Positions 1 through 64,000 of a stretch of 64,000 bases of DNA are shown here, piece by piece (the first letter of the stretch is position 1; every line of letters starts with the position of its first letter). The DNA lies in contig JBKJTY010000035.1 in NCBI GenBank assembly GCA_046590235.1, forward strand, positions 14,722 to 78,721, in the 5' to 3' direction. The notes beneath the pieces were generated by a model. The model did not search any database. It was not told where the DNA came from and saw only the letters and a list, made by a program, of their open reading frames with translations. The position numbers and the translations under genes were made by a program. The DNA comes from Candidatus Magasanikiibacteriota bacterium (GTDB lineage: Bacteria; Patescibacteriota; Patescibacteriia; Magasanikbacterales; GWA2-37-8).

Positions 1-2
1 AA

Positions 3-3000
3 GCGGATGGCTCAGGAACGCTCACTACAAAGACATGTAATTTAAGTTGTCTTTGGGAAACAAAAGTCTCCGCTCCATCTGAGAATGCTTGCGTTGATTT
101 CAATAAATGTGGCAATGGCCGTATTGATTCTGGTGAACAATGTGATGATGGTAAAAAGGAGCGCGGCGGACAAAATGGTAAGTGGAACAAATGTACAAAT
201 CTATGTACTTTCCCACCAAAGGCGCCTCCAGAAGGCCCGGGTTATTGTGGTGATAAAATAATTGAAGGGGCAAATGAGGTTTGTGATGCAGGTCATGTGA
301 AGGTGAGTTATAGTAATGTTTCCGATGATTGCACACCAATACAAACTTGTCAGAATAAAGAAGTTTGTGATCCAAAAAAGTGTAAAGTTGATGGTATTAG
401 CTATAACGATTTCTGTACCGATGTTGCAGATTGCCGCGGTTACTTATCAGGCTTCCAACAAGCTTTGCAGCCTTGGTACGCTGCTGCTGGAGGGGTAAGT
501 TTCCTTGCACCAAGCTCAAACGAAATCCAGATTACTACTTCACTTGCAGGTACATATAATATAAACTATCAATCAAACGGCTCATATTGTAACTACGCTT
601 CTTCGCCATATAAATGTCATGCAGAATTTACCTATTCCACAGCATTTTGCGCGACAAACTATGGTCATGTTGATTTTACTATTGATAAGAGTCAATGTTC
701 TGGTGGAATTTGTCCTTCGGTGATTACTTCGATGACTAATAACACGGCTTGTGCGGGTACAGGCGTGGGTATTGGCAGTTCACAGGTAACTGTAGTTTTG
801 AAGCGTAACGAAAGTCTGGCTTGTGAAAAACCAGCTAACGCTACATGTCGCACAGAAGTTGACCAAAGCACTTGTGTTACTACAAATAAATGTGTGACAC
901 GACGTGTGGCAACTACCACTGTTGCTGCAGTTGGCGAACCAACATACGGTGTAATAAAAGCAGCTTCGTGTAATTGGGATTGTCAAAATACAGGTCCCTA
1001 TTGCGGTGACGGCGTTGTGCAATCTGAATTTGGTGAAGAATGTGATGGTAACATTACTTGTCCAGTAGGCGGCGTTAGTGGCACTAAAACCTGCAATGCA
1101 AGCTGTAAATTTAATGACAGCGCAAGTGCGGCATGGTGGGCGCTCGATGTACCTTCAAGTGACGGCTATACCTTTGTTGACCGCAATGGAACAGCTAATG
1201 GCAGTTGTGAAAAAGGCAGTTGCCCAGTTTACAATGAAACCGGTGGTCCTAAAAATGGTGGTAACTATCGCTTCACGGGGAGTGATGTGGTAAAAGTTGC
1301 AGATAAAGCTGCGCTTATGCCAACAACTGTAATGAGTATTGAAGCTTGGATCAAACCTGAGGCAAACCCAACTAATTTTGCACGTGTAATTGAAAAAGGT
1401 GGCTATACTGTCGGTGGTGGCTATGATCTTGAAACAAATTATAAATCAGGCGACGCTATAAACAATCGAGTTGCTTTCAATGTGTGGGGAGCAGACGGCA
1501 CAACAAGTGCGCGGGTTTACTCAAAGTCTGAATTACCACTGAATCAGTGGACCTATGTTGTTGCAACATATGAATATCAACCAACTACCGAAAAAGAATC
1601 ATTAAAAATTTATTTAAATGGCAAGATTACGCCTGATAGCGAAGAATTAAGAATAAATGTTAAGGCGCCAACACTTGCTAAAAATACTAAAGAAGTAACG
1701 ATTGGCGGTCGTGCAACTGGTGGAAATTATTTTATTGGTTCCTTAAATAATGTCCGCGTTTTGAATCGTGTGCTCCAACCAAATGAAGTTAAAGATCGTT
1801 TTGAAAATGCATGGCCATGTACAGTTCCAGCACGCTCAAGTGTATTGACTGCGGCAGCTGGTACTTGTGGTGATGGACAAGTCGATCCAAGTGAAGTGTG
1901 CGATCTAGGTGAAAAGAATGGTGTCACATGTAACCCGGCATACGGCCAGACCTGTACCTTCTGTCAGGGAAATAGTGCTCCAGGTAAAAATGATGGCTGT
2001 AAAAATACCTATAATGTACGTTCAGAACAATTTTGTGGCGACGGTATTATCCAAGGTGCTGAGGTTTGTGAAACTGACCAAGCAACAGGTGATATATATG
2101 CAAGTGCGCAAAGCCAGACAAGTACACTTGGTTACACAGCTGAACGTAAGGGTTATAAAGTTTTGCAGTGCAATGCTGAAGTTACGGAAAGCAATGTTTT
2201 CAAGAAAGGTACCAAAACTTGTTCGAATGATTGTAAGCGTCTCTTTGTACAGGAAACCAACACACTTGCTTGTGTAACCTGTGGTATTAATACGGTAAGC
2301 GGTGTTACTGTACAAGGAAATATTATCAATGTTGTTGATGTAAAATCAAAAAATCCACTATACGCAGACTCATTAACTCCGACATCATTTAGCCAAATCA
2401 TACTTCGTGGGGGAATATGTCCAGTAGGTTCTTTCTGTGCTGAAATACTTGGTCGTGAAGGGTTAGCCCGTGTACGTCAAAGTGGTTTAGCTAGCAATAA
2501 TGCCTTGTATGAACTTTATTACGACGCGTCTGCTACTGGCGGCATAAGTCTTCCAAAAATTGCACCATTAAATTCAAACCCACTTTGTTCTGCTCCTGCT
2601 AACGACGTAAAGCAAAGCTATAACATATCTATTAATAATAGCGATCCTTTCATATTCCCAATTTCAGCAGAGCCTACGAGTTGGCAATATGACCTAGTTG
2701 TATCACCGATTATCAGTATCGATGGTCTCAAGGATCAAACCGGACGCATTGCAGGCAGTAGTCGTCCGAATGATATGCGTGTAGTGGTCAGTTGGGTGGG
2801 CGCAACGGATTTCAGCGCCGGATTCGTTCGTTCTATGGCAACAGAATCAGTTGTTGAAGACGCTGTAATGACAGCAAATACAGTGGCAGGTTATAATTAT
2901 TTCTCCAATACTAAAACACGAAGTGATACGGCAACTATTCCGTGGAATATCTGGTATCACGGAAAAGGTGTAACTAACGGTGGTATAAGTGTTGAATCCT

Positions 3001-3374
3001 TCACACTTGATACTAGTAGAATGAGTAATGATAATTATAAATTCTACGTTAGAACATCTAATTCTAACGATCCGATTAAGAATTACAAGACAAGTGCTTT
3101 AGTAAAAGTTGAAGTATACTTGCCAAAAACAGGCGAACAGATGTTCTATAAAACAGATCGTCCAGTTAAAACTTTCTACCTAAGCGGAGCGGATATCAGC
3201 AGTAACACCAACGCAGGTTACTGGCACGTGTTCACCATAGATAAAAATGGCGCACCAATTGCTAACAAAATTCGTAATGCCGCTTTCTATGTTCCTAACT
3301 CAGAAGGCACAGCGACACTCAATGAAAACTATCCAAACGGCCGAATAGTCGGCGGTGTTACGGAAATGTACTAA
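3..3374 (+). CDS. 5'-truncated secreted Cys-rich repeat protein with a LamG/concanavalin-like domain (adhesin-like); the ORF is open from nt 3 with no upstream stop, so the gene starts before the window
   Basis: Frame 3 is open from position 3 to the stop at 3372-3374. It carries repeated CGDGxxxxxE(x)CDxG modules (CGNGRIDSGEQCDDG, CGDGVVQSEFGEECDGN, CGDGQVDPSEVCD, CGDGIIQGAEVCETD) that resemble Myxococcus-type cysteine-rich repeats. The central region is LamG-like (SIEAWIKPEANPTNFARVIEKGG ... LNQWTYVVATYEY ... IYLNGKI). Confidence 0.6.
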   Translation, partial: ADGSGTLTTKTCNLSCLWETKVSAPSENACVDFNKCGNGRIDSGEQCDDGKKERGGQNGKWNKCTNLCTFPPKAPPEGPGYCGDKIIEGANEVCDAGHVKVSYSNVSDDCTPIQTCQNKEVCDPKKCKVDGISYNDFCTDVADCRGYLSGFQQALQPWYAAAGGVSFLAPSSNEIQITTSLAGTYNINYQSNGSYCNYASSPYKCHAEFTYSTAFCATNYGHVDFTIDKSQCSGGICPSVITSMTNNTACAGTGVGIGSSQVTVVLKRNESLACEKPANATCRTEVDQSTCVTTNKCVTRRVATTTVAAVGEPTYGVIKAASCNWDCQNTGPYCGDGVVQSEFGEECDGNITCPVGGVSGTKTCNASCKFNDSASAAWWALDVPSSDGYTFVDRNGTANGSCEKGSCPVYNETGGPKNGGNYRFTGSDVVKVADKAALMPTTVMSIEAWIKPEANPTNFARVIEKGGYTVGGGYDLETNYKSGDAINNRVAFNVWGADGTTSARVYSKSELPLNQWTYVVATYEYQPTTEKESLKIYLNGKITPDSEELRINVKAPTLAKNTKEVTIGGRATGGNYFIGSLNNVRVLNRVLQPNEVKDRFENAWPCTVPARSSVLTAAAGTCGDGQVDPSEVCDLGEKNGVTCNPAYGQTCTFCQGNSAPGKNDGCKNTYNVRSEQFCGDGIIQGAEVCETDQATGDIYASAQSQTSTLGYTAERKGYKVLQCNAEVTESNVFKKGTKTCSNDCKRLFVQETNTLACVTCGINTVSGVTVQGNIINVVDVKSKNPLYADSLTPTSFSQIILRGGICPVGSFCAEILGREGLARVRQSGLASNNALYELYYDASATGGISLPKIAPLNSNPLCSAPANDVKQSYNISINNSDPFIFPISAEPTSWQYDLVVSPIISIDGLKDQTGRIAGSSRPNDMRVVVSWVGATDFSAGFVRSMATESVVEDAVMTANTVAGYNYFSNTKTRSDTATIPWNIWYHGKGVTNGGISVESFTLDTSRMSNDNYKFYVRTSNSNDPIKNYKTSALVKVEVYLPKTGEQMFYKTDRPVKTFYLSGADISSNTNAGYWHVFTIDKNGAPIANKIRNAAFYVPNSEGTATLNENYPNGRIVGGVTEMY

Positions 3375-3386
3375 CTGCTATTACCT

Positions 3387-3779
3387 ATGAGCAAAAAAAT
3401 TGGTATACTATCTCTACTTATTCTCTTAACGGGGCTCGGCTGTAAGCCGGCCCCGGAGCAAACCATACCACCTGCACAGCAGGCGGTAACATCTACTGCC
3501 TCAGCGCAAGAGCTTAGAACTAAACAGGTAACCGCTGAATATCAAATACTGCAGCAAGCAGCCGTTGCCGACACTGATCTAGACGGACTGTCAAATGAAG
3601 AAGAAAAGAAGTTTGGAACCAATGTAAAAAATGCAGATTCGGACGGAGACGGTCTTTTGGATGGAGATGAAATAAAAACATTCAAAACAAATCCGATTAA
3701 TGCAGATACTGACAGTGATGGAAAGAAAGATGGTCAAGAAATTAAAAGCGGTGGTAATCCGCTTGATAGTAAAAAATAA
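3387..3779 (+). CDS. lipoprotein with Asp-rich Ca-binding (thrombospondin type 3-like) repeats
   Basis: Signal peptide with a lipobox (LLTGLGC). Repeats DTDLDGLSNEEE, DSDGDGLLDGDE and DTDSDGKKDGQE. Confidence 0.55.
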   Translation: MSKKIGILSLLILLTGLGCKPAPEQTIPPAQQAVTSTASAQELRTKQVTAEYQILQQAAVADTDLDGLSNEEEKKFGTNVKNADSDGDGLLDGDEIKTFKTNPINADTDSDGKKDGQEIKSGGNPLDSKK

Positions 3780-3780
3780 T

Positions 3781-4530
3781 ATGTTTGACGAAAAACCACC
3801 AAAAACTTTCGAAGCACCCGGTAATGTTCCGACTGAACCAGCAGACATGTTTGCTGGTATTAAAGATGAGTCTGACGACTCGTCAGGTCGTTTACCAGAC
3901 GCATTATCTTCTGGGCTATTAAAAAAGAAAGAATCATCCATGTCAGTAATGCCTGATGTGTCTGGTGGTAACCAAAGTGGTATGACCATGCAGGCAACTG
4001 GCACTTCTGGTTTTGTTAAAGCGTTTATCGGCTTAGCCATCATTGTGGTTGTAGCAGGACTTGGCGCGGGTGGTTGGTGGTTATATAAAACAGCACAAGA
4101 TTCATCTGTACCGGCTACAGTGCAGCAACAAAATGAAACAGAGTCTCCAGTAATTACAGAATCGCCGGTTGTAACGACTTCACCCGAACCAGAACAGCCA
4201 GCTACGGTGTTTGCATCATCTTCAACTCGTACTAATAATGATAGTATATTGTTTGGAACAATGATTGACACAGATAAAGATGGTATCAATGATGTGCAAG
4301 AAAGAGAGATTGGTACGGACCCAGTAAAGAGCGATACTGATGAAGATCAGTTAAATGACGGCGACGAAATGTTTATCTGGAAAACTAACCCGCTAAAAGC
4401 TGATACCGATGGCGATAGTTATCTAGATGGTGCGGAAATTAAAAACGGTTTTACCCCGCTCGGTCCTGGTCGGTTAGTTCCAACCACAAGTACAACAACT
4501 ACAGTTAAAACTTCCTCCACCATTCAATAA
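3781..4530 (+). CDS. membrane-anchored protein with C-terminal TSP3-like Ca-binding repeats
   Basis: The ATG at 3781 immediately follows the upstream stop. It has one TM segment (FIGLAIIVVVAGLGAGGWWLY) and repeats DTDKDGINDVQE, DTDEDQLNDGDE and DTDGDSYLDGAE. Confidence 0.5.
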   Translation: MFDEKPPKTFEAPGNVPTEPADMFAGIKDESDDSSGRLPDALSSGLLKKKESSMSVMPDVSGGNQSGMTMQATGTSGFVKAFIGLAIIVVVAGLGAGGWWLYKTAQDSSVPATVQQQNETESPVITESPVVTTSPEPEQPATVFASSSTRTNNDSILFGTMIDTDKDGINDVQEREIGTDPVKSDTDEDQLNDGDEMFIWKTNPLKADTDGDSYLDGAEIKNGFTPLGPGRLVPTTSTTTTVKTSSTIQ

Positions 4531-4533
4531 ACT

Positions 4534-5760
4534 ATGTTTGGTCAAAAACAAGACAACCAAATCGTCGAACCACAGCTAGATATTGCGGTAACCACTATAC
4601 CAACTGATTTTTATGCGGGTGCAAACCCAACTATCACTTTTAAGCACGTGGAAAAAGTGGTCCAGGCAAATGAGCAAGGATTGCTTACGCCCGCTGATAA
4701 AAAAGCTTTAGATAAAGCAACCGCGGTTGGAAGTGGGCAAGAACTTCATCCAGCTAATGTTCTCGGTAACCGGAAAAAGTTATTTCTCATCGGTGGAGGA
4801 TTGTTTAGTTTATTTGTGGCCGGAGCAGGGGGTTACTACTGGCTTCAAAATAAACCGACAGCTCCAACAACAAATCAAACGCCAATCGCAATCGTTCCTA
4901 CACCGGTTGACGTCGAAGTTCCTTCCACCACACCGTTTGTTGCTCCTGCTACAACTACCGAACAAATCCCTGTAGTTGTAACTAATCCAGATAGTAGTAT
5001 TGAATTTCCTGCGCTCTTGCTAAGTAAAAGTTTTGATTTAGACAATGACGGGCTAACAGATTTAGAAGAAGAGATGTATAAAAGTGATTCAGGTAATCCA
5101 GATACTGATAGTGACGGCTACCTAGATGGTAGTGAAGTGTTTCATTTATACAACCCAATCGGTAAAGAGCCTATCAAACTTATCGAATCTGAGGTAGTTA
5201 AAGAATTTACAAATCCAAGTTTTGGTTACACTCTGTATTACCCAATTAGTTGGGTAGCTGGCAATGTTGACCAGGAATATCGTGACATGCTTTTCAATTC
5301 GGTAAATGGCGAGAATGTCGAAGTGCGTGTTTTTGACAAGCAAAGCGCTATGACATTTGCAGATTGGTTTGCAGTACATGCATCTGATCAAAAATACGGT
5401 GATTTAAACGATTTTGAAACCCGTTTTGGTGACAAGGGATCCCGTCGTTATGATAAGCTGGTTTATTATTTCGCTACTCCAAATCGTGTTTTTGTATTAG
5501 TATATCATCCGACTATTGGAGCATCTACAATCAACTACGCAGCCACAATCGAAATGATGGCGCGCAGCTTTACGGTAAGCGGACAGTCGTTCGATGTTAT
5601 TCCGCTGCAAACCGCTTTAACAAGTCCTGTTACCGAAATCCCATCTGAACCAATTGGTATCACCCAAACAACCCCAGAAACGACCATAGACGACTCAGCT
5701 GCTACAACAACAGTCGCAGCAGACTCAATCGATTCAACTTCAACAAGCACAACATTATGA
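4534..5760 (+). CDS. membrane-anchored protein with a TSP3-like repeat and a C-terminal globular domain
   Basis: One TM segment, a Thr/Pro-rich linker, the motifs DLDNDGLTDLEEE and DTDSDGYLDGSE, then a ~200-aa C-terminal domain. Its stop overlaps the ybeY start. Confidence 0.45.
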   Translation: MFGQKQDNQIVEPQLDIAVTTIPTDFYAGANPTITFKHVEKVVQANEQGLLTPADKKALDKATAVGSGQELHPANVLGNRKKLFLIGGGLFSLFVAGAGGYYWLQNKPTAPTTNQTPIAIVPTPVDVEVPSTTPFVAPATTTEQIPVVVTNPDSSIEFPALLLSKSFDLDNDGLTDLEEEMYKSDSGNPDTDSDGYLDGSEVFHLYNPIGKEPIKLIESEVVKEFTNPSFGYTLYYPISWVAGNVDQEYRDMLFNSVNGENVEVRVFDKQSAMTFADWFAVHASDQKYGDLNDFETRFGDKGSRRYDKLVYYFATPNRVFVLVYHPTIGASTINYAATIEMMARSFTVSGQSFDVIPLQTALTSPVTEIPSEPIGITQTTPETTIDDSAATTTVAADSIDSTSTSTTL

Positions 5761-6191
5761 TAGAAATTGCCTACCATAAGGAGGTAGCATGTCCTATAAG
5801 TAAAGCGGATGTATCTTTAATTACCGCTATTGCAGCTAAGCATGAGAAGAAAATTAAAGGTTTAGTAGAGGTCACCATTGTCAGTGATGCAACAATAAAA
5901 AAATTAAACCACCAATATCGAGGTAAAAATAAAGTTACTGACGTGCTTTCATTTGGTTGGGAAGAAGGGGGCAAAATGCCATCTACGATTCTAGGTGAAA
6001 TTTATATCTGCTACGATCAGATTAAAAGACAGGCAAAAACATTTGAATGTCCTGTTAAAGAAGAGTTTACTCGCATGTTGGTGCACGGATTGTTGCACAT
6101 TGTTGGGTATGATCATGTGACCAAAGCGCAAGCTGGAAAAATGTTTCCACTACAAGAAAAAATTGTTTCTAAAGCTTGCGACCTTTTATGA
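5757..6191 (+). CDS. ybeY: rRNA maturation endoribonuclease YbeY
   Basis: Zinc-binding motif HGLLHIVGYDH; size (144 aa) is typical for YbeY. Confidence 0.8.
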   Translation: MIEIAYHKEVACPISKADVSLITAIAAKHEKKIKGLVEVTIVSDATIKKLNHQYRGKNKVTDVLSFGWEEGGKMPSTILGEIYICYDQIKRQAKTFECPVKEEFTRMLVHGLLHIVGYDHVTKAQAGKMFPLQEKIVSKACDLL

Positions 6192-6556
6192 TGAGCATTA
6201 AACAGCTTGGAAAAAGCTTTAGTCATGCTGTACGGGGAATTATCTACGTTTTTAAAAACGAACAAAATTTTCGGATCCACACTGCTTTAACAATAGTAAC
6301 GGTAGGTGTGGTATGTTTTTTTCCGCTTGTAACCTGGGAGCGTGTATTAGTTATCATATTGATCGTAATGGTACTTACCATGGAGCTTTTGAATACAGCG
6401 CTTGAACGTTTTGCCGACCTCCTAAAGCCGCGGTTAAACTTCTATGTTGGCACAATTAAGGACATTATGGCGGCTGCTGTTCTGATCACTTCGCTCGGTG
6501 CCCTAATAATCGGTATTATCATCCTTTGGCCGCACTTTCTGACTTTGCTTAAATAG
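6176..6556 (+). CDS. dgkA: diacylglycerol/undecaprenol kinase (DgkA family)
   Basis: 126 aa with 3 TM segments and the DgkA-type motifs EQNFRIH and ELLNTALERF. Confidence 0.7.
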   Translation: MRPFMMSIKQLGKSFSHAVRGIIYVFKNEQNFRIHTALTIVTVGVVCFFPLVTWERVLVIILIVMVLTMELLNTALERFADLLKPRLNFYVGTIKDIMAAAVLITSLGALIIGIIILWPHFLTLLK

Positions 6557-6588
6557 TGTATACTAAATAGAAGGATTATCATCAACCT

Positions 6589-7854
6589 ATGAGAAAAGAT
6601 CAACAGCTTATCGCAGGTCTTGATATCGGCTCCTCAGCCGTTCGTATTGCTATTGGTCAATTTGTTGCCGGTGGTGAAATGGGACGTGACGTGGAATTAC
6701 AGATTCTTGGAGCTGGAGAAGTACCCTCCGCCGGTGTTCATAAAGGCGTCGTCAATAGTATTGAAGATGTCGTTTCTTCTGTTTCCGCTTGTCTTGAAGT
6801 AACTGAACGCATGGTTGGTACACCTATTAATTCTATTTGGGTAGGTATTTCTGGCTTACATATTATTTCACAACCAAGTAAAGGCGTTGTCGCAGTGTCA
6901 AAAGCAGACAACGAAATCACTGAAGAGGATGTAGCAAGAGCTATCGATGCTTCACGTACAATTGCCACCCCGCTAAATTACGAAGTTTTGCACGTTTTAC
7001 CAAAAAGTTTCAGTATTGATGGTCAAACAAAAGTCAAAGATCCAGTAGGTATGACGGGCATTCGTTTAGAAGTTGATTCTCAAATTATTCTTGGTTCATC
7101 ATCTCAAATTAAAAATTTAACTAAAGCGGTTTACCGAACCGGATTAAATATCGATGATTTAGTTTTATCTAGTTTAGCAACAGCTGAAGCCGTAATCACT
7201 TCACGCCAAAAAGATATTGGCGTCGTTGTTGTTAATCTGGGTGTCGCTACAACCAGTATGGTAGTTTTTGAAGGTGGAGATATCATTCATACAGCAATTT
7301 TACCAATCGGATCTGAGCATATTACCAACGATGTTGCTATTGGTTTACGCACTTCAATTGAAGTAGCAGAAGCAGTAAAGATTGAACATGGTGACTGTAT
7401 GCCATCTGAAGTTTCAAAACGCGATGAAATTGATTTGTTTGATTTAGGTTCTGCTTCACATGAACCTGTAAAAAAACAATACGTTAGTGAAATTATCGAA
7501 GCGCGCGTTGAAGAAATTATTTCTAAAATCGACCAAGAACTCATTAAAATTAAACGCAATGGTTTGTTGCCAGCTGGCGCGGTCTTTACCGGTGGGGGAG
7601 CAAAGCTTCCTGGTTTGATTGAGCTCGCGAAACGACAATTACGCCTGCCGGCAATCTTAGGTTATCCATTGCATATCACCAGTGTCACCGATAAGGTGAA
7701 TGACTTGGCTTTTTCAACAGCCGTAGGTTTAGTAAAATGGGGTGGAACGATGCAAAACTATGGTCATAGTACAGGAAATCGCGGTGGGTCCATGAAAAAA
7801 GTAGGTAGAGTTTCAACACAGTTAAAGAAGTGGATCAAAACGCTCATTCCGTAA
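6589..7854 (+). CDS. ftsA: cell division protein FtsA
   Basis: N-terminal LIAGLDIGSSAVRIAIGQ, actin-like ATPase fold, 421 aa, located immediately upstream of ftsZ. Confidence 0.85.
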   Translation: MRKDQQLIAGLDIGSSAVRIAIGQFVAGGEMGRDVELQILGAGEVPSAGVHKGVVNSIEDVVSSVSACLEVTERMVGTPINSIWVGISGLHIISQPSKGVVAVSKADNEITEEDVARAIDASRTIATPLNYEVLHVLPKSFSIDGQTKVKDPVGMTGIRLEVDSQIILGSSSQIKNLTKAVYRTGLNIDDLVLSSLATAEAVITSRQKDIGVVVVNLGVATTSMVVFEGGDIIHTAILPIGSEHITNDVAIGLRTSIEVAEAVKIEHGDCMPSEVSKRDEIDLFDLGSASHEPVKKQYVSEIIEARVEEIISKIDQELIKIKRNGLLPAGAVFTGGGAKLPGLIELAKRQLRLPAILGYPLHITSVTDKVNDLAFSTAVGLVKWGGTMQNYGHSTGNRGGSMKKVGRVSTQLKKWIKTLIP

Positions 7855-7865
7855 GAATTGTTAGC

Positions 7866-7894
7866 TTGACAGTAGAGAAAGTGCGTTATACACT
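7866..7894 (+). promoter_or_regulatory. sigma70-like promoter for ftsZ (TTGACA-N17-TACACT)
   Basis: TTGACA at 7866-7871, a 17-nt spacer, TACACT at 7889-7894, about 100 nt upstream of the ftsZ ATG. Confidence 0.5.
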
Positions 7895-7995
7895 ATAGTG
7901 CGAAGGACGCCTTCGCTTATTTTATTACTAAGTAAGTTGAACACAAAAAGTATTCAGGCTGTTAGGAACTAAGTCACTTACATTTTCAAACTTTT

Positions 7996-9255
7996 ATGCC
8001 TCAAGTTAAACCAGAAATTGAAGCGTTCGCAAAAATTAAAGTTGTTGGTGTTGGCGGATCTGGCGGATCAGCAGTTAACCGTATGATGGCGAGTAAAATT
8101 CGCGGTGTTGATTTTATTGTAATGAACACTGATATCCAAGCTTTGCACCACAATAACGCTCCGACTAAAATCCATATTGGTAAAACTGTTACACGTGGTT
8201 TAGGTGCAGGTATGGATCCTGAAATCGGACGCAAAGCTGCTGAAGAATCACAAAATGAAATTCGTGAAGCGCTCAAAGATAGTGATATGGTTTTCATTAC
8301 CTGCGGTATGGGTGGTGGTACAGGCACTGGAGCAGCGCCAGTTGTCGCTCAGGTCGCCAAAGAACTTGGCGCACTCACCGTAGCAGTAGTAACCAAACCA
8401 TTCTCTTTTGAAGGCCCGCAGCGTTCTACGATTGGAAATAAAGGTTGGGAAGACTTAGCAAAAAATGTAGATACGATTATCACTATTCCAAACGATCGTA
8501 TTTTGCAAATAATTGATAAAAAAACAACACTACTCGACGCGTTCAAGATTGTCGATGATATTTTACGCCAAGGTGTGCAAGGTATTTCTGAGCTCATCAC
8601 TATTCCTGGTCTTATCAACGTAGACTTTGCCGATGTTCGAACTATTATGCGCGACACCGGTTCTGCGTTAATGGGTATTGGTACGGGCAGTGGTGAAAAT
8701 CGAGCTATCGAAGCAGCGAAGGCTGCGATTTCTAGTCCGCTCCTCGAGCTTTCTATCGATGGTGCGCATGGTATTTTATTTACTATCACTGGTGGTCCTG
8801 ATCTTACCATGAACGAAGTCAGTGAAGCTGCTAAAATTATTACTTCATCAGCTTCAACTGAAGCAAAAATTATTTTTGGTGCAATCATTGATGAAAGCAT
8901 GACAGGTAGTATGCGTATCAGTGTGGTAGCTACAGGTTTTGACGAACGTCGCCCAAGTTTAGTAAAAGATGATGAAAGTTCTTCAGGTCAAACATTATTT
9001 GCTGCTGGCAAATATATGCCAAGCACCTTCCTACGTAAAGCCCAGAAAGAAGAAGAGGAAGAAGAACGTCGTTTTAAAAACTACACACAAAAAACTTCTC
9101 CACAATCACAATCTCCAGCTCAGGTAATGCAGCAGCCTCCGATGATGTCGCAACCACAACCGCAACAACAGCAGCAACAAGAAAGAACCATGCCAAAAGT
9201 TGGCGATGATGAAATTGAGATCCCAGCTTTCATTCGAAGGAAAATGGGTATATAA
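7996..9255 (+). CDS. ftsZ: cell division GTPase FtsZ
   Basis: [17 protein letters not shown] and the tubulin signature [13 protein letters not shown]. The C-terminus has a Q/P-rich linker ([17 protein letters not shown]) followed by a conserved tail ([12 protein letters not shown]). Confidence 0.9.
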
Positions 9256-9264
9256 TACCTTTGT

Positions 9265-9720
9265 ATGCGTTGCCCTGTTTGTAATCATCCAGACGTAAGC
9301 GTAGTCGATACTCGCTCTGCCGAAGATGATTTGGCAGTTCGACGACGTCGCGAATGTGAAAAGTGCAGTTATCGATTTTCCACGATTGAAGAAATTGAAC
9401 TCTTAGATATTATTGTGGTTAAACAAAACGGTGAGCGTCAAAGCTACATGCGTGAAAAGATTGAAAATGGTATAAAGCGCTCACTAACCAAACGTCCTTA
9501 CACGCAAGATAAATTTCATCGTTTAATCCACGCGATTGAGCGTGACATCCAAAAGAAGCGCCGACGTGAAATTGCAAGTAAAGAACTTGGTGAGATGGTC
9601 ATGAAACATCTTAGCGCGTTTGATAAAGTTGCTTACATCCGTTTTTCGAGTGTGTACCGGGATTTCAAAGATGTAAAAACATTTGAAAAAGAATTAAAAA
9701 AGATTACAAAAAAAGTTTAG
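9265..9720 (+). CDS. nrdR: transcriptional repressor NrdR
   Basis: N-terminal Zn-ribbon MRCPVCNHPDVSVVDTRSAEDD ... CEKC followed by an ATP-cone; 151 aa. Confidence 0.85.
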   Translation: MRCPVCNHPDVSVVDTRSAEDDLAVRRRRECEKCSYRFSTIEEIELLDIIVVKQNGERQSYMREKIENGIKRSLTKRPYTQDKFHRLIHAIERDIQKKRRREIASKELGEMVMKHLSAFDKVAYIRFSSVYRDFKDVKTFEKELKKITKKV

Positions 9721-9728
9721 CCTAGCTT

Positions 9729-10163
9729 ATGTACAAACACGGGGCACAACCTGAACTGGAGTCAGAAAAAAAACTTCCGCTCAAAAAACAGGTTGCTAAG
9801 GAGGGTAGTATAGAGCAAACAACTGTGTCATCGCTTACCAAAGTCGATGAACTTTCGGCTATACGAGAATTGATGGAAAAGAATTTGAAATGGTCGCAAA
9901 TAATCTACGAACAAAATCGTAAAATTAATAATAAGTTATTGTGGGCAGCAATTGCAGGCTGGGTGCGTTTGGTTATCATTGCAGTTCCGCTCATCTTTGC
10001 TTTATTATATTTACCGCCGCTCATTAGAAACGTACAAGAGAGATATGTACAGATCTTTAGCGGATCAACAGAAGCGGGTAGAAGCCAGAGTATCAAAGAC
10101 CTTCTCAATTTGTTGCCGCTGAGCAATAGTCAGCGCGAACAAGTTAAAGCCATGATGAAGTAA
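9729..10163 (+). CDS. hypothetical membrane protein (1 TM)
   Basis: ORF with a single hydrophobic segment (AAIAGWVRLVIIAVPLIFALLYL); no recognisable motif. Confidence 0.35.
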   Translation: MYKHGAQPELESEKKLPLKKQVAKEGSIEQTTVSSLTKVDELSAIRELMEKNLKWSQIIYEQNRKINNKLLWAAIAGWVRLVIIAVPLIFALLYLPPLIRNVQERYVQIFSGSTEAGRSQSIKDLLNLLPLSNSQREQVKAMMK

Positions 10164-10166
10164 CCC

Positions 10167-11603
10167 ATGTTCAAGCATACCAAAATTGGTGCGACAATTG
10201 GTCCGTCATGTGAAAGCATGGCTACTTTAGAGCAAATGGTTAAAGCGGGCATGAATTTTGCTCGACTTAATTTTGCGCATGGCACCTACGAATCACACGC
10301 TGTACTCATTAAAAGTATTCGTGCAGTAGAGAAGAAAACAGGGGAGCCTATAGCTATTCTTCAAGATCTTCAAGGACCGCGTATTCGCATTGGTGCCCTT
10401 CCGGACGCTGGTGTTGATGTAAAAAAAGGGGAAGTGATTGCTTTTAATACCAAAAATACAAAATATAATGGGAAACACATTCCAGTCGATCATCGTGAAT
10501 TACATAAGTTTATCAAAAAAGGACATCGTATTTTAATTGATGACGGTCGTATTGAATGTGAGGTGACAAAGGTTGCGGGCACGGTCGTCACAGCAGAAGT
10601 AACTCAGGAAGGTGTTATCAAATCCCATAAAGGCATCAACCTTCCAGACAGTAAATTAAAGATTCCTGCTCTTAGTGATAAAGATAAATCTGATTTACAA
10701 TTCGGTGTTATTGCAGGGGTTGATATGATAGGTTTATCTTTTGTTAGTACGGCAAAAGATATTAAGGACGTCAGAAAATTAATTGCCAAGTTTTCCAAAG
10801 AAGAAAAGATTGATATCCAGCCAATCGCAATCATTGCCAAGATCGAACGCGTTGAAGCGGTTAAAAATATTAAATCAATTATTGCTGAAGCTGACGGTAT
10901 CATGGTTGCTCGTGGTGATTTAGGTTTAGAGCTTCCAACCGGCGAAGTACCAATTATTCAAAAAAGAATTATTGAAGAATGTAACCGCCAAGCAAAACCA
11001 GTAATGGTAGCGACGCAGCTCCTCAATTCCATGCAGACCAGCAAACGTCCAACCCGTGCTGAAGCGAGTGATGTTGCAAATGCGGTTATTGATCACGCTG
11101 ACGCATTACTTCTTACAAATGAAACAGCTAGCGGTGACTACCCGGTGTTAGCTGTCGCAACAATGTCCTCGATCATCTTTAGTACCGAAAGTTCTGTTTA
11201 TGATGATTTAGCACACGCACCACTCCATAAAAAAGGTCTTCCAATTGATGAGGCTATAGTTGATATGGTAAAACTTCTCACCGATGAAGTTAAGGCCCAT
11301 GTAATCCTCGGCGCAACCAAAACCGGCCTATCCGCTCGCCTCCTCAGTCACGTCCGCCCAGCACTGCCACTAGTAATCGCCACCGATCGTGAAATCATCT
11401 GGCGACAAATAAATATCTCCTGGGGTGTTAAACCAATCCTTTTAAGAGAGCTTCCGGTCAGTAGCGAGCGATTTCTCAAGCTAGCAGAAGACTACCTCCG
11501 CACCAACAAACAAATTAAAACCGGACAAAAACTCGTTGTCGTCCTCGGTGAACCAGTCGGCGAAGCAGGCAGAGTCAACATGGTAGAACTTATAACAGTC
11601 TAA
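10167..11603 (+). CDS. pyk: pyruvate kinase
   Basis: N-terminal TKIGATIGPSCESMATLEQMVKAGMNFARLNFAHG, 478 aa, PK barrel plus C-terminal domain. Confidence 0.85.
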   Translation: MFKHTKIGATIGPSCESMATLEQMVKAGMNFARLNFAHGTYESHAVLIKSIRAVEKKTGEPIAILQDLQGPRIRIGALPDAGVDVKKGEVIAFNTKNTKYNGKHIPVDHRELHKFIKKGHRILIDDGRIECEVTKVAGTVVTAEVTQEGVIKSHKGINLPDSKLKIPALSDKDKSDLQFGVIAGVDMIGLSFVSTAKDIKDVRKLIAKFSKEEKIDIQPIAIIAKIERVEAVKNIKSIIAEADGIMVARGDLGLELPTGEVPIIQKRIIEECNRQAKPVMVATQLLNSMQTSKRPTRAEASDVANAVIDHADALLLTNETASGDYPVLAVATMSSIIFSTESSVYDDLAHAPLHKKGLPIDEAIVDMVKLLTDEVKAHVILGATKTGLSARLLSHVRPALPLVIATDREIIWRQINISWGVKPILLRELPVSSERFLKLAEDYLRTNKQIKTGQKLVVVLGEPVGEAGRVNMVELITV

Positions 11604-11628
11604 AAAACCAGCCGCTCGGCTGGTTTTG
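11604..11628 (+). terminator. rho-independent terminator after pyk
   Basis: aaaaaaCCAGCCgctcGGCTGGtttt directly after the stop codon. Confidence 0.55.
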
Positions 11629-11868
11629 TCATTCACAATAAAATGTCATTCAGAGCGAAGCGTGGAATCTTCCTATTGTTCAATCTACCATTTTTACTTC
11701 ACTATCGTTCTTTTATTCTCTTACTGTTGCACAGTTTGCTTGTCACTTTCTTTATAACTAAAGGAAGGTAACCCCTGCCTGCCGGCAGGCAGGAAAGAAA
11801 GTTTCGGGGGAAAGTAAAACTCGGCTGCGGCCTCAAACAGTTACTTTCCCCCGAACCCCCTAGCGAGT
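11629..11868. repeat. Copy a of a duplicated ~230-nt structured intergenic element (R1). It carries an inserted 20-bp palindrome at 11775-11794.
   Basis: About 85% identical over ~170 nt to 21659-21830 (gtcattcacaataaaatgtcattcagagcgaagcgtggaatcttcctattgttcaat...). The 3' stem gggggaaagtaa...ttacttccccc is replaced in copy b by gggggttgctca...tgagcagcccc, a compensatory change. Confidence 0.6.
11775..11794. repeat. 20-bp perfect palindrome CCTGCCTGCCGGCAGGCAGG (mini-insertion; second copy at 19211-19230)
   Basis: Present after GTAACC in R1 copy a, but absent at the corresponding site of R1 copy b (gtaacc|aaaagaaag at about 21798-21806). Confidence 0.6.
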
Positions 11869-11873
11869 GATTA

Positions 11874-13118
11874 TTAAAGAGTTGGGTAAAGAGGAAATTT
11901 CTTTGTTAACTCCTTAACAGAATTACGGATGTCGAGAAGTTTTGCTTCGTCTTTTGAATTCATAATAGTTTCATCAATCCAAGCTGCAACTAATTCCATC
12001 TCAGCTTCCTTCATGCCACGCGTAGTAAGTGCTGGAGTACCCAAGCGAATACCTGAAGGATCCATTGGAGAACGAGGATCATCTGGAATCATATTCTTAT
12101 TAACCGTAATGCCAGCCTTATCAAGTGCAACCTGCGCTTCTTTTCCAGAAAGACCTTTTTTTGTTACATCAATTAAGAGAAGGTGGTTATCAGTGCCACC
12201 ATGGCAAAGCGCATAACCTTTAGCGCGAAATACATTTTCTAAAACCTTCGCATTTTTCTTAATTTGCAAAGCGTATTCTTTAAACGCTGGCTCAAGGGCT
12301 TCCTTGAAGGATACAGCTTTAGCCGCAATATTGTTTTCGTGTGGACCACCCTGAAGGCCTGGGAAAACAGACTTATCAATCGCTGCTGCATGAATTTTTT
12401 TGCACATAATCATGCCACCTCGAGGCCCACGAAGGGTTTTGTGGGTGGTTGTAGTGACAACATCAAAGAGGGGAACCGGATTGTTCATTTGTCCACCGGC
12501 AATGAGGCCGGCAATGTGGGCGATGTCAGCCATAGTGAGCGCGCCAACTTCGTCAGCAATCTTTTTAATCGCTTCGTATTCAATTTCGCGAGAATAAGCA
12601 GAGTAACCAACTAAGATCATTTTTGGTTTGTGCTCGAGTGCCATTGCGCGAAGGTTGTCGAGGTCAATCTTGCCTTCAGCGTTTGTCTTATAACGGATAA
12701 AGTTAAAAATCTTGGCCATCGCTGTGACCGGGTGGCCGTGGGTCAAATGTCCGCCGTGGGACAAGTCCATACCAAGCACAGTGTCGCCCGGCTTCAAAAG
12801 TGCAAAGTAAACAGCAATATTAGCAGGAGCGCCCGAGAGAGGTTGCACATTCACGTGTTCAGCACCAAAAAGTTCCTTCGCACGATCAATTGCGAGCTGT
12901 TCCACTTGGTCAATATATTCGCAACCACCATAATACCGTTTGCCAACGTAACCTTCAGAATACTTGTTAGTCAAAACAGAACCAAGTGCTTCAAGAACAG
13001 CAGGGGAGACAAAGTTCTCTGATGGAATCATCTCCAAACCTTCTTCCTGGCGCTCCTGTTCGAGTTTAATACTTTTTAAAACGTCTGGGTCAAATTCTTT
13101 TAATGTTTGGGTGTGCAT
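11874..13118 (-). CDS. glyA: serine hydroxymethyltransferase
   Basis: [25 protein letters not shown], a PLP fold, 414 aa. Confidence 0.9.
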
Positions 13119-13227
13119 AAAAAATAACCACTGAATAAAGCCTCCACAGATAGTGCGAATTAAATCATACCGATGTACCTTTAGAATGGGATTATAGTAA
13201 CACTAACTTTGGTGGGATGCAAGGATA

Positions 13228-13257
13228 TAAAAAAGTAGCTGGAAAGCTACTTTTTTA
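13228..13257. terminator. bidirectional terminator hairpin at the elp3 3' end
   Basis: aaaaaaGTAGCTggaaAGCTACtttttt overlaps the elp3 stop codon. Confidence 0.5.
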
Positions 13258-14902
13258 ATGTTTTAACCATATAAGTCTTCTCGAGTTTGTAGCCCCATTT
13301 GCGGTAATAACCACGAACGCCCACACCCGATATAACTGCCAGTTTATCAACTTTACTTTTCTTAACAATTTTTTCCGCCTGCAACACCAACTTTCTTCCT
13401 AAACCTTTATGCTGTGTAGATTCTTTCTGCTGCTTGCCGATACGCACTAGCTGGCCATAAGTATGAAGCTCGCGAATATACGCGCCATATGAGTTTAACT
13501 TTTTATTAGGATGGATAACTGGAACGGTAACTACACGCAAGCGACAGAAAGCAAACACTACTTGGCGCTTCTTATCTTCGTAGCTAATAAAATATTCAAT
13601 ACCACCACGAGTTTCGTATTCATCAATAAACAAAACCGGTTCGAGTTGTTTTGCTGTCCAACCGTCAGTATTCACGTGTCCGATTTCACGACAGCGCAAA
13701 CATTTGCACGTAGTACCATCTTTCTTCATTTCCATTTCAATTACTTGGCGAAGGTTGGTGACCTTGTTACCTTCTTCAATGTATTGGCCTGGAATATCAC
13801 GGATCAAGCGTGAGACACGGGAATAGCGAGGGAGGTGGCTTTTAAATGTTTTGATAATATCGATCAAGTCACGAGTTGGATATGCTTTGTATTTACCCTG
13901 CATAAACAAGTCGTACAATTCAGAACCCTTCACGACCGTGCAGGGGTAAATCTTAATCATATCTGGTTTAAATCCTGGATCAGTAAAAATACTTTCCATC
14001 ATCTCTAAGTCCATTTGCGGAGTAGCACCAGGTAATTGTGGCATCAAATGGAAGTCCACCTTATAGCCATAGTTACGGAGCAATTCAGTTGCTTCACGAG
14101 AACGCTCAGTTGTATGTCCGCGCTTGGTCAATGCTAAAACACGGTCGTCTGTATGCTGGATACCAAGTTCAAGGCGAGTACAGCCTTGTTCGCGCATCTG
14201 CCAAATAGTATGTTTGTTAATACAATCCGGGCGAGTTTCCAAGGTCAGGCCAATAATACGGTGTTTCGCACCTTCATTAAGTCTCTGTTGTTTATATAAT
14301 TCAGCTTTTAATTTTTCGAGCGAAGATGTTTCAGTCAGTTTAGTAAATTTCGGATTCTTTTTTCCGTAGGTATTGCACGCTTCAAATGATCGGAGGATAA
14401 ACCAATATTGGTAGGCGAGGGGATAGGAGTTCCAGGTACCGCCTTTAACAATGAATTCAATTTTATCAGTCGGATGTCCGTTATTTTCGAGCGCTTCAAT
14501 ACGACGGGCCATTTGCTCAAAGGGATCAAAATGTAACATGAGCGCGCGCATCGCGGCAGGCTCTTCAGACAAATAACTTTTCGGCATACGTTCGTCCAAT
14601 GGGCAATAGGTACATTCGCCAGGACATGGATATGGTTTAACTAAAGAAGTAACAATCGTAACACCAGATAATGTTCGGACGGCACGGCGCATTAACATTT
14701 TTTCAAGCGCCTTATTTTGAGTAATTCTTTTCTTCTTCAGCAAGGTATGGTAAACTCTCAAAAGTTCAGTTTTGGTCGGGAAACTCTTCTCACTTTTTAT
14801 ACCAGTCACCGTATCGCGTTTCAGGGTATTAAAAGCAGCCTCGTCTTTCGGGAGTTTAATAGCCGCAGCAAGAATAATTTTTTCAGCATTATGGTTAAGC
14901 AT
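13247..14902 (-). CDS. elp3: Elp3-family radical SAM/GNAT protein (tRNA U34 carboxymethyl-modification enzyme homolog)
   Basis: Radical-SAM cysteine cluster CPGECTYCP, a TIM-barrel radical-SAM region, and a C-terminal GNAT-like segment (QHKGLGRKLVLQAEKIV...). 551 aa. Confidence 0.7.
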   Translation of the reverse strand: MLNHNAEKIILAAAIKLPKDEAAFNTLKRDTVTGIKSEKSFPTKTELLRVYHTLLKKKRITQNKALEKMLMRRAVRTLSGVTIVTSLVKPYPCPGECTYCPLDERMPKSYLSEEPAAMRALMLHFDPFEQMARRIEALENNGHPTDKIEFIVKGGTWNSYPLAYQYWFILRSFEACNTYGKKNPKFTKLTETSSLEKLKAELYKQQRLNEGAKHRIIGLTLETRPDCINKHTIWQMREQGCTRLELGIQHTDDRVLALTKRGHTTERSREATELLRNYGYKVDFHLMPQLPGATPQMDLEMMESIFTDPGFKPDMIKIYPCTVVKGSELYDLFMQGKYKAYPTRDLIDIIKTFKSHLPRYSRVSRLIRDIPGQYIEEGNKVTNLRQVIEMEMKKDGTTCKCLRCREIGHVNTDGWTAKQLEPVLFIDEYETRGGIEYFISYEDKKRQVVFAFCRLRVVTVPVIHPNKKLNSYGAYIRELHTYGQLVRIGKQQKESTQHKGLGRKLVLQAEKIVKKSKVDKLAVISGVGVRGYYRKWGYKLEKTYMVKTLKK

Positions 14903-15598
14903 AAAGGCCTCGACATTATACAGAAAACACGGGATGACTACAACACGATTGCCGAGTCATTTTCCGATACCCGCCAACATGCGGGTGAACTGGTGCAGTT
15001 TAGACCATTTTTGGCTGAAGGTCAATACATCCTGGATTGGGGCTGTGGCAATGGCCGGCTATTGTACTTATTAAAAGATTTCGATATTCACTACTTCGGC
15101 GTTGACCAAAGCCAAGGACTTTTGAAGCAGGCTAAGAAAAACCCGCTTGTGGAGTTCCAAGATGCTAAGTTTTTTTGCACTGCGCACAAAGATAAAAAGT
15201 TTGATAACGATTACTTCGACCTCGTTTTCATGATCGCATCATTCCATCATTTACCTGATGAAAAAACTCGCCTCGCACAGCTCAAAAAGACTTTTAAAGA
15301 AATGAAGTCCGGCGCACGAATTATTATGGTTAATTGGAACCTAGAAAGCGACTGGGCTAAAGCAAAATTTAAAAAAGATTGGGAAAAAATTGATGAAAAT
15401 GATTTCTTAATCCCATGGAAAAGTAAGGATGGCGCAATCATCGTTCAGCGCTATTATCACCACTTTGAAAAACAAGAAATCGAAGATTTAGTAACAAAAA
15501 TCGGTTTCACTATTGAGAAACTGGCATTTGCTACAAATGGAGAGTGGAGTGATAAGAAAGCCGGTAAAAACCTCGTTTTAATCGCTAAAAAGCCCTAG
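14891..15598 (+). CDS. Trm9/ALKBH8-type class I SAM methyltransferase (putative tRNA cm5U methyl ester synthase)
   Basis: ESFSDTRQ (the Trm9 FSxTR motif), motif I LDWGCGNGRLL, FMIASFHHLPDEKTRL (compare IAVxHHxxxxERR), LIPW and QRYYHHFEKQEIEDL (compare ALKBH8 HRYYHVF). Its ATG at 14891 overlaps the divergent elp3 start (14900-14902) by 12 nt. Confidence 0.7.
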   Translation: MVKHKGLDIIQKTRDDYNTIAESFSDTRQHAGELVQFRPFLAEGQYILDWGCGNGRLLYLLKDFDIHYFGVDQSQGLLKQAKKNPLVEFQDAKFFCTAHKDKKFDNDYFDLVFMIASFHHLPDEKTRLAQLKKTFKEMKSGARIIMVNWNLESDWAKAKFKKDWEKIDENDFLIPWKSKDGAIIVQRYYHHFEKQEIEDLVTKIGFTIEKLAFATNGEWSDKKAGKNLVLIAKKP

Positions 15599-15624
15599 TA
15601 TAGCGACTGCTGTGGATAATTGCA

Positions 15625-15653
15625 TTGACCTTAGGCAAAAATAGGACTATACT
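15625..15653 (+). promoter_or_regulatory. promoter TTGACC-N17-TATACT driving the GC-rich cassette
   Basis: TTGACC at 15625-15630, a 17-nt spacer, TATACT at 15648-15653. Confidence 0.5.
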
Positions 15654-15667
15654 CGTTCAATAGTTAT

Positions 15668-15775
15668 ATGAATCATATTCAATCCTACAATTTGTGCGCA
15701 ATGAAGAAGTTGGTTATTACCACCTCTATTGTCGTGCGTTTTGATAGCCAGGGTGAATATGGTCTTCGTGCATAA
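15668..15775 (+). CDS. small ORF (35 aa) at the 5' end of the GC-rich cassette; possible leader peptide or small protein
   Basis: ATG 15668 ... TAA. The ORF is just downstream of the promoter; there is no homology evidence. Confidence 0.2.
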   Translation: MNHIQSYNLCAMKKLVITTSIVVRFDSQGEYGLRA

Positions 15776-15936
15776 ACAAGTGCATCAATCCATCCTTTCA
15801 CCCTGAACTACCAAGTTCGGGGCTTTTTTATGAGAGGGGTGTAACGTCGTTTGGAGCAGCCAGTTTTAAGAGAGATTGGCTGATCCAAAGGATCCAGTTC
15901 GCTATATCGGCGACTGTCACACGGCAGGAGTCTCAG

Positions 15937-16233
15937 ATGAACATCGATCGGCACATGGAAGGCATTCGCACTAGGAGCGACATCGAGAAGGAGCGCAAGC
16001 AGAAGGAGCGCGAGAAGCTCGAGGACAGCGTCAAGCTGTCGATGTGGATCGGGAACAACCAGAAGGCCAGGGGAGTTTTGCAGCTCCCGTCGGACATCAA
16101 CGTCCTTCCGGGCTGCGGCTGCGAGAAGAAGGACCAGATCGGCAAGAAGGGGTTCTCGATGACTCGCCTCAACGTGAGCCTGCCCTGGGAACACTACCGG
16201 TGCCCGAAGAAGGCTAAGAAGGGTAACGCCTAG
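15937..16233 (+). CDS. hypothetical basic protein (98 aa), GC-rich with foreign codon usage
   Basis: RBS AGGAG 7 nt upstream. Codons are strongly G/C-ending (GAG, AAG, CTC, GGC), unlike the flanking genes. Sequence is KERKQKEREKLED...HYRCPKKAKKG. Confidence 0.5.
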   Translation: MNIDRHMEGIRTRSDIEKERKQKEREKLEDSVKLSMWIGNNQKARGVLQLPSDINVLPGCGCEKKDQIGKKGFSMTRLNVSLPWEHYRCPKKAKKGNA

Positions 16234-16254
16234 TTTCCGAAGCTGCTGCCGTGC

Positions 16255-16310
16255 GGAGGGAGGCGGTCCATATATTTCGACGAACAGTCGAATACATGGC
16301 CGCCCCCTCC
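16255..16310 (+). other. long hairpin (15-bp stem with a nested inner hairpin) between the ORF and the ribozyme
   Basis: GGAGGGAGGCGGTCCAT ... ATGGCCGCCCCCTCC; the loop contains a TTCGAC/GTCGAA palindrome. Confidence 0.5.
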
Positions 16311-16312
16311 GA

Positions 16313-16383
16313 GCCTCTATTCTTTCCTTAGTAAGGAAACTGATGAGTCCCTGATAGTTATGAAGAGGACGAAAATAGAAGTG
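16313..16383 (+). ncRNA. hammerhead self-cleaving ribozyme, type III topology (predicted cleavage between 16322 and 16323)
   Basis: Helix III 5' strand CUCUAU (16315-16320), then UUC with cleavage predicted after it. Helix I is UUUCCUU-AGU-AAGGAAA (16323-16339). CUGAUGA is at 16340-16346. Helix II is GUCC-16 nt loop-GGAC, with G10.1-C11.1 conserved. GAAA is at 16371-16374. Helix III 3' strand is AUAGAAG. Confidence 0.6.
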
Positions 16384-16477
16384 TAATCATATAGATCAGT
16401 GAGTTGTTGTATGACGATTGACTGATCTACATGATTTTGCACTTTCACCGGCCACACGGCCGCATTGGAGGCAGCAC

Positions 16478-16657
16478 ATGTGTGAGGCAAAGGATGGTTC
16501 GTTTAGTGGCGTTTCCACACAGAGCGATCTTTCGCCTGAAGACCAGGCTGAACTCGCTAAGCTCGTTACGCCAACATCGGTCACACCGGTCAAGCCGCGC
16601 GAGCTCATCGATGCGCGCAAGCAGTGCTCGGAGCGCACGAAGCCGCCGATCTGGTAG
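16478..16657 (+). CDS. hypothetical small acidic protein (59 aa), GC-rich
   Basis: RBS GGAGG upstream of the ATG; same foreign codon usage as its neighbours. Confidence 0.4.
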   Translation: MCEAKDGSFSGVSTQSDLSPEDQAELAKLVTPTSVTPVKPRELIDARKQCSERTKPPIW

Positions 16658-16804
16658 TTCTTTTTTCCTCCCGGTCGGCCAGGTATGTGTACCTGGCCGA
16701 CCGCGGAGTTCAATCTGAACGATAAGCTATTTTTAAAAAATGGTTTACCGGTCCGATTGACCTACGACTACCATACCGGTGGTCTAAACAAAGGAGTAGT
16801 TCGC

Positions 16805-17194
16805 ATGAGCCGGCCGTTCAAGGTCTTTGGTGCGCTGAGCAGTGAAGGCCTCAAGTTTCTCGAGGAGTTCTTCGAGGGAGGAAAGGAGGAGTTCGAGCAG
16901 TCGCTGGCGTTGGTCCTCGACAAGGGCCATCTCAACCTGAAGAAGGGTGTGCGGATCGAGATCCAGATCCCGCTGATCGTCTTCACTTTGAAGGCGAGCG
17001 CGCAGACGAAGCTCGAGGGCATGTCGCTCGTGAGCGACTCGCTCGTCGAGGTCGCAAAGACCGAAAAGGGGAAGGAAAAGTTTTTCGTCTTCGAGCGCTT
17101 TAAGCTCGTTGAGAAGTACCCCGCCGCCAAGACGCCCCAGCTCGCGATCGTTCCGACCGAGGCGGAAGCTGGCGTCGCCGAAACGGCCGCCTAA
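16805..17194 (+). CDS. hypothetical protein (129 aa), GC-rich
   Basis: RBS AAGGAG upstream; G/C-ending codons; no recognisable motif. Confidence 0.5.
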   Translation: MSRPFKVFGALSSEGLKFLEEFFEGGKEEFEQSLALVLDKGHLNLKKGVRIEIQIPLIVFTLKASAQTKLEGMSLVSDSLVEVAKTEKGKEKFFVFERFKLVEKYPAAKTPQLAIVPTEAEAGVAETAA

Positions 17195-17213
17195 CGGTGG
17201 TCACAACACAATA

Positions 17214-17247
17214 GGGGATGGTAGCAGCTACGCTGGCTACCATCCCC
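17214..17247 (+). terminator. strong hairpin terminator closing the GC-rich cassette
   Basis: GGGGATGGTAGC-agctacgctg-GCTACCATCCCC, a 12-bp stem. Confidence 0.55.
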
Positions 17248-17315
17248 GAACCTTATTCTTATTTTGTTAACGTCCATCACGGCCGTTTTTTTATTTTTTA
17301 TGGTATAATAAAGCC

Positions 17316-18224
17316 ATGACACTTTCCATCATCCTAGCCGCCATCGGTTTTTCCCTCCTAGCGATCGTCACCATCCTCGATAAGTTTATTGTCTCCAACG
17401 AAAAAGTTTCACCGTTGGTCTTTGTTTTTTATTCTACTATAATTGCACTACCACTCGTTCTTATTACACCGTTCGCAGAACCGCTCGCCACTACGCGTCT
17501 CTGGATTTTTGCCGGTGTCAGTGGTACGAGTTACGCAATAGCGCTTTATACATTGTATAAAGGTTTTCAAGCTAGCGAAGTAAGTCATGTCGGGCCGCTA
17601 GTCGGTGCGATGGTACCAATTTTTACAATTCTTCTCAGCACATTTTTTGCTCCTGAAATATTTTCACAAAATCAAATGTTTGGGATCGGCTTACTCGTAT
17701 TTGGTTCTCTGATTATTTCAATTGAGAATGATAAACATTTTTTTGGTTGGCATGAAAGCATGTTGTGGGGAGTGGTAGCAGCATTTTTCTTTGCACTTTT
17801 TTATACGACGGCAAAACCAGTCTACGATGGTGCAGGTTTTTATCCGGGTTTTGTTTGGGTTTGGTTGCCAATGGGGCTGTGGGGAATCGCGCTACTCGTA
17901 TTTTCTAAAGCAGTTCGCAAGCATGTTTTTACAAAACGAAAAAAACAAGCAGCTACAAATCATAAAGACACACTTATTATTATTTCCAATAAAGTTGCGG
18001 CCTTCGCGGCTGTCGGTCTGACACAATACGCTGTCTCGATTGGGAGTGTAACGATCGTGAATGCGCTCACCGGTTTACAATATGCAGTACTTGTAACATT
18101 AGTTGGTGTCTTATCTCATTTTAAACCAAAATTATTTAAAGAAGAGTATACACATGGTGAGGTGTTGCAAGAAACACTTGCGGTACTACTTATAATCGCT
18201 GGTTTAGCTTTGTTATTGGTTTAG
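17316..18224 (+). CDS. polytopic membrane protein, probably a DMT/EamA-like transporter
   Basis: About 10 TM segments in two halves; there is an extended -10 (TGGTATAAT) upstream. Confidence 0.4.
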   Translation: MTLSIILAAIGFSLLAIVTILDKFIVSNEKVSPLVFVFYSTIIALPLVLITPFAEPLATTRLWIFAGVSGTSYAIALYTLYKGFQASEVSHVGPLVGAMVPIFTILLSTFFAPEIFSQNQMFGIGLLVFGSLIISIENDKHFFGWHESMLWGVVAAFFFALFYTTAKPVYDGAGFYPGFVWVWLPMGLWGIALLVFSKAVRKHVFTKRKKQAATNHKDTLIIISNKVAAFAAVGLTQYAVSIGSVTIVNALTGLQYAVLVTLVGVLSHFKPKLFKEEYTHGEVLQETLAVLLIIAGLALLLV

Positions 18225-18225
18225 T

Positions 18226-19209
18226 ATGAAGAAAAAATTACTTGTCGTAGGAATTATTTTAACTGCATTGCTCGCCGGGTATATAAGCCTATTTTTTATC
18301 GACACATCAAGTCAGGATATTCGCTATGGTATTAGTTTTGATCCAGATTACGCACGATATATTAATAAAGATGCAGGTAAGGCGTATATGACCACACTAA
18401 ATGATTGGCATTTTAAATTAATCCGTTTACCGGTGCACTGGGATGTTATTGAAAAAAAACAAGGTACATTTGATTTCAGCGACATCGATTGGTATGTTGA
18501 TCGAGCAAAAGATAGTGGGGCAAAAGTGATTTTGTCTATCGGTCAAAAAACACCACGCTGGCCAGAGTGTCATATTCCAACGTGGACTAAAGAATTGGAC
18601 CAGGCAGAATATATCGCTGCGGTTAAAAGCTATTTAGAGGCCGCTGTTGTGCATTACCGTGGTAATCCGGCATTAGAAATGTGGCAAGTTGAAAACGAAC
18701 CTTTTTTACATTTTGGTAACTGTCCAACAGTTACAACTGGCGATTTACATTCCGAAATTACACTCGTAAAAAAACTTGACCCAAACCATCCTACGCTTGT
18801 AGGGGACAGCGGTGAACTAAGTAGCTGGCTGGTAACCGGTACTGCGGGAGATTATTTTGGTACAACTGTATACCGCTTGGTTTACAATAAATACTTTGGC
18901 TACCTTAATTATGATTTCCTTCCTGCCGCATTCTACCGTTTAAAGCTATGGTTAGTAGGTAGAGAACCATCAAAAGCCTTCTTGTTGGAGTTGCAAGCGG
19001 AACCTTGGCTCACTGAAAAGCCCTTTAAAGAAGTTGCGCTTGAGGAGCAATATCAATCAATGAATTTGAATCGTTTAGAAAACAACATTTCCTACGCGCA
19101 ACAGATTGGTTTAAGCCGGGTATATCTCTGGGGTGCGGAGTGGTGGTATTGGCTTTTGGAACAAGGTATTCATGATATTCCGGATTATGTAAAAACTCTC
19201 CCCAAGTAA
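18226..19209 (+). CDS. membrane-anchored TIM-barrel glycoside hydrolase (GH5-like NEP catalytic motif)
   Basis: N-terminal TM segment. The sequence reads HWDVIE...KVILSIGQKTPRWP...EMWQVENEP, where the ENEP motif is typical of clan GH-A acid/base sites. Confidence 0.45.
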   Translation: MKKKLLVVGIILTALLAGYISLFFIDTSSQDIRYGISFDPDYARYINKDAGKAYMTTLNDWHFKLIRLPVHWDVIEKKQGTFDFSDIDWYVDRAKDSGAKVILSIGQKTPRWPECHIPTWTKELDQAEYIAAVKSYLEAAVVHYRGNPALEMWQVENEPFLHFGNCPTVTTGDLHSEITLVKKLDPNHPTLVGDSGELSSWLVTGTAGDYFGTTVYRLVYNKYFGYLNYDFLPAAFYRLKLWLVGREPSKAFLLELQAEPWLTEKPFKEVALEEQYQSMNLNRLENNISYAQQIGLSRVYLWGAEWWYWLLEQGIHDIPDYVKTLPK

Positions 19210-19210
19210 C

Positions 19211-19230
19211 CCTGCCTGCCGGCAGGCAGG
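19211..19230. repeat. second copy of the 20-bp palindrome CCTGCCTGCCGGCAGGCAGG
   Basis: An exact copy of 11775-11794, here immediately after GTAAC of the hydrolase stop codon context. Confidence 0.6.
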
Positions 19231-19276
19231 CGTTGACTTCTTTAAGTATTTAAGCTATACTGAAGAAGCTTTAAAA

Positions 19277-19350
19277 GCGCACTTAGCTCAGTTGGTTAGA
19301 GCATCTCGTTTACACCGAGAGGGTCGAGGGTTCGAATCCCCCAGTGCGCA
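19277..19350 (+). tRNA. tRNA-Val (anticodon TAC)
   Basis: Acceptor stem GCGCACT/AGTGCGC, D-arm GCTC..GAGC, anticodon stem TCTCG/CGAGA with loop TTTACAC, T-loop TTCGAAT. No CCA is encoded. There is one A-C mismatch in the T-stem. Confidence 0.8.
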
Positions 19351-19356
19351 CGTATG

Positions 19357-19389
19357 AAAATAGCAGCTTAACGCTGTTGTTTTTTTATT
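19357..19389 (+). terminator. terminator module T (left direct repeat of the islet)
   Basis: aaaatAGCAGCttaacGCTGTTgttttttt; an almost identical copy is at 21619-21648 and a variant at 20604-20634. Confidence 0.55.
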
Positions 19390-19463
19390 CCTACTTCATT
19401 CGAGCACCATGTCGTGCACAATAAAAACACATTCGTTTAATCGAGTGTGTTTTGTTGTGTGTA

Positions 19464-19492
19464 TTGACAAAATTGCATTTTATTGCTATACT
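19464..19492 (+). promoter_or_regulatory. promoter TTGACA-N17-TATACT for cassette A
   Basis: TTGACA at 19464-19469, TATACT at 19487-19492. Confidence 0.5.
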
Positions 19493-19554
19493 ATGCCGTT
19501 GGGATTAATTTCTCAACACAACCATAAACGTTTTTTACAACCCAAGGAGTAGTG

Positions 19555-20412
19555 ATGGAAAAGGTGCGTGCCGTAGCGGTTCTGTTGTTCATGTTTACAA
19601 CCTCCAACCTTGCCATCGCGGCAGAGAAAGAGCTCTCGATTCCCAAGGATCAGCTAGCCCTGCTCGACAAGGCCAGGAAGGCCCTCGTCAAGATCGCCGC
19701 CAAGAGCGACCGTGCGAAAGGGTTGTTGGCTTTGTACAACAACCACGCAGTTCCGGCCCTTACCGATAGCGACCAGGTTCGGATCGTTTCCATCCCGAAG
19801 GTGGTGCCGTACTTTTTTGTGGCGGCGAACCCGCGGGTTGAGACGCAAGTCTCGAATGAGGGTGGAACATTCGCCTATTTTAACTGTACTGAACAGCCGA
19901 GCTTGCTCTTGAAGAATTTCCCGACTGTCTCAGAAACGGTCCATGGCATTATGCTGGCCCACGAGTTGGTGCATGCTGAGGACTGCCTGTTCGGAGGCGA
20001 GGGGGCAAATAAACAGCATGATGATGCTTGGTTGATCGGCGAATTGCATGCGCACAACACTGTCTGGATGCTGCTTAACGACATCTCCGACGGAGGTTGG
20101 AATAAGGTTGTGACAGGTTCTCTCCGTCGGCGAATGCAGATGATGAGCGCCGGCCAGGACAACCCGAAAGCAATGGTCTTCGGATATTCTACAGATGATA
20201 TCGTGAGCATTGAAAAAATGTTCGGTGCCCAAGATGATGTCGCAATCGGCGCCTTGATTGCCCAACTCCAGGTTGATGTGAACATGCTCAAAATCGCGCT
20301 CAATACACCTGGCAGCGGCGTGCTCTACGACGTGTCTCCTGAACTGGCAGAAAATCAGTTGAGGTTAGTCAAAGCGTTCTACAAAGAGAACGAACAAGCT
20401 ATTCAGCAGTAG
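19555..20412 (+). CDS. secreted protein with an HExxH-like motif (possible metallopeptidase-like), GC-rich cassette A
   Basis: RBS AAGGAG; signal peptide (AVAVLLFMFTTSNLAIAAE); motif AHELVHAED; GC-rich codon usage. The ORF track's first M is a GTG at 19552. Confidence 0.5.
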   Translation: MEKVRAVAVLLFMFTTSNLAIAAEKELSIPKDQLALLDKARKALVKIAAKSDRAKGLLALYNNHAVPALTDSDQVRIVSIPKVVPYFFVAANPRVETQVSNEGGTFAYFNCTEQPSLLLKNFPTVSETVHGIMLAHELVHAEDCLFGGEGANKQHDDAWLIGELHAHNTVWMLLNDISDGGWNKVVTGSLRRRMQMMSAGQDNPKAMVFGYSTDDIVSIEKMFGAQDDVAIGALIAQLQVDVNMLKIALNTPGSGVLYDVSPELAENQLRLVKAFYKENEQAIQQ

Positions 20413-20430
20413 CGGTTTCTTCGCAAACCG

Positions 20431-20634
20431 CCACGGTCCCGGATACTCAGGGGATCGTGGCGAGTAGGGTCAAAAAACCACCTACAAACTCACGAAGTTT
20501 TCAAGCGATTGGAAATTTCATGAGTAGGTGGTTTTTTAATTCCAACCACCGCTTTATTTCTCTAACCATGGTGTTCCATCGAGCACCCACGTCGTGCACA
20601 CATGAAAATAACAGTGTTTAGCTGTTATTTTTTT
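20431..20634 (+). repeat. structured 3' repeat unit of cassette A (modules S1 stem-loop, S2 long hairpin, M motif, T terminator)
   Basis: S1 is ccacggtccc...gggatcgtgg. S2 is aaaaaaccacctac-38 nt-gtaggtggtttttt. M is ggtgttccatcgagcacccacgtcgtgcaca. T is aaaataacagtgtttagctgttattttttt. All four are repeated after cassette B. Confidence 0.55.
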
Positions 20635-20656
20635 GTCTTCACACAAGCTTCAATCC

Positions 20657-20685
20657 TTGACAATGGATCAAAAATTAATTACACT
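20657..20685 (+). promoter_or_regulatory. promoter TTGACA-N17-TACACT for cassette B
   Basis: TTGACA at 20657-20662, TACACT at 20680-20685. Confidence 0.45.
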
Positions 20686-20734
20686 GTCACAGCCCTTTTC
20701 CAATGAAACCTTCTATCCCTTGGAGAAATAAACG

Positions 20735-21424
20735 ATGCGTGCAATTATTTTCACGATCTTCATTGCTGCTCTGCAGCCGTTGGGTGAGCAGCCTATAAAA
20801 TCACAAGCACCTTTAGCGGAAGAAAAGACAGCCTCTTTGGCTTGTAAGAACGGTCAGGAAGGGCTCAAGAACACGAAAGGATCGCCGTGGTGGTGGATTA
20901 ATAAGATCAATCGGAATTGCGACGCAGAAGCAAGTCGTGAAGCCTACCGTGCAAACTGGGAGCGTTTTCGGACAACTTTCCCAGTTGCGGCAGCTTGGAT
21001 GGCTATGCAGTTAGACTATGTAGTCGACGCAACAATCATCCAGAAAGACCTGTTGTCAGGCTTCGTAACAAACGTAAACTTTGATTCTGACGCAATTGAT
21101 CCAGAAATGGCACAAAAAATACTCGAAAGATTAAAGGGTTATGGTGCCATAATTTCTGCCGAATCAAAACCAATCATTGTGACGGTAACCAGCGTGTTCG
21201 ACAAGCCGGATTGGTCAGAAGCAGACAAGTACCGATACGTCTTTGCCTGCAAGTTTTCTCAAGTGGTGATGGAGTATGGAGCCTTCAAGGTAATTGCTGA
21301 TGCCGCCGATGAAGTCGTAGTGCCAGACATTTACATGAAAATGGGAGATTGTCACGAGTTAATGACAGTCATCCCCGAGTTGGTAGAAAATATCGTGGCT
21401 GAATACCGCAAGCAGAACAAATGA
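20735..21424 (+). CDS. secreted hypothetical protein, GC-rich cassette B
   Basis: Signal peptide MRAIIFTIFIAALQP; GC-rich; no recognisable motif. Confidence 0.5.
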   Translation: MRAIIFTIFIAALQPLGEQPIKSQAPLAEEKTASLACKNGQEGLKNTKGSPWWWINKINRNCDAEASREAYRANWERFRTTFPVAAAWMAMQLDYVVDATIIQKDLLSGFVTNVNFDSDAIDPEMAQKILERLKGYGAIISAESKPIIVTVTSVFDKPDWSEADKYRYVFACKFSQVVMEYGAFKVIADAADEVVVPDIYMKMGDCHELMTVIPELVENIVAEYRKQNK

Positions 21425-21438
21425 ACATGTCAAAAAGT

Positions 21439-21648
21439 CACCGCGATCCCGGATACTCTGGGGGTCGTGGTGGGAGCTAAAAAACCACCTACAAACTCAT
21501 AAGTTTTTCAAGTAATTGGAAACTTCATGAGTAGGTGGTTTTTTATTTCAACACTTCCAACCATCGCCTAATCTCAACAACCACGGTGTTCCATCGAGCA
21601 CCCACGTCGTGCACATATAAAATAGCAGCTTAATGCTGTTGTTTTTTT
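21439..21648 (+). repeat. structured 3' repeat unit of cassette B (S1, S2, M, T). The T copy is the right direct repeat of the islet.
   Basis: Modules are colinear with 20431-20634. The S1 stem has compensatory changes (caccgcgatccc/ggggtcgtggtg versus ccacggtccc/gggatcgtgg). Confidence 0.55.
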
Positions 21649-21658
21649 ATACCCACAA

Positions 21659-21870
21659 GGTGTCACTCGCAATAAAATGTCATCCAGAGCGGAGCGTGGG
21701 ATCTTCCTATTATTCAATTTTACTTCGCTATCGTTCTTTCTTATTTTTCACTCTTGCACAGTCCGCTTGTCACTTTTCTTTGTAACCAAAGCAAAGTAAC
21801 CAAAAGAAAGTTTCGGGGGTTGCTCAGACTCGCCTCGGCTCAGACAGTGAGCAGCCCCAGAACCCCAACT
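21659..21870. repeat. copy b of structured element R1 (lacks the 20-bp palindrome)
   Basis: Aligns with 11629-11868 and carries the compensatory 3' stem. Confidence 0.6.
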
Positions 21871-21933
21871 CCTCGGGCTGTTTTATTATTCTTACTCATG
21901 GTATAATTAAGTAATATTTAATTATCTGAATGG

Positions 21934-24069
21934 ATGTTTATGCAAAAAAGTAAAAGGATTTCGACGCTATCAATCGCGTTACTTAGTTTGCTTTCTTTGG
22001 CAACTTCACTATTTAATCCAATAGCAGCGTCAGCGCTTGAAACATGGACTGAACGTCGGCCTGAAGGCATCGATGGCGATAATACTTGGGAAGGTGCTAG
22101 CGATGCTGATGGGTCAAACCTGATCGCAATAAACACAGCTGGTGAATTATTCATTTCGACAGATAGTGGTGTTAGCTGGAATCCGACTAATCCAGTACTA
22201 GATTCTGAAAATTGGAGCACGGTAGCATCTGATGCAGATGGTTCAAATTTAATTGTTGCACGCAATGGTCGTGCTTACATTACGACTAATGGCGGTTCTA
22301 GCTGGGCTGAAACACAACCAGCAGGGGATACAGATAAGTTGTGGATAACTGTTGGTAGTGATGCTGACGGCTCCACACTTATGGCAGCTGCTAGTTTTGG
22401 TCGTTTGTACATCTCTGCAAACGGTGGTACTACATGGACCGAACGCCAGCCAGCTGGAGATGTTAATAGTAGTTGTCAAAGCATGGTATCAGACACTACT
22501 GGTACTAATCTTTTTGTTCAATGTGCGAACCGTCTTTATACTTCAACTGATGGTGGTGTCAATTGGACTGAACGCCAGCCTATGGGTAATACAAATTTTT
22601 TTGCGAGAGATCTTGCTTCTGATGCGACAGGTTTAAAACTTGTTGCGGGCGTTGAAGGTGGTCGCCTGTATACGTCAGCCGACGGTGGCGCTACATGGAC
22701 CGAGCGTCAACCTGCTGGGGATACAAATCAACAGTGGGTAGGACTTGATTCGGGTGCAGATGGCACACATTTGATCGCAGCGGCGAACTCTGGTCGTTTG
22801 TACACATCCTCAGATAGCGGTGTTACTTGGACTGAGCGCCGGCCAGCAGGTGATGTAGATATAGGATGGAGATTTGCGGCCATGGGCGGTAATTTTACTT
22901 TCTTTGTAGGTGCAAATAATGGTAGGTTGTATACGGGTATTATAGATGAAGCCGGCCCAATAATTACCACTTACTCCCCAGCTGACAATGCTACCGATGT
23001 TGCTGTTACTGCCAATCTCACTATCACCCTAGATAGCACCTTCGTCACCGGAACAAACAAAAATATTATCATTAAAAAATCTTCTGACGATAGTATTGTT
23101 GAAACAATTTCAGTTAGCAGTAGTCAAGTAATCGCAAGTGGTTTAGAAATTACCATTAATCCAAGCGCATCTTTGAGCTATAGTACAAGCTACTATGTCC
23201 AAATGGACGCTGGTGCGTTCCAAGACGCCTATAGCAATGACATGCTAGCTATCTCCAATACAACAACCTGGAACTTTACAACTGTCGCCGCACCACGAGT
23301 TGGTGGTGGCGGATATAGTCCACCACTCGTTTCCACACCAGTCGCGCCTGTAATCACCATGCCAATTTACGAACCACCCCTCATCCCCAATCCAGCGGAT
23401 CCGGTAACAATCTCACCAATAAACATTGCGCCACCTATTATTGTGCAACCTGTCATTGCTCCTGTTGCACCAGTCATTACGCCGGTGGTCGTTGTTCCAG
23501 AAGTAACAACCCCTGTTGTCGTCACGCCTGTCTCAGCCCCGCTCATTACTGCGCCACCAATCCAAGTTAAACTCCTCAACCCAGGCATCCGCTCAGTAGA
23601 AGTGTTAAATCTTCAAAAAACACTTAACCAACTCGGTTATACTGTTGCACAAACTGGTCCTGGCTCAATCGGCAATGAAACAAATTTCTTCGGTAAAGCC
23701 ACCTATAACGCGCTTCTGAATTTCCAAAAATTAAATAATTTGCCAACAACCGGTATTGCCGATAAAGCTACAATAGAAACAATCAATCAAAAGTCTGTTA
23801 CAGGAGAAGTACTAGGTGTAAAACTCATTAAATTTACACGCAACTTAGCAACCGGCAGTAATGGCGATGATGTTAAACGCTTACAGCAGTGGCTTAATGC
23901 CAACGGCTTCACGGTCGCGGAGTCAGGTCCTGGCTCTGTTGGTAAAGAAACTAAACAGTTCGGTAAAGCAACCCGCGAAGCACTCAAACGCTTCCAAAAG
24001 GATAGTGGTGAAAAAGAAACGGGAATCTTTAGCGTAAACACAAAAGAGAAGATTAATGGAATGCTCTAA
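21934..24069 (+). CDS. secreted BNR/Asp-box beta-propeller protein with an Ig-like domain, a Pro-rich linker and two C-terminal peptidoglycan-binding domains
   Basis: Signal peptide. At least six Sx[DN]xGxxW repeats (STDSGVSWN, TTNGGSSWA, SANGGTTWT, STDGGVNWT, SADGGATWT, SSDSGVTWT). Pro/Val linker. Two PG_binding_1-like repeats (LQKTLNQLGYTV..., VKRLQQWLNANGFTV...). Confidence 0.65.
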   Translation: MFMQKSKRISTLSIALLSLLSLATSLFNPIAASALETWTERRPEGIDGDNTWEGASDADGSNLIAINTAGELFISTDSGVSWNPTNPVLDSENWSTVASDADGSNLIVARNGRAYITTNGGSSWAETQPAGDTDKLWITVGSDADGSTLMAAASFGRLYISANGGTTWTERQPAGDVNSSCQSMVSDTTGTNLFVQCANRLYTSTDGGVNWTERQPMGNTNFFARDLASDATGLKLVAGVEGGRLYTSADGGATWTERQPAGDTNQQWVGLDSGADGTHLIAAANSGRLYTSSDSGVTWTERRPAGDVDIGWRFAAMGGNFTFFVGANNGRLYTGIIDEAGPIITTYSPADNATDVAVTANLTITLDSTFVTGTNKNIIIKKSSDDSIVETISVSSSQVIASGLEITINPSASLSYSTSYYVQMDAGAFQDAYSNDMLAISNTTTWNFTTVAAPRVGGGGYSPPLVSTPVAPVITMPIYEPPLIPNPADPVTISPINIAPPIIVQPVIAPVAPVITPVVVVPEVTTPVVVTPVSAPLITAPPIQVKLLNPGIRSVEVLNLQKTLNQLGYTVAQTGPGSIGNETNFFGKATYNALLNFQKLNNLPTTGIADKATIETINQKSVTGEVLGVKLIKFTRNLATGSNGDDVKRLQQWLNANGFTVAESGPGSVGKETKQFGKATREALKRFQKDSGEKETGIFSVNTKEKINGML

Positions 24070-24123
24070 ACTTCATTACTAAAAAATAATGGCTTTAATA
24101 AGCCATTATTTTTTTGTTTATCC

Positions 24124-24152
24124 TTGACAAGCGCAACTCTTACGGGCATACT
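24124..24152 (+). promoter_or_regulatory. promoter TTGACA-N17-CATACT
   Basis: TTGACA at 24124-24129, CATACT at 24147-24152. Confidence 0.4.
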
Positions 24153-24201
24153 ATGCACGAAGAATAACCTTAACCTATCTCAAATACCCTGGAGTCAGAC
24201 A

Positions 24202-24600
24202 ATGTCTAACACGGCGGTTAAGGAAGTAAAAAAAGTCCTTCCTCCTATTCCCCCCATCGAAAATACAAGGTGTTCACCTGCCAACAGAAAGCAGAAAGAA
24301 CTTCCGTTATTTGACGATGTGCAGCAGTTTGTGGTGACCGTTGTGGCATCACACGTCGGTGTCGGTTGGATTACTCCGCGCCAATTGTTTGAGGTAATTG
24401 CGAAGTATGACGGTTGGAACACCGGTCAGAAAACCACGTTTCTTCCGTTGTTCAGTCGGCTGATTGAGCTTGAATTACTTGAAGTTCGAGGGCCGAAAAA
24501 AGGTTTGGAATACCGTATAACTGTTTCTGCCGCAATCAAATACCTTGAATGGACAGAAGAACAAGCTCGCGACTTAGGCCTCAGTGGAACGGCCGAATGA
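24202..24600 (+). CDS. hypothetical protein (132 aa), possibly winged-helix
   Basis: ORF starting MSNTAVKEV...; weak resemblance to wHTH folds only. Confidence 0.35.
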   Translation: MSNTAVKEVKKVLPPIPPIENTRCSPANRKQKELPLFDDVQQFVVTVVASHVGVGWITPRQLFEVIAKYDGWNTGQKTTFLPLFSRLIELELLEVRGPKKGLEYRITVSAAIKYLEWTEEQARDLGLSGTAE

Positions 24601-24632
24601 TAAAAAAATACGATTGGGGATAAATAAAAGCA

Positions 24633-24693
24633 AGACCGTCTCCAACTCGTTTTAACAATAAATATTGTTGTTAGAACGAGGCGGTCTTATAAA
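24633..24693. other. long imperfect inverted repeat with a palindromic loop, followed by a terminator-like hairpin (24700-24730)
   Basis: aagaccgtctccaactcgttttaac-aataaatatt-gttgttagaacgaggcggtctt, then AACAAC-tgagtatagctcg-GTTGTTtttt. Confidence 0.4.
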
Positions 24694-24752
24694 CAACTGA
24701 GTATAGCTCGGTTGTTTTTTAATCTGACATTTTAGGCAAAATCTGGTATACT

Positions 24753-26912
24753 GTGGTCATGACTCGATCCATGCTTTCCAGTCTATTTTCTCCGAAATCA
24801 ATCGCGATTGTCGGAGCATCCCGCGATAAGACCAAAATTGGTCATATTGTTTTGCGTAACATAAAAGATGGGGGATATGAAGGGAAAATTTTTCCGGTTA
24901 ATCCTTCCGCAAAGAAAATAGATGGACTCGAAGCATTTCCAAATTACGAAGCACTTCCGAAAGTTCCTGATCTTGCCATCATTGCACTACCAGCCGCACT
25001 TGTACTTGAATCTGTCACCGCAATCGGAAAAAAGGGAACAAAAAATATTATCATTTTCAGCGCCGGTTTTAAAGAAATGGGTGGGGAAGGCGCAAAACTG
25101 GAAGAACAACTGCTCGCGCTCGCGAACAAATATAAATTAACAATTGTTGGTCCGAATTGCTTAGGTTTAGTAAGTCCGGAAGCACATTTAAACGCAACAT
25201 TTGGAAAGGTAGATCTTAAACCAGGCAATGTTCGCTTCATCTCTCAGTCCGGCGCCATTGCGACCAGTATTTTTGATTGGGCAGAATCCGCACAGATTGG
25301 TTTAGGAGAATTTATTACACTTGGTAACAAAACTGTAGTTGGCGAAGATGCCGTTTTACGCCACTGGAACGAACAAACAATCAAACCAATAACTAGAAAG
25401 AAACAGCAAAATGAAGGATTGTCTGGTTACCAGCCTGTTGGATTATATTTAGAATCCATTGTCCACGGCCGAGAATTTTTACGTTATGCTAAAGAAATTT
25501 CTAAACACGATCCAGTTTTTCTTTTAAAACCTGGAAAATCTGCTGGCGCGCAAAAAGCCATGATGTCTCACACTGGATCATTGGCGGGCAACGATGCAGT
25601 GCTCAACGCTGCACTCAAGGATGCGGGTATTATGCGTTGTGATGGTATCGAGGATGTCTTTGACTTAACCCGTGCATTTGCTTGGGAAAATGCACCAGAA
25701 GGTCCAAACGTAGCCGTCGTATCAAATGCTGGAGGTCCAGCCGTTATGAGTGCCGATCTTCTCGTTGAAGCAGGGCTTACCCTTGCTCCGTTAAGTGAAA
25801 AAACACATCAAGCACTTCAAAAACATCTTCCACGTGCCGCTGGAATCATGAATCCAGTTGATGTTCTCGGTGACGCCTTAGCAGATCGATACGCCATCGC
25901 CCTTGAAGCAGTGCTTACAGATAAAGCAGTTGATGCGTTGGTGGTTATTTTAACACCGCAAATGATGACGCAGGTTGCTGAAACAGCGAAAGTTATTGCG
26001 ACACTTGGAAAAAAGCATCATAAACCAATTGTTTGTTCATTCATGGGTGGTCGCACTATTATTAGCGGTGAAGTTATTTTGAATAAATATAAATTACCAT
26101 CATTCCGTTATCCAGAACGAGCTATTAAAGCGCTTGGCAAAATGTGGTGGTGGCAATCATGGAGAACAAAACAGCAAAAAACAATGGATAAGCCAAAACC
26201 GGTCATTGGTAGTGCAAAAATTGAAAGTGAATTGCAGGCTCGACAGAAAAAAGGCCAAACTGCATTAACTCCAATCGAAGCAAACAATCTTTTAGAAAAA
26301 ATTGGTTTGCGTATCCCACCATCTTTCAGTTGTAGTAAAAAAATAGATGCAGAAAATTTCTTTAAACAGCAAGGTGCTATTGTTTTAAAACTTGCTTCTG
26401 AACGCGTGCTTCACAAAAGTGATGCCGGCGGTATTATTACTAATATCCGCACGGTAGATGAATTGTCGAAAGCTTGGGATGTGCTTGAAAAAAAAGTTAC
26501 TGATTTGAAATCAGCAGGGGACATCAGTGCGACTATTCAAGCGCAAAAACAACTAACGGGCGGCTTAGAAATCATCGTTGGTATCACTACTGATGCGACA
26601 TTTGGTCGTGTGCTTATGTTTGGTGCTGGTGGTGTATTGGTTGAGCTTGTTAAAGATCGCAATTTGCACTTACTACCTCTCAGCAGAACGGCTATCGAAG
26701 AATTAGTCAGTTCATCACTCATTTTCCCAATGCTCAAAGGTTACCGCGGTGAACAATCGTTTGCCTTGGAAAAATTGTATGATCTCATTGAGCGACTCAT
26801 CAACGCTATTAACGAAATGCCATCCATTGCTGATGTAGAAATAAATCCGATTATCATTACTCATGAAGACGCTTGGGCAGTAGATGGAAGAATCATTTTA
26901 CACACCGTATGA
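24753..26912 (+). CDS. acd: ADP-forming acetyl-CoA synthetase (fused alpha/beta; acetate--CoA ligase [ADP-forming])
   Basis: N-terminal CoA-binding domain SIAIVGASRDKTKIGHIV, a succinyl-CoA-synthetase-like flavodoxin domain, and a C-terminal ATP-grasp. 719 aa. Confidence 0.75.
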   Translation: MVMTRSMLSSLFSPKSIAIVGASRDKTKIGHIVLRNIKDGGYEGKIFPVNPSAKKIDGLEAFPNYEALPKVPDLAIIALPAALVLESVTAIGKKGTKNIIIFSAGFKEMGGEGAKLEEQLLALANKYKLTIVGPNCLGLVSPEAHLNATFGKVDLKPGNVRFISQSGAIATSIFDWAESAQIGLGEFITLGNKTVVGEDAVLRHWNEQTIKPITRKKQQNEGLSGYQPVGLYLESIVHGREFLRYAKEISKHDPVFLLKPGKSAGAQKAMMSHTGSLAGNDAVLNAALKDAGIMRCDGIEDVFDLTRAFAWENAPEGPNVAVVSNAGGPAVMSADLLVEAGLTLAPLSEKTHQALQKHLPRAAGIMNPVDVLGDALADRYAIALEAVLTDKAVDALVVILTPQMMTQVAETAKVIATLGKKHHKPIVCSFMGGRTIISGEVILNKYKLPSFRYPERAIKALGKMWWWQSWRTKQQKTMDKPKPVIGSAKIESELQARQKKGQTALTPIEANNLLEKIGLRIPPSFSCSKKIDAENFFKQQGAIVLKLASERVLHKSDAGGIITNIRTVDELSKAWDVLEKKVTDLKSAGDISATIQAQKQLTGGLEIIVGITTDATFGRVLMFGAGGVLVELVKDRNLHLLPLSRTAIEELVSSSLIFPMLKGYRGEQSFALEKLYDLIERLINAINEMPSIADVEINPIIITHEDAWAVDGRIILHTV

Positions 26913-28666
26913 AATCATCGTTTGTCATAACTATCGGCGGGGAAGCAGGCTTTGGTATTATGTCAGCCGGTTTAACGCTTGCAAAAATTGCCACCCGCTC
27001 AGGTTTTAGTTCATTTGGCTACGCAGAATATCCTTCAATTGTTCGTGGAGGATACAACGTCATGCATATTGCTGTTGGGGCTGAAGTTCGCGCGCCAAAA
27101 AAGTCTGTCGACTTTCTCATTGCCTTAAATCAAGAATCAATTAAACAAAACGCAGCAATTTTAGAACATGATGCCTGTGTTATTTTTGACGCTGACCAAA
27201 AAATTACTACGACGACACTAGCTCCGAGTATTGAAAAAATTCCAGTTCCATTTAACCGTTTTGCTAAAGAAATTGGTGGAAGTATTTTGATGCGCAACAC
27301 CGTCGCGCTCGGGGCGTTAGTAGCGCTTGCAGGTGGAGACTTAGAAATTCTCAAAGAATTAATTGATGAAGAATTTGCAACCAAGAAAAAAGATGTTGCT
27401 GTCCGTAATAAAAAATGTGCCGAAGCTGGTTATAATTATGTCAAAAAAGAATTTGCTTCGTTGATAAGAACTGATCTAAAACCTTTCAGTAAAAAAACAG
27501 AACGCTTGGTCATGACTGGTAATGACGCCATTGCACTCGGAGCAATTGCTGCCGGTATGCAATTTGCGGCGATTTATCCAATGACCCCAACATCAAACAT
27601 TCTCCATATTCTTGCTCCACACCAAGAAGAATTTGGGTATATTTACAAACAACCAGAAGATGAAATTTCTGCATTAACTATGGCCATTGGTGCATCGTTT
27701 GCTGGTGCTCGTTCAATGGTGGCGACAGCCGGTGGGGGCTTTTGTCTCATGACTGAAGGCTACGGACTGGCTGCTATGACCGAAACACCTGTTGTGATCG
27801 TCGTAGGGATGCGCGGTGGGCCGGCAACCGGCCTTCCCACATGGACTGAACAAGGTGATCTACAATTCATACTGCACGCGCATCAAGGCGAATTTCCACG
27901 CATCGTGCTCGCTGCTGGAGATCTTGAGGAAGCCTTTTCGCTTACCATGGATTCTTTTAATCTGGCAGAAAAATATCAAACACCGGTTATTGTACTTGTT
28001 GATAAACATCTCTGTGAGAGTTTTGCCTCAACCAAACCATTTGCGTATGGTAAATACAGTATTGAACGCGGAAAAACGTTGCTCAAATACCAAGAAAATT
28101 ATCCACGTTACGCCTTTGCTGATGATGGAATTTCACCGCGCGCTTTTCCAGGCAGCGGTAATCACATCTTGGCAAACTCCGATGAACACAATGAACGAGG
28201 GTTTACTGATGAAAGCAGTAAAAACCGTATTCATATGATGGATAAACGCATGAAAAAATTGGAAACGTGCGCTAGAGTAGAAATGCCTGAACCAATAATG
28301 TATGGGCCTAAAAATGCTGATTTAACAATTGTTTCCTGGGGAAGTAATAAGGGTGTCATTCTCGACGCAATACAAAAGTACGACAATGTAAATTATCTCC
28401 ATATCACTTGGATGAACCCGTTTCCAACAGCCTTTGTAAAAAAGATTTTGGCAGGAAGTGAGCGCATCATGATTATGGAATGTAATTACAACGGACAGCT
28501 CGACCAACTTATCCAAGAAAAAACCGGCGTAATCATTAAAGAAAAATGGTTCAAATACGACGGCCGCCCATTCTTTGTTGAAGAAGTTATAGAAAAAGTA
28601 AATTCTCTTTTAGCACAACCGTATGGCATTGCCATTCCAAAACAAACTAGAAATAAAGTCGCCTAG
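26909..28666 (+). CDS. 2-oxoacid:ferredoxin oxidoreductase subunit alpha (fused gamma-alpha)
   Basis: POR-gamma-like N-terminus (ITIGGEAGFGIMSAGLTLAKIA) followed by alpha domains. The ATG overlaps the acd stop as ATGA. Confidence 0.75.
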   Translation: MKSSFVITIGGEAGFGIMSAGLTLAKIATRSGFSSFGYAEYPSIVRGGYNVMHIAVGAEVRAPKKSVDFLIALNQESIKQNAAILEHDACVIFDADQKITTTTLAPSIEKIPVPFNRFAKEIGGSILMRNTVALGALVALAGGDLEILKELIDEEFATKKKDVAVRNKKCAEAGYNYVKKEFASLIRTDLKPFSKKTERLVMTGNDAIALGAIAAGMQFAAIYPMTPTSNILHILAPHQEEFGYIYKQPEDEISALTMAIGASFAGARSMVATAGGGFCLMTEGYGLAAMTETPVVIVVGMRGGPATGLPTWTEQGDLQFILHAHQGEFPRIVLAAGDLEEAFSLTMDSFNLAEKYQTPVIVLVDKHLCESFASTKPFAYGKYSIERGKTLLKYQENYPRYAFADDGISPRAFPGSGNHILANSDEHNERGFTDESSKNRIHMMDKRMKKLETCARVEMPEPIMYGPKNADLTIVSWGSNKGVILDAIQKYDNVNYLHITWMNPFPTAFVKKILAGSERIMIMECNYNGQLDQLIQEKTGVIIKEKWFKYDGRPFFVEEVIEKVNSLLAQPYGIAIPKQTRNKVA

Positions 28667-29510
28667 CGATTTAAATTCACCCGAAGTCTGTACGTGGTGC
28701 CCTGGTTGTGGTGACCTGGCTATTTGGGCTGCTTTCAAACAAGCGGCAGTCGAAGCAGGTTGGGATAATACCAACACCGCGCTTGTTGCCGGCATTGGTT
28801 GTCACGGACACATTGTAAACTTTCTTAAAATGACCAGTTTCGAAGGCCTGCACGGACGTGCACTTCCCGTTGCTGCTGGTATCAAAATGGCAAACCACGA
28901 TCTCAACGTTTTTGTTTTCACTGGTGACGGCGATTGTCTGGCTGAAGGCGGTAATCATTTCATGCATGCTGCAAGGCGCAACCACGACATGACCGTTATT
29001 TTGCATGACAACGCCATCTATGGCCTCACCACTGGTCAAACATCACCTCGCTCACCAAAAGGTTTTGTTTCTAAATCAACTCCTGAAGGCAACCTTGAAG
29101 AACCAATCCACCCACTTCGTTTAGCCTTTGCTGCTGGCGCTACTTTTTTAGCACGTTGTTATGCTGGCGACATTCCACGCTTAGTTGAGCTCATGAAATT
29201 AGCAGAGCAACATAAAGGTTTTGCCGTGCTCCAAGTTTTGCAGCCGTGTGTCACATTCAACAAATTATACACGCACCAGTTTTATCAAGAAAATATTTAC
29301 GAATTACCAGTTGAGTACGATCGCACTGATAAGACGGCAGCTTTTGGTAAACTACAAGAGTGGGGGATGAAGCAAATTCCTGTTGGTATTTTCTATCAAG
29401 TCGACGAACCAACGTTCGAAGGACAGGTTCCGCAACTCAAAAAACAAACACTCGTCAAAGGTGGTCCGAAAAAAAGAACGATTACGGATTTGTATAAAAA
29501 TTATCGCTAG
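28623..29510 (+). CDS. 2-oxoacid:ferredoxin oxidoreductase subunit beta (TPP-binding)
   Basis: GCHGHIVNF and GDGDCLAEGGNHFMHAARRN (TPP/Mg site); Cys residues for the Fe-S cluster (CTWCPGC). Confidence 0.75.
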   Translation: MALPFQNKLEIKSPSDLNSPEVCTWCPGCGDLAIWAAFKQAAVEAGWDNTNTALVAGIGCHGHIVNFLKMTSFEGLHGRALPVAAGIKMANHDLNVFVFTGDGDCLAEGGNHFMHAARRNHDMTVILHDNAIYGLTTGQTSPRSPKGFVSKSTPEGNLEEPIHPLRLAFAAGATFLARCYAGDIPRLVELMKLAEQHKGFAVLQVLQPCVTFNKLYTHQFYQENIYELPVEYDRTDKTAAFGKLQEWGMKQIPVGIFYQVDEPTFEGQVPQLKKQTLVKGGPKKRTITDLYKNYR

Positions 29511-29513
29511 CCT

Positions 29514-29981
29514 ATGCACGTGGTAATTATCTTCGCTACCAATTCAGGTTCGACCTATTTAGTAAGCAAGCGTTTAGAAAAGCTGCTTACTAAAAAACAT
29601 AGTGTTCGAGTGGTTGAAGTAAAAAATGTCATTATCAATGATGTTGCTAACGCTGACTTAGTTATTTTCGGATCTCCAAGTTGGGATTTCGAAGGTCGTG
29701 AAGGAATGCCCCACCAGATGATGCTCGCCTGCATGGAAAGAGTCCGGCCATACAAGTTCAATGGTAAGGCCGTTGCCGTCTTTGGTTGTGGCGACACCTC
29801 CTATACCTATTTCTGCGGGGCAGTCGATCAACTCGAAAAATTTGTCCATGAACAAGGTGGAACGCTTGTTATCCCATCTCTACGGATAGACGGTTACCAT
29901 TTTGACGAAAAAAGAGCGATTACACAGGTAGAAGACTGGGCAATGCACCTCCTCAAAATTAAACGCAGTGTAGAAACGTAA
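29514..29981 (+). CDS. flavodoxin
   Basis: VVIIFATNSGSTYLVSKRL (FMN phosphate-binding loop); 155 aa. Confidence 0.65.
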   Translation: MHVVIIFATNSGSTYLVSKRLEKLLTKKHSVRVVEVKNVIINDVANADLVIFGSPSWDFEGREGMPHQMMLACMERVRPYKFNGKAVAVFGCGDTSYTYFCGAVDQLEKFVHEQGGTLVIPSLRIDGYHFDEKRAITQVEDWAMHLLKIKRSVET

Positions 29982-30017
29982 TAAATGGCTATCTAAGCCA
30001 TTTTTTGCTTAAGAGCC

Positions 30018-30046
30018 TTGACAAAAGGCTCTTTTTATGTTATACT
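30018..30046 (+). promoter_or_regulatory. promoter TTGACA-N17-TATACT
   Basis: TTGACA at 30018-30023, TATACT at 30041-30046. Confidence 0.5.
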
Positions 30047-30069
30047 CATCTGTTTCCTATCGAAACGCA

Positions 30070-30113
30070 CTGGGGAGAAATGAGCTTATAGTATAAGGCT
30101 CATTTCTCCCCAG
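30070..30113 (+). promoter_or_regulatory. perfect 16-bp stem-loop in the 5' leader of the GC-rich ORF
   Basis: CTGGGGAGAAATGAGC-ttatagtataag-GCTCATTTCTCCCCAG, between the promoter and the start codon. Confidence 0.5.
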
Positions 30114-30146
30114 CACGTTACGGCGATGGGGCGCCAAGGGGACCAA

Positions 30147-30560
30147 ATGCAGTCTGTTGTGGGTACGTACTTCCGTCTTGCTCGTGAAAACGAGGTTATC
30201 GACGAAGACGGGTACTTCCACGGTTATATCTGCCAGATGGACCACGGCATCGAACTCGATCGAAGCCGACCGGTGTTCTCGATCGAGGCACTCAAGGAGT
30301 ACCTCGACAAGACCAACACCGTCGATACTGGCGAGTTCGTCGCGACCGCCCGGAAGCTCAAGTTTCCGGAAGAAAAGACGGCTCGCGATCTGTTCTATGA
30401 CGACATGTACGCCCTCGAGGAAGAAGGCGATCGCGTCCGGGCTAAGCGAGCTCTCCCGATGGAGAAGTTCATGAATCTCATGATCCTGGCCGGCCTGTCG
30501 GAACGCGAGCGGGTCGCGGCAAACCTCTTCGGAGGAAGCGCGCAGCACGCAGCCGCGTAA
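30147..30560 (+). CDS. hypothetical protein, GC-rich with foreign codon usage (alternative start at 30126)
   Basis: RBS AAGGGGA upstream of the 30147 ATG; G/C-ending codons; no recognisable motif. Confidence 0.45.
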   Translation: MQSVVGTYFRLARENEVIDEDGYFHGYICQMDHGIELDRSRPVFSIEALKEYLDKTNTVDTGEFVATARKLKFPEEKTARDLFYDDMYALEEEGDRVRAKRALPMEKFMNLMILAGLSERERVAANLFGGSAQHAAA

Positions 30561-30641
30561 TCAAGCGCCTAGTGTCATATGGTGTGAGTAATCGCAACCA
30601 GACCTAGTACTACCGCTCTGACAAGCACAACTTGTCGGAGC

Positions 30642-30672
30642 CCACCAAAAAGAACCCAATAATGGGTTCTTT
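30642..30672 (+). terminator. rho-independent terminator
   Basis: aaaaAGAACCCAataaTGGGTTCTtttt. Confidence 0.55.
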
Positions 30673-30813
30673 TTACGTTTATTGATTTCATAACTATTTT
30701 ATCTTTATTTTATCTAAATAGTAATGCTTCTCATATACACTCCATCAGTCTAAACGAGCCTTGCTGTGGCATGTCTGTTTATAAACCCTAACGCAATAAG
30801 GAGGAGTAATCGA

Positions 30814-31329
30814 ATGAAAGTCGTGAAAGGTCAAAGCCGATTGGTTATTATCTTTCCGATGCTCGGTATTGCAGTCAAATTTCCTCGCGTGTATGTAACT
30901 CAAGGACTACGTACTTTGCATCACCAAGTAAGTCGCGGTAGGTTTCAGAGAGCGTGGAAGCGAGGTATGCATTTGCCAGGCAGTATCCGCGGCCCATTTT
31001 TCCAGGGTGTCGTGATCAATTGGCATGAATTCCGGTTCTATCGGAATACTCGCCACACGTTCTTGCAGCCAACGTACTTCTCATTGTTTGGCTTCGTGAA
31101 TATCCAAAGGGCTGGGAAACCTTGCCTTGAAGATCCGCCGAAATTCTGGAATAAAATGCACTGTGTAATTGGTGATGCGTTGTTCATCGATCCACACCAT
31201 TTTGAAAATCCGGACAACTTCACGGTTGTTAACGGAAAACTCAAGATGCACGACTATGGGTGGGGCGATACGCAGCAGATCATCAAGGAGTACGGAAGAA
31301 GAATTGCCGATGAAGTTGCGCTCGGCTAG
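30814..31329 (+). CDS. hypothetical basic protein (171 aa)
   Basis: Strong RBS AAGGAGG 9 nt upstream of the ATG; no recognisable motif. Confidence 0.4.
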   Translation: MKVVKGQSRLVIIFPMLGIAVKFPRVYVTQGLRTLHHQVSRGRFQRAWKRGMHLPGSIRGPFFQGVVINWHEFRFYRNTRHTFLQPTYFSLFGFVNIQRAGKPCLEDPPKFWNKMHCVIGDALFIDPHHFENPDNFTVVNGKLKMHDYGWGDTQQIIKEYGRRIADEVALG

Positions 31330-31449
31330 TTAGGGGAATCAAAAGGAGGGGGGAACTCGCGGTGCGTACTCAATTGTACGCGCCGCTTGTATTTTTAACT
31401 ACTCTTTACTTTTGTAAAAGCTACGTAAATAAGGTATACTATACGCATT

Positions 31450-32520
31450 ATGAAGGAGGTAGTCTTGCACAAAGGAACATTCAAGAAAACTGCCACGGTC
31501 AGCCAGGCAGTTTTTATGATTACCGGACTCACTATTGGTGCTGGTGTTTTTGGTTTGCCGTACGCCATTGCCCAACTCGGATTAATTCCAGGCCTGTTAT
31601 TATTGCTTTTTATTGGCCTCATCATGCTCGGCATTAATTTGATGGTGGGTGAAATCACGCTTGCATCAGGTGATGAATTACAATTACCAGGACTCGCTGG
31701 AAAATATCTTGGTGGGTGGGCGAAGGCACTTATGTCGGGCGTTATTGTTATCAGTTGGTTTGGCACACTCCTCGCATATCTTGTTGGTGAGGGGCAAGCT
31801 CTCGCTGGTATTTTCGGCGGCAGTGAATTATTGTGGGGAATTATTTTTTGGTCATTAGCCAGCTTCATGCTGTGGGGCGGACTTTCCAGACTTAAAAAAA
31901 TAGATCAAATTATCAGCGCTGTTGTTATTCTTTTCCTTGTCGTCATTTCGCTCGCAATCATTCCGAACGCAACGGTCTTTAATGCGACATTATTTAATCC
32001 GGCAAATCTTTTTGCGCCAATTGGTGTTATTATTTTTGCGTTGCACGCTACCCCCGCAATCGCCGAAGTCCACGCGCTTGTCAGAAAACCTTCACTCTTC
32101 AGGCGTGCTATTATTTGGGGAACAGCTATTCCGGTAGCAGTGTACATGCTTTTTGTTGCGGCAGTCGTGCTCGTCACGGGTACGTTCACCACTGAAGTGG
32201 CAACTATCGGTATTGGTACAGCGTTTGGTCCATTCGCAAGTATCATCGCCAACCTCGTCGCCATTCTTGCCATGTTAACGTGCTATTTGGGATTAGGGAA
32301 CGCGCTCCAGGAAACATTCACCTGGGATCACGCCATCAGCGAACGACTTTCTTTAATGCTCGTTATCACTATCCCGCTCATGTTGTTTTTACTTGGCTTC
32401 AGAAATTTCATCCTTATCCTCAATGTTGTCGGTGGCGTCTTTATCGCTATCGAGATCTGTCTCTTGGTTCTCATCTACCTGAAAATGCGACATCAGCAAC
32501 ATAAAAAAACTCTCCGGTAA
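31450..32520 (+). CDS. amino-acid permease (Aa_trans/HAAAP-like, about 11 TM)
   Basis: TATVSQAVFMITGLTIGAGVFGLPYAIAQLG, typical of Trp/Tyr/Ser-type permeases. Confidence 0.55.
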   Translation: MKEVVLHKGTFKKTATVSQAVFMITGLTIGAGVFGLPYAIAQLGLIPGLLLLLFIGLIMLGINLMVGEITLASGDELQLPGLAGKYLGGWAKALMSGVIVISWFGTLLAYLVGEGQALAGIFGGSELLWGIIFWSLASFMLWGGLSRLKKIDQIISAVVILFLVVISLAIIPNATVFNATLFNPANLFAPIGVIIFALHATPAIAEVHALVRKPSLFRRAIIWGTAIPVAVYMLFVAAVVLVTGTFTTEVATIGIGTAFGPFASIIANLVAILAMLTCYLGLGNALQETFTWDHAISERLSLMLVITIPLMLFLLGFRNFILILNVVGGVFIAIEICLLVLIYLKMRHQQHKKTLR

Positions 32521-32524
32521 AGCC

Positions 32525-32599
32525 TGTCATTCCCGCGCAGGCGGGAATCCAGTATACCAACGATATGTGTCCTGGATTCCCGCCTACGCGGGAATGACA
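32525..32599. terminator. large inverted repeat (28-nt arms, each with an internal palindrome); bidirectional terminator/cruciform between convergent genes
   Basis: tgtcattcccgcgcaggcgggaatccag ... ctggattcccgcctacgcgggaatgaca. Confidence 0.55.
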
Positions 32600-32630
32600 A
32601 AACAAAAAATCCCTCGTTGAGAGAGGGATT

Positions 32631-32984
32631 TTACATCGTCGGAGTTGTCGTGTCGGTAGTAGTGTCAGCGAGGTCGCCAGTTGGCGGCTTCACTGATTTC
32701 GGGTTAGGGGAGTAGAGGGGGTTCTTAATCTTCCAGCGGTCAATGAATTGGCCGATGCCCTTCTTCGCCAACTTGTTCTTAACAGTCGTATGGCGCTGGG
32801 ACCATTTAACCAAACTTTCAAAATTAAGCTTATAACGACCGGAGACCACCACGTAGGTCACTTCCTGGGAAGCAATCGCACGGCGAATCGTCTGGTTGTT
32901 CACGCCAAAGAGGCGAGCCGCTTCAGAGACTGAAACGCGGATAATTTCCTTAGATTCTGGCTTATTTAGCGGGTCTTCGTTCAT
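32631..32984 (-). CDS. HTH DNA-binding protein (excisionase/MerR-like HTH_17) with a T-rich C-terminal tail
   Basis: VSEAARLFGVNNQTIRRAIA helix-turn-helix. The start is chosen at the internal Met; the ORF is open to 33008. Confidence 0.45.
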   Translation of the reverse strand: MNEDPLNKPESKEIIRVSVSEAARLFGVNNQTIRRAIASQEVTYVVVSGRYKLNFESLVKWSQRHTTVKNKLAKKGIGQFIDRWKIKNPLYSPNPKSVKPPTGDLADTTTDTTTPTM

Positions 32985-33271
32985 AGATGTATACAGTAGA
33001 CTACACAAATTATAGCACGATTTACCCCTTTTGTCAATGCCGGCTATAAGTAGTGCTACTCATTTGTCTACACTAGTGTATACAAAAAACATAATTTTTT
33101 ACAAGGTGAGACAGTCAAAAATGCGCTAAAGCTAGAGTAGAACGCCCGCTTCGGGTCTAAGGTTTGACCAAATCGACGTTTTATGGTACTATAATGCCTA
33201 TCCAAAGAGTGTCACAAAAGCTCTTTGAATGGTCAAAGTGTAACACTTTAAACCTTTTCACGTCTTCTAGG

Positions 33272-33817
33272 ATGCTAGAAAAAATCGCGGACAAACTACT
33301 GCTGTACCGGCTGCAAGTGAAACAGGATCCTGAAGCCTACGCTAAGCTATACGATGCTTATGTTAAACAAATCTACCGGTTTGTTTATTTTAAGGTTTCG
33401 TCGCATGAAGAGGCGGAGGACATCACTTCAGAAGTGTTTTTGAAAGCGTGGCACTATATACAAGAAAAAAAGGAAATTAAGAGTTTCAGTGGTTTGCTCT
33501 ACCGCATAGCGCGTAACGCAATCATTGATTTATATCGGTCGAAAGCGACCAAGCCAGAGTCACGCCTAAATGAAGATGTAGAAGTGGGGGATGGTGGTAA
33601 ATGGTTTGCGGACATCAACACGAAAGTGGAGAGTCACCGCGTGATCGAAGCGATAAAAAAATTAAAACAAGAATACCAAGAGGTTTTGACCTTCCGGTAT
33701 GTCGATGAACTTGAAACGGGTGAGATTGCAGAAATTCTAGGAAAGAGCAACCTGACAGTCCGGGTGACGCTCCATCGAGCGGTTTCTAAATTAAAAATGT
33801 TACTAGAAAGTAAATAG
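33272..33817 (+). CDS. ECF-type sigma-70 family RNA polymerase sigma factor
   Basis: Region 2 (YRFVYFKVSSHEEAEDITSEVFLKAW) and region 4 (LTFRYVDELETGEIAEILGKSNLTVRVTLHRAVSKLK); 181 aa from the internal Met. Confidence 0.7.
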   Translation: MLEKIADKLLLYRLQVKQDPEAYAKLYDAYVKQIYRFVYFKVSSHEEAEDITSEVFLKAWHYIQEKKEIKSFSGLLYRIARNAIIDLYRSKATKPESRLNEDVEVGDGGKWFADINTKVESHRVIEAIKKLKQEYQEVLTFRYVDELETGEIAEILGKSNLTVRVTLHRAVSKLKMLLESK

Positions 33818-33831
33818 TATCGTATAAACGT

Positions 33832-35190
33832 ATGAGTAAGGACATTGTCCGACAACTCAAACAGTTAAAACATGACACGGTTAACCCACGAAGTGAGTGG
33901 GTTGCAACAAACCGTGCTCTTTTGCTTTCTCAGATTAAAAACACGCTTCCAGTAGAACCGGTCATCTCGACTGAGAAAAAGCTGGAAAAAATATGGGCAG
34001 CAATGGCTATTTTCTTACCTCGCCCTTTAGTGTATAATGTAGTTCGTCCAATCGGTGTCCTGTTACTCGTCAGTTTTGTAGCTACTAGTGCTTACTCAAG
34101 TACAGTGAAAGCTTCGTACGAGACTTTGCCAGGTGATTGGCTTTATCCAGCTAAACGCACAGCAGAACGTGCACAAGGAGCAGTAATCTCGCTCTTGGGT
34201 GACCAGAATACTGAAACAAAGTTTCATGTCAGTCTGGCACAACGTCGCGCTTCGGAAGTTAAGCAAATCATTGCCATAAACGATCCGGCAAAAGTTGCAA
34301 ACGTTGGCACAACGGTAGCCGAGCTCAAAAACGAATTGAATTCAATCAATACAAAGCTCGAACCCGGATTAAACACGATGCATGCGGATACTGCGAAAGA
34401 AGTAAAACAAAACACTGAAGCGATTAAAGATACGCTCCAGGATGTCAAAAATACTTTGTTACTCAGCTCATCAAGCACCAATAAAACATTGTTGCAGGTA
34501 GGAGAAACAAAAGATTTGGCTAAAGATATTTCAGTGAATGCCATGGAAGCCATGGTAGTAAAACATCTTGAAGGCGACAACACAGTCTCAAGACAAGATG
34601 TTAAAAATGCTCTTGATACTTCAATTGCTAATGTAGCAGTCGACGTACTCGCTTCCAAACAAACAGTTGATGGTGCGAAGACAATCGTAGACAGTGTCAA
34701 AACGCAAGTTACTGATTTAACAGGTGAAATAACAAAACAAAAAACTGAAAGTTCGCTCGCAACAACAACGCAAGCGTATAATCAGAAGTTAACCGATGCG
34801 GCTTCGCAAACAAAAGAAGCTTCCATCCAGACCGATCAAGTAACGGCAGCGGTTGATAAAAAAATCGATGAGGTGCGACAAGCGGTTAGTGATGATAATC
34901 TGACAAAAGCAATCGATAATCTCAAAGAAGCAAGTGAAGCAACAAAACAAGCTGAAAAAATTTCTGACACAACCATTTACACAACGCAGGCGGTACTCCC
35001 GATTGTACAGGTTATAAAAGATGCAACTGCGCTGGCTACCATTATCACTTCTTCCACTTTAAATGTATCGACTACAAAAGATATATTTTCTCTGGCTAGT
35101 ACGTCGCTCATGAGTCCGTTACTTAATGCGCCGATCAGTACTAGTACAAAGATGGTAAGTGAAAGTGTAAGTTCTACCGTTAAAAGATAA
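33832..35190 (+). CDS. putative anti-sigma factor / membrane-anchored coiled-coil protein
   Basis: One TM segment after ~60 aa, the motif ETLPGDWLYPAKR, and a long T/K/Q-rich helical region. It lies immediately downstream of the ECF sigma factor. Confidence 0.4.
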   Translation: MSKDIVRQLKQLKHDTVNPRSEWVATNRALLLSQIKNTLPVEPVISTEKKLEKIWAAMAIFLPRPLVYNVVRPIGVLLLVSFVATSAYSSTVKASYETLPGDWLYPAKRTAERAQGAVISLLGDQNTETKFHVSLAQRRASEVKQIIAINDPAKVANVGTTVAELKNELNSINTKLEPGLNTMHADTAKEVKQNTEAIKDTLQDVKNTLLLSSSSTNKTLLQVGETKDLAKDISVNAMEAMVVKHLEGDNTVSRQDVKNALDTSIANVAVDVLASKQTVDGAKTIVDSVKTQVTDLTGEITKQKTESSLATTTQAYNQKLTDAASQTKEASIQTDQVTAAVDKKIDEVRQAVSDDNLTKAIDNLKEASEATKQAEKISDTTIYTTQAVLPIVQVIKDATALATIITSSTLNVSTTKDIFSLASTSLMSPLLNAPISTSTKMVSESVSSTVKR

Positions 35191-35411
35191 CTACATAAGC
35201 TCATCTCTCTCGATGCATGCTCCTCGACATTCAGGATCAGCCACGGAGAGAGATGGTTTAAGTAAATCAAGTTAGGCTTAAAAGTCGATGATCACATAAG
35301 TGATTTGCCTAGCTATTAAGTCCTTTCTGTCGAAAGATGGAAAGCAACTCTCGTACGCTGACACTCTTTACTGAGTCGCGCAGTTAGTACAGAGTCTATT
35401 TATTATAAATT

Positions 35412-38400
35412 ATGTCGAACGTATTAAAAGTAGGTAAAAAAGTACTTACAGTTGGTACAGTCATGAGCACTATGCTCTGGTCTGTCGGCGTAGCAGCATT
35501 GTTGCCAGTGGCAGCTTCAGCAGCTACTTGCCCAGCATTCAAGTCAGGCGACTTGTTAAAGGTAACTGGTAAACCAGCTATCTACGCTGTTGATTCCAAC
35601 GGTAAGGTTCTCTATTTCCCATCTGGCGATGAATTCAAAAGTTGGAATGTAGACGAAAAATACAGTGGTTACACAACTGTTTCTCAGGAATGTTACGACG
35701 CAATGCCAGTGCCTTCAGCATCACCATTCGGCGTTAACTACCGCGCAGGTTCAAACATCGTAAAACGCTCATCTTCTGATCAGCTTTACGTTGTTCAACC
35801 AGGCAACAAATTGGCAAAGATCACTGTAGATGCTGCTAAAGCTCTCTATGGTACATCTTTCAAAACAATGACTGTTGCTGATGTTTTCTGGCCAAACTAC
35901 TCCGCTAACCGCGGTGCAGATGTGACAGAAGCTAAAGCACACCCAGGTATGCTCGTCTCAAACGGCGGCAAAACTTGGTACGTTGATGCAGACGCTAAGT
36001 TGTGGGAAGTAACCGCAGCTGGTATGTCAGCAAACCGCTTCAAGGCTGCTTTTGTCCGCCCAGTAGCTGCTTCTGCAGTTGCAGGTTTGGTATCTGGTGG
36101 TGTTCTTGATGCATACAACGCAATGGTTGCAGACCGCACTCAAACTGGTGGTGGTTCTGCAGTTGTCCCAGGCACAGTTGTAACAGGTGGAGCTTTGACA
36201 GTCTCATTGGCTGCAAGTAACCCAGCTGGCAACAACTTGGCTTCTGGTTCAGCTTTCAACCAAGTTCTTAAATTGAACTTGTCTGCAGGTTCCCAGGACG
36301 TTTCTGTTACAGGCTTAACATTCCGCAAGAGTGGTTTTGCTGCTAACACAGTAATCAGTGGTCTCGATATCATCGATTCCTCTGGTACACGTCATGGCAA
36401 TGTTGCTTCCTCTGTTAACGCTGATAACGATGTCACTTTGCTTTTTGCAGGTGCTCCTATCACTGTTAAAGCAGGTACAACTGAAACTGCTACTCTCCGC
36501 ATTAACTTGGGAAGTACAGCTACAGCTGGTACACTTTCATTTAGTCTCTTGAACGCAAGTTCAGTCACATCTAACGGTTCCGTTGGTGGTTCCTTCCCTG
36601 TAGCTGGTAACGTATTTACCCTACAAAATGCTGGTAACTCCTTAGGTTCTGTTACTTTGGACGAAGCTGCAATCAGTGGTGCTAATGGCACAACATTAAA
36701 TGTTGATCCAAACAACCAGCAAGAAATTGCTAAATTCTCTTTCGCTGCTGGTAGTAATGAAGCTGTTAAACTCGGCAAATTGACTCTTTACAACAATGGT
36801 ACAGCTAGTGACAGTGATGTCATGGATGTGCAATTGGTTGCACAAGATGGTTCCGTTCTCGCTACTGCTCAGCAGGTTAACAAGAACGTTAACTTCGATT
36901 TGTCTGCAAACCCTTACTTGATCGACAAAGGTCAAACTAAGAGTTTGACTGTTCGCGCTAAAATCGTGAACGGCGCAGCTCGCACAATCCAATTCGTTGT
37001 TTACAACGACTACGATGCAGTGTTGACAGGTGTAAGTACAGGTACAAGTATCCTTTCAGTTGCAGGTGCTACTGACACTTCATTCCCAATCGGCAATGCA
37101 GGTGCTACTTACAACCAAGTAATAGTTGGTAGTGGTTCTATTTCCTTCAACAAGGATTCTAGCTCACCATCTGCTTCTGTTGCTCCAAACACAAGCGGCG
37201 TTGTTTTAGCAAAATACTTTGCTAAACCAACTGGCGAAAGTATGGAATTGCGCAAAATCGCTCTCGGCTTGGTAACAAGTACAGCTCAGGACATGTTCTC
37301 TGGATCCTTCACGGTGAGAGTTAACGGTGCTGCTGTATACAGTGGTTCACCAGACGCGGTTGTTAACCATGCTACTGTTTTGACTTCTATCACACTTTCA
37401 ACATACCCAACGTTGATTGCTGGTCAGAACAACTACATCACAGTTGAAGCTAACATCGATTCACAAGCTACAGGCGGTGCAACAAACATCGTCTACATGG
37501 ATTTGACTGAAGTTAAACGTTTGGTAACAAACGACATCACAGATCCAGGTGTTGGTATCTCACAAGCTAACCAAATTACAGTTCAGGCTGCTGCATTGAA
37601 AGTAACCACATTGGCTACTCCAGTTGCACAGTCAATCGTAGTTGGTACAAGCAACTTCATCTTAGCTCAATTCGAATTGAATCCTTCTTCCGTATCATCT
37701 GGTGAAGATGTACGCGTAAGTAAGATCATCGTTTCTGACGTTAAGACTGGTAGTGCAGCTTATACTGATATCTCCAACTTAGTTCTCTACGATCAGAATG
37801 GCAATGCTATTGCTACTTCTGCAAGTACTGCAACTAACGCAGCTTCTACAACATTCACATTTGCTAACGCTCTAGTAATCCCTAAGACGGGTTCTGTTCT
37901 GTTGACATTGAAGGGTGACGTAGTTGCTCGCGCAGGTTCAGGCACACACACATTCTCAGTAGTTAACGCTGCTGAAGTAACAGTTACAGGCAAGGATACA
38001 GGTAACTCTGTAACTCCATCTGTCGGAAACGGCAGTGGTCAAGCTATGACTGTTGCTACATCTGGCACACTCAACTTATCATTGGTATCTGGCACAAACG
38101 GTGCTCCTTCCAGTGACCAGGTTGTTACTGTTGGTCAGACTAATGTTCCAGTCTTTGCTTTCAAATTAACTGCACAGAACGAGCCAATCAAAGTTACAAC
38201 TTTGAAACTCACTGCTACAGGTACTTTGAACACAGTAAACGACTTGTCAAACATCAAGTTGTACCGCAACAATGAAACCACTCCATTTGCTTCTGCAAAT
38301 CAGATGGCTTCCAGCTCTGCAATCACAAACACTTCAACAGTGTTCACATGGACTGCAACTGACAACTTGCTTGCTGAAGCTGTTCAACCAGGCACATCCG

Positions 38401-39116
38401 TTACTATCTATGTCAAAGCTGACATCGGTATTGCTAACCAGGCTGTCCTCGGTGATAGTTTCCGCTTCGCAATCTTGGATGCTTCCACTGATCTTGTAGC
38501 AAAAGGTGCTTCAAGCGGTGCTTCAGCATCAGTTGCTGGTACTGCAGCTGTTGTAGGCAAAACCTACATCACTCCATTTAGTGTCAGTGTCACTGCAGAT
38601 GCTCCAACAGCAGGCAGTAGTGTTACACAAGCTATCTTGGCTGGTACACAGCTCGCTCGTATTAAGCTCACAAACAATGGTAGTGCTAAGGTCACTATTA
38701 CTGGCATCAAATTCACTAACAGTGGATCAACTGCTGGTACAACAAGTACCTTCAAACTTTGGTACTCTGACCAGAACTCTACTAACTATCTTGGTACTGT
38801 AGCTTCAAGTACAATGGGCTTCACAAACACATTGTCAAACATCGACTTTAGTAGCTTGGCAACAGCTGGTTCAACCTTCACTATTGATGGTGGTACTAGT
38901 CGCTATGTTACAGTAACAGTCGCTGCTTTAGGTGGTTCTTCTACATCTGGTGATACTTACCAGTTGTCTATCGCTTCAGTTGGCGATATCACCTATACTG
39001 CACAGGAAACCGATCTTGGTTACGACTCAAACAACACTGGCGGCGCTCTTTCAGGTGCTTCCAACACATTGTTTGCAGAAGGCAAACCAAGTATGGGCAC
39101 ATTGGTTAAACAATAA
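35412..39116 (+). CDS. giant secreted repetitive surface protein (S-layer-like), 1234 aa
   Basis: Signal peptide. Extremely S/T/A/G/V-rich with ~100-aa periodic beta-rich modules (..LTLKGDVVARAGSGTHTFSV.., ..IKLTNNGSAKVTITGIKFTNSG..). Strongly biased codon usage (gct/ggt/act/tct/gtt), about 220 nt of 5' leader, and a strong terminator. Confidence 0.55.
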   Translation: MSNVLKVGKKVLTVGTVMSTMLWSVGVAALLPVAASAATCPAFKSGDLLKVTGKPAIYAVDSNGKVLYFPSGDEFKSWNVDEKYSGYTTVSQECYDAMPVPSASPFGVNYRAGSNIVKRSSSDQLYVVQPGNKLAKITVDAAKALYGTSFKTMTVADVFWPNYSANRGADVTEAKAHPGMLVSNGGKTWYVDADAKLWEVTAAGMSANRFKAAFVRPVAASAVAGLVSGGVLDAYNAMVADRTQTGGGSAVVPGTVVTGGALTVSLAASNPAGNNLASGSAFNQVLKLNLSAGSQDVSVTGLTFRKSGFAANTVISGLDIIDSSGTRHGNVASSVNADNDVTLLFAGAPITVKAGTTETATLRINLGSTATAGTLSFSLLNASSVTSNGSVGGSFPVAGNVFTLQNAGNSLGSVTLDEAAISGANGTTLNVDPNNQQEIAKFSFAAGSNEAVKLGKLTLYNNGTASDSDVMDVQLVAQDGSVLATAQQVNKNVNFDLSANPYLIDKGQTKSLTVRAKIVNGAARTIQFVVYNDYDAVLTGVSTGTSILSVAGATDTSFPIGNAGATYNQVIVGSGSISFNKDSSSPSASVAPNTSGVVLAKYFAKPTGESMELRKIALGLVTSTAQDMFSGSFTVRVNGAAVYSGSPDAVVNHATVLTSITLSTYPTLIAGQNNYITVEANIDSQATGGATNIVYMDLTEVKRLVTNDITDPGVGISQANQITVQAAALKVTTLATPVAQSIVVGTSNFILAQFELNPSSVSSGEDVRVSKIIVSDVKTGSAAYTDISNLVLYDQNGNAIATSASTATNAASTTFTFANALVIPKTGSVLLTLKGDVVARAGSGTHTFSVVNAAEVTVTGKDTGNSVTPSVGNGSGQAMTVATSGTLNLSLVSGTNGAPSSDQVVTVGQTNVPVFAFKLTAQNEPIKVTTLKLTATGTLNTVNDLSNIKLYRNNETTPFASANQMASSSAITNTSTVFTWTATDNLLAEAVQPGTSVTIYVKADIGIANQAVLGDSFRFAILDASTDLVAKGASSGASASVAGTAAVVGKTYITPFSVSVTADAPTAGSSVTQAILAGTQLARIKLTNNGSAKVTITGIKFTNSGSTAGTTSTFKLWYSDQNSTNYLGTVASSTMGFTNTLSNIDFSSLATAGSTFTIDGGTSRYVTVTVAALGGSSTSGDTYQLSIASVGDITYTAQETDLGYDSNNTGGALSGASNTLFAEGKPSMGTLVKQ

Positions 39117-39166
39117 TCAATTAGCCTAACTAAGGTAACGTTTTCACAACGTAATAAAGTGACTAA

Positions 39167-39199
39167 ACACCCCCGATTATATCGGGGGTGTTTTTGTTT
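39167..39199 (+). terminator. rho-independent terminator after the S-layer-like gene
   Basis: ACACCCCCGAT-tat-ATCGGGGGTGTttttgtttt. Confidence 0.6.
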
Positions 39200-39248
39200 T
39201 ATGATGATTGACTTTTGAAGGTCTTTCCTCTAAACTATAGGAGTAATT

Positions 39249-41321
39249 TTGCTTAACTTTACTATGCGTGAAACTATTGAAAAAGTCATTCGTCTGCTAC
39301 TCTACTGCACATTTTTTGTTCCATTAGTGGTCATGCCGACATCATTTATTTTTCCGTTTATCGTTCCAAAGATTATATTGTTTAGAACCATTGTAATCTG
39401 TATGGGCGCAGGGTACACCATGCTACTCTTTAGTAGTTGGAAAAATTATGCGCCGCGTCTCACCCCGGTTACAGGTGCTCTCTTGGCTTTTTTACTCAGC
39501 TTTACCATTTCAACCTTTGTTGGCATAGACACTTATCACAGTTTTTGGGACAATCATGAACGCATGCTTGGTCTATTTACGATTGCCCATTACGTTCTAT
39601 ACTATTTTGTTCTCAGCGCTGTTTTGAAAACATGGTCGGATTGGAAAACTGCTTGTAAATTATTTTTAATTGCCGGCTCACTTGTCATGTTTGTTGGTTT
39701 AATTCAAGCTGCAAACCCGTATTTCTTGTTAAATGGCGGCAGTGACCGTGTGGCAAGTACGCTTGGCAACTCAATCTACGTCGGGGCATACGGTCTATTT
39801 TTGATCTTTTTAAGCGTACTGATATTTTTGCGTGAAAGCGATGTATTATGGAAGTGGATTACAGTAGTAACTACCTTTTTAGCTTTTTGCGGCATTCTCT
39901 TTAGTGGAACTCGTGGTGCAATTCTTGGCTTAATGGCTGGGATTTTGACCGCAGTTGTGCTCTACATCGTATGTTTAAAGGACCATCTCCGAACAAGAAA
40001 AATGCTAACGGGGATTATTGCGGCCGGCGTAATTATAACTGGAGTAATGTATGTAAACCGCACAAGCGAATTTGTTCTTAACATTCCAGCTGTCAGCCGT
40101 GTACTTAACACTTCAGTTGAGAGTGTTAAGAATAGTCCTCGCGCTTACGCGTGGAAAGCAGCTGTTGAGAGTTGGAAAGATAAACCAGTATTTGGTTGGG
40201 GTCCAAACAATTTTTACTACGCCTTTAATGAAAATTACAATCCGCACACGTTACGTTTTGGCTATGGTGAAACATGGTTTGATAATGCGCATAACATTAT
40301 TCTAAATACCTTAGCAGTCCAAGGCATGTTTGGGGTTATTAGCTACTTAGCGATATTTTGTGCCGGGGTGGTTATGCTAAATCGCGCCCATAAACAGCAG
40401 CGAATTAATATACATCTGTTTGTTGTTGGTACAGCTTTTCTAGTGGCGCATTTAATCCAAAATATTACCGTTTTTGAAAATCCAACATCATACCTATATT
40501 TTATGTTCTGGTTAGCGATGATCAATCGTATGACCCAGGTAGTAGAAACTGTTGATGTAAAAAGCAGTAAACCATTTAAAATTGTTAAAACATTTCATGT
40601 TGTCGTTGTTGGTGGTTTTGCCTTGATAGCAAACCTCATATTCAACTTTGAACCTGCTTCTGCAAACATGCAAACGTTAGCAACTATTCAGGCAATGAGT
40701 TCAGATCCAATTCGTGCTTTACCAGCAATCCAAGACACACTCAATAGAAACTCACCGCATATCGATGATATAAGAAACGATGTTGGTAGACAATTAATTG
40801 ATATCGTAGCAAATAACCATGAAAAGTTGGGCAAAGACAGAAGTATGCAACTTTTATTGGTTGCAGATGAAGCTTTACAGAAAAATTTGGTGTTACACCC
40901 GCGTGATATTCGAATTCATTTATTGATTGCTCAGCTTGATCAAACCGCTCTCCAGATAACCAACCAGCCACAATTCTTAATAGCAGCCGAAGAGTATACG
41001 CAAAAAGCGCTTTTGGAATCACCTCGACGTCAACAAGTAATCTATAGTTTGGCTAATATAAAGTTACAATTAGGTAAAAATGATGAAGCTATCGCCTTGC
41101 TACGAGGGGCGCTCAGTGATGATTCGACGATCGCTGAAACGTATTGGCGGCTAATGGTTGCCGAGAAAATGGCAAACCATGAAGATAAAGTTAAAGAAGT
41201 GTACTCGTTAGCTCAGCAAAACAAGATCACTTTTACTGCGGAAGAACAACAGATCGTTAACCGTGTTTTACTAGCTCCTCCTCCTACACCAGCAGCTGAT
41301 GTAAAGAAAGGTGTAAAATAA
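39249..41321 (+). CDS. O-antigen ligase/Wzy_C-family membrane protein with a C-terminal TPR-like domain (possible O-oligosaccharyltransferase)
   Basis: About 12 TM segments; motif LFSGTRGAILGLMAG typical of the WaaL/PglL family; C-terminal ~250 aa is a soluble helical-repeat region. Confidence 0.55.
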   Translation: MLNFTMRETIEKVIRLLLYCTFFVPLVVMPTSFIFPFIVPKIILFRTIVICMGAGYTMLLFSSWKNYAPRLTPVTGALLAFLLSFTISTFVGIDTYHSFWDNHERMLGLFTIAHYVLYYFVLSAVLKTWSDWKTACKLFLIAGSLVMFVGLIQAANPYFLLNGGSDRVASTLGNSIYVGAYGLFLIFLSVLIFLRESDVLWKWITVVTTFLAFCGILFSGTRGAILGLMAGILTAVVLYIVCLKDHLRTRKMLTGIIAAGVIITGVMYVNRTSEFVLNIPAVSRVLNTSVESVKNSPRAYAWKAAVESWKDKPVFGWGPNNFYYAFNENYNPHTLRFGYGETWFDNAHNIILNTLAVQGMFGVISYLAIFCAGVVMLNRAHKQQRINIHLFVVGTAFLVAHLIQNITVFENPTSYLYFMFWLAMINRMTQVVETVDVKSSKPFKIVKTFHVVVVGGFALIANLIFNFEPASANMQTLATIQAMSSDPIRALPAIQDTLNRNSPHIDDIRNDVGRQLIDIVANNHEKLGKDRSMQLLLVADEALQKNLVLHPRDIRIHLLIAQLDQTALQITNQPQFLIAAEEYTQKALLESPRRQQVIYSLANIKLQLGKNDEAIALLRGALSDDSTIAETYWRLMVAEKMANHEDKVKEVYSLAQQNKITFTAEEQQIVNRVLLAPPPTPAADVKKGVK

Positions 41322-41323
41322 GT

Positions 41324-42046
41324 ATGGTAAGGCCTACCTATTCAGTTGTCATACCAGTGTACAATGAAGAAAAGAGAATTCCGATTAACATCGATGCGAT
41401 TTTCTCTTTTTTTGCTGATGTAGGCAGTTCGGTAGAAATTATTTTTGTAAATGACGGGTCAAAAGACGCTACAGCAAGTGTATTGTCAGAATACCAGAAA
41501 AAATACTTTTTCACGGTAATCAACTATTCAATTAACCGTGGAAAAGGTTACGCTATCCGGGAAGGTGTAAAAAATGCAACAGGGGATTGGGTCGTATTTT
41601 TTGATATCGATCTTGCCACTCCGCTGCAAGAATTTATAAAGCTTATACAATTAAAAACAGATACCGACAATATCATCATTGGCAGTAGAAGAGTAGAGGG
41701 GGCACACATCAAAAAAAGTGAATCAAAGTTGCGGACATTTTTAGGGCAAGGATTTACTAAAATTTCGAACATACTTGTTCCAAATATTGCCGACTTTACT
41801 TGTGGATTTAAATGCTTCTCTCGACAAGCAGCGTTAACAATCTTTAGTCGAGCTCGAATCGATCGGTGGGGGTTCGATACGGAATTATTGTATATAGCTT
41901 ATCTCCATAAAATAGCTATCAAACAAATTCCTGTAGCTTGGTCGCACGATAATAATTCAAAAGTAAGAGTAATTAACGCTATCTTTAGCTCAATTAAAGA
42001 GTTGACGCAGATGAAGATAAACCAATTAAAGGGTTTGTATAAATAA
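41324..42046 (+). CDS. GT2 polyprenol-phosphate sugar synthase (DPM1/GtrB-like)
   Basis: YSVVIPVYNEEKRI, FVNDGSKDAT, FFDIDLATP (DxD). Confidence 0.65.
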   Translation: MVRPTYSVVIPVYNEEKRIPINIDAIFSFFADVGSSVEIIFVNDGSKDATASVLSEYQKKYFFTVINYSINRGKGYAIREGVKNATGDWVVFFDIDLATPLQEFIKLIQLKTDTDNIIIGSRRVEGAHIKKSESKLRTFLGQGFTKISNILVPNIADFTCGFKCFSRQAALTIFSRARIDRWGFDTELLYIAYLHKIAIKQIPVAWSHDNNSKVRVINAIFSSIKELTQMKINQLKGLYK

Positions 42047-42047
42047 T

Positions 42048-42776
42048 ATGGAATTACACGAATACGCAAAAATGGATGCCATAGAAAAGGATCACTGGTG
42101 GTTTGTTGCCAAACGAAAGTTTTTAAGCGTGCTTGTTAGCAATTATGCGGGGGGCGATAAGAAAATGCTCGATATCGGTTGTGGCAGCGGGGCAGTGCTC
42201 GATTTTTTTAAAGCGAAAGGGTATCAAGCGGAGGGTGTCGATATGAGCGAAGCAGCTTTAGAATATTGTGATAAAAAAGGTTTGTCTGTAAAGCAGGGAA
42301 GAGCTGAAGAGTTACTGTATAGTGATAATTCTTTTGATATTATTATAGCTTCTGATGTCTTAGAGCATATTGATGATACGACGAGTGTGCTTAAGGAAAT
42401 TAAAAGAATTTTAAAACCAGGAGGTATATTTATCGTGACTGTGCCGGCTCACCAGTTCTTGTTTTCACAGCACGACATTGCCCTTCATCACGTCCGCCGT
42501 TATAGCAAAAAACTATTAGCACAAAGTTTACAAACGTATTTTTCGGTTGAATGGATCGGGTGGTTGCATGCAGCAATACTTCCGCTTGCCGTGATTGCTC
42601 GTTTGACACGCCGGTTTATTCCGAGCAAAAAAGATTCGGATGTCGGTGAATCAAGTAGGTTTGTTAATGCTATTATGAAAAAAATATATGCATTAGAATT
42701 TTTTTGGTTTAAACATTTGCATTTACCATGTGGATTGTCATTGGGTGCGGTAGTCAAAAAGGCTAAAAAAATTTAG
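42048..42776 (+). CDS. class I SAM-dependent methyltransferase
   Basis: Motif I LDIGCGSGAVL; post-I acidic residue. Confidence 0.6.
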   Translation: MELHEYAKMDAIEKDHWWFVAKRKFLSVLVSNYAGGDKKMLDIGCGSGAVLDFFKAKGYQAEGVDMSEAALEYCDKKGLSVKQGRAEELLYSDNSFDIIIASDVLEHIDDTTSVLKEIKRILKPGGIFIVTVPAHQFLFSQHDIALHHVRRYSKKLLAQSLQTYFSVEWIGWLHAAILPLAVIARLTRRFIPSKKDSDVGESSRFVNAIMKKIYALEFFWFKHLHLPCGLSLGAVVKKAKKI

Positions 42777-42783
42777 GCTGCAT

Positions 42784-44304
42784 ATGTATTTTATCAAAAA
42801 GAACGCAATTATTTTAAGCGGAGTTAGTTGGTTGCTTGTGGCTTTTTTTTCAGTAATTCGGTATGCCGCTATTTTTAACTATAAGTGTTACTTTCTAACT
42901 AATTCATTTTTGTGCCGTACGGAGATTACAAGTAGTGAAAAAGTAATGCTTTTTTTACTTATTACAACTTTCATAGTAGGTGCGATTATTGGGGGGTATG
43001 GAATATGGAAGAGGTATACTGCTGGAGAAAAAGTCTTGCCGTATGAAGGTAAAAAAGCGTACGCTCTTGTGGCCAGCTTTGTGCTGCTAGCGTCGCTGAC
43101 TATTCCGTTTGGTTCAGGGGATTTTTCATATTACTTTAATACTGGGAAAGCTTTTTATCAAAATCAAAACCCATTTGTTGATGAGCGGAACATCGAGCAA
43201 CCCTTTGTAGGTCATGGTAAAGTGTCATCCCTGACCGGATTTACGTATGGGCCGTTAGCCGGGCTGGTCTTTGAAAGGTTTTACGCGTTTAGCCACGATA
43301 GTCAAATTTATTTCATAACTCTTTGGAGACTGTTTATTATCCTCATTACTCTAGCTTGTTGCGGTACAATTGTTAAAATTATCCGCTTGCTTGGTTCAAA
43401 AGCTGAATACGCTAATTGCGCACTAGTATTACTTTTGCAACCGCTCTTTTTATTTGAAGTCATAGTTAATTGTCACTTTGACTTACTGTGGTTATTATTT
43501 GTATTACTGGCGCTATGGGCTGCTATCTTAAAGCGCTGGTGGCTCGTTATTCCGCTGCTTAGTATTGGGATATGGCTCAAATTTATACCGTTACTTTTGA
43601 TCCCATTCTTTGCGTTGTGGTGGTGGCAAGAACTCACAATGGTTAATTGGAAAAAAAGAGTAACAGAAATCGCTCTTAGTAGTTTAGTTGCTGCAATTAT
43701 AACTGTAGTAGCTTGGTGGCCGCTATGGGAAGGTTTTCGTGTGTTTGACTCCTTTATGCTTCAGACAAAATGGGCGGCAAACAGCATCTTCGCAGCTCTC
43801 TACTATTCATTAAAACCAAGCTTTGTTTGGTTATTACAGGATAAGGCCCACTGGTTTTTGACCAGACTCTTGCAAGGCTCGCTTATTATGTTTGGAACAT
43901 ACTTACTACTACCATATATAAAAAAAGTCTTCGCGGTAATTCGGAAAAAAGAACATTTAGCGCCATATGAATATGTGCAAATGATGTTCATTTCTCTTGT
44001 AGTGTATTCCTCACTGATTCAAAAGTCATTTTGGCCCTGGTACATTATTTGGTTGTTACCGTTTGGGGTCATAGTCTATGAAAAAACAAAAAACGTTTTG
44101 TTGGGGCAGCTATTAACATGGTTGAGTCTGGCACCATTAAGTTTCTATCCCATTTGGCAACTTAATTGGGCAATCTTTAAGACAGACGCTGCTGCAACTA
44201 CTTGGTTTTGGTGGGTCCTTTTCATACTAATTTGGGTTTACCCACTTTCAAGATTGATTAAAATGAGAAAAAGTAATTTTGAACAACCAATCGACTCTAT
44301 TTAA
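42784..44304 (+). CDS. polytopic membrane protein, putative GT-C fold glycosyltransferase
   Basis: 506 aa with about 12 TM segments; positioned downstream of the DPM1-like synthase. Confidence 0.35.
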   Translation: MYFIKKNAIILSGVSWLLVAFFSVIRYAAIFNYKCYFLTNSFLCRTEITSSEKVMLFLLITTFIVGAIIGGYGIWKRYTAGEKVLPYEGKKAYALVASFVLLASLTIPFGSGDFSYYFNTGKAFYQNQNPFVDERNIEQPFVGHGKVSSLTGFTYGPLAGLVFERFYAFSHDSQIYFITLWRLFIILITLACCGTIVKIIRLLGSKAEYANCALVLLLQPLFLFEVIVNCHFDLLWLLFVLLALWAAILKRWWLVIPLLSIGIWLKFIPLLLIPFFALWWWQELTMVNWKKRVTEIALSSLVAAIITVVAWWPLWEGFRVFDSFMLQTKWAANSIFAALYYSLKPSFVWLLQDKAHWFLTRLLQGSLIMFGTYLLLPYIKKVFAVIRKKEHLAPYEYVQMMFISLVVYSSLIQKSFWPWYIIWLLPFGVIVYEKTKNVLLGQLLTWLSLAPLSFYPIWQLNWAIFKTDAAATTWFWWVLFILIWVYPLSRLIKMRKSNFEQPIDSI

Positions 44305-44313
44305 TAGTATGTT

Positions 44314-45348
44314 ATGAATCAAAATACACCTAAAAAAGCACTTATCACTGGTATTACTGGGCAAGACGGCTCCTATCTTGCTGAGTTTTTATTAGAAAAG
44401 GGGTATGAAGTACACGGGATTATTCGTCGCTCAAGTAGTTTTAATACTGGACGCATTGACCATCTTTTTAAGGATCGACATGAAAAGAATGTTCGCCTCC
44501 ATCTTCATTATGGAGATTTAACTGATGGTACTAACTTAGAACGCATTCTTGCGAACGTGAAACCTGATGAAATTTATAACCTTGGTGCGCAGAGTCATGT
44601 AAAGGTTAGTTTTGAGATGCCAATCTATACAGCTGAAGCTGATGGCCTGGGAACAATACGCTTACTCGATGCAATTAAAGAATCTAAGTTGCCAATAAAA
44701 TTTTACCAGGCTGGTTCATCTGAAATGTTTGGTAAAGTTCTGGAAGTTCCACAGCGTGAAACTACGCCGTTTTATCCACGTAGCCCGTATGGGTGTGCCA
44801 AGGTGTTTTCTCATCATATTGCTGTAAATTATAGAGAAGCGTACAATATGTTTGTCTGTAACGGCATATTGTTTAACCATGAATCACCTCGTCGAGGTCA
44901 AACATTTGTTACTAAAAAGGTCACTAAGGGTTTAGCAAACATCAAGCTCGGCAAACAAGACGTGGTGTATGTTGGTAATCTAAATGCTAAACGCGACTGG
45001 GGTTTTGCCAAAGATTATGTTGAAGTGATGTGGCTTATGCTGCAGCAAGACAAGCCGGATGATTACGTTGTTGCAACAGGAGAAACACATAGCGTGCGGG
45101 AAATGATTGAAGTTGCTGGCAGTTATCTTGGTTTTACAATTACTTGGAAAGGTGAAGGTTTAGATGAAGTTGGTATTGATGCAAAAACCGGTAAGACAAT
45201 TATTAAAATTGATCCAGAATATTTCCGTCCGTCCGAAGTCGATCTGTTAATTGGTGATGCTACTAAAGCTAAGCAAAAATTAGGCTGGGAGCCAAAAGTT
45301 GGCTTTAAAGAGTTGATCAAAATTATGTGCGAAGCTGACCTCGTCTAA
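44314..45348 (+). CDS. gmd: GDP-mannose 4,6-dehydratase
   Basis: [43 protein letters not shown]. Confidence 0.85.
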
Positions 45349-45365
45349 GAGAACTAATTACTTAT

Positions 45366-46535
45366 ATGATAAAACTTATCAAATCATCGTTTTATAACGA
45401 AAAAAAAACTAAACGTGCTTTAATAAGCTTTATAAAAAAAGCCAAGATTTTTAGCATGAACGATGAATGTGCCCGTTATGAGATTGAATTTGCTAAGAAA
45501 CAGCAACGTAAACATGCGGTATTTGTCAGTAGTGGCAGTATGGCAAATTTGGTTGTATTACAAGCTTTGTTAAATCGTGGTGATCTAAAGGTGGGGGATA
45601 ATGTAGGCGTCTCTGCTCTAACATGGGCCACTAATATCATGCCAATCATACAATTGGGCTTGAAGCCGGTTATAATGGATTGTAGTATAGAAAACCTTAA
45701 TGTCACCGCAGAAACGGTTATTGAAACATTAAAAAAATATAAACTTAAAGCTTTTTTTATCACGCATGTCCTAGGATTCTGTGCTGATATTGCTAAGATT
45801 AAAAAAATCTGTGATCAGGAAAAAATTATTCTTCTCGAAGATACGTGTGAGTCGCTTGGGTCAAAAGCAGAAGGAAAACTACTGGGGAACTTTGGTTTAG
45901 CCAGTACTTTTTCCAGCTTTGTCGGCCACCACTTTTCAACTATTGAAGGTGGAATGATCTGCACTGACGATTCAGAATTGCATGAGTATTTAGTAATGGC
46001 ACGTGCGCATGGTTGGGATAGGAATCTTACTCCAAAACAGCAGGCAGCTTGGAGAAAAAAATACAACATAGACGAGTTCTATTCTAAATACACCTTTTAT
46101 GATCTAGCTTATAACGCCCGTCCAACTGAAATCCAAGGTTTCATAGGTAAAACAACTATTGGCTATTGGAATACAATCGTTAAAAAACGTGAAGGACATT
46201 TTAAAAAACTACATAAAGCAACACTGGAAAACCCAGACATACTTCCGTTGAAGGTGGGTCATATGGATGTTGTGTCTAATTTTGCTATGCCGGTTGTTTT
46301 CAAAAGCAAAGAGCTTTGGAAGTTGTATCGTACCCGTTTTGAAAAAGCTAAAGTGGAGATCAGACCTATTATCGCTGGTAATATGTCAAAACAACCCTTT
46401 TTCACCAAGCGTGTAGCGAAAGGACAATCTTGCCCGGGGGCTGCGTTTGCTCACGAGAACGGCTTCTACTTTGGTAATAATCCAGAGTTAACCAAGAAAG
46501 AAGTGCAACAGCTCTGTACATTGCTTAAAAAATAA
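45366..46535 (+). CDS. DegT/DnrJ/EryC1-family PLP enzyme with His-His replacing the Schiff-base Lys (ColD-like GDP-4-keto-6-deoxymannose 3-dehydratase)
   Basis: FSSFVGHHFSTIEGG at the position where aminotransferases carry SxxxK. Confidence 0.55.
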   Translation: MIKLIKSSFYNEKKTKRALISFIKKAKIFSMNDECARYEIEFAKKQQRKHAVFVSSGSMANLVVLQALLNRGDLKVGDNVGVSALTWATNIMPIIQLGLKPVIMDCSIENLNVTAETVIETLKKYKLKAFFITHVLGFCADIAKIKKICDQEKIILLEDTCESLGSKAEGKLLGNFGLASTFSSFVGHHFSTIEGGMICTDDSELHEYLVMARAHGWDRNLTPKQQAAWRKKYNIDEFYSKYTFYDLAYNARPTEIQGFIGKTTIGYWNTIVKKREGHFKKLHKATLENPDILPLKVGHMDVVSNFAMPVVFKSKELWKLYRTRFEKAKVEIRPIIAGNMSKQPFFTKRVAKGQSCPGAAFAHENGFYFGNNPELTKKEVQQLCTLLKK

Positions 46536-46537
46536 TT

Positions 46538-47491
46538 ATGGAAAAACAAGCAAAAATTTACGTCGCTGGTCATAAGGGGTTGGTTGGTTCAGCAATTAAA
46601 CGTGCGTTGGAACGCGAGGGTTATACCTCGATAATTGTGAGAACGCATCAAGAATTAGATCTATTGGATCAGCATGCCGTTGAAGAATTTTTTAGCCACG
46701 AACAGCCGGTGTATGTTTTTTTAGCGGCAGCAAAAGTTGGCGGAATAGTCGCTAACATGGCTGCGCCAGCTTCGTTTATCTATGAAAATGTTCAGATTCA
46801 GAATAGCATCATACACGCTTCCTATAAGCATGGTGTTAAAAAACTATTATTCTTAGGTACTTCATGTATCTATCCGCGCGTATGTCCGCAACCAATGAAA
46901 GAAGAGTATCTATTAACAGGTCCTCTTGAGCCGACTAACGAAGCATACGCATTAGCCAAAATTACAGGCATTAAAATGTGCCAGTATTATGACGTGCAGT
47001 ACCAGACAGACTTTGTTGCCGTCATGCCACCTAATATCTACGGCTACAATGATACCTTCGATTTACAGCGCTCTCATGTCATTCCAGCGTTGATCCGTCG
47101 TTTCCATGAAGCCAAGGTCGCAAATAGCCCAACAGTGACCCTGTGGGGAACGGGTACTGCCCGCCGAGAATTCTTATTTGCCGATGATGTGGCAGAAGCC
47201 TGTTTGTTTTTTATGGATAACTTTAAGCCGTCTGAGGAGCAGGTTAAAAAAGGTGAGATATTCATGAATGTAGCGGCTGGAACGGACCAAACCATCGCCG
47301 AGCTTGCCAAAGTGGTCGCGTCAGCGGTAGGGTATACGGGCACGATTGCCTGGGATACTACCAAGCCTGATGGTATGCCTCAAAAGCTGCTTGATACCAC
47401 TAAAATGACAACTCTGGGTTGGCGGCAAAAAACGAGCTTAGAAAAGGGTGTCGCCCTGACATATCAATGGTATTTAGAAAATCAGCCTTAA
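46538..47491 (+). CDS. fcl: GDP-L-fucose synthase-like epimerase/reductase (Fcl/ColC-like)
   Basis: KIYVAGHKGLVGSAIKR, an SDR Rossmann fold, 317 aa. Confidence 0.75.
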   Translation: MEKQAKIYVAGHKGLVGSAIKRALEREGYTSIIVRTHQELDLLDQHAVEEFFSHEQPVYVFLAAAKVGGIVANMAAPASFIYENVQIQNSIIHASYKHGVKKLLFLGTSCIYPRVCPQPMKEEYLLTGPLEPTNEAYALAKITGIKMCQYYDVQYQTDFVAVMPPNIYGYNDTFDLQRSHVIPALIRRFHEAKVANSPTVTLWGTGTARREFLFADDVAEACLFFMDNFKPSEEQVKKGEIFMNVAAGTDQTIAELAKVVASAVGYTGTIAWDTTKPDGMPQKLLDTTKMTTLGWRQKTSLEKGVALTYQWYLENQP

Positions 47492-47498
47492 GACTACT

Positions 47499-48314
47499 AT
47501 GGAAACCATAATTCGACCAAGAAAAAAAATTACGCTACGGGATTTTACTGAGTTAGTTCAGTATCGTGAATTATTGTATTTTTTCACCTGGCGTGATGTT
47601 AAAGTCAGGTATAAACAAACCATGCTTGGTGTAATGTGGGCTATTTTTCAACCCGTCATCACCATGGTAGTGTTTACCATCTTCTTTGGTAAATTAGCAA
47701 AAATTCCTTCAGATAATATCCCTTATCCAATTTTTGTGTATGTCGGCTTGCTTATTTGGCAATTTTTCTCCACATCACTCAATGAAACAAGTGATTGTCT
47801 GGTACAAAATAAAGCCATTATTACCAAAGTCTACTTTCCACGCTTATTGTTGCCATTTTCTTCAGTCATTACAAAGTTTGTAGATTTTTTCATCGCTTCG
47901 TTAGTCTTAATCGTATTAATGGCTTACTATCATTACTTACCTAATATTTTAGGATTATTTATCTTGCCACTCCTATTGTTTATCTCATTTTTAGCAGCAT
48001 CCGGCGCAGGTTTACTCTTGGCTTCAATCAATGTAAAATACCGCGATGTCAGATATATTTTGCCTTTCTTTATTCAGCTATTACTCTTCATGACTCCTGT
48101 CATTTACCCAGCGAGTATAGCGGGTAAATATTCGTGGATATTGGCGCTTAACCCTATGACTGGTGTAATTAAGGCGGCACATGCGGCTATTTTGGGCAAC
48201 GCACCTATAAATTGGGTGTTGCTTGGTATTTCAGGCATAATTTCAGCTATCCTGTTTGTGGTAGGAATACTCTACTTTAAAAAGACCGAACGTTACTTTG
48301 CAGATATCGTATAA
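47499..48314 (+). CDS. wzm: ABC-2 type polysaccharide export permease (Wzm/TagG-like)
   Basis: ELLYFFTWRDVKVRYKQTMLGVMWAIFQP; 6 TM segments. Confidence 0.75.
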   Translation: METIIRPRKKITLRDFTELVQYRELLYFFTWRDVKVRYKQTMLGVMWAIFQPVITMVVFTIFFGKLAKIPSDNIPYPIFVYVGLLIWQFFSTSLNETSDCLVQNKAIITKVYFPRLLLPFSSVITKFVDFFIASLVLIVLMAYYHYLPNILGLFILPLLLFISFLAASGAGLLLASINVKYRDVRYILPFFIQLLLFMTPVIYPASIAGKYSWILALNPMTGVIKAAHAAILGNAPINWVLLGISGIISAILFVVGILYFKKTERYFADIV

Positions 48315-48318
48315 ACCT

Positions 48319-49611
48319 ATGGAACCAATTATTAGTGTCAAAAGTGTCAGTAAGCGGTACGATATTACCCATGCTAATGGGAAGTATGTTACCTTGCGCG
48401 ATGTAATGACTAACATACTCAAAAGTCCGTTTAGTTTTCTTAAAAGCAAGGCAAAAAAAGCCTTTCATGGTGAGAATAAAGAAATTTTTTGGGCATTAAA
48501 GGATGTAAATTTTGATATTAAACGTGGTGAAGTCGTTGGTATTATTGGCCGTAATGGTGCTGGTAAATCAACCTTACTTAAAATTCTTTCGCAAATTACA
48601 CCGCCAACCGGTGGTGAAATTACGTTGCGAGGTCGGGTTGGTTCATTGCTTGAAGTCGGAACTGGATTTCACCCTGAATTATCAGGTCGAGAAAACATTT
48701 TGTTAAACGGGGCGATTTTGGGCATGAAGAAAAAAGAAATAATTGCTAAGTTTGATGAAATAGTTGCATTTGCGGGCATTGAAAAATTTTTAGATACTCC
48801 AGTTAAATATTATTCATCTGGCATGTATGTTCGGCTGGCTTTCTCTGTTGCCGCACACATGGAGCCGGATATTTTAATTATTGACGAAGTGCTAGCAGTG
48901 GGAGACGTTGAATTTCAAAAGAAATGTCTCGGAAAAATGAACGAAGTTTCAAAACAAGATGGGCGCACTGTCTTGTTCGTTAGTCATAACATGAATGCTA
49001 TCGAGGATTTATGTTCTCGGGTTTTATACTTCGATAAAGGGGTTCTTATTAAAGATAGTACTAATGTACGCGAGGTTGTAAGTGAGTATATTCGTGGTCA
49101 AGAAGACGGTAATATTGTCACCGAATGGGTTAATAATGGTAAAGAGTATCGTAATCCATATTTCATTCCAGAACGTATTGCTATCGTTGATGAACGCGGC
49201 GATAAAATGGTCATGCCAAAACGGAACGACGCTGAATGCTGGATTCAAATCGAAGGAACAGTTACAAGTCTTAACAAATCTCTGACAATAGGTTACGCAA
49301 TTTTTAGTGAAGAGGGGAATTTGCTCTATTGGTCATTTCATACCGATGCTGAAGAAAATAAGTGGCCCCAATTAAAAATGGGAAAAAATGTGTTGCGAAG
49401 TAAGTTTCCAACTCGGTTATTGAACGAAGGTCTTTATCGTATCGAATTCATAAGCAGCCTACATTTTATCCAGTGGCTAACCGAGCCTGGTGTAAACGCG
49501 CCGGCAGTGTATCTGACTATACAGGGTGGCTTAAGTAATTCACCATATTGGATGATCAAGCGAGCGGGTTTGTTAGCTCCGGTTAACGAATGGTCATCAT
49601 TGAATCAATAA
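48319..49611 (+). CDS. wzt: ABC transporter ATP-binding protein Wzt/TagH-like with a C-terminal glycan-binding domain
   Basis: Walker A GRNGAGKST; the ABC signature region LSGGQ is present as YSSGM; about 180 aa beyond the NBD. The ORF track starts at a TTG at 48298; the ATG at 48319 is preferred. Confidence 0.7.
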   Translation: MEPIISVKSVSKRYDITHANGKYVTLRDVMTNILKSPFSFLKSKAKKAFHGENKEIFWALKDVNFDIKRGEVVGIIGRNGAGKSTLLKILSQITPPTGGEITLRGRVGSLLEVGTGFHPELSGRENILLNGAILGMKKKEIIAKFDEIVAFAGIEKFLDTPVKYYSSGMYVRLAFSVAAHMEPDILIIDEVLAVGDVEFQKKCLGKMNEVSKQDGRTVLFVSHNMNAIEDLCSRVLYFDKGVLIKDSTNVREVVSEYIRGQEDGNIVTEWVNNGKEYRNPYFIPERIAIVDERGDKMVMPKRNDAECWIQIEGTVTSLNKSLTIGYAIFSEEGNLLYWSFHTDAEENKWPQLKMGKNVLRSKFPTRLLNEGLYRIEFISSLHFIQWLTEPGVNAPAVYLTIQGGLSNSPYWMIKRAGLLAPVNEWSSLNQ

Positions 49612-49625
49612 CTATAAAGAAGGAT

Positions 49626-50507
49626 ATGGTTATAATGCAGTTACTCGGTGGTTTAGGAAATCAGATGTTTCAGTATGCGGCAGGAAAAGCACTGGCAACC
49701 CATCATAAAACAGAATTTAAAATTGATACGAGCGGATTTAAAGAGTACGCCTTGCATGATTATGTACTGGATCATTTTATGATAACAGCGGGGGAAGTTA
49801 GTGAGAGTGAGTTACCCTCTGTTAAAGAACGTGCACTGCCCACATCCCGAATATGGCGAAAGTTATATCCGTATGTGCAAGCTTTACGGCCATACCATTC
49901 AAGACGCATTTTTGACGAACCATATTATCACTTTAATAAGCGTTTTTTAAAGCTACCGCCAAATGTTTATATCCGTGGTTATTTTCAAAGTGAACGTTAT
50001 TTTAAAGATATTGAAGATATTATCCGCAAAGAATTTGTAGTAAAACAAGAATATGGCCAGCTGGATCAGTTTTTGGCTGAAAAGCTAAAAACGCATGATG
50101 TAATTTCAGTTCACTTTAGACGCGGTGATTATGTTACCAATAAAGGTATAAACAAATTGTATGGTACGCCGTCATTTGAGTACTATGAAAAATCCATCCA
50201 GCAAATTGCCGCACGCTGCAAAAATCCGTATCTATTTATTTTCTCAAACGACAGCGCGTGGGTTAAAGAAAACTTTACCACACAAGTTCCAAAAACATTT
50301 ATTAGTGATTTCTCAATGAGTAATTTTCAAGAGCTCACTTTAATGTCAAAGTGTCACCACAACGTCATTGCTAATAGTAGTTTTAGTTGGTGGGGTGCGT
50401 GGCTTAATCAAAATCCGTCAAAAATAGTTCACGCGCCATCTCGATGGTTTGTAACTAAAAGGTGGAATACGAAAGATGTTATTCCAAAAAATTGGACGCA
50501 AGTATGA
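49626..50507 (+). CDS. GT11 alpha-1,2-fucosyl(colitosyl)transferase-like glycosyltransferase
   Basis: GT11 motif I LLGGLGNQMFQYAAGKALA. Alternative starts are at 49590 and 49635. Confidence 0.65.
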   Translation: MVIMQLLGGLGNQMFQYAAGKALATHHKTEFKIDTSGFKEYALHDYVLDHFMITAGEVSESELPSVKERALPTSRIWRKLYPYVQALRPYHSRRIFDEPYYHFNKRFLKLPPNVYIRGYFQSERYFKDIEDIIRKEFVVKQEYGQLDQFLAEKLKTHDVISVHFRRGDYVTNKGINKLYGTPSFEYYEKSIQQIAARCKNPYLFIFSNDSAWVKENFTTQVPKTFISDFSMSNFQELTLMSKCHHNVIANSSFSWWGAWLNQNPSKIVHAPSRWFVTKRWNTKDVIPKNWTQV

Positions 50508-51520
50508 GTAAAAATCCCAGAGTTTCAGTGGTAATGCCCGCATATAATGCAGAAAAGTTTATTGGCGAGGCAGTTGAAAGCATACTTAATCAAACGTATG
50601 CGGATTTTGAATTAATTATTATTGACGATGGGTCAACGGATCAAACTGCTGCTATTGTGCGTTCATTCAAAGATGATCGCATACGTCTTATGCAGAATGG
50701 GGTTAATTTAAAAATTACCAAGAGCCTTCTTCGTGGGTGGGATGCTGCAAAAGGGGAGTATATTATTCGAGCTGACAGCGATGATATTAATCTTCCAGAA
50801 AGATTTTTTGAGCAAGTGCAGTTCATGGATACACATAAAGATGTAGATATATGCGGTTCATGGCTACAATGTTTTGGTGTTTCGGATGAAATAGTGCGTT
50901 ATTTACCAGAACACAATGATATACAGCTTTATTTAATGGTTTTCTGCTGTATCGGTCACCCAACAGTAATAATGAGAAAAAAGTCGTTTGAGACACATGG
51001 TTTGGGATATGATGAGAAGCTTGTATATTGCGAAGATTATGATCTGTGGGTGCGCTCAAGAAAGCTATTGCGTTTTGCCAATATACAAAAAGTATTAGTT
51101 AAATATAGACTTTTAACATTCACAAAATCAATACAGAAAGATCTTGATAGTAAGTCAGATGAAATTCGTTTTAGGCAGATTATTGAATTATTACCTGAAT
51201 GTTCCGAGGCAGACAAAAAAACTTTTTATAGCATAATTACTTTACAATTTGAACGTAATCCAATCTTTCTTAAGGAGGCTTGCGCTTTTTTAATTCGCAT
51301 GTCAAAAGCAAATAAAGTGCAAAAGATTTACGATCAAAAAGCCCTTTACGCATTTATAATTCAAAACTGGTTGTATATCTGCAATCTCTACAGTAAATCG
51401 CAGCTGGTATCTTGGCCAAATTTTTGGAAAGCCACCGCACAAATTGCATACCTTAGTCCAAGTGTATTTATGTATAAAATTATTCACAAATTACTAAAAG
51501 TGATTAGTCATAAAACTTGA
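50504..51520 (+). CDS. GT2 glycosyltransferase
   Basis: VSVVMPAYNAEKFIGEAVESILNQTYADFELIIIDDGSTD and DSDD. Its ATG overlaps the upstream stop as ATGA. Confidence 0.7.
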   Translation: MSKNPRVSVVMPAYNAEKFIGEAVESILNQTYADFELIIIDDGSTDQTAAIVRSFKDDRIRLMQNGVNLKITKSLLRGWDAAKGEYIIRADSDDINLPERFFEQVQFMDTHKDVDICGSWLQCFGVSDEIVRYLPEHNDIQLYLMVFCCIGHPTVIMRKKSFETHGLGYDEKLVYCEDYDLWVRSRKLLRFANIQKVLVKYRLLTFTKSIQKDLDSKSDEIRFRQIIELLPECSEADKKTFYSIITLQFERNPIFLKEACAFLIRMSKANKVQKIYDQKALYAFIIQNWLYICNLYSKSQLVSWPNFWKATAQIAYLSPSVFMYKIIHKLLKVISHKT

Positions 51521-51532
51521 TCGTAGAATAAT

Positions 51533-52309
51533 ATGGCAATTACTGCTCACTGCTTAGTTAAAAATGAAGAAAAGTTTATTACATACGCCGTACGATCGGT
51601 GATCGATTTTATTGACCAGATACTGATCTTTGATACAGGATCTTCAGATACTACTGTTGCAAAAATTGAGGCTTTAATGAAAGAATACCCTTCAAAAATA
51701 TATTTTGAAGAAAAGGGTATATGTGATAAAAAACGTCATACAGAGCTTCGCCAGGAAATGGTTGAAAAAACGACAACTGACTGGTTTATGGTTTTAGACG
51801 GTGATGAAGTATGGACTAGGAGAGCGATTGCCGAAGCGGCAGAATTAACAAAGCGAACTGACATAGATTGTCTTATTGCACCTTTTTATCTTGCTGTGGG
51901 TGATATCTACCATTATTCTTGGCGTGGACAATTTACAATAAATGATAAAAAAATCCATGCCACTGCGCGTTTTTTCAAAAAACATACGGGAATACGCTGG
52001 AAGGGTCAGTATGGGGAAGATTGCCTATTTATTAATGGAAAAAACTGTATTGATATAAGTAGAAAACAAATTTTACAGCATAAATTCTGGCACCTAACGC
52101 ATTTAGAGCGTTCATCGATTGGTAGCGATTATTCCTCAGGACAGTCGCGAGATTTAAAAAGAGTCCCGACGTACTTCTTGCTTGGAAAAAAGATTACCGA
52201 ACCAGTTCCGGAAGTTTTTGAAGGTCAACCCAAGCTTGGCTCTGCACGTTCATTTATACTATTTTTGGGTCACTGCGTAAGAAAGATGCAGCAAAAATTA
52301 TATTATTAA
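51533..52309 (+). CDS. GT2-like glycosyltransferase (divergent)
   Basis: ITAHCLVKNEEKFITYAVRSV...FDTGSSDTT and DGDE. Confidence 0.45.
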   Translation: MAITAHCLVKNEEKFITYAVRSVIDFIDQILIFDTGSSDTTVAKIEALMKEYPSKIYFEEKGICDKKRHTELRQEMVEKTTTDWFMVLDGDEVWTRRAIAEAAELTKRTDIDCLIAPFYLAVGDIYHYSWRGQFTINDKKIHATARFFKKHTGIRWKGQYGEDCLFINGKNCIDISRKQILQHKFWHLTHLERSSIGSDYSSGQSRDLKRVPTYFLLGKKITEPVPEVFEGQPKLGSARSFILFLGHCVRKMQQKLYY

Positions 52310-52319
52310 CTTAAAGTTT

Positions 52320-53294
52320 ATGACTATTCTAGTTACAGGTGGAGCAGGATTTATTGGGTCGCATTTTGTGCAGCTTATTTCAGCCCAGCCAAACACAAAA
52401 GTTATTGTAGTAGATAACTACTATCAAGGTAAAGAAAATATTTTAAAAAGAGACAATGTAACCTATCACGAAGTTGATATCTGTAACCTTGAAAAATTAC
52501 AGGCTGTGTTCAAAGAATCTCCTGTTGACGCTGTGGTTCATTTTGCCGCCATAGCAAACGTGCCAGACTCTATTGCTCGACCTGCTGGTTATTATCAAGC
52601 TAATATCATCGGCGGATGGAATCTTTTAGCTTGCATGTTAGAAAATGGAGTTAAAAAAATAATATTTTCGTCTTCAGCCGCAGTCTATGGTGAGCCGCTC
52701 AGCGATTTGATTAAAGAGGACCATCAGAAAAAGCCAATCAATCCATATGGGTATACCAAATTAGCTTTCGAAATAATGCTTAAAGATTATCATACAGCAT
52801 ACGGTATTAATTCCGTATCTTTCCGTTATTTCTGTGCGGCAGGCCGTGAAGAAACTGGAGAAATTAATGAGCATCATATTCCAGAAACACATGTTATACC
52901 AATGTTGCTTGAAACAGTCACAGGCAAACGAAAAGAATTTTGTGTGTACGGCAATGATTTTCCTACTCCAGACGGCACCGGAATTCGTGATTATATCCAT
53001 GTGAGTGATTTGGCTGAAGCGCACGCATCAGCTCTTGATGTTCTTATGAAAGGTAATTCTGTGTGCACAGCATATAACTTGGGTACGAACCGCGGCTGTT
53101 CAGTTATGGAGCTTATCACCGCAGTTGAAAAAGCGAGTGGGAAAAAGGTTCCGTACGCAGTAAAACCTCGACGGCCAGGGGATGCGTCAGTTTTGGTAGC
53201 TGATGCTACAGCTGCGCGCCGCGATCTTGGATGGCTCCCTAAGTATATTTCCATAGATTCAATTATTGAATCAGTGTATAAATTTTACCGGTAA
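52320..53294 (+). CDS. galE: UDP-glucose 4-epimerase family SDR
   Basis: ILVTGGAGFIGSH and the YxxxK catalytic pair (YGYTKLAFE). Confidence 0.75.
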   Translation: MTILVTGGAGFIGSHFVQLISAQPNTKVIVVDNYYQGKENILKRDNVTYHEVDICNLEKLQAVFKESPVDAVVHFAAIANVPDSIARPAGYYQANIIGGWNLLACMLENGVKKIIFSSSAAVYGEPLSDLIKEDHQKKPINPYGYTKLAFEIMLKDYHTAYGINSVSFRYFCAAGREETGEINEHHIPETHVIPMLLETVTGKRKEFCVYGNDFPTPDGTGIRDYIHVSDLAEAHASALDVLMKGNSVCTAYNLGTNRGCSVMELITAVEKASGKKVPYAVKPRRPGDASVLVADATAARRDLGWLPKYISIDSIIESVYKFYR

Positions 53295-53296
53295 CT

Positions 53297-54025
53297 ATGA
53301 AAGCACTTATTTTAGCTGCTGGTCTAGGCACGCGTTTACGTCCTCTGACTGATACAATTCCTAAGCCCCTGGTTAAAATAGGTGGGCGCCCGTTGCTCGC
53401 TTACCATTTTGATTCTTTGCGGAAACATGGAGTTAATGAAGTTTTGATTAATACTCATTATCTATCAGAGCAAATCAACCATTTTGTTAAAGAGTACTGC
53501 GCTGAACACAGTGATTTCCAAGTAAGTCTTACATTTGAACCTGAACTCATCGGTAGTGCTGGCACATTACGTGCAAATGAAGGATTTTTTAGTAATTGCG
53601 AGGATTTCTTTGTTGTTTATAGCGATAATTTAACCAACATTAACTACAGCCAATTATTGTTAGAGCATAGGTTAAAGAAAGGTATTGCCACAATTGCAAG
53701 CTACTTTGAACCAAATCCAAGTTCTAAGGGAATTATTATTTTTGATAAGAATAATCGAATTGAGCAATTTATTGAAAAACCTCGACCAGAACAAATTGTT
53801 AGTAATATTGCAAACGGTGGTATTTATGTGTATAATAAAGCGATTTTATCATACGTACGGGGCCTAAAGAAGGATCCTGTAGACATAGGTAAAGATCTTT
53901 TTCCGGCTTTGGTGGCTGCTGGAGAAAATATGTACATATATCCAATGAAAGAATTCTTACTTGATATTGGAACTATGGAAGGTTACGATAAAGCAAATAA
54001 CATAATAAATACATTGGAATTTTAA
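53297..54025 (+). CDS. sugar-1-phosphate nucleotidyltransferase (HddC/ManC-like guanylyltransferase candidate)
   Basis: KALILAAGLGTRLRPLTDTIPKPLV; 242 aa, short form. Confidence 0.6.
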   Translation: MKALILAAGLGTRLRPLTDTIPKPLVKIGGRPLLAYHFDSLRKHGVNEVLINTHYLSEQINHFVKEYCAEHSDFQVSLTFEPELIGSAGTLRANEGFFSNCEDFFVVYSDNLTNINYSQLLLEHRLKKGIATIASYFEPNPSSKGIIIFDKNNRIEQFIEKPRPEQIVSNIANGGIYVYNKAILSYVRGLKKDPVDIGKDLFPALVAAGENMYIYPMKEFLLDIGTMEGYDKANNIINTLEF

Positions 54026-54027
54026 AT

Positions 54028-54792
54028 ATGGAAAATAGTACAAATATTTTTGGCGGTGAACGATTAGATTCAAAAAGTGGTTTATCAAAAAATAACCTCA
54101 CGGAGCATTTAGCGCGCTATGGGCAAGTGCCGGGAAATACAGAAGCTATTATTTTAGATATTGGCTGTGGTAGCGGACACGGCAGCTCACTTTTGGCAAA
54201 AAAGTTTAAAAAAGTTTATGGTGTAGATGTTGCGGAGGACGCAATTGCTTACGCAAAAAAGAATTGGGCTACCTTGAATGCTGAGTTTATGGTAGGTTCT
54301 GGCACAGCTATTCCCTTTGCCGATAAAACATTTGATGCGGTAGCTGCTTTTGAAGTTTTTGAGCATATTGAAAAATGGGGATTATTCTTACAAGAAATAA
54401 AACGCGTTTTAAAACCGGGCGGCAAGCTCTACATGTCAACCCCAAATAAAGATATTTATTCGCCGGGCACAAAAAAGCCGATCAATCCACACCACTTTTT
54501 TGAAATGACTATTCCTGAGTTCAAGAATGCATTATCAAACTATTTTGTAATTGAGAAGTTTTGCGGCCAACGCACACCGATTTATAACGACCATTTTGTG
54601 TGGAAGATAGCTAACCCGCTCTTTAAGCTTTTTAAGCCAATTATTGGGTATAAAGCTATTAATACCTGTAAATTAAAAATTATCAATTGGATTAAACCAG
54701 ATCTTGAATTGAGTGATATTGTATTTTCAACTGATGAGGCCTTTTTGAAAAAATCTCGATTTATGCTCGCGCATTGCGTCAACTCATTGTAA
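54028..54792 (+). CDS. class I SAM-dependent methyltransferase
   Basis: ILDIGCGSGHGS. Confidence 0.6.
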   Translation: MENSTNIFGGERLDSKSGLSKNNLTEHLARYGQVPGNTEAIILDIGCGSGHGSSLLAKKFKKVYGVDVAEDAIAYAKKNWATLNAEFMVGSGTAIPFADKTFDAVAAFEVFEHIEKWGLFLQEIKRVLKPGGKLYMSTPNKDIYSPGTKKPINPHHFFEMTIPEFKNALSNYFVIEKFCGQRTPIYNDHFVWKIANPLFKLFKPIIGYKAINTCKLKIINWIKPDLELSDIVFSTDEAFLKKSRFMLAHCVNSL

Positions 54793-54803
54793 AAGCATTT
54801 ATT

Positions 54804-56126
54804 ATGGGCGAAAAGGTAAAATTGCTCGAACTAGTAAGTTCATTGGGGTATGCCGGCACACAACGTGCCATGTTAACTTTTTGCAGGAATATCAATAAAA
54901 ACTTTTTTGAAGCTTTTGTTGGTGCGTATGATGCCGGCGGACCTCGTGAAAATGATATTAAAGAGATGGGCCTCAAATACGTAGTTGCAAACAAAGACAT
55001 CACTGCATTGCTTCGTTTTATAGAAGAAAACACCATTGACATAGTTCATTTCCATCGTTCCGGTCACCATATCCCATTTGAGTATGAAATCATTAAAGGT
55101 ATAAAAAATTTAAACAAAAACATTATTATTATTGAAACAAATGTTTTTGGAAAATTTGATACCCTCGCATTCCCGCTAATCGATTGTAGTATAGAGGTTA
55201 GTAAAATGATGATGAACGAGCGGTATGTAAAGCTCGCGGGTGCATTTGATCCGGGACGCATGCTGGTATTATACAGTCCTGTCGATGTGAACACATTTCT
55301 AAAAAATAAACCTACTGAGGAAGAAGTGTTAGTTTACAAAAATAAAAATGGCATCAAAAAGGATGAATTCGTTATTGGCCGATTGGGGAGGCCAGATGTT
55401 TCAAAATGGTCTGATCTACTCATCAATATGATGCCGCACCTTGTGAAATTAGTGCCAAACGTAAAATGTATCTTGCAAGCAGCGCCAACATCACGGATTA
55501 AAAGGATTAAGAAAAGTCGTTGGGCAAAGTATTTTGTCTTCCTGGAGCCGTCCACAGATGATAAACAAATTGGATTATTCTATAGCGCACTCGATGTTTA
55601 TACACATTCATCAAAAATTGGTGAGTCTTTTGGGTTAACAATGGCTGAAGCCGCACTTTTTGATAAGCCGGTGGTGGTTAACTCAACTCCTAACCGAGAT
55701 AATAATCAATTGGAGTTAGTTGATCATATGCAAACGGGCATTATCGCAAATGAGCCACAAACATTTGCCCGCGCACTTGCGTATTTGTATCAGAATTCCG
55801 AAGAGCGAGAGCGAATGGGAAAAAAAGGTCACGAAAAAATTGTGCGTGAGTGTGATGGAAGGCTTGTTACAAGTATGCTCGAAAAGATATGTATAGAAAA
55901 AATGTTGGAAAAAAGTTTGCCTGTTGAGCCTCTTGCCGCTAAACACTATCGCTTAGTACAACACTATCCTTCAACAGAAGACGTTATAGATTACCGTGTA
56001 GAATATCAAAAAAGATTGCTTAATAATTTTACCAAGTTAACGGCCGTTGAAAAAGCTGTTAATTTGTTAAATAAACCAAAAGATTATTTTTACAAACTAT
56101 CAGATTTCATAGAAAATAAATTTTAA
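54804..56126 (+). CDS. GT4 retaining glycosyltransferase
   Basis: C-terminal EX7E-like region SKIGESFGLTMAEAALFDKPVVV. Confidence 0.6.
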   Translation: MGEKVKLLELVSSLGYAGTQRAMLTFCRNINKNFFEAFVGAYDAGGPRENDIKEMGLKYVVANKDITALLRFIEENTIDIVHFHRSGHHIPFEYEIIKGIKNLNKNIIIIETNVFGKFDTLAFPLIDCSIEVSKMMMNERYVKLAGAFDPGRMLVLYSPVDVNTFLKNKPTEEEVLVYKNKNGIKKDEFVIGRLGRPDVSKWSDLLINMMPHLVKLVPNVKCILQAAPTSRIKRIKKSRWAKYFVFLEPSTDDKQIGLFYSALDVYTHSSKIGESFGLTMAEAALFDKPVVVNSTPNRDNNQLELVDHMQTGIIANEPQTFARALAYLYQNSEERERMGKKGHEKIVRECDGRLVTSMLEKICIEKMLEKSLPVEPLAAKHYRLVQHYPSTEDVIDYRVEYQKRLLNNFTKLTAVEKAVNLLNKPKDYFYKLSDFIENKF

Positions 56127-56181
56127 GCTTATGTATTGAACCAAAGTTATTTACATATATGATCTTGATAACAACAAAAAA

Positions 56182-57504
56182 ATGATCGAAAAAATAAAAG
56201 TTGTTTCACTCGCTAATGACCTTGGTATGGGCGGAACAGCGCGACAAATTGTAACATTGGATAATTACATTAACAAAGACATCTTTGATCATCTTGTAAT
56301 ATCACTATCCTCAAACGATAATACACGACGTCAGAGGCTGGGCCAAGAAACCGTACGTGAAGCGGGAACGAGCGAAGAGGCAGCCAAAATAATACAAGAA
56401 TTTGGGGCCCATATTGTTTACGGTCATAGACATGGGCGCAATGAGCCTTCGCATGATGCTTTAGCACGTTTACTTACTGATCAGACGATAATCCATCAAA
56501 ATACTTTTAGTGCTTTTGATGCTGGAGATTTTGGGAAAAAGGCAGTTCAGCATGTGTTTGTAAGTCAAACAAACGTTGTAAAATATTGCCGTCAAAACCG
56601 GTTACCATTTGTTTTTAATAAATTAAAAACAGTTTTTGCTCTCGTAGATGTTAATAACTTTGAAAAAAACAAACCAACAGTTGAAGAAATAGAAAAATAT
56701 CGTAAAAAAATAGGTTTAAGGCAGGGCAGCTTTGTTGTGGGAAGAATTGCACGCCCAGTGGCGGAAAAATGGGATGATATGATGGTTCTTTTTGGAAAAA
56801 GAATTTCAGATCCGAAGCCTGATATTCAGTTTGTCGTTTATGGGGTCCCTGAAAATAAAAAAGAACTTCTGAAAGTTGTAAACAGTAATATAATAATTTG
56901 CGACCCAACCGCGTCTGATAAGGAATTGGCCTGCTTTTATTCTGTAATAGATGTTTTGGTGCACGCCAGTCCTATCGGTGAGTGTAGTTCAGCAAACATA
57001 GCTGAAGCAATGCTGTTTGGAAAACCCATCGTGGTTAGCTCAACACCATTCCCGCTTTTTACATTTGGACGCAATCACACTAAAGATAATGGTCAAATTG
57101 AGCAGATAATAAATGGAGTTAATGGTTATATAGTAAAAAATGCTGCAGCAATGGCCAAAGCTGTAATTGAACTTCAGAATAATAAGGAGGTAACAAGAGA
57201 AATAGGAGAGCGAAATCGCAAAAAAGTAATGGAAAATTATGATGCAAATATTGGTGTTAAAACGTTAGAAAAAACATTTATTGAAACACTTGCGAGTAGC
57301 GGTAAAGAATTGAGTCCTGCAATCAACAAATATGCGGCAACATTAGTCTATTTCCCTTCAGAGCAGATGATAGCACAATGGTTTGACGAGTATGATAGAC
57401 AACTTGCACATTTTTATGGCAAAGAGTACCATAATACTGCTTTTGAAGTATTAAAGTTGTTTTGGTGGAAAAATAAAAGCCGATTTAAATCTTATTTTAG
57501 GTAA
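56182..57504 (+). CDS. GT4 retaining glycosyltransferase
   Basis: SPIGECSSANIAEAMLFGKPIVVS. Confidence 0.6.
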   Translation: MIEKIKVVSLANDLGMGGTARQIVTLDNYINKDIFDHLVISLSSNDNTRRQRLGQETVREAGTSEEAAKIIQEFGAHIVYGHRHGRNEPSHDALARLLTDQTIIHQNTFSAFDAGDFGKKAVQHVFVSQTNVVKYCRQNRLPFVFNKLKTVFALVDVNNFEKNKPTVEEIEKYRKKIGLRQGSFVVGRIARPVAEKWDDMMVLFGKRISDPKPDIQFVVYGVPENKKELLKVVNSNIIICDPTASDKELACFYSVIDVLVHASPIGECSSANIAEAMLFGKPIVVSSTPFPLFTFGRNHTKDNGQIEQIINGVNGYIVKNAAAMAKAVIELQNNKEVTREIGERNRKKVMENYDANIGVKTLEKTFIETLASSGKELSPAINKYAATLVYFPSEQMIAQWFDEYDRQLAHFYGKEYHNTAFEVLKLFWWKNKSRFKSYFR

Positions 57505-57525
57505 AAATAATATTGTATTCTAGCT

Positions 57526-58542
57526 ATGATTATTGTACGCGCGCCGTTAAGAATCAGCTTTATTGGGGGAGGCACTGACCTGCCTGATTTTTATTCTAGA
57601 TATCCAGGTAGAGTCATCTCAACCACAATAGATAAATTCGTCTATATTACAATCAATCCAATGTATCGTGATGGTCGTTTTATCGTAAAATATCAAACGG
57701 TAGAAACGGTGGAAAAGCCAGAAGAATTAAAACACGACCGTGTTCGTGCGGCATTGCTTGATCTTAACGTCAAAAAAGGTTTGGAATTAAGTTCTTTTGC
57801 GGATATTCCTTCTAAAACAGGTCTTGGATCATCTTCTAGTTTTTCAGTCGCTCTTATTAAAGGTCTTAATGCGTTAGCTGGTAAAACAATGAGTCGCGGT
57901 GAAGCCGCTGAAGCAGCGTGTCGTCTAGAAATTGACCTACTACGAGAGCCGATTGGCAAACAAGACCAATATGCAGCTGCATTTGGCGGTTTTAATATCT
58001 TTCAATTCAATTCTGATCATACGGTAACCGTTGAACCTGTGCTGCTTGATTTTAAAAAGCGTGCGACACTCGAGGATCATGTGTTGCTTTTCTTTACAGG
58101 TATTACACGTCAGGCTTCAAGTGTCTTAGTAGACCAACGCTCAAAAATTGATAAAAATTTTGAAACCTACAAGCAAATGTCCGATTCAGTTTACGATTTT
58201 CGTGACAAATTAGTTGAAGGAGATGTGGCTGGAATGGCAGCAATGTTACACGAAGGATGGTTGCGTAAAAAGAGCTTGAGTGACAAAGTGTCCAACGGGC
58301 CAATAGACAATCTTTATGAAGAAGGTATTCGAGCTGGGGCGCTCGGCGGTAAGGTTTTGGGCGCGGGCGGCGGCGGTTGTTTATTGTTTTTGGCTCCCCC
58401 AGAAAAGCATGCGGCAATCCTGCAAGCGCTTACAGAAAAAGCTAAACAAGAGGGTCTGGGAGACTCCCAAGAAATAAAAGTTAAATGTTCACAATCAGGT
58501 ACTGATATCCTGTTTAATACTAGCTGGCACTCATACACCTAA
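57526..58542 (+). CDS. hddA: GHMP sugar kinase, D-glycero-D-manno-heptose 7-phosphate kinase-like (HddA)
   Basis: IIVRAPLRISFIGGGTDLPDFY; GHMP motif GLGSSSSFSVAL. Confidence 0.65.
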   Translation: MIIVRAPLRISFIGGGTDLPDFYSRYPGRVISTTIDKFVYITINPMYRDGRFIVKYQTVETVEKPEELKHDRVRAALLDLNVKKGLELSSFADIPSKTGLGSSSSFSVALIKGLNALAGKTMSRGEAAEAACRLEIDLLREPIGKQDQYAAAFGGFNIFQFNSDHTVTVEPVLLDFKKRATLEDHVLLFFTGITRQASSVLVDQRSKIDKNFETYKQMSDSVYDFRDKLVEGDVAGMAAMLHEGWLRKKSLSDKVSNGPIDNLYEEGIRAGALGGKVLGAGGGGCLLFLAPPEKHAAILQALTEKAKQEGLGDSQEIKVKCSQSGTDILFNTSWHSYT

Positions 58543-58546
58543 TACT

Positions 58547-59143
58547 ATGAAAACATACATTAATAACTATCTTCAAGAAAATATTGATGCGATGAATGCA
58601 GTCTCACGTCTTGAAATTTCTAAAGCGATAGCGCTTTTACAGTCTACCTACGAACGAGATGGTCGTATTTATATTTTTGGAAATGGCGGATCACTGGCGC
58701 TCGCTACACATTGGGTAAGTGATTTTAATAAAACAGTCTTCAGTCACAATCTTGAATTGCACACTCGACGATTCCAAGCAATTCGCTTGCCGACCACTGA
58801 AGAAGAAATGTCAGCATGGGCTAACGACGTAGGCTTTGATATGGTTTTTGCAGGCCCATTACAGAACTATCTCCAGGACAGTGATTGTGTTATTGCTATT
58901 AGCAGTTCCGGCAACTCCCCAAATATTATTAAAGCTGTTGAACTCGCTAAAAGCCGTCATGTACCAGTGATTGGTCTGTCAGGTTTCGACGGCGGTAAAT
59001 TAGCAGCCTTAGCCGATGCCGCGCTAGTTGTTCCGACTGAAAAAGGAAAATATGGACCGGTTGAGGGCGTCCATGGAGTATTGTTGCACCTCATCACCAT
59101 GTATTTTCAAGCTTATTTTGACCATCTAGTGGCTAAAAAATAA
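58547..59143 (+). CDS. gmhA: sedoheptulose-7-phosphate isomerase (SIS domain)
   Basis: RIYIFGNGGSLALATHWVSDF...IAISSSGNSPNII. Confidence 0.7.
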   Translation: MKTYINNYLQENIDAMNAVSRLEISKAIALLQSTYERDGRIYIFGNGGSLALATHWVSDFNKTVFSHNLELHTRRFQAIRLPTTEEEMSAWANDVGFDMVFAGPLQNYLQDSDCVIAISSSGNSPNIIKAVELAKSRHVPVIGLSGFDGGKLAALADAALVVPTEKGKYGPVEGVHGVLLHLITMYFQAYFDHLVAKK

Positions 59144-59146
59144 TAC

Positions 59147-59653
59147 ATGAGCAAAGGAATGAAAATAGCCTTTTTTGACCGCGATGGCGTAATAAACAAA
59201 AAGGCAGAAGAACATCATTATATTACTCGAGTAGAAGATTTTGTATTTAACAAGTCAATTTTTCAGCTTTTCCACAAATTAAAAAAGTTAGGTTTTGAGT
59301 TCATTGTTATTACAAATCAGCGCGGTGTTGCGCGCGGGCTCTATACCGAACAAGATTTAAAAAACATCCACGATCACATGTGTCAGAAATTGACAGAGCA
59401 GGGGATTACTTTGCTCGATATTTTTTATTGTCCACACGATATCGGACAGTGCGATTGTCGAAAGCCTCAGCCTGGATTATTAGAGCAAGCATGTAAAAAA
59501 TATACTATCGACCTTTCAAAGTCGGCGTTAATAAGCGATAGTAAAGGCGAGATTGAAATGGGTAAGCTTTTTGGTATTAAAAAATCAATATACATTGAAT
59601 CTGATACTATAACCGATGATACGGCAAAAGAATTAGAACAATCAACGTTATAG
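59147..59653 (+). CDS. gmhB: D,D-heptose 1,7-bisphosphate phosphatase (HAD)
   Basis: IAFFDRDGVIN and the CxHxxxxxCxC-like zinc motif (CPHDIGQCDCRKP). Confidence 0.7.
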   Translation: MSKGMKIAFFDRDGVINKKAEEHHYITRVEDFVFNKSIFQLFHKLKKLGFEFIVITNQRGVARGLYTEQDLKNIHDHMCQKLTEQGITLLDIFYCPHDIGQCDCRKPQPGLLEQACKKYTIDLSKSALISDSKGEIEMGKLFGIKKSIYIESDTITDDTAKELEQSTL

Positions 59654-59683
59654 CCCTCTGGATGAGCCTGGAAGGTTTAAACT

Positions 59684-60592
59684 TTGTCTTACTGGCAAGA
59701 AAGGATCAAGCGTATTGATTTTTGCCTTAAAAAGGAGTATTCTGAAGATGAATTACTCAACCAAAATATGGCCACTATTTCCGCCTGTTTAGTCGTTTAC
59801 AACGAAGAAAAAGTTATTGAAAAGTGTCTATCCAGCATCAAGGGGTTAGCTGATGAAATTATCATTGTTCATGATGGACAATGCTCTGATAGAACTCTTG
59901 AAATAGCTAAAAAATATACAAATAAAATTTTTATTCGTGAACATATCGGTGAAGCAGAGCCACACCGTGCTTTTTCTTTTAATCAAGCGAGTGGTGACTG
60001 GATTTTACAAATTGACGCGGATGAATTCCTCAACGAAAAAGATTTTCCAATTATACGACAAAAATTGCTTAATCCAGATATAGGTGGACTGCTGTTTCAA
60101 TGGGAAATGTGGACCGGAAGCAAAAGTGTTATTATACCCGGTTTCCGAAAAATGTGCTTTATACGCAAGGACTCTTTCCATTACTGCGGAGTACCGCACG
60201 AAGCTGGAACTGTAGATAAACGTTTGGAAAAAACTGATATAACATTATTCCATCGTCCTGCCTATAATAACATTGCTTGGAGAGCATTTCTAAAAAAGCG
60301 CGCTAAGTGGGTTCCGGTGCATGCAAAATACTTCTTTCCCGAGCTAGTTAGCTATGACTGTTTTAACACTAGTCCAGAGAAGTGGATTAAAAGAACTGAG
60401 CGCGTTAAAAAATACATTGCATTTTATATTCTTGTTGAGCCGTTTAAAATGTTTTTAGGCCAACAAAAGAATGGTTTATGGAAGAGTTGGTCCGGGATAA
60501 ACATTTCAATGCAGCATTTTTACTACTATTTGACTCTCTACCTCCTGGTTAGGAAAATGAAAACAGCAGTACTACCTAAAGAACACTTATGA
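59684..60592 (+). CDS. GT2 glycosyltransferase
   Basis: ISACLVVYNEEKVIEKCL, DGQCSDRT, QIDADEF. The ORF track starts at a TTG at 59684; an alternative ATG is at 59768. Confidence 0.6.
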   Translation: MSYWQERIKRIDFCLKKEYSEDELLNQNMATISACLVVYNEEKVIEKCLSSIKGLADEIIIVHDGQCSDRTLEIAKKYTNKIFIREHIGEAEPHRAFSFNQASGDWILQIDADEFLNEKDFPIIRQKLLNPDIGGLLFQWEMWTGSKSVIIPGFRKMCFIRKDSFHYCGVPHEAGTVDKRLEKTDITLFHRPAYNNIAWRAFLKKRAKWVPVHAKYFFPELVSYDCFNTSPEKWIKRTERVKKYIAFYILVEPFKMFLGQQKNGLWKSWSGINISMQHFYYYLTLYLLVRKMKTAVLPKEHL

Positions 60593-61305
60593 TGATACTT
60601 ATCCAAACGATAGTTATACTAATTGCAGTAAAGTACCTATTACTATCTTTTGGGTATAGTATTTGTTTTATTATTACTTCAAAGACTTTTAGGCAGCTAA
60701 TTGTAAAAAGAAAAGCAACTAAGAATGAAAATGCTAGCGCAGATAAAGCAGTGCAGCCAGGTTTTTTGAGCAGAGTACTAAACGGTTGGTTGCGATACTC
60801 ATTAATGTGCACCGGTCGGATTCCAAGTCACTTTATAAGAAGTATTCTTTATAAGAAGGTGTATCATGTACAATTAGGAAAAAAAGTAGTGGTCCATGGC
60901 GGGGCGGAGATTAGAGCTCCCTATAATGTTGAAATTGGAACAGGCACTATTATTGGTGATAACGCAATACTAGATGGTAGGAACGGCATAGTAATCGGGA
61001 AGAACGTTAATCTAAGCACTGGAGTGTGGATTTGGACAGAACAGCACGATGTGCAAAGCCCGCATTTTTCATGTAATAACCAGGGTGGGCGTGTTACTAT
61101 CGGTGATAGAGTGTGGATTAGCGGTAGAGCAATTATTTTACCTGGAGTTACTATCGGTGAAGGCGCTGTGGTAGCCGCAGGCGCAGTCGTAACCAAAGAC
61201 GTAGAGCCATTCAGTATCTATGGCGGTGTTCCAGCTAAAAAGATAGGTGAAAGAAATAAAGATCTTGTTTATGAGTTTGATGGTAAGCCGCTAGCTTTTT
61301 ATTAA
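60589..61305 (+). CDS. membrane-anchored hexapeptide-repeat (LbH) sugar O-acetyltransferase
   Basis: N-terminal TM segment; IGTGTIIGDNAILDGRNGIVIGKNVNLSTGVWI...IGDRVWISGRAIILPGVTIGEGAVVAAGAVV. Confidence 0.65.
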   Translation: MMILIQTIVILIAVKYLLLSFGYSICFIITSKTFRQLIVKRKATKNENASADKAVQPGFLSRVLNGWLRYSLMCTGRIPSHFIRSILYKKVYHVQLGKKVVVHGGAEIRAPYNVEIGTGTIIGDNAILDGRNGIVIGKNVNLSTGVWIWTEQHDVQSPHFSCNNQGGRVTIGDRVWISGRAIILPGVTIGEGAVVAAGAVVTKDVEPFSIYGGVPAKKIGERNKDLVYEFDGKPLAFY

Positions 61306-61307
61306 TA

Positions 61308-62018
61308 TTGCATATGGATTCAAAAAACGAAATGGCTGTTTCGATCGTAATCCCAACGTATAATGAAGCAAAAAATCTTCCGCTGTTGCTTGAAGAAATA
61401 TTCATGTATTTAAAACAGGCGTCTATTGAAGCTGAAGTTGTTATTGTTGACGATAATTCACCAGATGGGACAGGGGATATTGCTGAAGAGCTTAAAAGAA
61501 CCTATCCATTGCAAGTAATCCATCGGACTGGTAAACTGGGGCTGGGGAGTGCGGTGCGCGCAGGTTTTAAAGTGGCACGAAACCCGATAATCGGCGTTAT
61601 GGACGCTGATTTAAGTCATGATCCAGCAATCTTAAAGGAGCTCATACATTCATTAAATGATAATGATATAGTAATTGGTAGTCGATTTAATGAAGGAAGT
61701 ACGGTTGAAAACTGGACAATTATTCGGCAGATAATTTCTAAAAGCGGGGTATGGATTGCCTGTAAATTAACTAAGGTTAAGGATCCTCTGAGTGGTTACT
61801 TTTTTTTAAAAAAAGAAAATTTAGAAAAGTTGGAGCTACAAACAACCGGCTACAAAATTCTTTTGGAAATACTTGTAAAAATGATTGATGTTAAAGCGAA
61901 AGAAGTACCTTACACATTCCGAATGCGAAAATACAGTACGTCAAAATTAAACTTTAAAGAATTTATTTATTTTGGCAAACAGTTAATTGAGTATTCTTGG
62001 TATAAATTATTTCATTAA
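61308..62018 (+). CDS. GT2 polyprenol-phosphate mannose/glucose synthase (DPM1-like)
   Basis: VSIVIPTYNEAKNLPLLLEEI, VVIVDDNSPDGTGDIAEEL, GVMDADLSHDP. Confidence 0.75.
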   Translation: MHMDSKNEMAVSIVIPTYNEAKNLPLLLEEIFMYLKQASIEAEVVIVDDNSPDGTGDIAEELKRTYPLQVIHRTGKLGLGSAVRAGFKVARNPIIGVMDADLSHDPAILKELIHSLNDNDIVIGSRFNEGSTVENWTIIRQIISKSGVWIACKLTKVKDPLSGYFFLKKENLEKLELQTTGYKILLEILVKMIDVKAKEVPYTFRMRKYSTSKLNFKEFIYFGKQLIEYSWYKLFH

Positions 62019-62027
62019 AACTTTTTT

Positions 62028-62654
62028 ATGGCAAAAAATAGTTGGGATAGTTATTGGAAAGAAAATAAAAATAAAGAAACATTTTTTAATGGACTTGTTG
62101 CAGTATTGCGTAAGTATTACTTTGCAAAAGCCTTTGCTAAATTTCTTAACCAACATCATCCAGTTAAAGGGAAGAAAGTTTGTGAAATCGGCGTAGGTTC
62201 TGGACTTACCTTGGCACATATTAAAAACCTTGGTGCTAGCAGTTGTGTCGGCGTTGATAATTCGAATGAAGCAATCGAATTGGCAAAGCAAGAAAATAAA
62301 ACGTGCGAATTTGTCTTTGGTGACGCTTTTAAACTTCCGTTTGCGGACAAAGAATTTGATATCGTGTATTCACTTGGTCTAATCGAACATTTTAACAGAG
62401 ATCAGCAGCGCCAAATTTTGGCTGAGCAAAAGCGAATTGCTAAGGAATGTGTATTTATCGAAGTTCCATACGACGTATTCTACTTTAGATGGTTATTTGC
62501 ATTTAATCGTTCACGCGGCCGTACGTTAACCTTCAGTGATGAAGAATTATTTACCAAAGCTACTTTCCGTGATATTGGATTAAAAGGTGAAAGTAAGTTA
62601 ATGCCAACTACCTTCTTCCTGACCATCGGACATTTTGAACCTAGTAATACTTAG
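62028..62654 (+). CDS. class I SAM-dependent methyltransferase
   Basis: VCEIGVGSGLTLAH; VFGDAFKLPFADKEFDIV. Confidence 0.55.
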   Translation: MAKNSWDSYWKENKNKETFFNGLVAVLRKYYFAKAFAKFLNQHHPVKGKKVCEIGVGSGLTLAHIKNLGASSCVGVDNSNEAIELAKQENKTCEFVFGDAFKLPFADKEFDIVYSLGLIEHFNRDQQRQILAEQKRIAKECVFIEVPYDVFYFRWLFAFNRSRGRTLTFSDEELFTKATFRDIGLKGESKLMPTTFFLTIGHFEPSNT

Positions 62655-62656
62655 GT

Positions 62657-64000
62657 ATGTGGGAAAAAATTCAAAAGATCTATAACCACAAATGGTGTAA
62701 TTATTACCTTGTATTAGTGGGTTCTCTTTTGATATCTTTTTTTCGAATTGACCACCAAAGTCTTTGGTTGGACGAATCAATTAGTATTGAATGGGCGGCA
62801 AAAAAGCCATTGATTTGGATTTGGGAAAATGTTCCGAAAACCGATCTTCATCCACCAGTTTATTACAGTATTCTGCATTTCTGGCAAAGCGTTTTTGGTG
62901 ATTCAGTCTTTTCTATCCGCGCCCTTTCCGCATTATTCTTTGTAGGCAGTAGTTTGCTTATATATTACTTTGCGAAATTAATTTTTTCATCAGATAAAAA
63001 AGCATTGGTGGCAAGTTTGTTGTTCATAACAAATCCATTCGCCGTCTTGTACGCACAAGAAGTGCGCTCATACTCATTTCTGATTTTTTTAATTCTCATA
63101 AATGCTATTTTCTATTATAAAATAGTTTTCTTGAAAGAAGAAAATAAGCGTTTATATCTGTGGTACTTCCTAACGGCCCTCATTTTCATCTATACCAATA
63201 TTATTAGTTTGTTTGTATTGCTAGCGCACGCAATCATTGTGCTTTCAAAGAAAGATTTGAATTTATTTAAGAAATTTTTATTTGTATATACTTTATTATT
63301 TTTGGCTTACATTCCCGTGCTGAAAATTGTACAAAGCGCTAACAAGTTTGATTACTCATATTACTACACAGAAAAGTTTAACATTGTAATGCAAGGTGTC
63401 GTTGCTATAGCCGGCTTTATTGGCGCAAGAGTAAACGTCTTAAATGGTAAAAATCATATTTACGGCTTGTTAGCAGCGAGCTTGGCGCTTTACGGGTTGA
63501 TTTTTCTTTTTGGTTTAAAAAATATAAAAAAATTAAATACCTACTTACTTTATTTTTTTGGTCTTTCATTAGCGATTACTTTAGCTGTAACATATAGTAA
63601 ATTTCCAGTACCCGATCCTAAATACTTTTATGTAGCTTTCCCTTCGTTCATCCTCCTAGTCGCTAATATACTAGCTGTTATCGATAAAAAAATTATTAGG
63701 AATACAATTTTAGCTGCAGTATTACTGGTTAATAGTGTTTTTCTTTACAATTACTTTTTTGTAAAAGCGTACGAGAGAGAAAATTGGAAGTCAGCAGTAA
63801 AGCAGGTTGAACAAAACTATGCCACAGAAAAGAATAAAACAGCTGTAATGATAGCCCCGTTTTCTGAGCCGTATACAGCATGGTCATATTATAGTCAGGA
63901 TAGTATTCCGGGTATTGGCGCTTTTAAATATGGAAATAGCACCACATCCATAGAACGAGCTTTTAGCGAATTTAACAAACCAGCAAAAGACATTATTTAT
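62657..64000 (+). CDS. 3'-truncated GT-C fold membrane glycosyltransferase (PMT/ArnT GT39/GT83-like). The ORF is open to the window end.
   Basis: The ATG at 62657 has no stop through 64000 (absent from the ORF track for that reason). Motif SLWLDESI in the first periplasmic loop (compare the DE/DD motif of PMT/ArnT); more than 9 TM segments. Confidence 0.5.
   Translation, partial: MWEKIQKIYNHKWCNYYLVLVGSLLISFFRIDHQSLWLDESISIEWAAKKPLIWIWENVPKTDLHPPVYYSILHFWQSVFGDSVFSIRALSALFFVGSSLLIYYFAKLIFSSDKKALVASLLFITNPFAVLYAQEVRSYSFLIFLILINAIFYYKIVFLKEENKRLYLWYFLTALIFIYTNIISLFVLLAHAIIVLSKKDLNLFKKFLFVYTLLFLAYIPVLKIVQSANKFDYSYYYTEKFNIVMQGVVAIAGFIGARVNVLNGKNHIYGLLAASLALYGLIFLFGLKNIKKLNTYLLYFFGLSLAITLAVTYSKFPVPDPKYFYVAFPSFILLVANILAVIDKKIIRNTILAAVLLVNSVFLYNYFFVKAYERENWKSAVKQVEQNYATEKNKTAVMIAPFSEPYTAWSYYSQDSIPGIGAFKYGNSTTSIERAFSEFNKPAKDIIY

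Follow-up and report, generated by a model that had tools for sequence, protein, structure and literature searches.

The intergenic element that occurs twice in the 64,000-nucleotide stretch of Candidatus Magasanikbacteria DNA analysed here (the window) is, on balance, probably a lineage-specific, non-coding, mosaic palindromic repeat of the BIME/REP or MITE kind, in a member of the Patescibacteria (CPR). Its two copies, A and B (Table 1), were found by MAFFT alignment, BLASTN and repeat search to be homologous, non-coding and identically oriented, and each is approximately 210 to 235 nt long. A sequence-only reading had placed the duplication at 11629-11868 and 21659-21870, and these boundaries hold to within a few bases; the similarity that it described is also real, and the identity, which it gave as ~85% over ~170 nt, was measured as ~81% (168 identical positions, 21 transitions and 15 to 18 transversions in ~207 aligned columns). 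BLASTN reports the match as 81% over 150 nt followed by 76% over 66 nt. Identity is 90% in the initial 58 nt, where the six differences are all transitions; near 11685, after TTCAAT, copy A has 8 nt more than copy B; and the longest exact run common to both is at most 17 nt, with no shared 31-mer. The ends of the element (TGTCAYTCRC at the 5' side and GAACCCC at the 3' side) are not complementary to each other. Between them lie, in order, a 5' block containing a 25-nt motif, a pyrimidine-rich spacer, a small hairpin (H2), an optional 20-nt palindrome, and a terminal hairpin (H3) of 12 to 15 bp with a conserved loop. A 29-nt pattern taken from the 5' block matches both sites and no other within the window, where shuffled sequences would be expected to give none.

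Table 1. Features of the two copies, their neighbourhoods and the corresponding glyA-pyk spacers of relatives.
Feature	Position or length	Strand	Description	Basis
Copy A of the repeat element	11627..11859	+	between the pyk terminator and the glyA stop codon	alignment and BLASTN versus copy B; covariance model, 291 bits
Copy B of the repeat element	21661..21866	+	between terminator 21619-21656 and the promoter region of the 711-aa surface-protein gene	covariance model, 259 bits
pyk	10167-11603	+	convergent with glyA	
glyA (SHMT)	11874-13118	-	convergent with pyk	
Terminator hairpin AAAAAACCAGCCGCTCGGCTGGTTTT	11604..11628		A- and T-tracts on either side; common to pyk and glyA; copy A abuts its T-tract	
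Terminator-like hairpin with T-run	21619..21656	+	4 nt upstream of copy B; repeat family D1	
711-aa surface-protein gene	21934-24069	+	downstream of copy B	
25-nt motif GTCATTCAGAGCGAAGCGTGGAATC	11645..11669 (copy A); 21679-21703 (copy B)	+		pattern scan of genomes
Partner arm of helix H1	11727..11741	+	degenerate inverted copy of part of the 25-nt motif, ~60 nt away	paired with 11653-11667 by RNAalifold
Small hairpin H2	11742..11772 (copy B: 21769-21801)	+	CTTTA-TAAC-TAAAG core	
Nested 20-nt perfect palindrome CCTGCCTGCCGGCAGGCAGG	11774..11793		in copy A, absent from copy B	alignment gap
Second copy of the 20-nt palindrome	19211..19230		between the stop of a glycosyl-hydrolase gene and the tRNA-Val promoter	BLASTN match 19206-19247
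Terminal hairpin H3, copy A	11803..11855	+	stem 11803-11817 with 11841-11855; conserved loop; inner GGC/GCC mini-stem 11823-11832	DNA fold -16.3 kcal/mol, z = -4.2
Terminal hairpin H3, copy B	21812..21862	+	arms 21815-21826 and 21848-21858; five pairs differ from copy A on both sides	
glyA-pyk spacer, window	270 nt		copy A plus terminator	
glyA-pyk spacer, L018-L021	35 nt		single terminator hairpin with A- and T-tracts	
glyA-pyk spacer, L022 and L027	122 nt		terminator-type hairpin with an insert of ~80 nt in its loop	
glyA-pyk spacer, L028	320 nt		includes a 70-aa ORF	
glyA flank, L024-L026			unrelated sequence; contigs end 80 nt past glyA	

The relation of the element to its neighbours differs between the two loci: copy A lies between convergent genes and is antisense within the 3' region of glyA, and copy B lies between two genes on the + strand (a 229-aa ORF and the surface-protein gene), at the edge of a variable region beside tRNA-Val that has other local duplications nearby. 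In each case the element begins directly 3' of a terminator hairpin, at a distance of 0 nt for copy A and 4 nt for copy B. The hairpin that precedes copy B is itself a duplicate (89% by BLASTN) of a hairpin located after tRNA-Val at 19357-19394. Approximately 35 nt past the end of copy B, upstream of the 711-aa gene, is an extended -10-like box (TGGTATAAT).

The history of copy A can be judged from the glyA loci of the closest available genomes, which have SHMT identity of 88-90%. The best SHMT homologues are likewise assigned to Candidatus Magasanikbacteria. All of the fetched loci keep Elp3-glyA facing pyk-NrdR-FtsZ-FtsA, and neither BLASTN nor the covariance model located the element anywhere in the approximately 150 kb fetched, the glyA-pyk spacer included. 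Copy A is thus polymorphic for presence and absence at an orthologous site. Because the spacer of the relatives lacks the element and in one lineage consists of the 35-nt shared terminator, insertion is the simplest account of copy A; in this simplest history, the insertion would have taken place in the present lineage, with the glyA stop codon on one side and the old shared terminator on the other. The intergenic DNA of the relatives is too diverged to define the exact boundaries of the insertion. An orthologous site is not available for copy B, since the 711-aa gene downstream has no orthologue (identity to the best homologue is 44-52% and covers part of the protein) and the region after tRNA-Val is different in every relative.

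The 20-nt palindrome, which in copy A sits between H2 and H3, is a separate insertion. At both of its sites in the window it lies immediately 3' of GTAACC; at the site that matches 19211-19230, the relative L018 has 4 nt in place of 23 nt and the palindrome is absent. Copy B has GTAACC without the palindrome, so GTAACC was already in the element before the palindrome arrived. The fixed position of the palindrome relative to GTAACC suggests target-specific insertion of a REP-like unit. The 25-nt motif of the 5' block (GTCATYCAGAGCGRAGCGTGGRATC) has a different and wider distribution. A scan of 185,579 species-representative genomes (one genome per species) with a 23-nt exact 5' pattern found it at 16 loci in unrelated taxa, the hosts being a betaproteobacterial MAG (Casimicrobiaceae), Falkowbacteria, Babeliales, a rumen bacterium and several gut MAGs; all 16 loci have the generic motif only and not the rest of the element. 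One metagenome contig contains six copies of the motif. In loci L006, L011, L012 and L023, the motif forms the inverted arms of palindromic intergenic units of 65-85 nt; the unit in L012 is associated with a terminator-type hairpin, and the unit of the Falkowbacteria locus lies within a stem that has a T-run after it. The element resembles these GTCATYCAGAGCGRAGCGTGGRATC-arm units in that its motif is intergenic and identical or changed at one or two positions, but they have two good arms, whereas the element has one good arm with a degenerate partner ~60 nt away and continues with ~120 nt of unrelated modules. In the literature, the motif sequence matched only unrelated primers, and no name for it was found. 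The motif may mark a widespread hairpin-mobilising system. Judged by these parts, the element is a mosaic, in which an arm motif of palindromes found across phyla is joined to a nested palindrome that has also inserted elsewhere and to a terminal hairpin.

Several known repeat systems have features in common with the element. Like the BIME/REP sequences of Enterobacteria and Pseudomonas, it is extragenic, in positions close behind the end of a gene or where two genes converge; it mixes imperfect palindromes (H2, the 20-nt palindrome and H3 in series) with short motifs in a mosaic; and it has a palindromic unit that is gained or lost independently (11774-11793, 19211-19230). A tetranucleotide is conserved at the foot of REPs, and the GTAACC on the 5' side of the 20-nt palindrome is reminiscent of it; a secondary role in mRNA 3'-end stability or termination would be a further likeness. 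BIME/REP sequences are dispersed around the genome in high copy number; the 64 kb of the window have two copies of the element, and assembly breaks inside copy A hint at more. Unlike BIME/REP sequences, its unit is far longer and includes a long, pyrimidine-rich, unstructured segment. REPINs are mobilised by RAYT transposases; the window showed no gene for a RAYT or IS200-like enzyme, and a Pfam scan of ten small or unassigned ORFs of the window detected no transposase, RAYT/IS200-like enzymes included. No description of such repeats was found in the literature on CPR bacteria. Like MITEs (Correia/NEMIS, RUP, Nezha), the element is small (in the range of 100-300 nt), non-coding, intergenic and hairpin-forming, with insertion polymorphism between relatives; unlike them, it has no terminal inverted repeats (the sole inverted repeat of the 5' motif is internal and degenerate) and no target-site duplication, the flanks being GGTTT and CTAGC for copy A, and CAAGG and AACTC for copy B. 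The lack of terminal inverted repeats and target duplication, the subterminal hairpin near one end, and the preference for hairpin-rich or single-stranded DNA contexts are also properties of non-autonomous IS200/IS605 derivatives, but the element has no common left flank of 4-5 nt (GGTTT versus CAAGG), no significant 5' hairpin, and no TnpA or TnpB detected. Copying of the element may have taken place at the DNA level, through a process that works on single-stranded hairpins, for which the candidate routes are an HUH/Y1 transposase supplied in trans (of the REP/RAYT or IS200/IS605-like type) and recombination. The transposon hallmarks looked for, which were terminal inverted repeats, a target-site duplication and a common flanking target motif, are all absent.

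The terminal hairpin is the feature for which the sequence-only reading had proposed pairing-preserving differences between the copies at their 3' ends, and these were confirmed. In copy A, GGGGGAAAGTAA (11806-11817) and TTACTTTCCCCC (11841-11852) are perfectly complementary over 12 pairs; in copy B, GGGGGTTGCTCA (21815-21826) and TGAGCAGCCCC (21848-21858) form 11 pairs, one of which is G-U on the + strand. Five of the seven pairs of the inner stem are replaced on both sides between A and B with none broken, which exceeds chance. The stem keeps its G/C base in both copies, which also retain the loop context ACTCG...TCA[AG]ACAG together with the flanking AAAGAAAGTTTC and GAACCCC. The same reading had assigned an inner small hairpin as well as this loop context to both copies; the loop context stands, but the mini-hairpin is clear (a 3-bp GGC/GCC stem) in copy A only, and its equivalent in copy B, with a 2-nt loop, is doubtful. 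The stability of H3 in copy B is modest compared to shuffled sequences (z = -1.6 on the + strand and about -0.6 on the minus strand). In copy B, an 8-nt sequence (GCTCAGAC) is directly repeated, once at the end of the arm (21822-21829) and once at the end of the loop (21838-21845); the link that this repeat makes between the two ends is compatible with a templated mutation.

Over the whole element, RNAalifold predicts four helices on the + strand with 41 consensus pairs, all of them intact in both copies, and eight of these pairs are altered on both sides, five in H3 and three elsewhere. A null distribution was obtained from 300 trials in which the observed numbers of transitions and transversions were placed randomly in copy A and RNAalifold was run again; no trial reached eight changes on both sides (mean ~1.7, maximum 6). 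The three such changes outside H3 are inside the null range, and the excess over the null is that of H3 alone. Helix H1 is weak, with 12 pairs of which one is altered on both sides, and was rejected as a real structure because its region folds no better than shuffled sequence: in windows spanning the 5' ~125 nt (11640-11752 and 21674-21780), z is about 0 to +0.9 on either strand. H2 also has 12 pairs, among which one A-U to G-C change affects both sides and one U-G becomes U-A. The full-length fold of copy A is more stable than shuffles (z = -4.1), and that of copy B is marginal (z = -1.9). Beyond the terminal hairpin, neither folding nor covariation is above chance. G-U pairs occur within the shared helices at five pair positions (six copy-by-pair instances) on the + strand only, with one on the minus strand, a distribution that points weakly to the + strand. 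A transcribed structured RNA would look alike, having all consensus pairs intact and G-U pairs that favour the + strand.

The changes in H3 constitute one contiguous block of five adjacent pairs, the divergence in the rest of the element being 10-19%, and a single block of this kind fits replacement or correction of an arm better than it fits stepwise covariation of an RNA. Template switching during replication creates or repairs perfect stems and can introduce compensatory changes of several bases in a single event (PMC8794818). The block may thus reflect maintenance of a palindrome by template-switch (quasipalindrome) correction. Alternatively, there may be selection for a hairpin, as single-stranded DNA or as RNA, that is recognised by its loop and base and not by its inner stem; template-switch correction and selection on a recognised loop and base are equally compatible with the block. 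The proposal that covariation between the copies is a hallmark of functional RNA is therefore not supported, the signal being a single five-pair block in an element of which the 5' ~125 nt fold no better than shuffled sequence.

That the copies are paralogous genes for a structured sRNA on the + strand, folding as H1 to H3 and interacting by way of either their conserved loop or a single-stranded tail at the 3' end that is rich in C (GAACCCC), is an unlikely explanation, even though the completely preserved pairing, the eight changes on both sides that no random trial matched, the bias of G-U pairs, the combination of a variable stem with a conserved loop and flanks, and the fold of full-length copy A are all in its favour. 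Against it, a consensus scan found no promoter-like site in either locus, no U-tail, U-rich tract or terminator follows the terminal hairpin on the + strand, both copies begin right after a terminator, and neither strand of the element has a promoter and a terminator together. Covariation that stays within the null range outside H3, a marginal fold for copy B and a 5' half that is mostly unstructured beyond chance also weigh against it, as do the tolerance of copy A for a palindrome inserted between H2 and H3 and the absence of the element from the fetched loci of relatives, the same spacer included. The structured-RNA claim found no counterpart in Rfam either: in Rfam 15, the whole window at the gathering threshold yields tRNA-Val only, and in permissive scans the two loci had no more than chance matches below threshold, the best at 23 bits versus a threshold of 93, so that no family matches either copy. 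Of the candidates that the sequence-only reading had listed (an sRNA, a 3' UTR element or a MITE-like element), the MITE-like element is closest to the evidence, and a structured RNA gene is disfavoured by the lack of an Rfam match, of a promoter, and of the element in the spacer of relatives, and by the differing gene neighbourhoods of the copies.

On the minus strand, 19 nt separate the glyA stop codon from the start of the terminal hairpin of copy A. ACUUUCUUU follows this hairpin, and in both copies a U-rich tract (CUUUCUUU) comes after the hairpin. REP/BIME sequences in E. coli have been reported to act as terminators or as stabilisers of mRNA 3' ends. It is conceivable, but quite improbable, that the element is a cis-acting feature of the minus strand, in which the terminal hairpin and the subsequent ACUUUCUU(U/C) serve as a terminator or 3'-end stabiliser for glyA that was later duplicated to a second site. 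The position of copy A fits this proposal, since the element is upstream of the older shared terminator and glyA transcripts must enter it; but copy B has no minus-strand gene upstream, its minus-strand hairpin is not more stable than shuffles (z = -0.56), and the shared terminator alone suffices in relatives. The loop of H3 on the minus strand is 21-23 nt and the U-tract is interrupted, and a terminator scan that allowed loops of 3-8 nt made no call; the 23-nt loop and interrupted tract of the hairpin that would serve glyA are unlike the compact terminators elsewhere in the window. If the element is a mosaic palindromic repeat, an effect at the RNA level would be secondary, with the minus-strand hairpin of copy A possibly terminating or stabilising glyA mRNA.

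Further copies were sought at several scales. No additional copy was found in the window by BLASTN with 7-nt words, pattern searches allowing three mismatches, or the covariance model; the full element was not found beyond its source in the 185,579 species-representative genomes, in a search that required an exact short 5' pattern; a transition-tolerant 34-nt pattern had one unrelated match in JGI metagenomes; and there was no match among IMG/VR viral contigs (short-pattern scan) or plasmids and phages (BLASTN). In 230 kb comprising the window and the loci, covariance model R1 recovered only copies A and B and truncated ends on Logan contigs. Among the Logan contigs of sample SRR31159418, the one with pyk ends within copy A at 11662 and the one with glyA ends within it at 11831, and another contig of this sample stops in other repeats, at 20.5 and 21.6 kb, which have a 31-mer in common. 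The breaks inside copy A are not explained by copy B, as A and B share no 31-mer; if they are branches of the assembly graph, they require other sequences identical to copy A over at least 30 nt, which hints at more copies or at strain variants. These breaks bear on the decidedly unlikely alternative that the element is the immobile and functionless remnant of one segmental duplication, in which complementarity persists through templated (quasipalindrome) mutation. Two known copies that are 10 kb apart in direct orientation, the lack of transposon hallmarks, ~19% divergence with several indels, and the other local duplications around copy B are what such a remnant would leave, but both ends of the repeat are sharply bounded in two contexts that are unrelated and each next to a terminator, copy B does not account for the points within copy A where the source-sample assembly breaks, and the nested palindrome and the motif found across phyla point to a family of hairpin elements with continuing insertion. 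Very improbable indeed is an undescribed CPR family of hairpin RNAs or single-stranded DNA elements, in which the loop and flanks would be recognised by a partner protein, the inner stem would be specific to each copy, and GTCATYCAGAGCGRAGCGTGGRATC would be the handle of a widespread, terminator-targeting, hairpin-mobilising system.

Other assignments were considered and rejected. Small ORFs with ATG start codons, encoding 42 aa in copy A and 40 aa in copy B, begin in the 5' motif, but only their first 14 codons are common to the two copies, after which the frames are shifted by indels of 8, 1 and 1 nt. A homology search found no homologues of the small ORFs, and exact look-up of eight ORFs in a protein collection gave no matches. 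A coding role, including a type I toxin or other small protein, was rejected because the reading frame is not conserved and has no counterparts in the protein collection. A retron, DGR, bridge RNA or omega RNA was rejected because no reverse transcriptase, IS110-type recombinase or TnpB is evident beside either copy. Class C group II introns insert after terminators, but a fragment of such an intron was rejected because the sequence has no GUGYG 5' end and no hairpin resembling domain V.

If the element is indeed a mosaic palindromic repeat, it represents an ordinary class of genome feature in a group with small, streamlined genomes, the Patescibacteria (CPR). It also serves as a caution that two paralogous copies with a compensatory block in a DNA palindrome do not amount to evidence for an RNA gene. 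The 25-nt palindrome-arm motif that recurs across phyla is the more intriguing by-product of the analysis, and the one most worth following up.

The 25-nt motif carried by both copies of the repeat element (copy A in the glyA-pyk spacer and copy B upstream of the 711-aa surface-protein gene) is the same or almost the same in unrelated taxa, namely a Casimicrobiaceae MAG, Falkowbacteria, Babeliales and gut or rumen MAGs, and at four loci (L006, L011, L012 and L023) palindromic intergenic units of 65-85 nt have inverted arms made of this motif. No name for this motif was found in Rfam or the literature. The 20-nt perfect palindrome appears to be a very small REP-like unit with target specificity. 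Both of its sites have GTAACC directly 5' of it; one occurrence is nested within copy A, copy B being without it, and the other comes after a gene stop, the palindrome being missing from the corresponding site of a relative (L018). In the terminal hairpin of copy B, the 5' arm and the loop end in the same 8-mer, so that the 3' arm could pair with either. An equivalent of this direct repeat is absent from copy A, and in copy B it may represent an alternative local hairpin or a trace left by templated mutation.

Coordinates of repeats, palindromes and genes in the window
Feature	Window position	Remarks
25-nt motif GTCATYCAGAGCGRAGCGTGGRATC	11645-11669; 21679-21703	also L001-L016, from a pattern scan of one genome per species (including L004, L006, L009, L011, L012, L015), and metagenome contig L023
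20-nt perfect palindrome CCTGCCTGCCGGCAGGCAGG	11774-11793; 19211-19230	2 occurrences
8-mer GCTCAGAC, copy B	21822-21829; 21838-21845	
Elp3 homologue, bacterial, full-length (radical SAM/GNAT tRNA-modification enzyme)	13247-14902	TIGR01211, E = 1.7e-160
Near-perfect long palindromes, intergenic spacers	32525-32599; 30061-30122; 24078-24117; 16668-16708; 20472-20537; 21478-21545	40-75 nt
ORFs of the two ~1-kb units	19552-20412; 20735-21424	
Three-hairpin modules of the two ~1-kb units	20431-20634 vs 21441-21648	79%
Internal DNA repeats, 711-aa surface-protein gene	22315-22463; 22398-22461; 22659-22722; 22708-22856	70-77% identity

In another Magasanikbacteria lineage, the glyA-pyk spacer (L022 11262-11370, L027 11289-11397) is a terminator-type hairpin, AAAGGGATACTG...CAGTATCCCTTTTTT, the loop of which holds an insert of ~80 nt with CTCGGCCGCGAGGCCTCA and CCGAACCC. 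These are similar to the loop and tail of the terminal hairpin of the window element, in the opposite orientation to glyA, and the resemblance may point to a distant relative or be coincidental. Two short-read contigs of the source sample end within copy A (L030 at window 11662 and L017 at 11831), and the contigs of the closest relative (L024-L026, 90% SHMT) end 80 nt past glyA, the L024 contig being on record in 16 samples; these ends suggest that the spacer sequence is repeated or polymorphic in several lineages. The Elp3 homologue beside glyA is conserved across the Magasanikbacteria relatives examined.

The long palindromes at six other sites are probably long-stem bidirectional terminators, those at 20472 and 21478 being copies of one another, and the internal repeats of the surface-protein gene are consistent with its repeated BNR/Sortilin-type domains. 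The hairpin downstream of tRNA-Val is present twice (19348-19394 versus 21611-21656, 89%), and between the duplicates sit two ~1-kb units, each comprising one uncharacterised ORF and a three-hairpin module of ~200 nt. Because the genes 3' of tRNA-Val in relatives differ from those in the window, the region 19348-21656 is variable and island-like, with copy B at the right-hand margin. In L022 (~3662-4081) and L027 (~3690-4108), both on the minus strand, tRNA-Val is followed after ~150 nt by a second copy of its 3' end, TTCGAATCCCTTGGTGTGCACCA, and this duplicated 3' end is the hallmark that an element leaves on integrating at the tRNA gene.

Follow-up and report, generated by a model that had tools for sequence, protein, structure and literature searches.

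A 20-bp perfect palindrome shared across bacterial phyla and phages is associated with a family of small tRNA-embedded GIY-YIG nuclease genes

Two palindrome copies and their empty sites

The window analyzed here is a stretch of 64,000 nucleotides from a Candidatus Magasanikiibacteriota bacterium, with a G+C content of 41%. Its gene content and the homologs of its proteins point to Patescibacteria, close to Candidatus Magasanikbacteria. A scan of the window finds exactly two copies of a 20-bp perfect palindrome, CCTGCCTGCCGGCAGGCAGG, and no near-copies with three or fewer mismatches anywhere else in it; shuffling the sequence 100 times indicates that no copy is expected by chance. As a single strand, the palindrome is predicted to form a hairpin of -8 kcal/mol, with 8 bp in the stem and CCGG in the loop. 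Copy 1 (positions 11774 to 11793) lies between convergent genes for pyruvate kinase and SHMT, within an intergenic repeat of about 240 nucleotides that we refer to as R1. This R1 copy a (11627 to 11865, plus strand) starts with a GTCATTC..GAATC module and ends with a long hairpin (11803 to 11855). The only other R1 copy in the window, copy b (21661 to 21875, plus strand), shares about 80% identity with copy a and lacks the palindrome. A search of Rfam with both R1 copies and the palindrome returned no family at gathering thresholds and otherwise only chance-level matches.

Copy 2 of the palindrome (19211 to 19230) sits in a tighter interval. It starts 1 nucleotide past the TAA stop codon of a GH5-like glycoside hydrolase gene (18226 to 19209, plus strand) and ends 2 nucleotides before the -35 box of a sigma-70-like promoter, TTGACT-17-TATACT (19233 to 19261, plus strand), which is kept in relatives. 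This promoter serves an intact tRNA-Val(TAC) gene (19277 to 19351, plus strand), which begins 46 nucleotides downstream of the palindrome; elsewhere the palindrome family is tightly linked to tRNA genes, as described below.

Both copies can be compared with a site that lacks the insert. R1 copy a reads GTAACC, palindrome, AAAGAAAG, whereas the alignment shows that R1 copy b reads GTAACC/AAAAGAAAG, with the empty junction at 21801/21802. This alignment bears out the contrast between the two R1 copies described in an earlier note on this DNA. Both palindrome positions given in that note are also real, although the first had been placed 1 nucleotide too high (11775 to 11794). The empty-site evidence for copy 1 is paralogous only, coming from R1 copy b.

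For copy 2, we used the GH5-like gene as an anchor to recover orthologous loci (L158, L159, and L160 to L162), in all of which the palindrome is missing at the corresponding position. The window reads AAGTAAC, palindrome, CGTTGACTT. The relative with a GH5-like protein 87% identical to that of the window reads AAGTAGC/CGTTGACTT, the one at 81% reads AAGTAAAC/CGTTGACTT, and the one at 62% reads AAGTAATC/CATTGACTT, each with an empty site. The stop codon, promoter, and tRNA gene are kept in all three of these Magasanikbacteria-like relatives and the palindrome in none of them. Relative to the three orthologs, the insert measures exactly 20 bp and is accompanied by no target-site duplication. The filled site is itself reproduced in an independent Logan assembly of sample SRR31159418 (contig L157). 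The earlier note had held that a palindrome found at orthologous positions in all relatives, with no empty sites, and only twice in the genome would speak against mobility; the orthologous loci compared here do have empty sites.

Clean insertions recur outside the window. Comparing a partial tRNA pseudo-copy with its intact counterpart reveals one in each of four loci (L038, L107, L119, and L153), and in three others (L005, L006, and L064) tandem-repeat units with and without the insert lie side by side. The proposal that the palindrome inserts or deletes as a unit is thus supported by paralogous and orthologous empty sites and by clean 20-bp insertions in many unrelated contexts. The related proposal of a very small, REP-like mobile element holds in its core reading, as copies are cleanly inserted in many unrelated contexts. 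The suggested target preference, GTAAC^C, does not hold. Both window copies do immediately follow GTAAC(C), but this is not general, since TAAC is present in only 4 of 328 flanks tabulated elsewhere, and we regard the match as a coincidence. At copy 2 the coincidence has a simple origin, because the relatives show GTAA there to be part of AAG-TAA, the last (Lys) codon and the stop codon of the upstream gene.

A 20-bp unit unchanged across phyla and phages

We assessed the distribution of the exact 20-mer with one scan of 185,579 species-representative genomes. It is present in at least 120 stretches from these species representatives, against a chance estimate of less than about 5, which drops far lower still in the AT-rich genomes that are home to most of the matches listed. 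Hosts among the matches listed include many named Patescibacteria lineages, cultured Bacteroidota isolates (Winogradskyella echinorum, Flagellimonas yonaguniensis, Longitalea luteola, Flavivirga sp., Aquiflexum lacus, Agriterribacter humi, and Aestuariivivens sediminis), and members of Omnitrophota, Planctomycetota, Thermodesulfovibrionales, Verrucomicrobia, Elusimicrobia, and Ignavibacteria; cyanobacterial genomes are absent from the matches listed. Some metagenome-assembled genomes labeled “uncultured Gammaproteobacteria” are unreliably named (L105 is Shapirobacteria-like by its GatB), and we did not count phyla from such labels. A further 35 stretches are viral sequences in IMG/VR. At least six palindrome copies lie in a single 29.5-kb phage contig (L142/L149/L150), in which a Pfam search for a clue to an enzyme gave only a terminase and an adaptor protein.

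The boundaries of the unit are well defined. Palindromy ends at 20 bp in 107 of 166 unique sites, and a 22-bp form flanked by A..T makes up 24% of sites. In viral contigs, the 16-bp core has 53 unique occurrences, of which 40 are flanked exactly by CC..GG and a further 10 differ from the 20-mer by one mismatch. Since the core is thus CC..GG-flanked in 75% of cases and most others are one-mismatch variants, we rejected variable-length snap-back products. Point-mutated and decayed copies also exist. The flanks of different copies are unrelated to one another, and positions -1 to -8 are heterogeneous save for an A/G bias at -1; at solo sites this base is A in 42% of cases, a weaker bias than beside the nuclease genes described below. 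These data show a fixed, noncoding 20-bp unit with no target-site duplication and no sequence-specific target, which is unchanged across many phyla and phages.

The palindrome occupies a wide range of sites. A set of 127 occurrences comprises 54 in intergenic DNA, 48 close to the edges of open reading frames (ORFs) or within short ones, and 25 spanned by an ORF. Some copies sit inside tandem-repeat units with intact neighboring units (L005, L006, L064, and L102), some in the loops or centers of other hairpins (L020, L068, L080, and L114), and two are nested in the palindrome itself, one base off center (L019 and L043). Hairpin-loop contexts account for 10 to 19% of solo sites, a 3- to 5-fold enrichment over random positions that include coding DNA. 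We rejected the idea that solo copies generally target hairpin loops, as the enrichment is limited to this fraction and is confounded by intergenic bias. In two viral tRNA-Met genes, the palindrome occupies the variable loop, and one of these genes is still called as a tRNA; at L078, a one-mismatch variant (19 of 20 nucleotides) takes the place of 19 nucleotides of a pseudo-tRNA.

Within conserved proteins, the palindrome is always in frame and is read as LPAGRQ, in the same frame in seven of seven cases: FtsK, GatB, ribosomal protein S6, an RfbB-like dehydratase, a PMT-type glycosyltransferase, and two membrane proteins. The gatB gene of L105 offers a pair of alleles. The empty allele, found in homologs with 95% and 89% identity, reads GAT GAC GGT CAA ACT GTC TAT, and the filled allele reads GAT GA[C CTG CCT GCC GGC AGG CAG G]TG GTT TAT, with the palindrome in brackets. 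Relative to the 95% identical homolog, L105 has gained 20 bp and lost about 8 nucleotides, a net change of +12 nucleotides that converts DDGQTVY into DDLPAGRQVVY. This allele pair rules out an artifact, and the 8-nucleotide loss shows that some insertion events involve a processed break. We relied on close homologs for this comparison because solved GatB structures proved uninformative: the loop is variable, and the Thermotoga maritima protein natively carries GRQ there.

Association with a tRNA-embedded GIY-YIG gene family

The first signs of a partner gene came from five loci (L038, L107, L119, L153, and L100) in which the palindrome lies in the D-arm of a 5' partial tRNA copy, followed by a GIY-YIG ORF of about 80 amino acids and then by the intact tRNA gene. 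Among loci ascertained through the palindrome, six of nine GIY-YIG ORFs lie within 200 nucleotides of it, and about 93% of the palindrome copies lack a GIY-YIG gene in the 8 kb of sequence retrieved for each. The window belongs to this majority. No GIY-YIG gene or remnant was detected in its 64 kb, even at E ≤ 10 with filters off, and we therefore regard both of its palindromes as solo copies.

To remove ascertainment bias, we searched metagenome contigs with an alignment of the nuclease proteins alone. This search confirmed 517 of 600 pattern matches, and we analyzed the best 80 loci of these, whose 84 nuclease ORFs form 79 clusters at 90% identity. A tRNA gene is present in 69 of the best 80 loci, and the palindrome, with two or fewer mismatches, lies within about 110 nucleotides of the nuclease gene in 51 of them (64%). 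At these 51 loci, 42 palindromes are upstream and 12 are downstream of the gene, and several further loci carry variants with insertions or deletions. Most upstream copies within 400 nucleotides end 11 to 50 nucleotides ahead of the start codon. The base at -1 on the gene strand is A in 45 of the 51 loci. Presence of the palindrome also tracks protein similarity, with a nearest-neighbor concordance of 0.76 versus 0.54 when permuted, and none of 2,000 permutations reached 0.76.

The usual layout is a 5' tRNA pseudo-copy covering positions 1 to about 30 to 40, followed by the ORF and then by the intact tRNA gene, which often overlaps the end of the ORF. The palindrome is cleanly inserted in the pseudo-copy at positions 9/10, 14/15, or 20 to 23, which are the strand boundaries of the D-stem. 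A mirror layout also occurs, with the intact tRNA gene first, then the ORF, then a 3' pseudo-copy that carries the palindrome at the boundary of the T-arm or the anticodon stem. The nuclease gene is not inserted in the palindrome, and the gap between the two usually consists of 11 to 50 nucleotides of contiguous tRNA-derived sequence. Since the insertion positions differ between loci while the flanking tRNA sequence stays contiguous, the palindromes represent independent insertions rather than an inherited leader. We examined 26 metagenome cassettes, and in most of them the left match to the tRNA stops where the right match starts, with no duplication. Palindromes flank certain cassettes on both sides (L175, L192, and L232), and cassettes in tandem occur at L187 and L245.

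The nuclease itself is a bare, stand-alone GIY-YIG domain (PF01541, E = 8e-14 to 4e-17). Its closest solved relatives are the UPF0213 proteins 1ywl and 1zg2 in the PDB, phmmer matches it to the UPF0213 proteins EF2693 and BH0048, and it has the stand-alone catalytic domain of about 80 to 100 amino acids that defines the UPF0213/YhbQ group; NCBIfam holds no specific model for this family. The earlier note had raised a nuclease and a restriction system among the possible users of the palindrome. The strong association with a GIY-YIG gene family supports the former. Nothing that we saw points to the latter: the partner is a stand-alone UPF0213-type domain of about 80 amino acids, and we saw no methyltransferase context.

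Together, these data show a strong, phylogenetically structured association of the palindrome with one tRNA-embedded nuclease family, at the boundaries of hairpin stems. We are highly confident that the palindrome is a real, discrete, and horizontally spread insertion unit partnered with this GIY-YIG gene family.

Possible mobilization, alternatives, and known systems

Given the observed association, we consider it somewhat probable that the palindrome is the dispersed partner of the horizontally spread GIY-YIG genes of UPF0213/YhbQ type, about 80 amino acids in product length, and that the nuclease drives its movement. The chemistry that we infer would start with structure-directed cuts by the nuclease at the stem boundaries of hairpins or cruciforms. 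In a perfect palindrome, the base of the stem coincides with the boundary of the element, which could allow exact excision or copying. The same cutting would open recipient sites, mostly in cis within the tRNA pseudo-copy, which is dispensable, and at times at other genomic positions. Host repair or ligation would then join the hairpin or duplex to the broken ends, in some cases with a small deletion. Host functions have to be assumed at this step because a hydrolytic nuclease alone cannot reseal DNA. Hits in the functional tRNA gene would be purged, and hits elsewhere would give rise to solo copies like the two in the window. Purifying selection has to be invoked here, as the intact tRNA gene beside the nuclease gene keeps the same stems uninterrupted. 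Selection would likewise spare copies in tolerated places, such as intergenic DNA, loops, pseudo-tRNAs, tRNA variable loops, and protein loops, the last in the Cys-free frame LPAGRQ. A precedent for the recognition step is T4 SegB, a GIY-YIG endonuclease that recognizes a conserved tRNA stem-loop motif (PMC2330249). Structure specificity by itself does not explain why one sequence dominates. The identity across phyla might be accounted for if cassette and palindrome move together and if mobility is confined to perfect copies.

The main alternative is that the palindrome is generic filler, captured at any double-strand break by host end joining or templated repair, with no specific relationship to a nuclease. 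Enrichment beside GIY-YIG genes would then arise because those nucleases and the local hairpins create breaks. This account fits the lack of a target consensus, the small deletions at some junctions, the nesting of the palindrome near its own center and in the centers of other palindromes, and the similar behavior of other palindromes. We nevertheless consider it unlikely. Filler would vary between genomes and provides no source of an identical 20-mer across phyla, whereas 64% of the nuclease loci, sampled independently and drawn from different metagenomes and tRNA species, carry the same 20-mer, and its presence tracks the nuclease phylogeny. Solo palindromes could also be what remains after recombination deletes a cassette flanked by two of them, in the manner of solo long terminal repeats, a reading favored by the cassettes with palindromes on both sides or in tandem. 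Most cassettes have a single palindrome, however, and cassettes sit in tRNA genes and leave pseudo-copies, whereas the flanks of copy 2 and of the GatB, FtsK, and S6 insertions correspond to an empty site or an uninterrupted gene with no tRNA fragment, so that this origin appears quite improbable.

A perfect palindrome is the form expected of two inverted terminal repeats placed end to end, and the unit might accordingly be the footprint or joined ends of a larger transposon with termini CCTGCCTGCC...GGCAGGCAGG. This is very improbable in our view: 1.24 Mb of palindrome-bearing loci contain 52 half-sites that are not part of a full copy, nearly all of these are decayed full palindromes, tandem variants, or overlaps, none is seen to bound a larger element, and target-site duplications are lacking. 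We hold it to be no less improbable that the palindrome is a host-functional element, such as a terminator, an insulator, or a protein-binding or restriction/methylation site, that arose by convergence or was selected in place. A GC-rich hairpin in AT-rich DNA that contains GCCGGC and CCGG and, at copy 2, separates the end of a gene from a promoter does invite such a reading. Against it, a terminator scan calls neither window copy and no T-run follows the palindrome, which led us to reject an intrinsic terminator; the palindrome is missing at orthologous sites in close relatives and also occurs inside protein genes, pseudo-tRNAs, and tandem repeats; and convergence is not expected to yield 20 bases of identity across phyla. 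We saw no restriction-modification genes beside the copies, bar one hsdS (L061) that is itself interrupted by a cassette. The low-copy, sporadic, and identical occurrence in many unrelated assemblies could finally suggest a sequencing, library, or assembly artifact in the form of a synthetic palindromic linker in contigs. That explanation is barely credible given that the reading frame is kept in real genes (seven of seven in the same frame, including one case in which an 8-nucleotide deletion compensates for the insert), that mutated copies exist, that the palindrome is found in genomes of cultured isolates and in assemblies from many projects, that an independent assembler reproduces copy 2, and that its position beside one gene family is nonrandom.

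Among known systems, the palindrome and its nuclease gene resemble the REP/REPIN-RAYT systems in several respects. REPINs are nonautonomous miniature mobile DNA (PMC3116915). Both systems comprise short, GC-rich palindromes that are dispersed as solo copies and also flank the gene for a presumed mobilizing enzyme, with solo copies greatly outnumbering gene-linked ones. At 20 bp and two copies in 64 kb, the palindrome also falls within the REP description of a short (20 to 40 bp), dispersed palindromic repeat. Unlike REPs, it lacks the 5' GTAG head and any conserved flank, it is perfect, its copy number appears low, and its nuclease gene is embedded in tRNA genes. Its partner encodes a GIY-YIG domain (PF01541, UPF0213) rather than an IS200/IS605-like HUH Y1 transposase as in RAYTs. 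REPs are extragenic and species specific, whereas the palindrome lies in frame inside FtsK, GatB, S6, and others and is identical in sequence across phyla. Miniature inverted-repeat transposable elements (MITEs) have terminal inverted repeats and target-site duplications and span 50 to 500 bp; the palindrome has 20 bp, no internal sequence, and no duplication in filled/empty pairs.

Other small repeats share parts of this behavior. Yeast mitochondrial GC clusters and the hairpin elements of fungal and sponge mitochondria are GC-rich palindromic mini-insertions in AT-rich genomes, are polymorphic between strains, and sometimes lie in genes. They are organellar and longer, their sequences are family specific, and some have target duplications. 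To our knowledge, no link between mitochondrial GC clusters and a GIY-YIG mini-gene has been described. Rickettsia palindromic elements (RPEs), reportedly described by Ogata et al. in 2000, are said to be 100 to 150 bp long and restricted to their genus, and we know of no partner gene for them. Both RPEs and the mitochondrial elements show in-frame or hairpin behavior too, at a larger size, whereas the insert described here measures 20 bp and adds 4 to 7 amino acids. [quoted passage not shown] We know of no enzyme, associated nuclease gene, or cross-phylum spread for SDRs. The palindrome is like them in being very small, precisely inserted, and nested in other repeats. SDRs have other sequences and occur in few cyanobacteria, whereas the palindrome has no fixed target and is found in many phyla and phages. 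[quoted passage not shown]

On the enzyme side, T4 segB is a free-standing GIY-YIG gene located among tRNA genes, whose product recognizes the TpsiC motif and drives its own inheritance (PMC2330249). SegB is larger and has a DNA-binding part, and it has neither a partner palindrome nor a partial tRNA duplication, whereas the proteins described here consist only of the catalytic domain of about 80 amino acids. Our literature search found no paper with the 20-mer, its 14- or 16-nucleotide cores, TCCGCCAGCTGGCGGA, or LPAGRQ, and searches on GIY-YIG/tRNA/palindrome and on UPF0213/YhbQ/COG2827 returned nothing relevant. We tentatively suggest that the gene and the palindrome may form a categorically new kind of two-component selfish DNA, in which a minimal nuclease gene colonizes tRNA genes of phages and of many bacterial phyla and its cognate 20-bp palindrome is mobilized by putative structure-directed cutting and host resealing.

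If the partnership is real, it would represent a new route of DNA mobility that relies on a 20-bp hairpin and an enzyme that is purely a nuclease, in place of a transposase with long ends, and it would be the smallest known transposable system with autonomous and nonautonomous parts. Such a system would write inserts of 4 to 7 amino acids into essential proteins and hairpins into tRNA genes, showing how identical short inserts can come to lie in both across phyla. It would explain puzzling GC-rich palindromes in uncultured bacteria (CPR/Patescibacteria and Omnitrophota) and in Bacteroidota, along with spurious ORFs (...LPAGRQ...), and it would assign the widespread and uncharacterized UPF0213/YhbQ family a role in nature. 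Both copies in the window would then be recent selfish insertions and not regulatory elements. The palindrome is a practical marker of horizontal transfer and of strain-level polymorphism, and the nuclease might serve as a compact structure-specific tool. Other cross-phylum palindromes would be further members of the system, a candidate being TCCGCCAGCTGGCGGA, which behaves alike at 8 sites in 7 loci. At L040, a different GC-rich palindrome occupies the same D-loop site.

Insertions and possible insertions, mainly at tRNA genes

Two viral contigs, L146 (2239-2330) and L123 (about 8570-8660), carry a tRNA-Met gene in which the 20-bp perfect palindrome (the 20-mer) occupies the variable loop, producing a long arm like that of class II tRNAs. 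ARAGORN still scores the L146 gene as a tRNA. The 3' ends of a tRNA-Val in L040 and a tRNA-Gln in L075 represent a second kind of tRNA-end insertion, in which the final ~17 to 20 nt of the tRNA are duplicated and flank a GC-rich, hairpin-rich insert of 60 to 130 nt. The 20-mer lies at the center of the L040 insert. In the viral contig L155, a 21-nt variant unit, CCATGCCTACCGGCAGGCAGG, is repeated in tandem at least 10 times at the contig end (3926-4142); this reflects tandem amplification or else an effect of assembly at the end of the contig.

The region 3' of tRNA-Val in the window (19352-21660) contains two modules of ~1 kb, each with a single open reading frame (ORF) (19552-20412 and 20735-21424). 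The two ORFs are not homologous to one another, and Pfam returned no match for either. Both modules close with an identical set of repeats, namely D6, D2 (terminator-like), D3 (which contains TCGAGCACCCACGTCGTGCACA), and D1 (terminator-like), and a shorter third copy of the motif is present at about 19401-19421. This arrangement looks like serial cassette insertion beside tRNA-Val. The syntenic relative L158, whose GH5-like protein is 87% identical to that of the window and from which the 20-mer is absent, has a different GC-rich hairpin, CGCCCGACTTCGCGTAAAGCTACGTCGGACAAT, inserted between the promoter of tRNA-Val and the tRNA itself (about 5030-5062); this insert is missing from both the window and L159, another syntenic relative.

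L158 also lacks a GC-rich segment of ~330 nt found in the window (16376-16705), which may be another small insertion. It contains a 95-amino-acid ORF (16431-16718), and a hairpin with a 14-bp stem, CGGTCGGCCAGGTATGTGTACCTGGCCGACCG (16672-16703), marks its 3' end.

Hairpins of the R1 repeat

The intergenic repeat R1 starts with a module, GTCATTCAGAGCGAAGCGTGGAATC (11646-11670), that is related to the GTCATT...GAATC hairpin family. The terminal hairpin of R1 suggests that the hairpin itself is under constraint, because its sequence differs between the two copies (11803-11855 versus 21812-21860) yet its pairing is kept (GGGGGAAAGTAA/TTACTTTCCCCC versus GGGGGTTGCTCA/TGAGCAGCCCC). No Rfam family matches this hairpin. 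Elsewhere in the window, hairpins of the type GTCATTCCCGCG(N)AGGCGGGAATCC form an inverted pair (32525-32599) with 33-nt arms that are 91% complementary and spaced by 9 nt. This pair belongs to the GC-rich GTCATT...GAATC family, which occurs in many environmental bacteria.

Other palindromes and GIY-YIG genes across genomes

The 20-mer seems to be part of a broader family of palindromes found across phyla. Another perfect palindrome, TCCGCCAGCTGGCGGA, occupies eight sites with unrelated flanks in seven unrelated loci (L012, L016, L017, L033, L041, L109, and L111), and in L017 it lies 8 nt away from the 20-mer. Similarly, TCCGCCTSAGGCGGA is common to three loci and CCGAACGGGTACGTTCGG to L040 and L073, in each case from unrelated genomes. 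As for taxonomic identity, the GatB protein of L105 is 70 to 95% identical to Shapirobacteria/Patescibacteria proteins, and the labels of this and other co-assembly genomes (“MAG TPA_asm: uncultured Gammaproteobacteria”) look wrong.

A GIY-YIG mini-gene, of the family of small stand-alone nucleases linked to the 20-mer, lies within an apparent 23S rRNA gene of a Saccharibacteria genome (L094, 4758-5042), with no 20-mer beside it. An hsdS (type I restriction specificity) gene in L061 (2751-4892), with two Methylase_S stretches, is interrupted between its halves by the 20-mer, followed by a GIY-YIG domain in frame.

Follow-up and report, generated by a model that had tools for sequence, protein, structure and literature searches.

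A 1.4-kb block of GC-rich sequence lies at about 15.85–17.2 kb of the window, the 64-kb stretch of Patescibacteria DNA analysed here, and raises the question of whether it is a foreign module that has recently arrived between host genes or a resident part of the chromosome, and of how its genes would be expressed. Its composition sets it apart. GC content is about 56% compared with 41% for the whole 64-kb window, and in 500-nt windows across 16001–17500 it is 0.51–0.55 versus 0.41. Three small open reading frames on the + strand, ORF1, ORF2 and ORF3, have GC3 values of 0.89, 0.67 and 0.84 against 0.340 ± 0.036 for 25 host genes (z-scores of +15, +9 and +14), and their codon adaptation indices against host usage are 0.41–0.52, compared with 0.705 ± 0.024 for host genes. 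The same preference is seen codon by codon, with AAG:AAA ratios of 34:0 in the cassette and 205:652 in the host, CTC:TTA of 15:0 and 177:280, GAG:GAA of 21:9 and 125:540, and ATC:ATT of 12:1 and 267:467. The initial annotation, made from the sequence, had described an interval higher in GC than its flanks with G/C-ending codons, and the windowed GC, GC3 and adaptation indices bear this out; it had also assigned the same signature to two other islets, where GC3 is indeed raised (0.65 and 0.49 at 19.5–21.4 kb; 0.72 and 0.53 at 30.1–31.3 kb) but more mildly than in the cassette. A second GC-rich islet adjoins tRNA-Val.

The cassette is present in related Patescibacteria in the same slot, directly upstream of an EamA transporter gene and among housekeeping-type flanking genes (SHMT, Elp3-like, methyltransferase, EamA and GH5). 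A homologous cassette occupies the slot in five relatives with 78–85% identical Elp3 (L003, L124, L005, L129 and L130), which answers the suggestion that related genomes be searched for it, and more distant relatives have the same slot and a conserved leader followed by different small genes. The order is ORF1–hammerhead–ORF2–ORF3 in the window, ORF-A–ORF1–hammerhead–ORF3 in L003 and L124, and ORF-A–hammerhead in L005, L129 and L130; in L006, L039, L020, L023, L082 and L026 the slot holds different small ORFs and no hammerhead. L003 and L124 are about 15% divergent (85% nucleotide identity) in cassette and flanks alike, and a test for recent transfer that compared cassette with flank identity (L003 versus L124, L005 versus L129) revealed no excess similarity overall. 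The cassette genes are mostly GC3-rich across lineages, independent of host GC3.

These comparisons bear on the simplest account of the composition, that a foreign, self-contained module such as a phage moron or mini-island was recently acquired between host genes. Such an event would explain the extreme GC3 and codon contrast, the orphan proteins, a content that varies by lineage while staying GC3-rich regardless of host GC3, and the occurrence of a second GC-rich islet beside tRNA-Val. However, the slot, the leader, the hammerhead and homologues of ORF1 and ORF3 are all present in relatives, the difference of about 15% between L003 and L124 extends over flanks and cassette, and the promoter and leader are host-like in composition and conserved together with the host flank (GC3 of the leader ORF, 15668–15775, is 0.42). 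There is no integrase among the ORFs at about 13–21.4 kb searched with Pfam or among the cassette-flanking genes called in relatives, the ends of the cassette show no convincing direct repeats or att-like duplications, no other copy lies in the 64-kb window, and phage homologues and viral contigs are lacking. We consider recent acquisition rather unlikely. The proposal of a self-contained accessory module of horizontal origin is not upheld by a slot, leader and homologues that relatives share with divergence like that of the flanks: the slot is conserved and fast-evolving, not a one-off foreign insertion. Its contents may have been exchanged horizontally over longer timescales; gene content differs by lineage and GC3 is high regardless of host. 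Compositional 'foreignness' at this slot therefore does not equate to recent arrival, which bears on how such signals are interpreted, and it is of interest that unrelated genes in one slot are consistently GC3-rich across hosts of differing GC content.

Expression of the cassette would begin at a sigma-70-type promoter, TTGACC-N17-TATACT, at 15625–15653 on the + strand, which matches 10 of 12 consensus positions and whose position is kept in all leader-bearing relatives. Five nucleotides 5′ of the −35 hexamer is an exact match to a DnaA-box-like 9-mer on the − strand, TTATCCACA (TGTGGATAA on the + strand; 15611–15619). At 4–10 nt 5′ of the −35, L003, L005, L020, L023, L082 and L026 have the identical 9-mer, and L006 and L039 a version with a single mismatch; judged from the sequence match, DnaA may bind here. 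A promoter scan reveals no promoter-like site from the leader terminator to ORF1. The promoter named in the initial annotation is thus present and conserved, and the prediction of a single transcription unit with its own promoter is supported, but the ORFs are not simply under the control of this promoter, as a conserved terminator/antiterminator switch intervenes.

This switch resides in a conserved leader or attenuator RNA of about 175 nt (15660–15834, + strand), for which nine distinct homologous leaders were aligned (nhmmer E-values of 1e-21 to 1e-33) and no Rfam match was found. A further leader-like match in L017 (E 3e-5), which is weak and lies ahead of a gene of housekeeping type, was not counted among the leaders. 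The alignment defines, all on the + strand, box 1 (15679–15685), box 2 (GGGTGAA, or GGGUGAA in RNA; 15751–15757) and the terminator 5′ arm (TTCACCCTG, 15797–15805), and a terminator scan identifies an intrinsic terminator at 15801–15829 that was absent from the initial annotation, with a stem at 15801–15822 and a T-run at 15824–15829. The leader has several features of note. First, the antiterminator helix between box 2 and the terminator 5′ arm is 91% paired over the nine leaders, with compensatory changes at five of nine pairs, a result equalled by none of 500 shuffles. Second, the helix between box 1 and box 2 is 78% paired compared with 38–52% in slid controls, with no covariation above shuffles. 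Third, the leader ORF (15668–15775) is open in all nine leaders, with an invariant ATG, a length of 30–39 codons and a stop codon 10–18 nt beyond box 2; the chance of it being open with a fixed stop position is about 2e-6. Fourth, because boxes 1 and 2 are read in different frames between lineages, they are conserved as RNA, and the spacer between them is variable in both sequence and length (about 55 to 90 nt). Finally, small ORFs in the same orientation lie 3′ of the leader and before EamA at all the leader-bearing loci examined (those of the nine aligned leaders plus L095, L044, L124–L126 and L128, with L129–L131 left out).

There is thus an intrinsic terminator with a competing antiterminator helix 5′ of the putatively regulated genes, and a short, conserved ORF that when translated can cover segment 1 or segment 2, as in an attenuator; regulatory codons, or a codon run of any kind, known stalling peptides and conserved peptide motifs are lacking among the nine leader peptides, and no Shine-Dalgarno sequence precedes the leader ORF. 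The leader most likely acts by trp/erm-type ribosome-mediated attenuation, the mechanism and trigger of which we infer from these elements. Transcription from the conserved promoter would run into the leader, where box 2 could pair with either of two partners, box 1 and the 5′ arm of the intrinsic terminator, and the leader ORF would start about 8 nt into the predicted transcript. A ribosome at the leader stop codon would cover box 2 and the terminator would form; a ribosome stalled earlier would leave box 2 free, allowing the antiterminator to form and RNA polymerase to read into the cassette.

A switch controlled by a ligand or protein would fit the same leader helices, which suit any effector. 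Either this, or a stand-alone sRNA or small-protein gene that has its own terminator and is followed by an unrecognised cassette promoter, could be argued from the completeness of the promoter-to-terminator unit by itself, from box sequences conserved as RNA, and from an ORF with neither a Shine-Dalgarno sequence nor a regulatory codon run. The variable region of about 55 to 90 nt between the boxes is nonetheless unlike an aptamer, an antiterminator competing with the terminator would be purposeless in a stand-alone sRNA, and same-strand small ORFs between leader and EamA in each leader-bearing locus examined speak against a separate unit. Moreover, the leader ORF is open with a fixed stop position in nine lineages, and short or absent leaders seem normal here, the EamA ATG being 6 nt past its −10 hexamer. 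Such alternatives carry a minor share of the probability, and ribosome-mediated attenuation is preferred. To our knowledge almost no regulation has been characterised in the CPR, a group for which the conserved leader offers a candidate new cis-regulatory RNA.

Between the leader and ORF1 lies a structured UTR (15835–15936, + strand; fold z = −5.2) that contains a hairpin at 15857–15882 with the conserved loop TAAGAGAGAT (15867–15876). It is present in one copy in the window, before both ORF-A and ORF1 in L003, and before ORF1 in L124; for the copy at ORF-A in L124, the motif and 5′ stem arm are within the sequence extract examined. The stem covaries (CCAGCC/GGCTGG versus CCAATC/GATTGG). A read-through transcript would then encode three small, cytoplasmic, fast-evolving proteins with G/C-ending codons, their ORFs separated by very stable hairpins. 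ORF1 (15937–16233, + strand) encodes a basic protein of 98 aa with a conserved CxC...HxxC motif, and has homologues in L003 (28% identity, E 1e-11) and L124. ORF2 (16478–16657, + strand) is a probable gene of 59 aa and the weakest of the three, with no homologue in relatives or databases. ORF3 (16805–17194, + strand) encodes 129 aa from its ATG, and has homologues in L003 (43% over 40 aa, E 3e-9, and 34% overall) and L124; public gene calls give it as 169 aa with a start at 16685. A perfect 14-bp GC-rich hairpin identified by an inverted-repeat scan lies between ORF2 and ORF3 (16672–16703, + strand). The ribosome binding sites AGGAG, GGAGG and AAGGAG are 7–8 nt ahead of the ATGs of ORF1, ORF2 and ORF3, respectively, so that of the three or four small ORFs with good binding sites originally proposed, three stand and the fourth, the leader ORF, has none.

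Could the block instead be mainly a large structured non-coding RNA, its ORFs arising as by-products because GC-rich sequence has few stop codons? Folding is very strong (z of −5 to −8.6), long antisense ORFs are present too, the proteins are orphans, and dN/dS is near 1 in some pairs (ORF-A within the L005 group, and ORF1 between the window and L003), so that protein-level constraint may be weak or lacking in those members. But three-base periodicity is strong and confined to the + frames, with GC3 of 0.84–0.89 and GC2 of 0.34–0.37 in ORF1 and ORF3; each start has a canonical ribosome binding site; amino-acid homology outlasts the alignability of the DNA; and the hairpins are between the ORFs, not inside them. 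Furthermore, dN/dS between L003 and L124 is 0.13–0.41 overall (0.41 for ORF1 and 0.23 for ORF3). We regard a mainly non-coding block as very improbable. ORF1 and ORF3 are under coding constraint, and the conservation check proposed earlier is positive for both, with homologues in relatives and dN/dS of 0.2–0.4 between close relatives.

The proteins themselves resist assignment; the initial annotation had noted the lack of a recognisable family for two of them. Searches of Pfam, PHROGs and PADLOC are negative for ORF1–3, as are sequence profiles of PDB entries for ORF1 and ORF3; comparison of ORF1 and ORF3 with 5.8 billion proteins returns self-hits only, as does ORF3 when run exhaustively with phmmer against 1.84 billion representatives, and scans of IMG/VR with the ORF1 and ORF3 alignments find no relatives. 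A single-sequence AlphaFold2 model of ORF3 is unusable (pLDDT 33). The suggestion of a toxin–antitoxin, anti-phage module or phage moron is thus unsupported in Pfam, PHROGs, PADLOC, PDB sequences, the 5.8 billion proteins and IMG/VR contigs: no ORF1–3 protein is assignable to a type II toxin–antitoxin or known defence system in the first four of these, and a prophage moron was rejected with housekeeping-type flanks and no IMG/VR relatives. A broader possibility is a conflict module (toxin–antitoxin, abortive-infection or anti-phage, or effector–immunity) whose fast evolution reflects diversifying selection. Cassette dN/dS is 4–20 times that of the flanking genes and near 1 in some comparisons, and the proteins are small orphans, as such a module would predict; against it are the lack of a PADLOC, Pfam or PHROG match for any cassette protein, the lack of a structural or sequence clue for ORF1–3, the absence of ORF-A from the window, and the occurrence of ORF-A alone in L005-type loci with no obvious protein partner. 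A conflict module is accordingly improbable in our estimation.

Between ORF1 and ORF2 is a type III hammerhead ribozyme (16315–16380, + strand; Rfam RF00008, Hammerhead_3, 43.3 bits, E 1.2e-7) with predicted cleavage 3′ of C16322. Syntenic hammerheads in L003, L124, L005, L129 and L130 give, with the window, six distinct sequences from one subclade. RF00008 scores are 41.8 bits in L003, 41.9 in L124 and 30.9 in L005 (E 1.2e-7 to 0.012 including the window), each below the Rfam gathering threshold of 48.5 bits because of a long loop II and a loop I insertion and not because of the core. A type III hammerhead is defined by C3-U-G-A-N-G-A9, G12-A-A14, A15.1-U16.1 and H17, with stems I and II loop-closed and stem III open. 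This topology is seen here, with stems of 6, 4 and 6 bp (I, II and III), and the core CUGAUGA...GAAA, U16.1 and C17 do not vary among the six sequences. Of 17 stem pairs, 16 are maintained throughout the set, 10 with compensatory double changes, and the core-adjacent pairs are G-C, U-A (U-G in L130) and A-U, with no mispair beside the core. The motif reported from the initial reading is therefore a hammerhead with an intact core and conserved, covarying stems, and it satisfies the rules for accepting hammerheads set out by Perreault et al. 2011 (PMC3088659). At Rfam gathering thresholds the whole window yields tRNA-Val only, and at E ≤ 10 no second ribozyme or riboswitch is found across the cassette. 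A hammerhead DNA pattern has 28 matches in IMG/VR, all unrelated (coding repeats, or a different architecture without the cassette proteins). An Obelisk, viroid or retrozyme-like element was also rejected: there is one ribozyme, its site in the chromosomal DNA is syntenic, and there is no reverse transcriptase.

The ribozyme has a constant partner. A long imperfect hairpin (16251–16314, + strand; −40 kcal/mol, z −5.8) abuts its 5′ side, and an equivalent 26–30-bp hairpin precedes the ribozyme at each of the six loci that have a hammerhead (−40 to −48 kcal/mol, z −5.8 to −8.3). An AT-rich 23-bp hairpin after it (16385–16436, + strand; inverted-repeat scan) is seen only in the window and is not in L003. 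The fold z of the intergenic RNA around the hammerhead is −8.6. Cleavage after C16322 would yield an upstream ORF1 mRNA ending in the hairpin of about 30 bp and a 2′,3′-cyclic phosphate, and a downstream ORF2–ORF3 mRNA beginning with a 5′-OH and a structured end, and the two halves could differ in stability and yield. Both cleavage in vivo and the effect on stability are predictions from the sequence. In L005-type loci the ribozyme is between a single gene and a terminator, so splitting an operon is not its general role; a role in forming the 3′ terminus of the mRNA upstream agrees better with every arrangement. The ribozyme occurs in natural variants, lying mid-operon in the window and L003 and at the 3′ end of a lone gene in L005-type loci; these, together with the constant hairpin, make the purpose of the cut directly testable.

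At the 3′ end of the unit, a perfect 12-bp hairpin (17214–17247, + strand; inverted-repeat scan and fold) closes the GC-rich block. It had been annotated as a terminator; the hairpin is real, but the terminator scan is negative, and it was not scored as an intrinsic terminator because its U-tract is poor and interrupted. The transcription unit probably ends at 17269–17299 (+ strand), where a weak hairpin read from the sequence, AACGTCC/GGCCGTT, is followed by a long T-run; the hairpin is outside the minimum-free-energy fold, and the position of the element is conserved with L003. The EamA promoter, with an extended −10 (TGgTATAAT, 17301–17309, + strand), begins 2 nt past this element.

What, then, is the cassette? 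We give about even chances to the reading that it is an operon gated by an attenuator and encoding small, fast-evolving proteins, with an mRNA that the ribozyme splits, situated in a lineage-specific slot of these CPR genomes. The composition of the block, the conservation of slot, leader and ribozyme, and the covariation in the antiterminator helix and ribozyme stems are direct observations; the GC3 bias is not accounted for by the model. A more far-reaching proposal, which we regard as a long shot, is that the slot is a stress-gated expression platform for an exchanged, diversifying pool of GC3-rich small proteins, with the hammerhead coupled to the cargo and ORF-A acting on the end that the ribozyme makes. 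ORF-A, encoded directly upstream of the ribozyme in relatives, has a fold that appears related to RNases or RNA-end-binding proteins. Its top structural neighbour is PDB 2pd0, which may belong to the MJ1316/DUF504 family of RNA 2′,3′-cyclic-end recognition domains; no sequence link of 2pd0 to MJ1316/DUF504 was found. ORF-A could act on the 2′,3′-cyclic-phosphate end made on its own mRNA. If true, the locus would hold a self-contained circuit for RNA-end signalling or feedback; this would be a biological role new to bacterial hammerheads, and the slot a hypervariable locus of a new type.

The proposed attenuator-gated operon has parallels in three known types of system. The leader resembles the trp/his and erm/cat/bmrCD attenuators, the latter three being antibiotic-inducible leader-peptide transcription attenuators, in its short ORF overlapping segment 1, its mutually exclusive 1:2, 2:3 and 3:4 helices and its intrinsic terminator ahead of the regulated genes. 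It differs in that its stop codon follows segment 2, whereas known leaders stop between segments 1 and 2; it has no regulatory codon run or known stalling motif, it would be translated with little or no leader, the genes under its control are orphans, and it belongs to no Rfam family.

The slot as a whole is reminiscent of O-antigen/capsule loci and integron cassette arrays, with a fixed position and conserved flanks, gene content replaced between lineages, a composition consistently unlike that of the genome, and a single promoter upstream of small, promoterless, mostly orphan genes. However, an integron array would have an attC site (R″-L″...L′-R′, with RYYYAAC/GTTRRRY ends) after each ORF plus an IntI integrase or attI site, and an integron cassette array or CALIN was rejected because the hairpins at 16251–16314, 16672–16703 and 17214–17247 are without the R″ and R′ boxes (RYYYAAC...GTTRRRY); the slot also lacks an integrase, its genes are not for surface polysaccharide, and its bias is to GC, not AT.

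Most known bacterial hammerheads reside in prophages, where vertical comparison is hard, and we found no report of hammerheads in CPR or Patescibacteria in the literature searched. The cassette ribozyme shares with bacterial and prophage type III hammerheads the same core and three-stem topology, a coding-strand, intergenic position flanked by small genes of unknown function, and a proposed role in cutting polycistronic RNA into pieces with different fates (PMC3088659, PMC6765202); such mRNA processing has been put forward in both of these reports, and the role of genomic hammerheads in bacteria is still undefined (PMC6765202). In contrast to those hammerheads, it is neither in a prophage nor near an integrase, and it occurs as a single copy per locus and not in clusters. 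It always follows a 26–30-bp hairpin, its transcript is gated by a putative attenuator, and in some relatives a lone gene carries it at its 3′ end. It is vertically conserved in a CPR clade, a covariation-supported ribozyme fixed at one non-phage chromosomal site.

Composition sets the cassette, a block of small genes at about 15.85–17.2 kb, clearly apart from the host genes. The GC content of the window is 41.3%, while 500-nt windows over positions 16001–17500 reach 0.51–0.55 and 100-nt windows within the block reach up to 0.56–0.66. Measured against 25 clear host genes (GC3 0.340 ± 0.036, maximum 0.42), the three small reading frames have GC3 values of 0.89 (ORF1, 15937–16233, + strand; z +15), 0.67 (ORF2, 16478–16657, + strand; z +9) and 0.84 (ORF3, 16805–17194, + strand; z +14). 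Their codon adaptation to host usage is 0.41–0.52 compared with 0.705 ± 0.024 for host genes, and the AAG:AAA ratio is 34:0 compared with 205:652, so that the elevated GC and foreign-looking codons described in the initial annotation are borne out. GC2 is host-like in ORF1 and ORF3 (0.34–0.37; 0.50 in ORF2), which places the bias at the synonymous positions of the + strand frames. That, and the AGGAG, GGAGG and AAGGAG sites 7–8 nt upstream of the three ATG codons, argues that ORF1–3 are genes.

The cassette is flanked on one side by genes for SHMT, an Elp3-like radical-SAM/GNAT protein and a methyltransferase, and on the other by an EamA-family transporter, a GH5-like glycosidase and tRNA-Val. 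The Elp3-like protein (radical SAM plus GNAT, 551 aa; 13247–14902, minus strand) is conserved throughout this CPR clade. Used as a query of the genome collection it identified 13 loci, the best with 78–85% protein identity, all in Patescibacteria/CPR-type MAGs (Peregrinibacteria, Peribacteria, Gracilibacteria and 'Patescibacteria group'). Four contigs of relatives (L003, L004, L005 and L015) are titled 'uncultured Gammaproteobacteria bacterium' despite gene content and synteny of the Patescibacteria type, which looks like mislabelled taxonomy.

A corresponding block lies upstream of EamA in several relatives. In L003, whose Elp3 is 84% identical, the methyltransferase–EamA interval is likewise GC-rich, and a BlastN comparison with the window gives a single internal alignment, covering a hairpin and hammerhead (window 16247–16385, 73% identity). 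The L003 order on the coding strand is a promoter and leader as in the window, a structured 5′ UTR, ORF-A (a 143-aa gene that the window lacks), that 5′ UTR once more, an ORF1 homologue (116 aa, 28% identity, E 1e-11), a long hairpin, the hammerhead, an ORF3 homologue (143 aa; 43% identity over a core of 40 residues, E 3e-9, and 34% overall), a terminal hairpin, and EamA. In L005, whose Elp3 is 78% identical, the leader is followed by a hairpin, ORF-A, another hairpin, the hammerhead, a terminator and EamA. A profile search with ORF-A yielded six clusters and added contigs L124–L128, with 85% nucleotide identity to L003 and the same gene order, and L129, L130 and L131, which are organized like L005. 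An EamA-anchored metagenome scan contributed 80 further loci; among those fetched, L006/L044, L039, L020, L023, L082 and L026 have the leader and small genes upstream of EamA, and L024, L040 and L086 have GC-rich small genes without the leader. The genes themselves vary by lineage; among them are a Pro-rich 57-mer, peptides resembling zinc ribbons and a relative of ORF-A. Their GC3 lies at 0.66–0.91 in 8 of 11 lineages, as against 0.33–0.55 in the adjacent EamA gene. The cassette is thus a conserved slot rather than a one-off insertion, and the earlier proposal of a self-contained foreign insertion is made less likely by the slot, leader, hammerhead and ORF1/ORF3 homologues present in relatives.

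A 5′-UTR hairpin with a TAAGAGAGAT loop and a covarying stem is conserved in the window (15857–15882), at two sites in L003 (8382–8391 and 9014–9023, minus strand) and in L124. Its position ahead of the unrelated ORF-A and ORF1 suggests duplication or recombination of UTR-plus-gene modules. In an independent assembly of this organism (L001/L002, Logan SRR31159418) the sequence breaks within ORF2 at window 16556–16563, and contig L004 stops at the cassette promoter; these ends could stem from low coverage, or from heterogeneity among strains, in the cassette region.

The hammerhead motif reported initially is matched by Rfam RF00008 at 16315–16380, although at 43.3 bits (E 1.2e-7) it lies under the gathering score of 48.5. 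Four copies score 43.3, 41.8, 41.9 and 30.9 bits, a shortfall from the curated cut-off that comes from the length of loop II (16–17 nt); membership of RF00008 therefore rests on the defining structure and not on the score. Comparison of six distinct sequences (window, L003, L124, L005, L129 and L130) shows the core CUGAUGA...GAAA, U16.1 and the cleavage-site C17 to be invariant in all six. They parse as type III, with stems I, II and III of 6, 4 and 6 bp; standard pairing is kept in all six at 16 of the 17 pairs examined, the core-adjacent pairs are intact, and ten stem positions have pair-preserving double-sided changes (e.g. UCUAUU/AAUAGA and UAGUCU/AGACUA in stem III, UUUCCU/AGGAAA and UCCCGC/GCGGGA in stem I). 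By these features the motif passes the acceptance criteria set out by Perreault et al. 2011 (PMC3088659); the predicted cut is 3′ of C16322. Each of the six loci has an imperfect 26–30-bp hairpin directly against the 5′ strand of stem III, with folding energies of −40 to −48 kcal/mol (z −5.8 to −8.3). There is no second hammerhead within the window, and no other Rfam ribozyme or riboswitch was found in its cassette or in those of the relatives.

A promoter scan recovers the TTGACC-N17-TATACT promoter at 15625–15653 that had been annotated. It does not simply drive the cassette; a canonical intrinsic terminator (15801–15822, followed by a T-run), overlooked in the initial annotation, intervenes before ORF1. 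Five nucleotides upstream of the −35 is a perfect DnaA-box 9-mer, TTATCCACA (15611–15619, minus strand), and seven of the nine lineages keep this 9-mer at a distance of 4–10 nt from the −35, the other two having it with one mismatch. A second exact copy of TTATCCACA is at 22340–22348, and GC skew near the 9-mers shows no origin-like switch.

The leader (15654–15834, one copy in the window) aligns with eight others, with nhmmer E values of 1e-21 to 1e-33. Four + strand elements are invariant or nearly so: an ATG at 15668, a UCACUCC-like box 1 (15679–15685), box 2, GGGUGAA (15751–15757), and the terminator 5′ arm UUCACCCUG (15797–15805). The RNAalifold consensus pairs box 2 with the terminator arm; 91% of cells pair, with compensatory changes in five of nine pairs and a score reached by none of 500 shuffles, and slid controls pair at 38–53%. 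Because this arm also forms one side of the terminator stem (helix 3:4), the box 2/arm helix (2:3) is an antiterminator. Box 1 and box 2 (1:2) pair in 78% of cells, and in 86% within a 7-bp core, compared with 38–52% for slid controls, a helix that covariation cannot support because the sequences hardly vary. From the invariant ATG an ORF of 30–39 codons is open in all nine leaders, stopping 10–18 nt past box 2. It is open in 7–35% of mononucleotide shuffles per leader, giving a rough chance of about 2e-6 over seven lineage groups if independence is assumed. The reading frame through the boxes changes from lineage to lineage: box 2 splits as GGU-GAA in the window and G-GUG-AA in L023 and L006. 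The boxes are therefore conserved as RNA, and the ORF as an open frame.

This layout appears to be that of a ribosome-mediated attenuator. The leader ORF has no Shine-Dalgarno sequence and its ATG is about 8 nt from the predicted transcript start; the EamA gene is itself apparently leaderless (17301–17318), with an extended −10 (TGgTATAAT) ending 6 nt before its ATG, and the very short EamA leaders in the window and relatives make leaderless translation of the attenuator ORF plausible. Of four defining features of leader-peptide attenuators, two are present and a third, the 1:2 helix, pairs without covarying; regulatory codons are absent, there being no codon run or known arrest motif in the ORF. 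A ligand- or protein-operated switch built on the same helices is possible. We regard the leader as a previously undescribed candidate attenuator.

At the 3′ end, the hairpin annotated as a 12-bp-stem terminator (17214–17247) is perfectly paired but lacks a proper U-tract, and a more probable end of the transcription unit is the T-run at 17286–17299.

We infer the following sequence of events. The promoter, with its adjoining DnaA-box-like site, would fire, and the attenuator would choose between a terminated transcript of about 170 nt and read-through. In an untranslated leader 1:2 and 3:4 would form, giving termination; a ribosome at the leader stop codon would cover box 2, so that 3:4 again forms; and one stalled early in the ORF would allow 2:3 to form, giving read-through. 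The read-through RNA would contain ORF1, the hairpin and hammerhead, ORF2 and ORF3, ending near 17290. Cleavage after C16322, expected from the intact, covarying ribozyme, would leave an upstream product whose 3′ end is a very stable hairpin carrying a 2′,3′-cyclic phosphate, and a downstream product with its 5′-OH within the folded ribozyme, plus a further 23-bp hairpin in the window. Neither hairpin/2′,3′-cyclic-phosphate ends nor structured 5′-OH ends are readily attacked by the usual end-dependent exonucleases. A plausible outcome is that the two transcript halves are expressed uncoupled and stabilized, a role proposed for bacterial hammerheads generally (PMC3088659; PMC6765202). In L005-type loci the ribozyme lies between one gene and a terminator, an arrangement suggesting that the common role would be setting the upstream mRNA 3′ end at the hairpin rather than separating two cistrons.

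ORF1, ORF2 and ORF3 gave no matches in any library or database tried; the initial annotation had listed two of the cassette ORFs as lacking a recognizable family. Its suggested toxin–antitoxin, defence and moron identities were tested and gained no support for the window's cassette genes. ORF1 is basic, with a charged, helical N-terminal half; its C-terminal CxC...HxxC motif is conserved with L003, and it therefore may bind zinc. The conserved core of ORF3 is KG-x-x-[IV]-x-I-x-IPL-x-x-F-x-LKA, and ORF2 has no homologue in the relatives or databases searched. Between L003 and L124, dN/dS is 0.13 for ORF-A, 0.41 for ORF1 and 0.23 for ORF3, compared with 0.03–0.06 for the flanking methyltransferase, EamA and GH5 genes, values that show these to be constrained proteins evolving several-fold faster than host proteins; among L005, L129 and L130, ORF-A has a dN/dS of 1.0–1.2. 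Synonymous divergence of ORF1, ORF3 and the L005-group ORF-A is below that of flanking genes (for the latter, dS 0.15–0.38 compared with 1.04 in the adjacent EamA gene); the exception is ORF-A between L003 and L124 (1.13 compared with 0.60–1.03). The ORF-A structure predicted from six sequences (pLDDT 78, pTM 0.76) and its invariant His21, His37, Lys80 and Lys91 offer a possible lead towards RNA chemistry for the gene most often directly upstream of the ribozyme, a lead that applies to ORF-A and does not transfer to ORF1–3.

Two other regions had been said to share the cassette's signature. Their GC3 is indeed raised (0.49–0.72), short of the 0.84–0.89 of ORF1 and ORF3. At 19277–21650, tRNA-Val is followed by a non-syntenic islet with genes at 19552–20412 (GC3 0.65, a signal-peptide-like N-terminus and a HELVH (HExxH) motif) and 20735–21424 (GC3 0.49); no homologue of these genes or of the next host gene was found in any relative. 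GC-rich DNA follows the same tRNA in L003 (mostly 0.54–0.63), and the matching L005 stretch is near the locus average. The orphan ORFs at 30147–30560 and 30814–31329 have GC3 values of 0.72 and 0.53, no leader, hammerhead or cassette-like repeats, and a sole, weak match, of the second to PHROG phrog_4301 (E 4e-4).

High GC3 is common to unrelated genes of the same slot across hosts of differing composition, and the cassette is vertically inherited among close relatives; 'foreign' composition need not imply recent arrival. The bias could possibly derive from a GC-rich external gene pool recombining via the conserved leader and EamA flanks, from GC-biased gene conversion at a recombination hotspot, or, past a ribosome-sensing switch, from selection favouring rare codons or mRNA structure. 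The chief value of the locus is as a tractable comparative system for asking what purpose a bacterial hammerhead serves, with the candidate new regulatory leader and the caution about composition as side results. The locus fails the tests for an integron cassette array. As a whole it is similar to hypervariable loci of atypical composition and to cassette arrays led by a promoter, and its ribozyme is of the known hammerhead class in a new setting: in CPR, chromosomal, non-prophage, single copy and paired with a hairpin.
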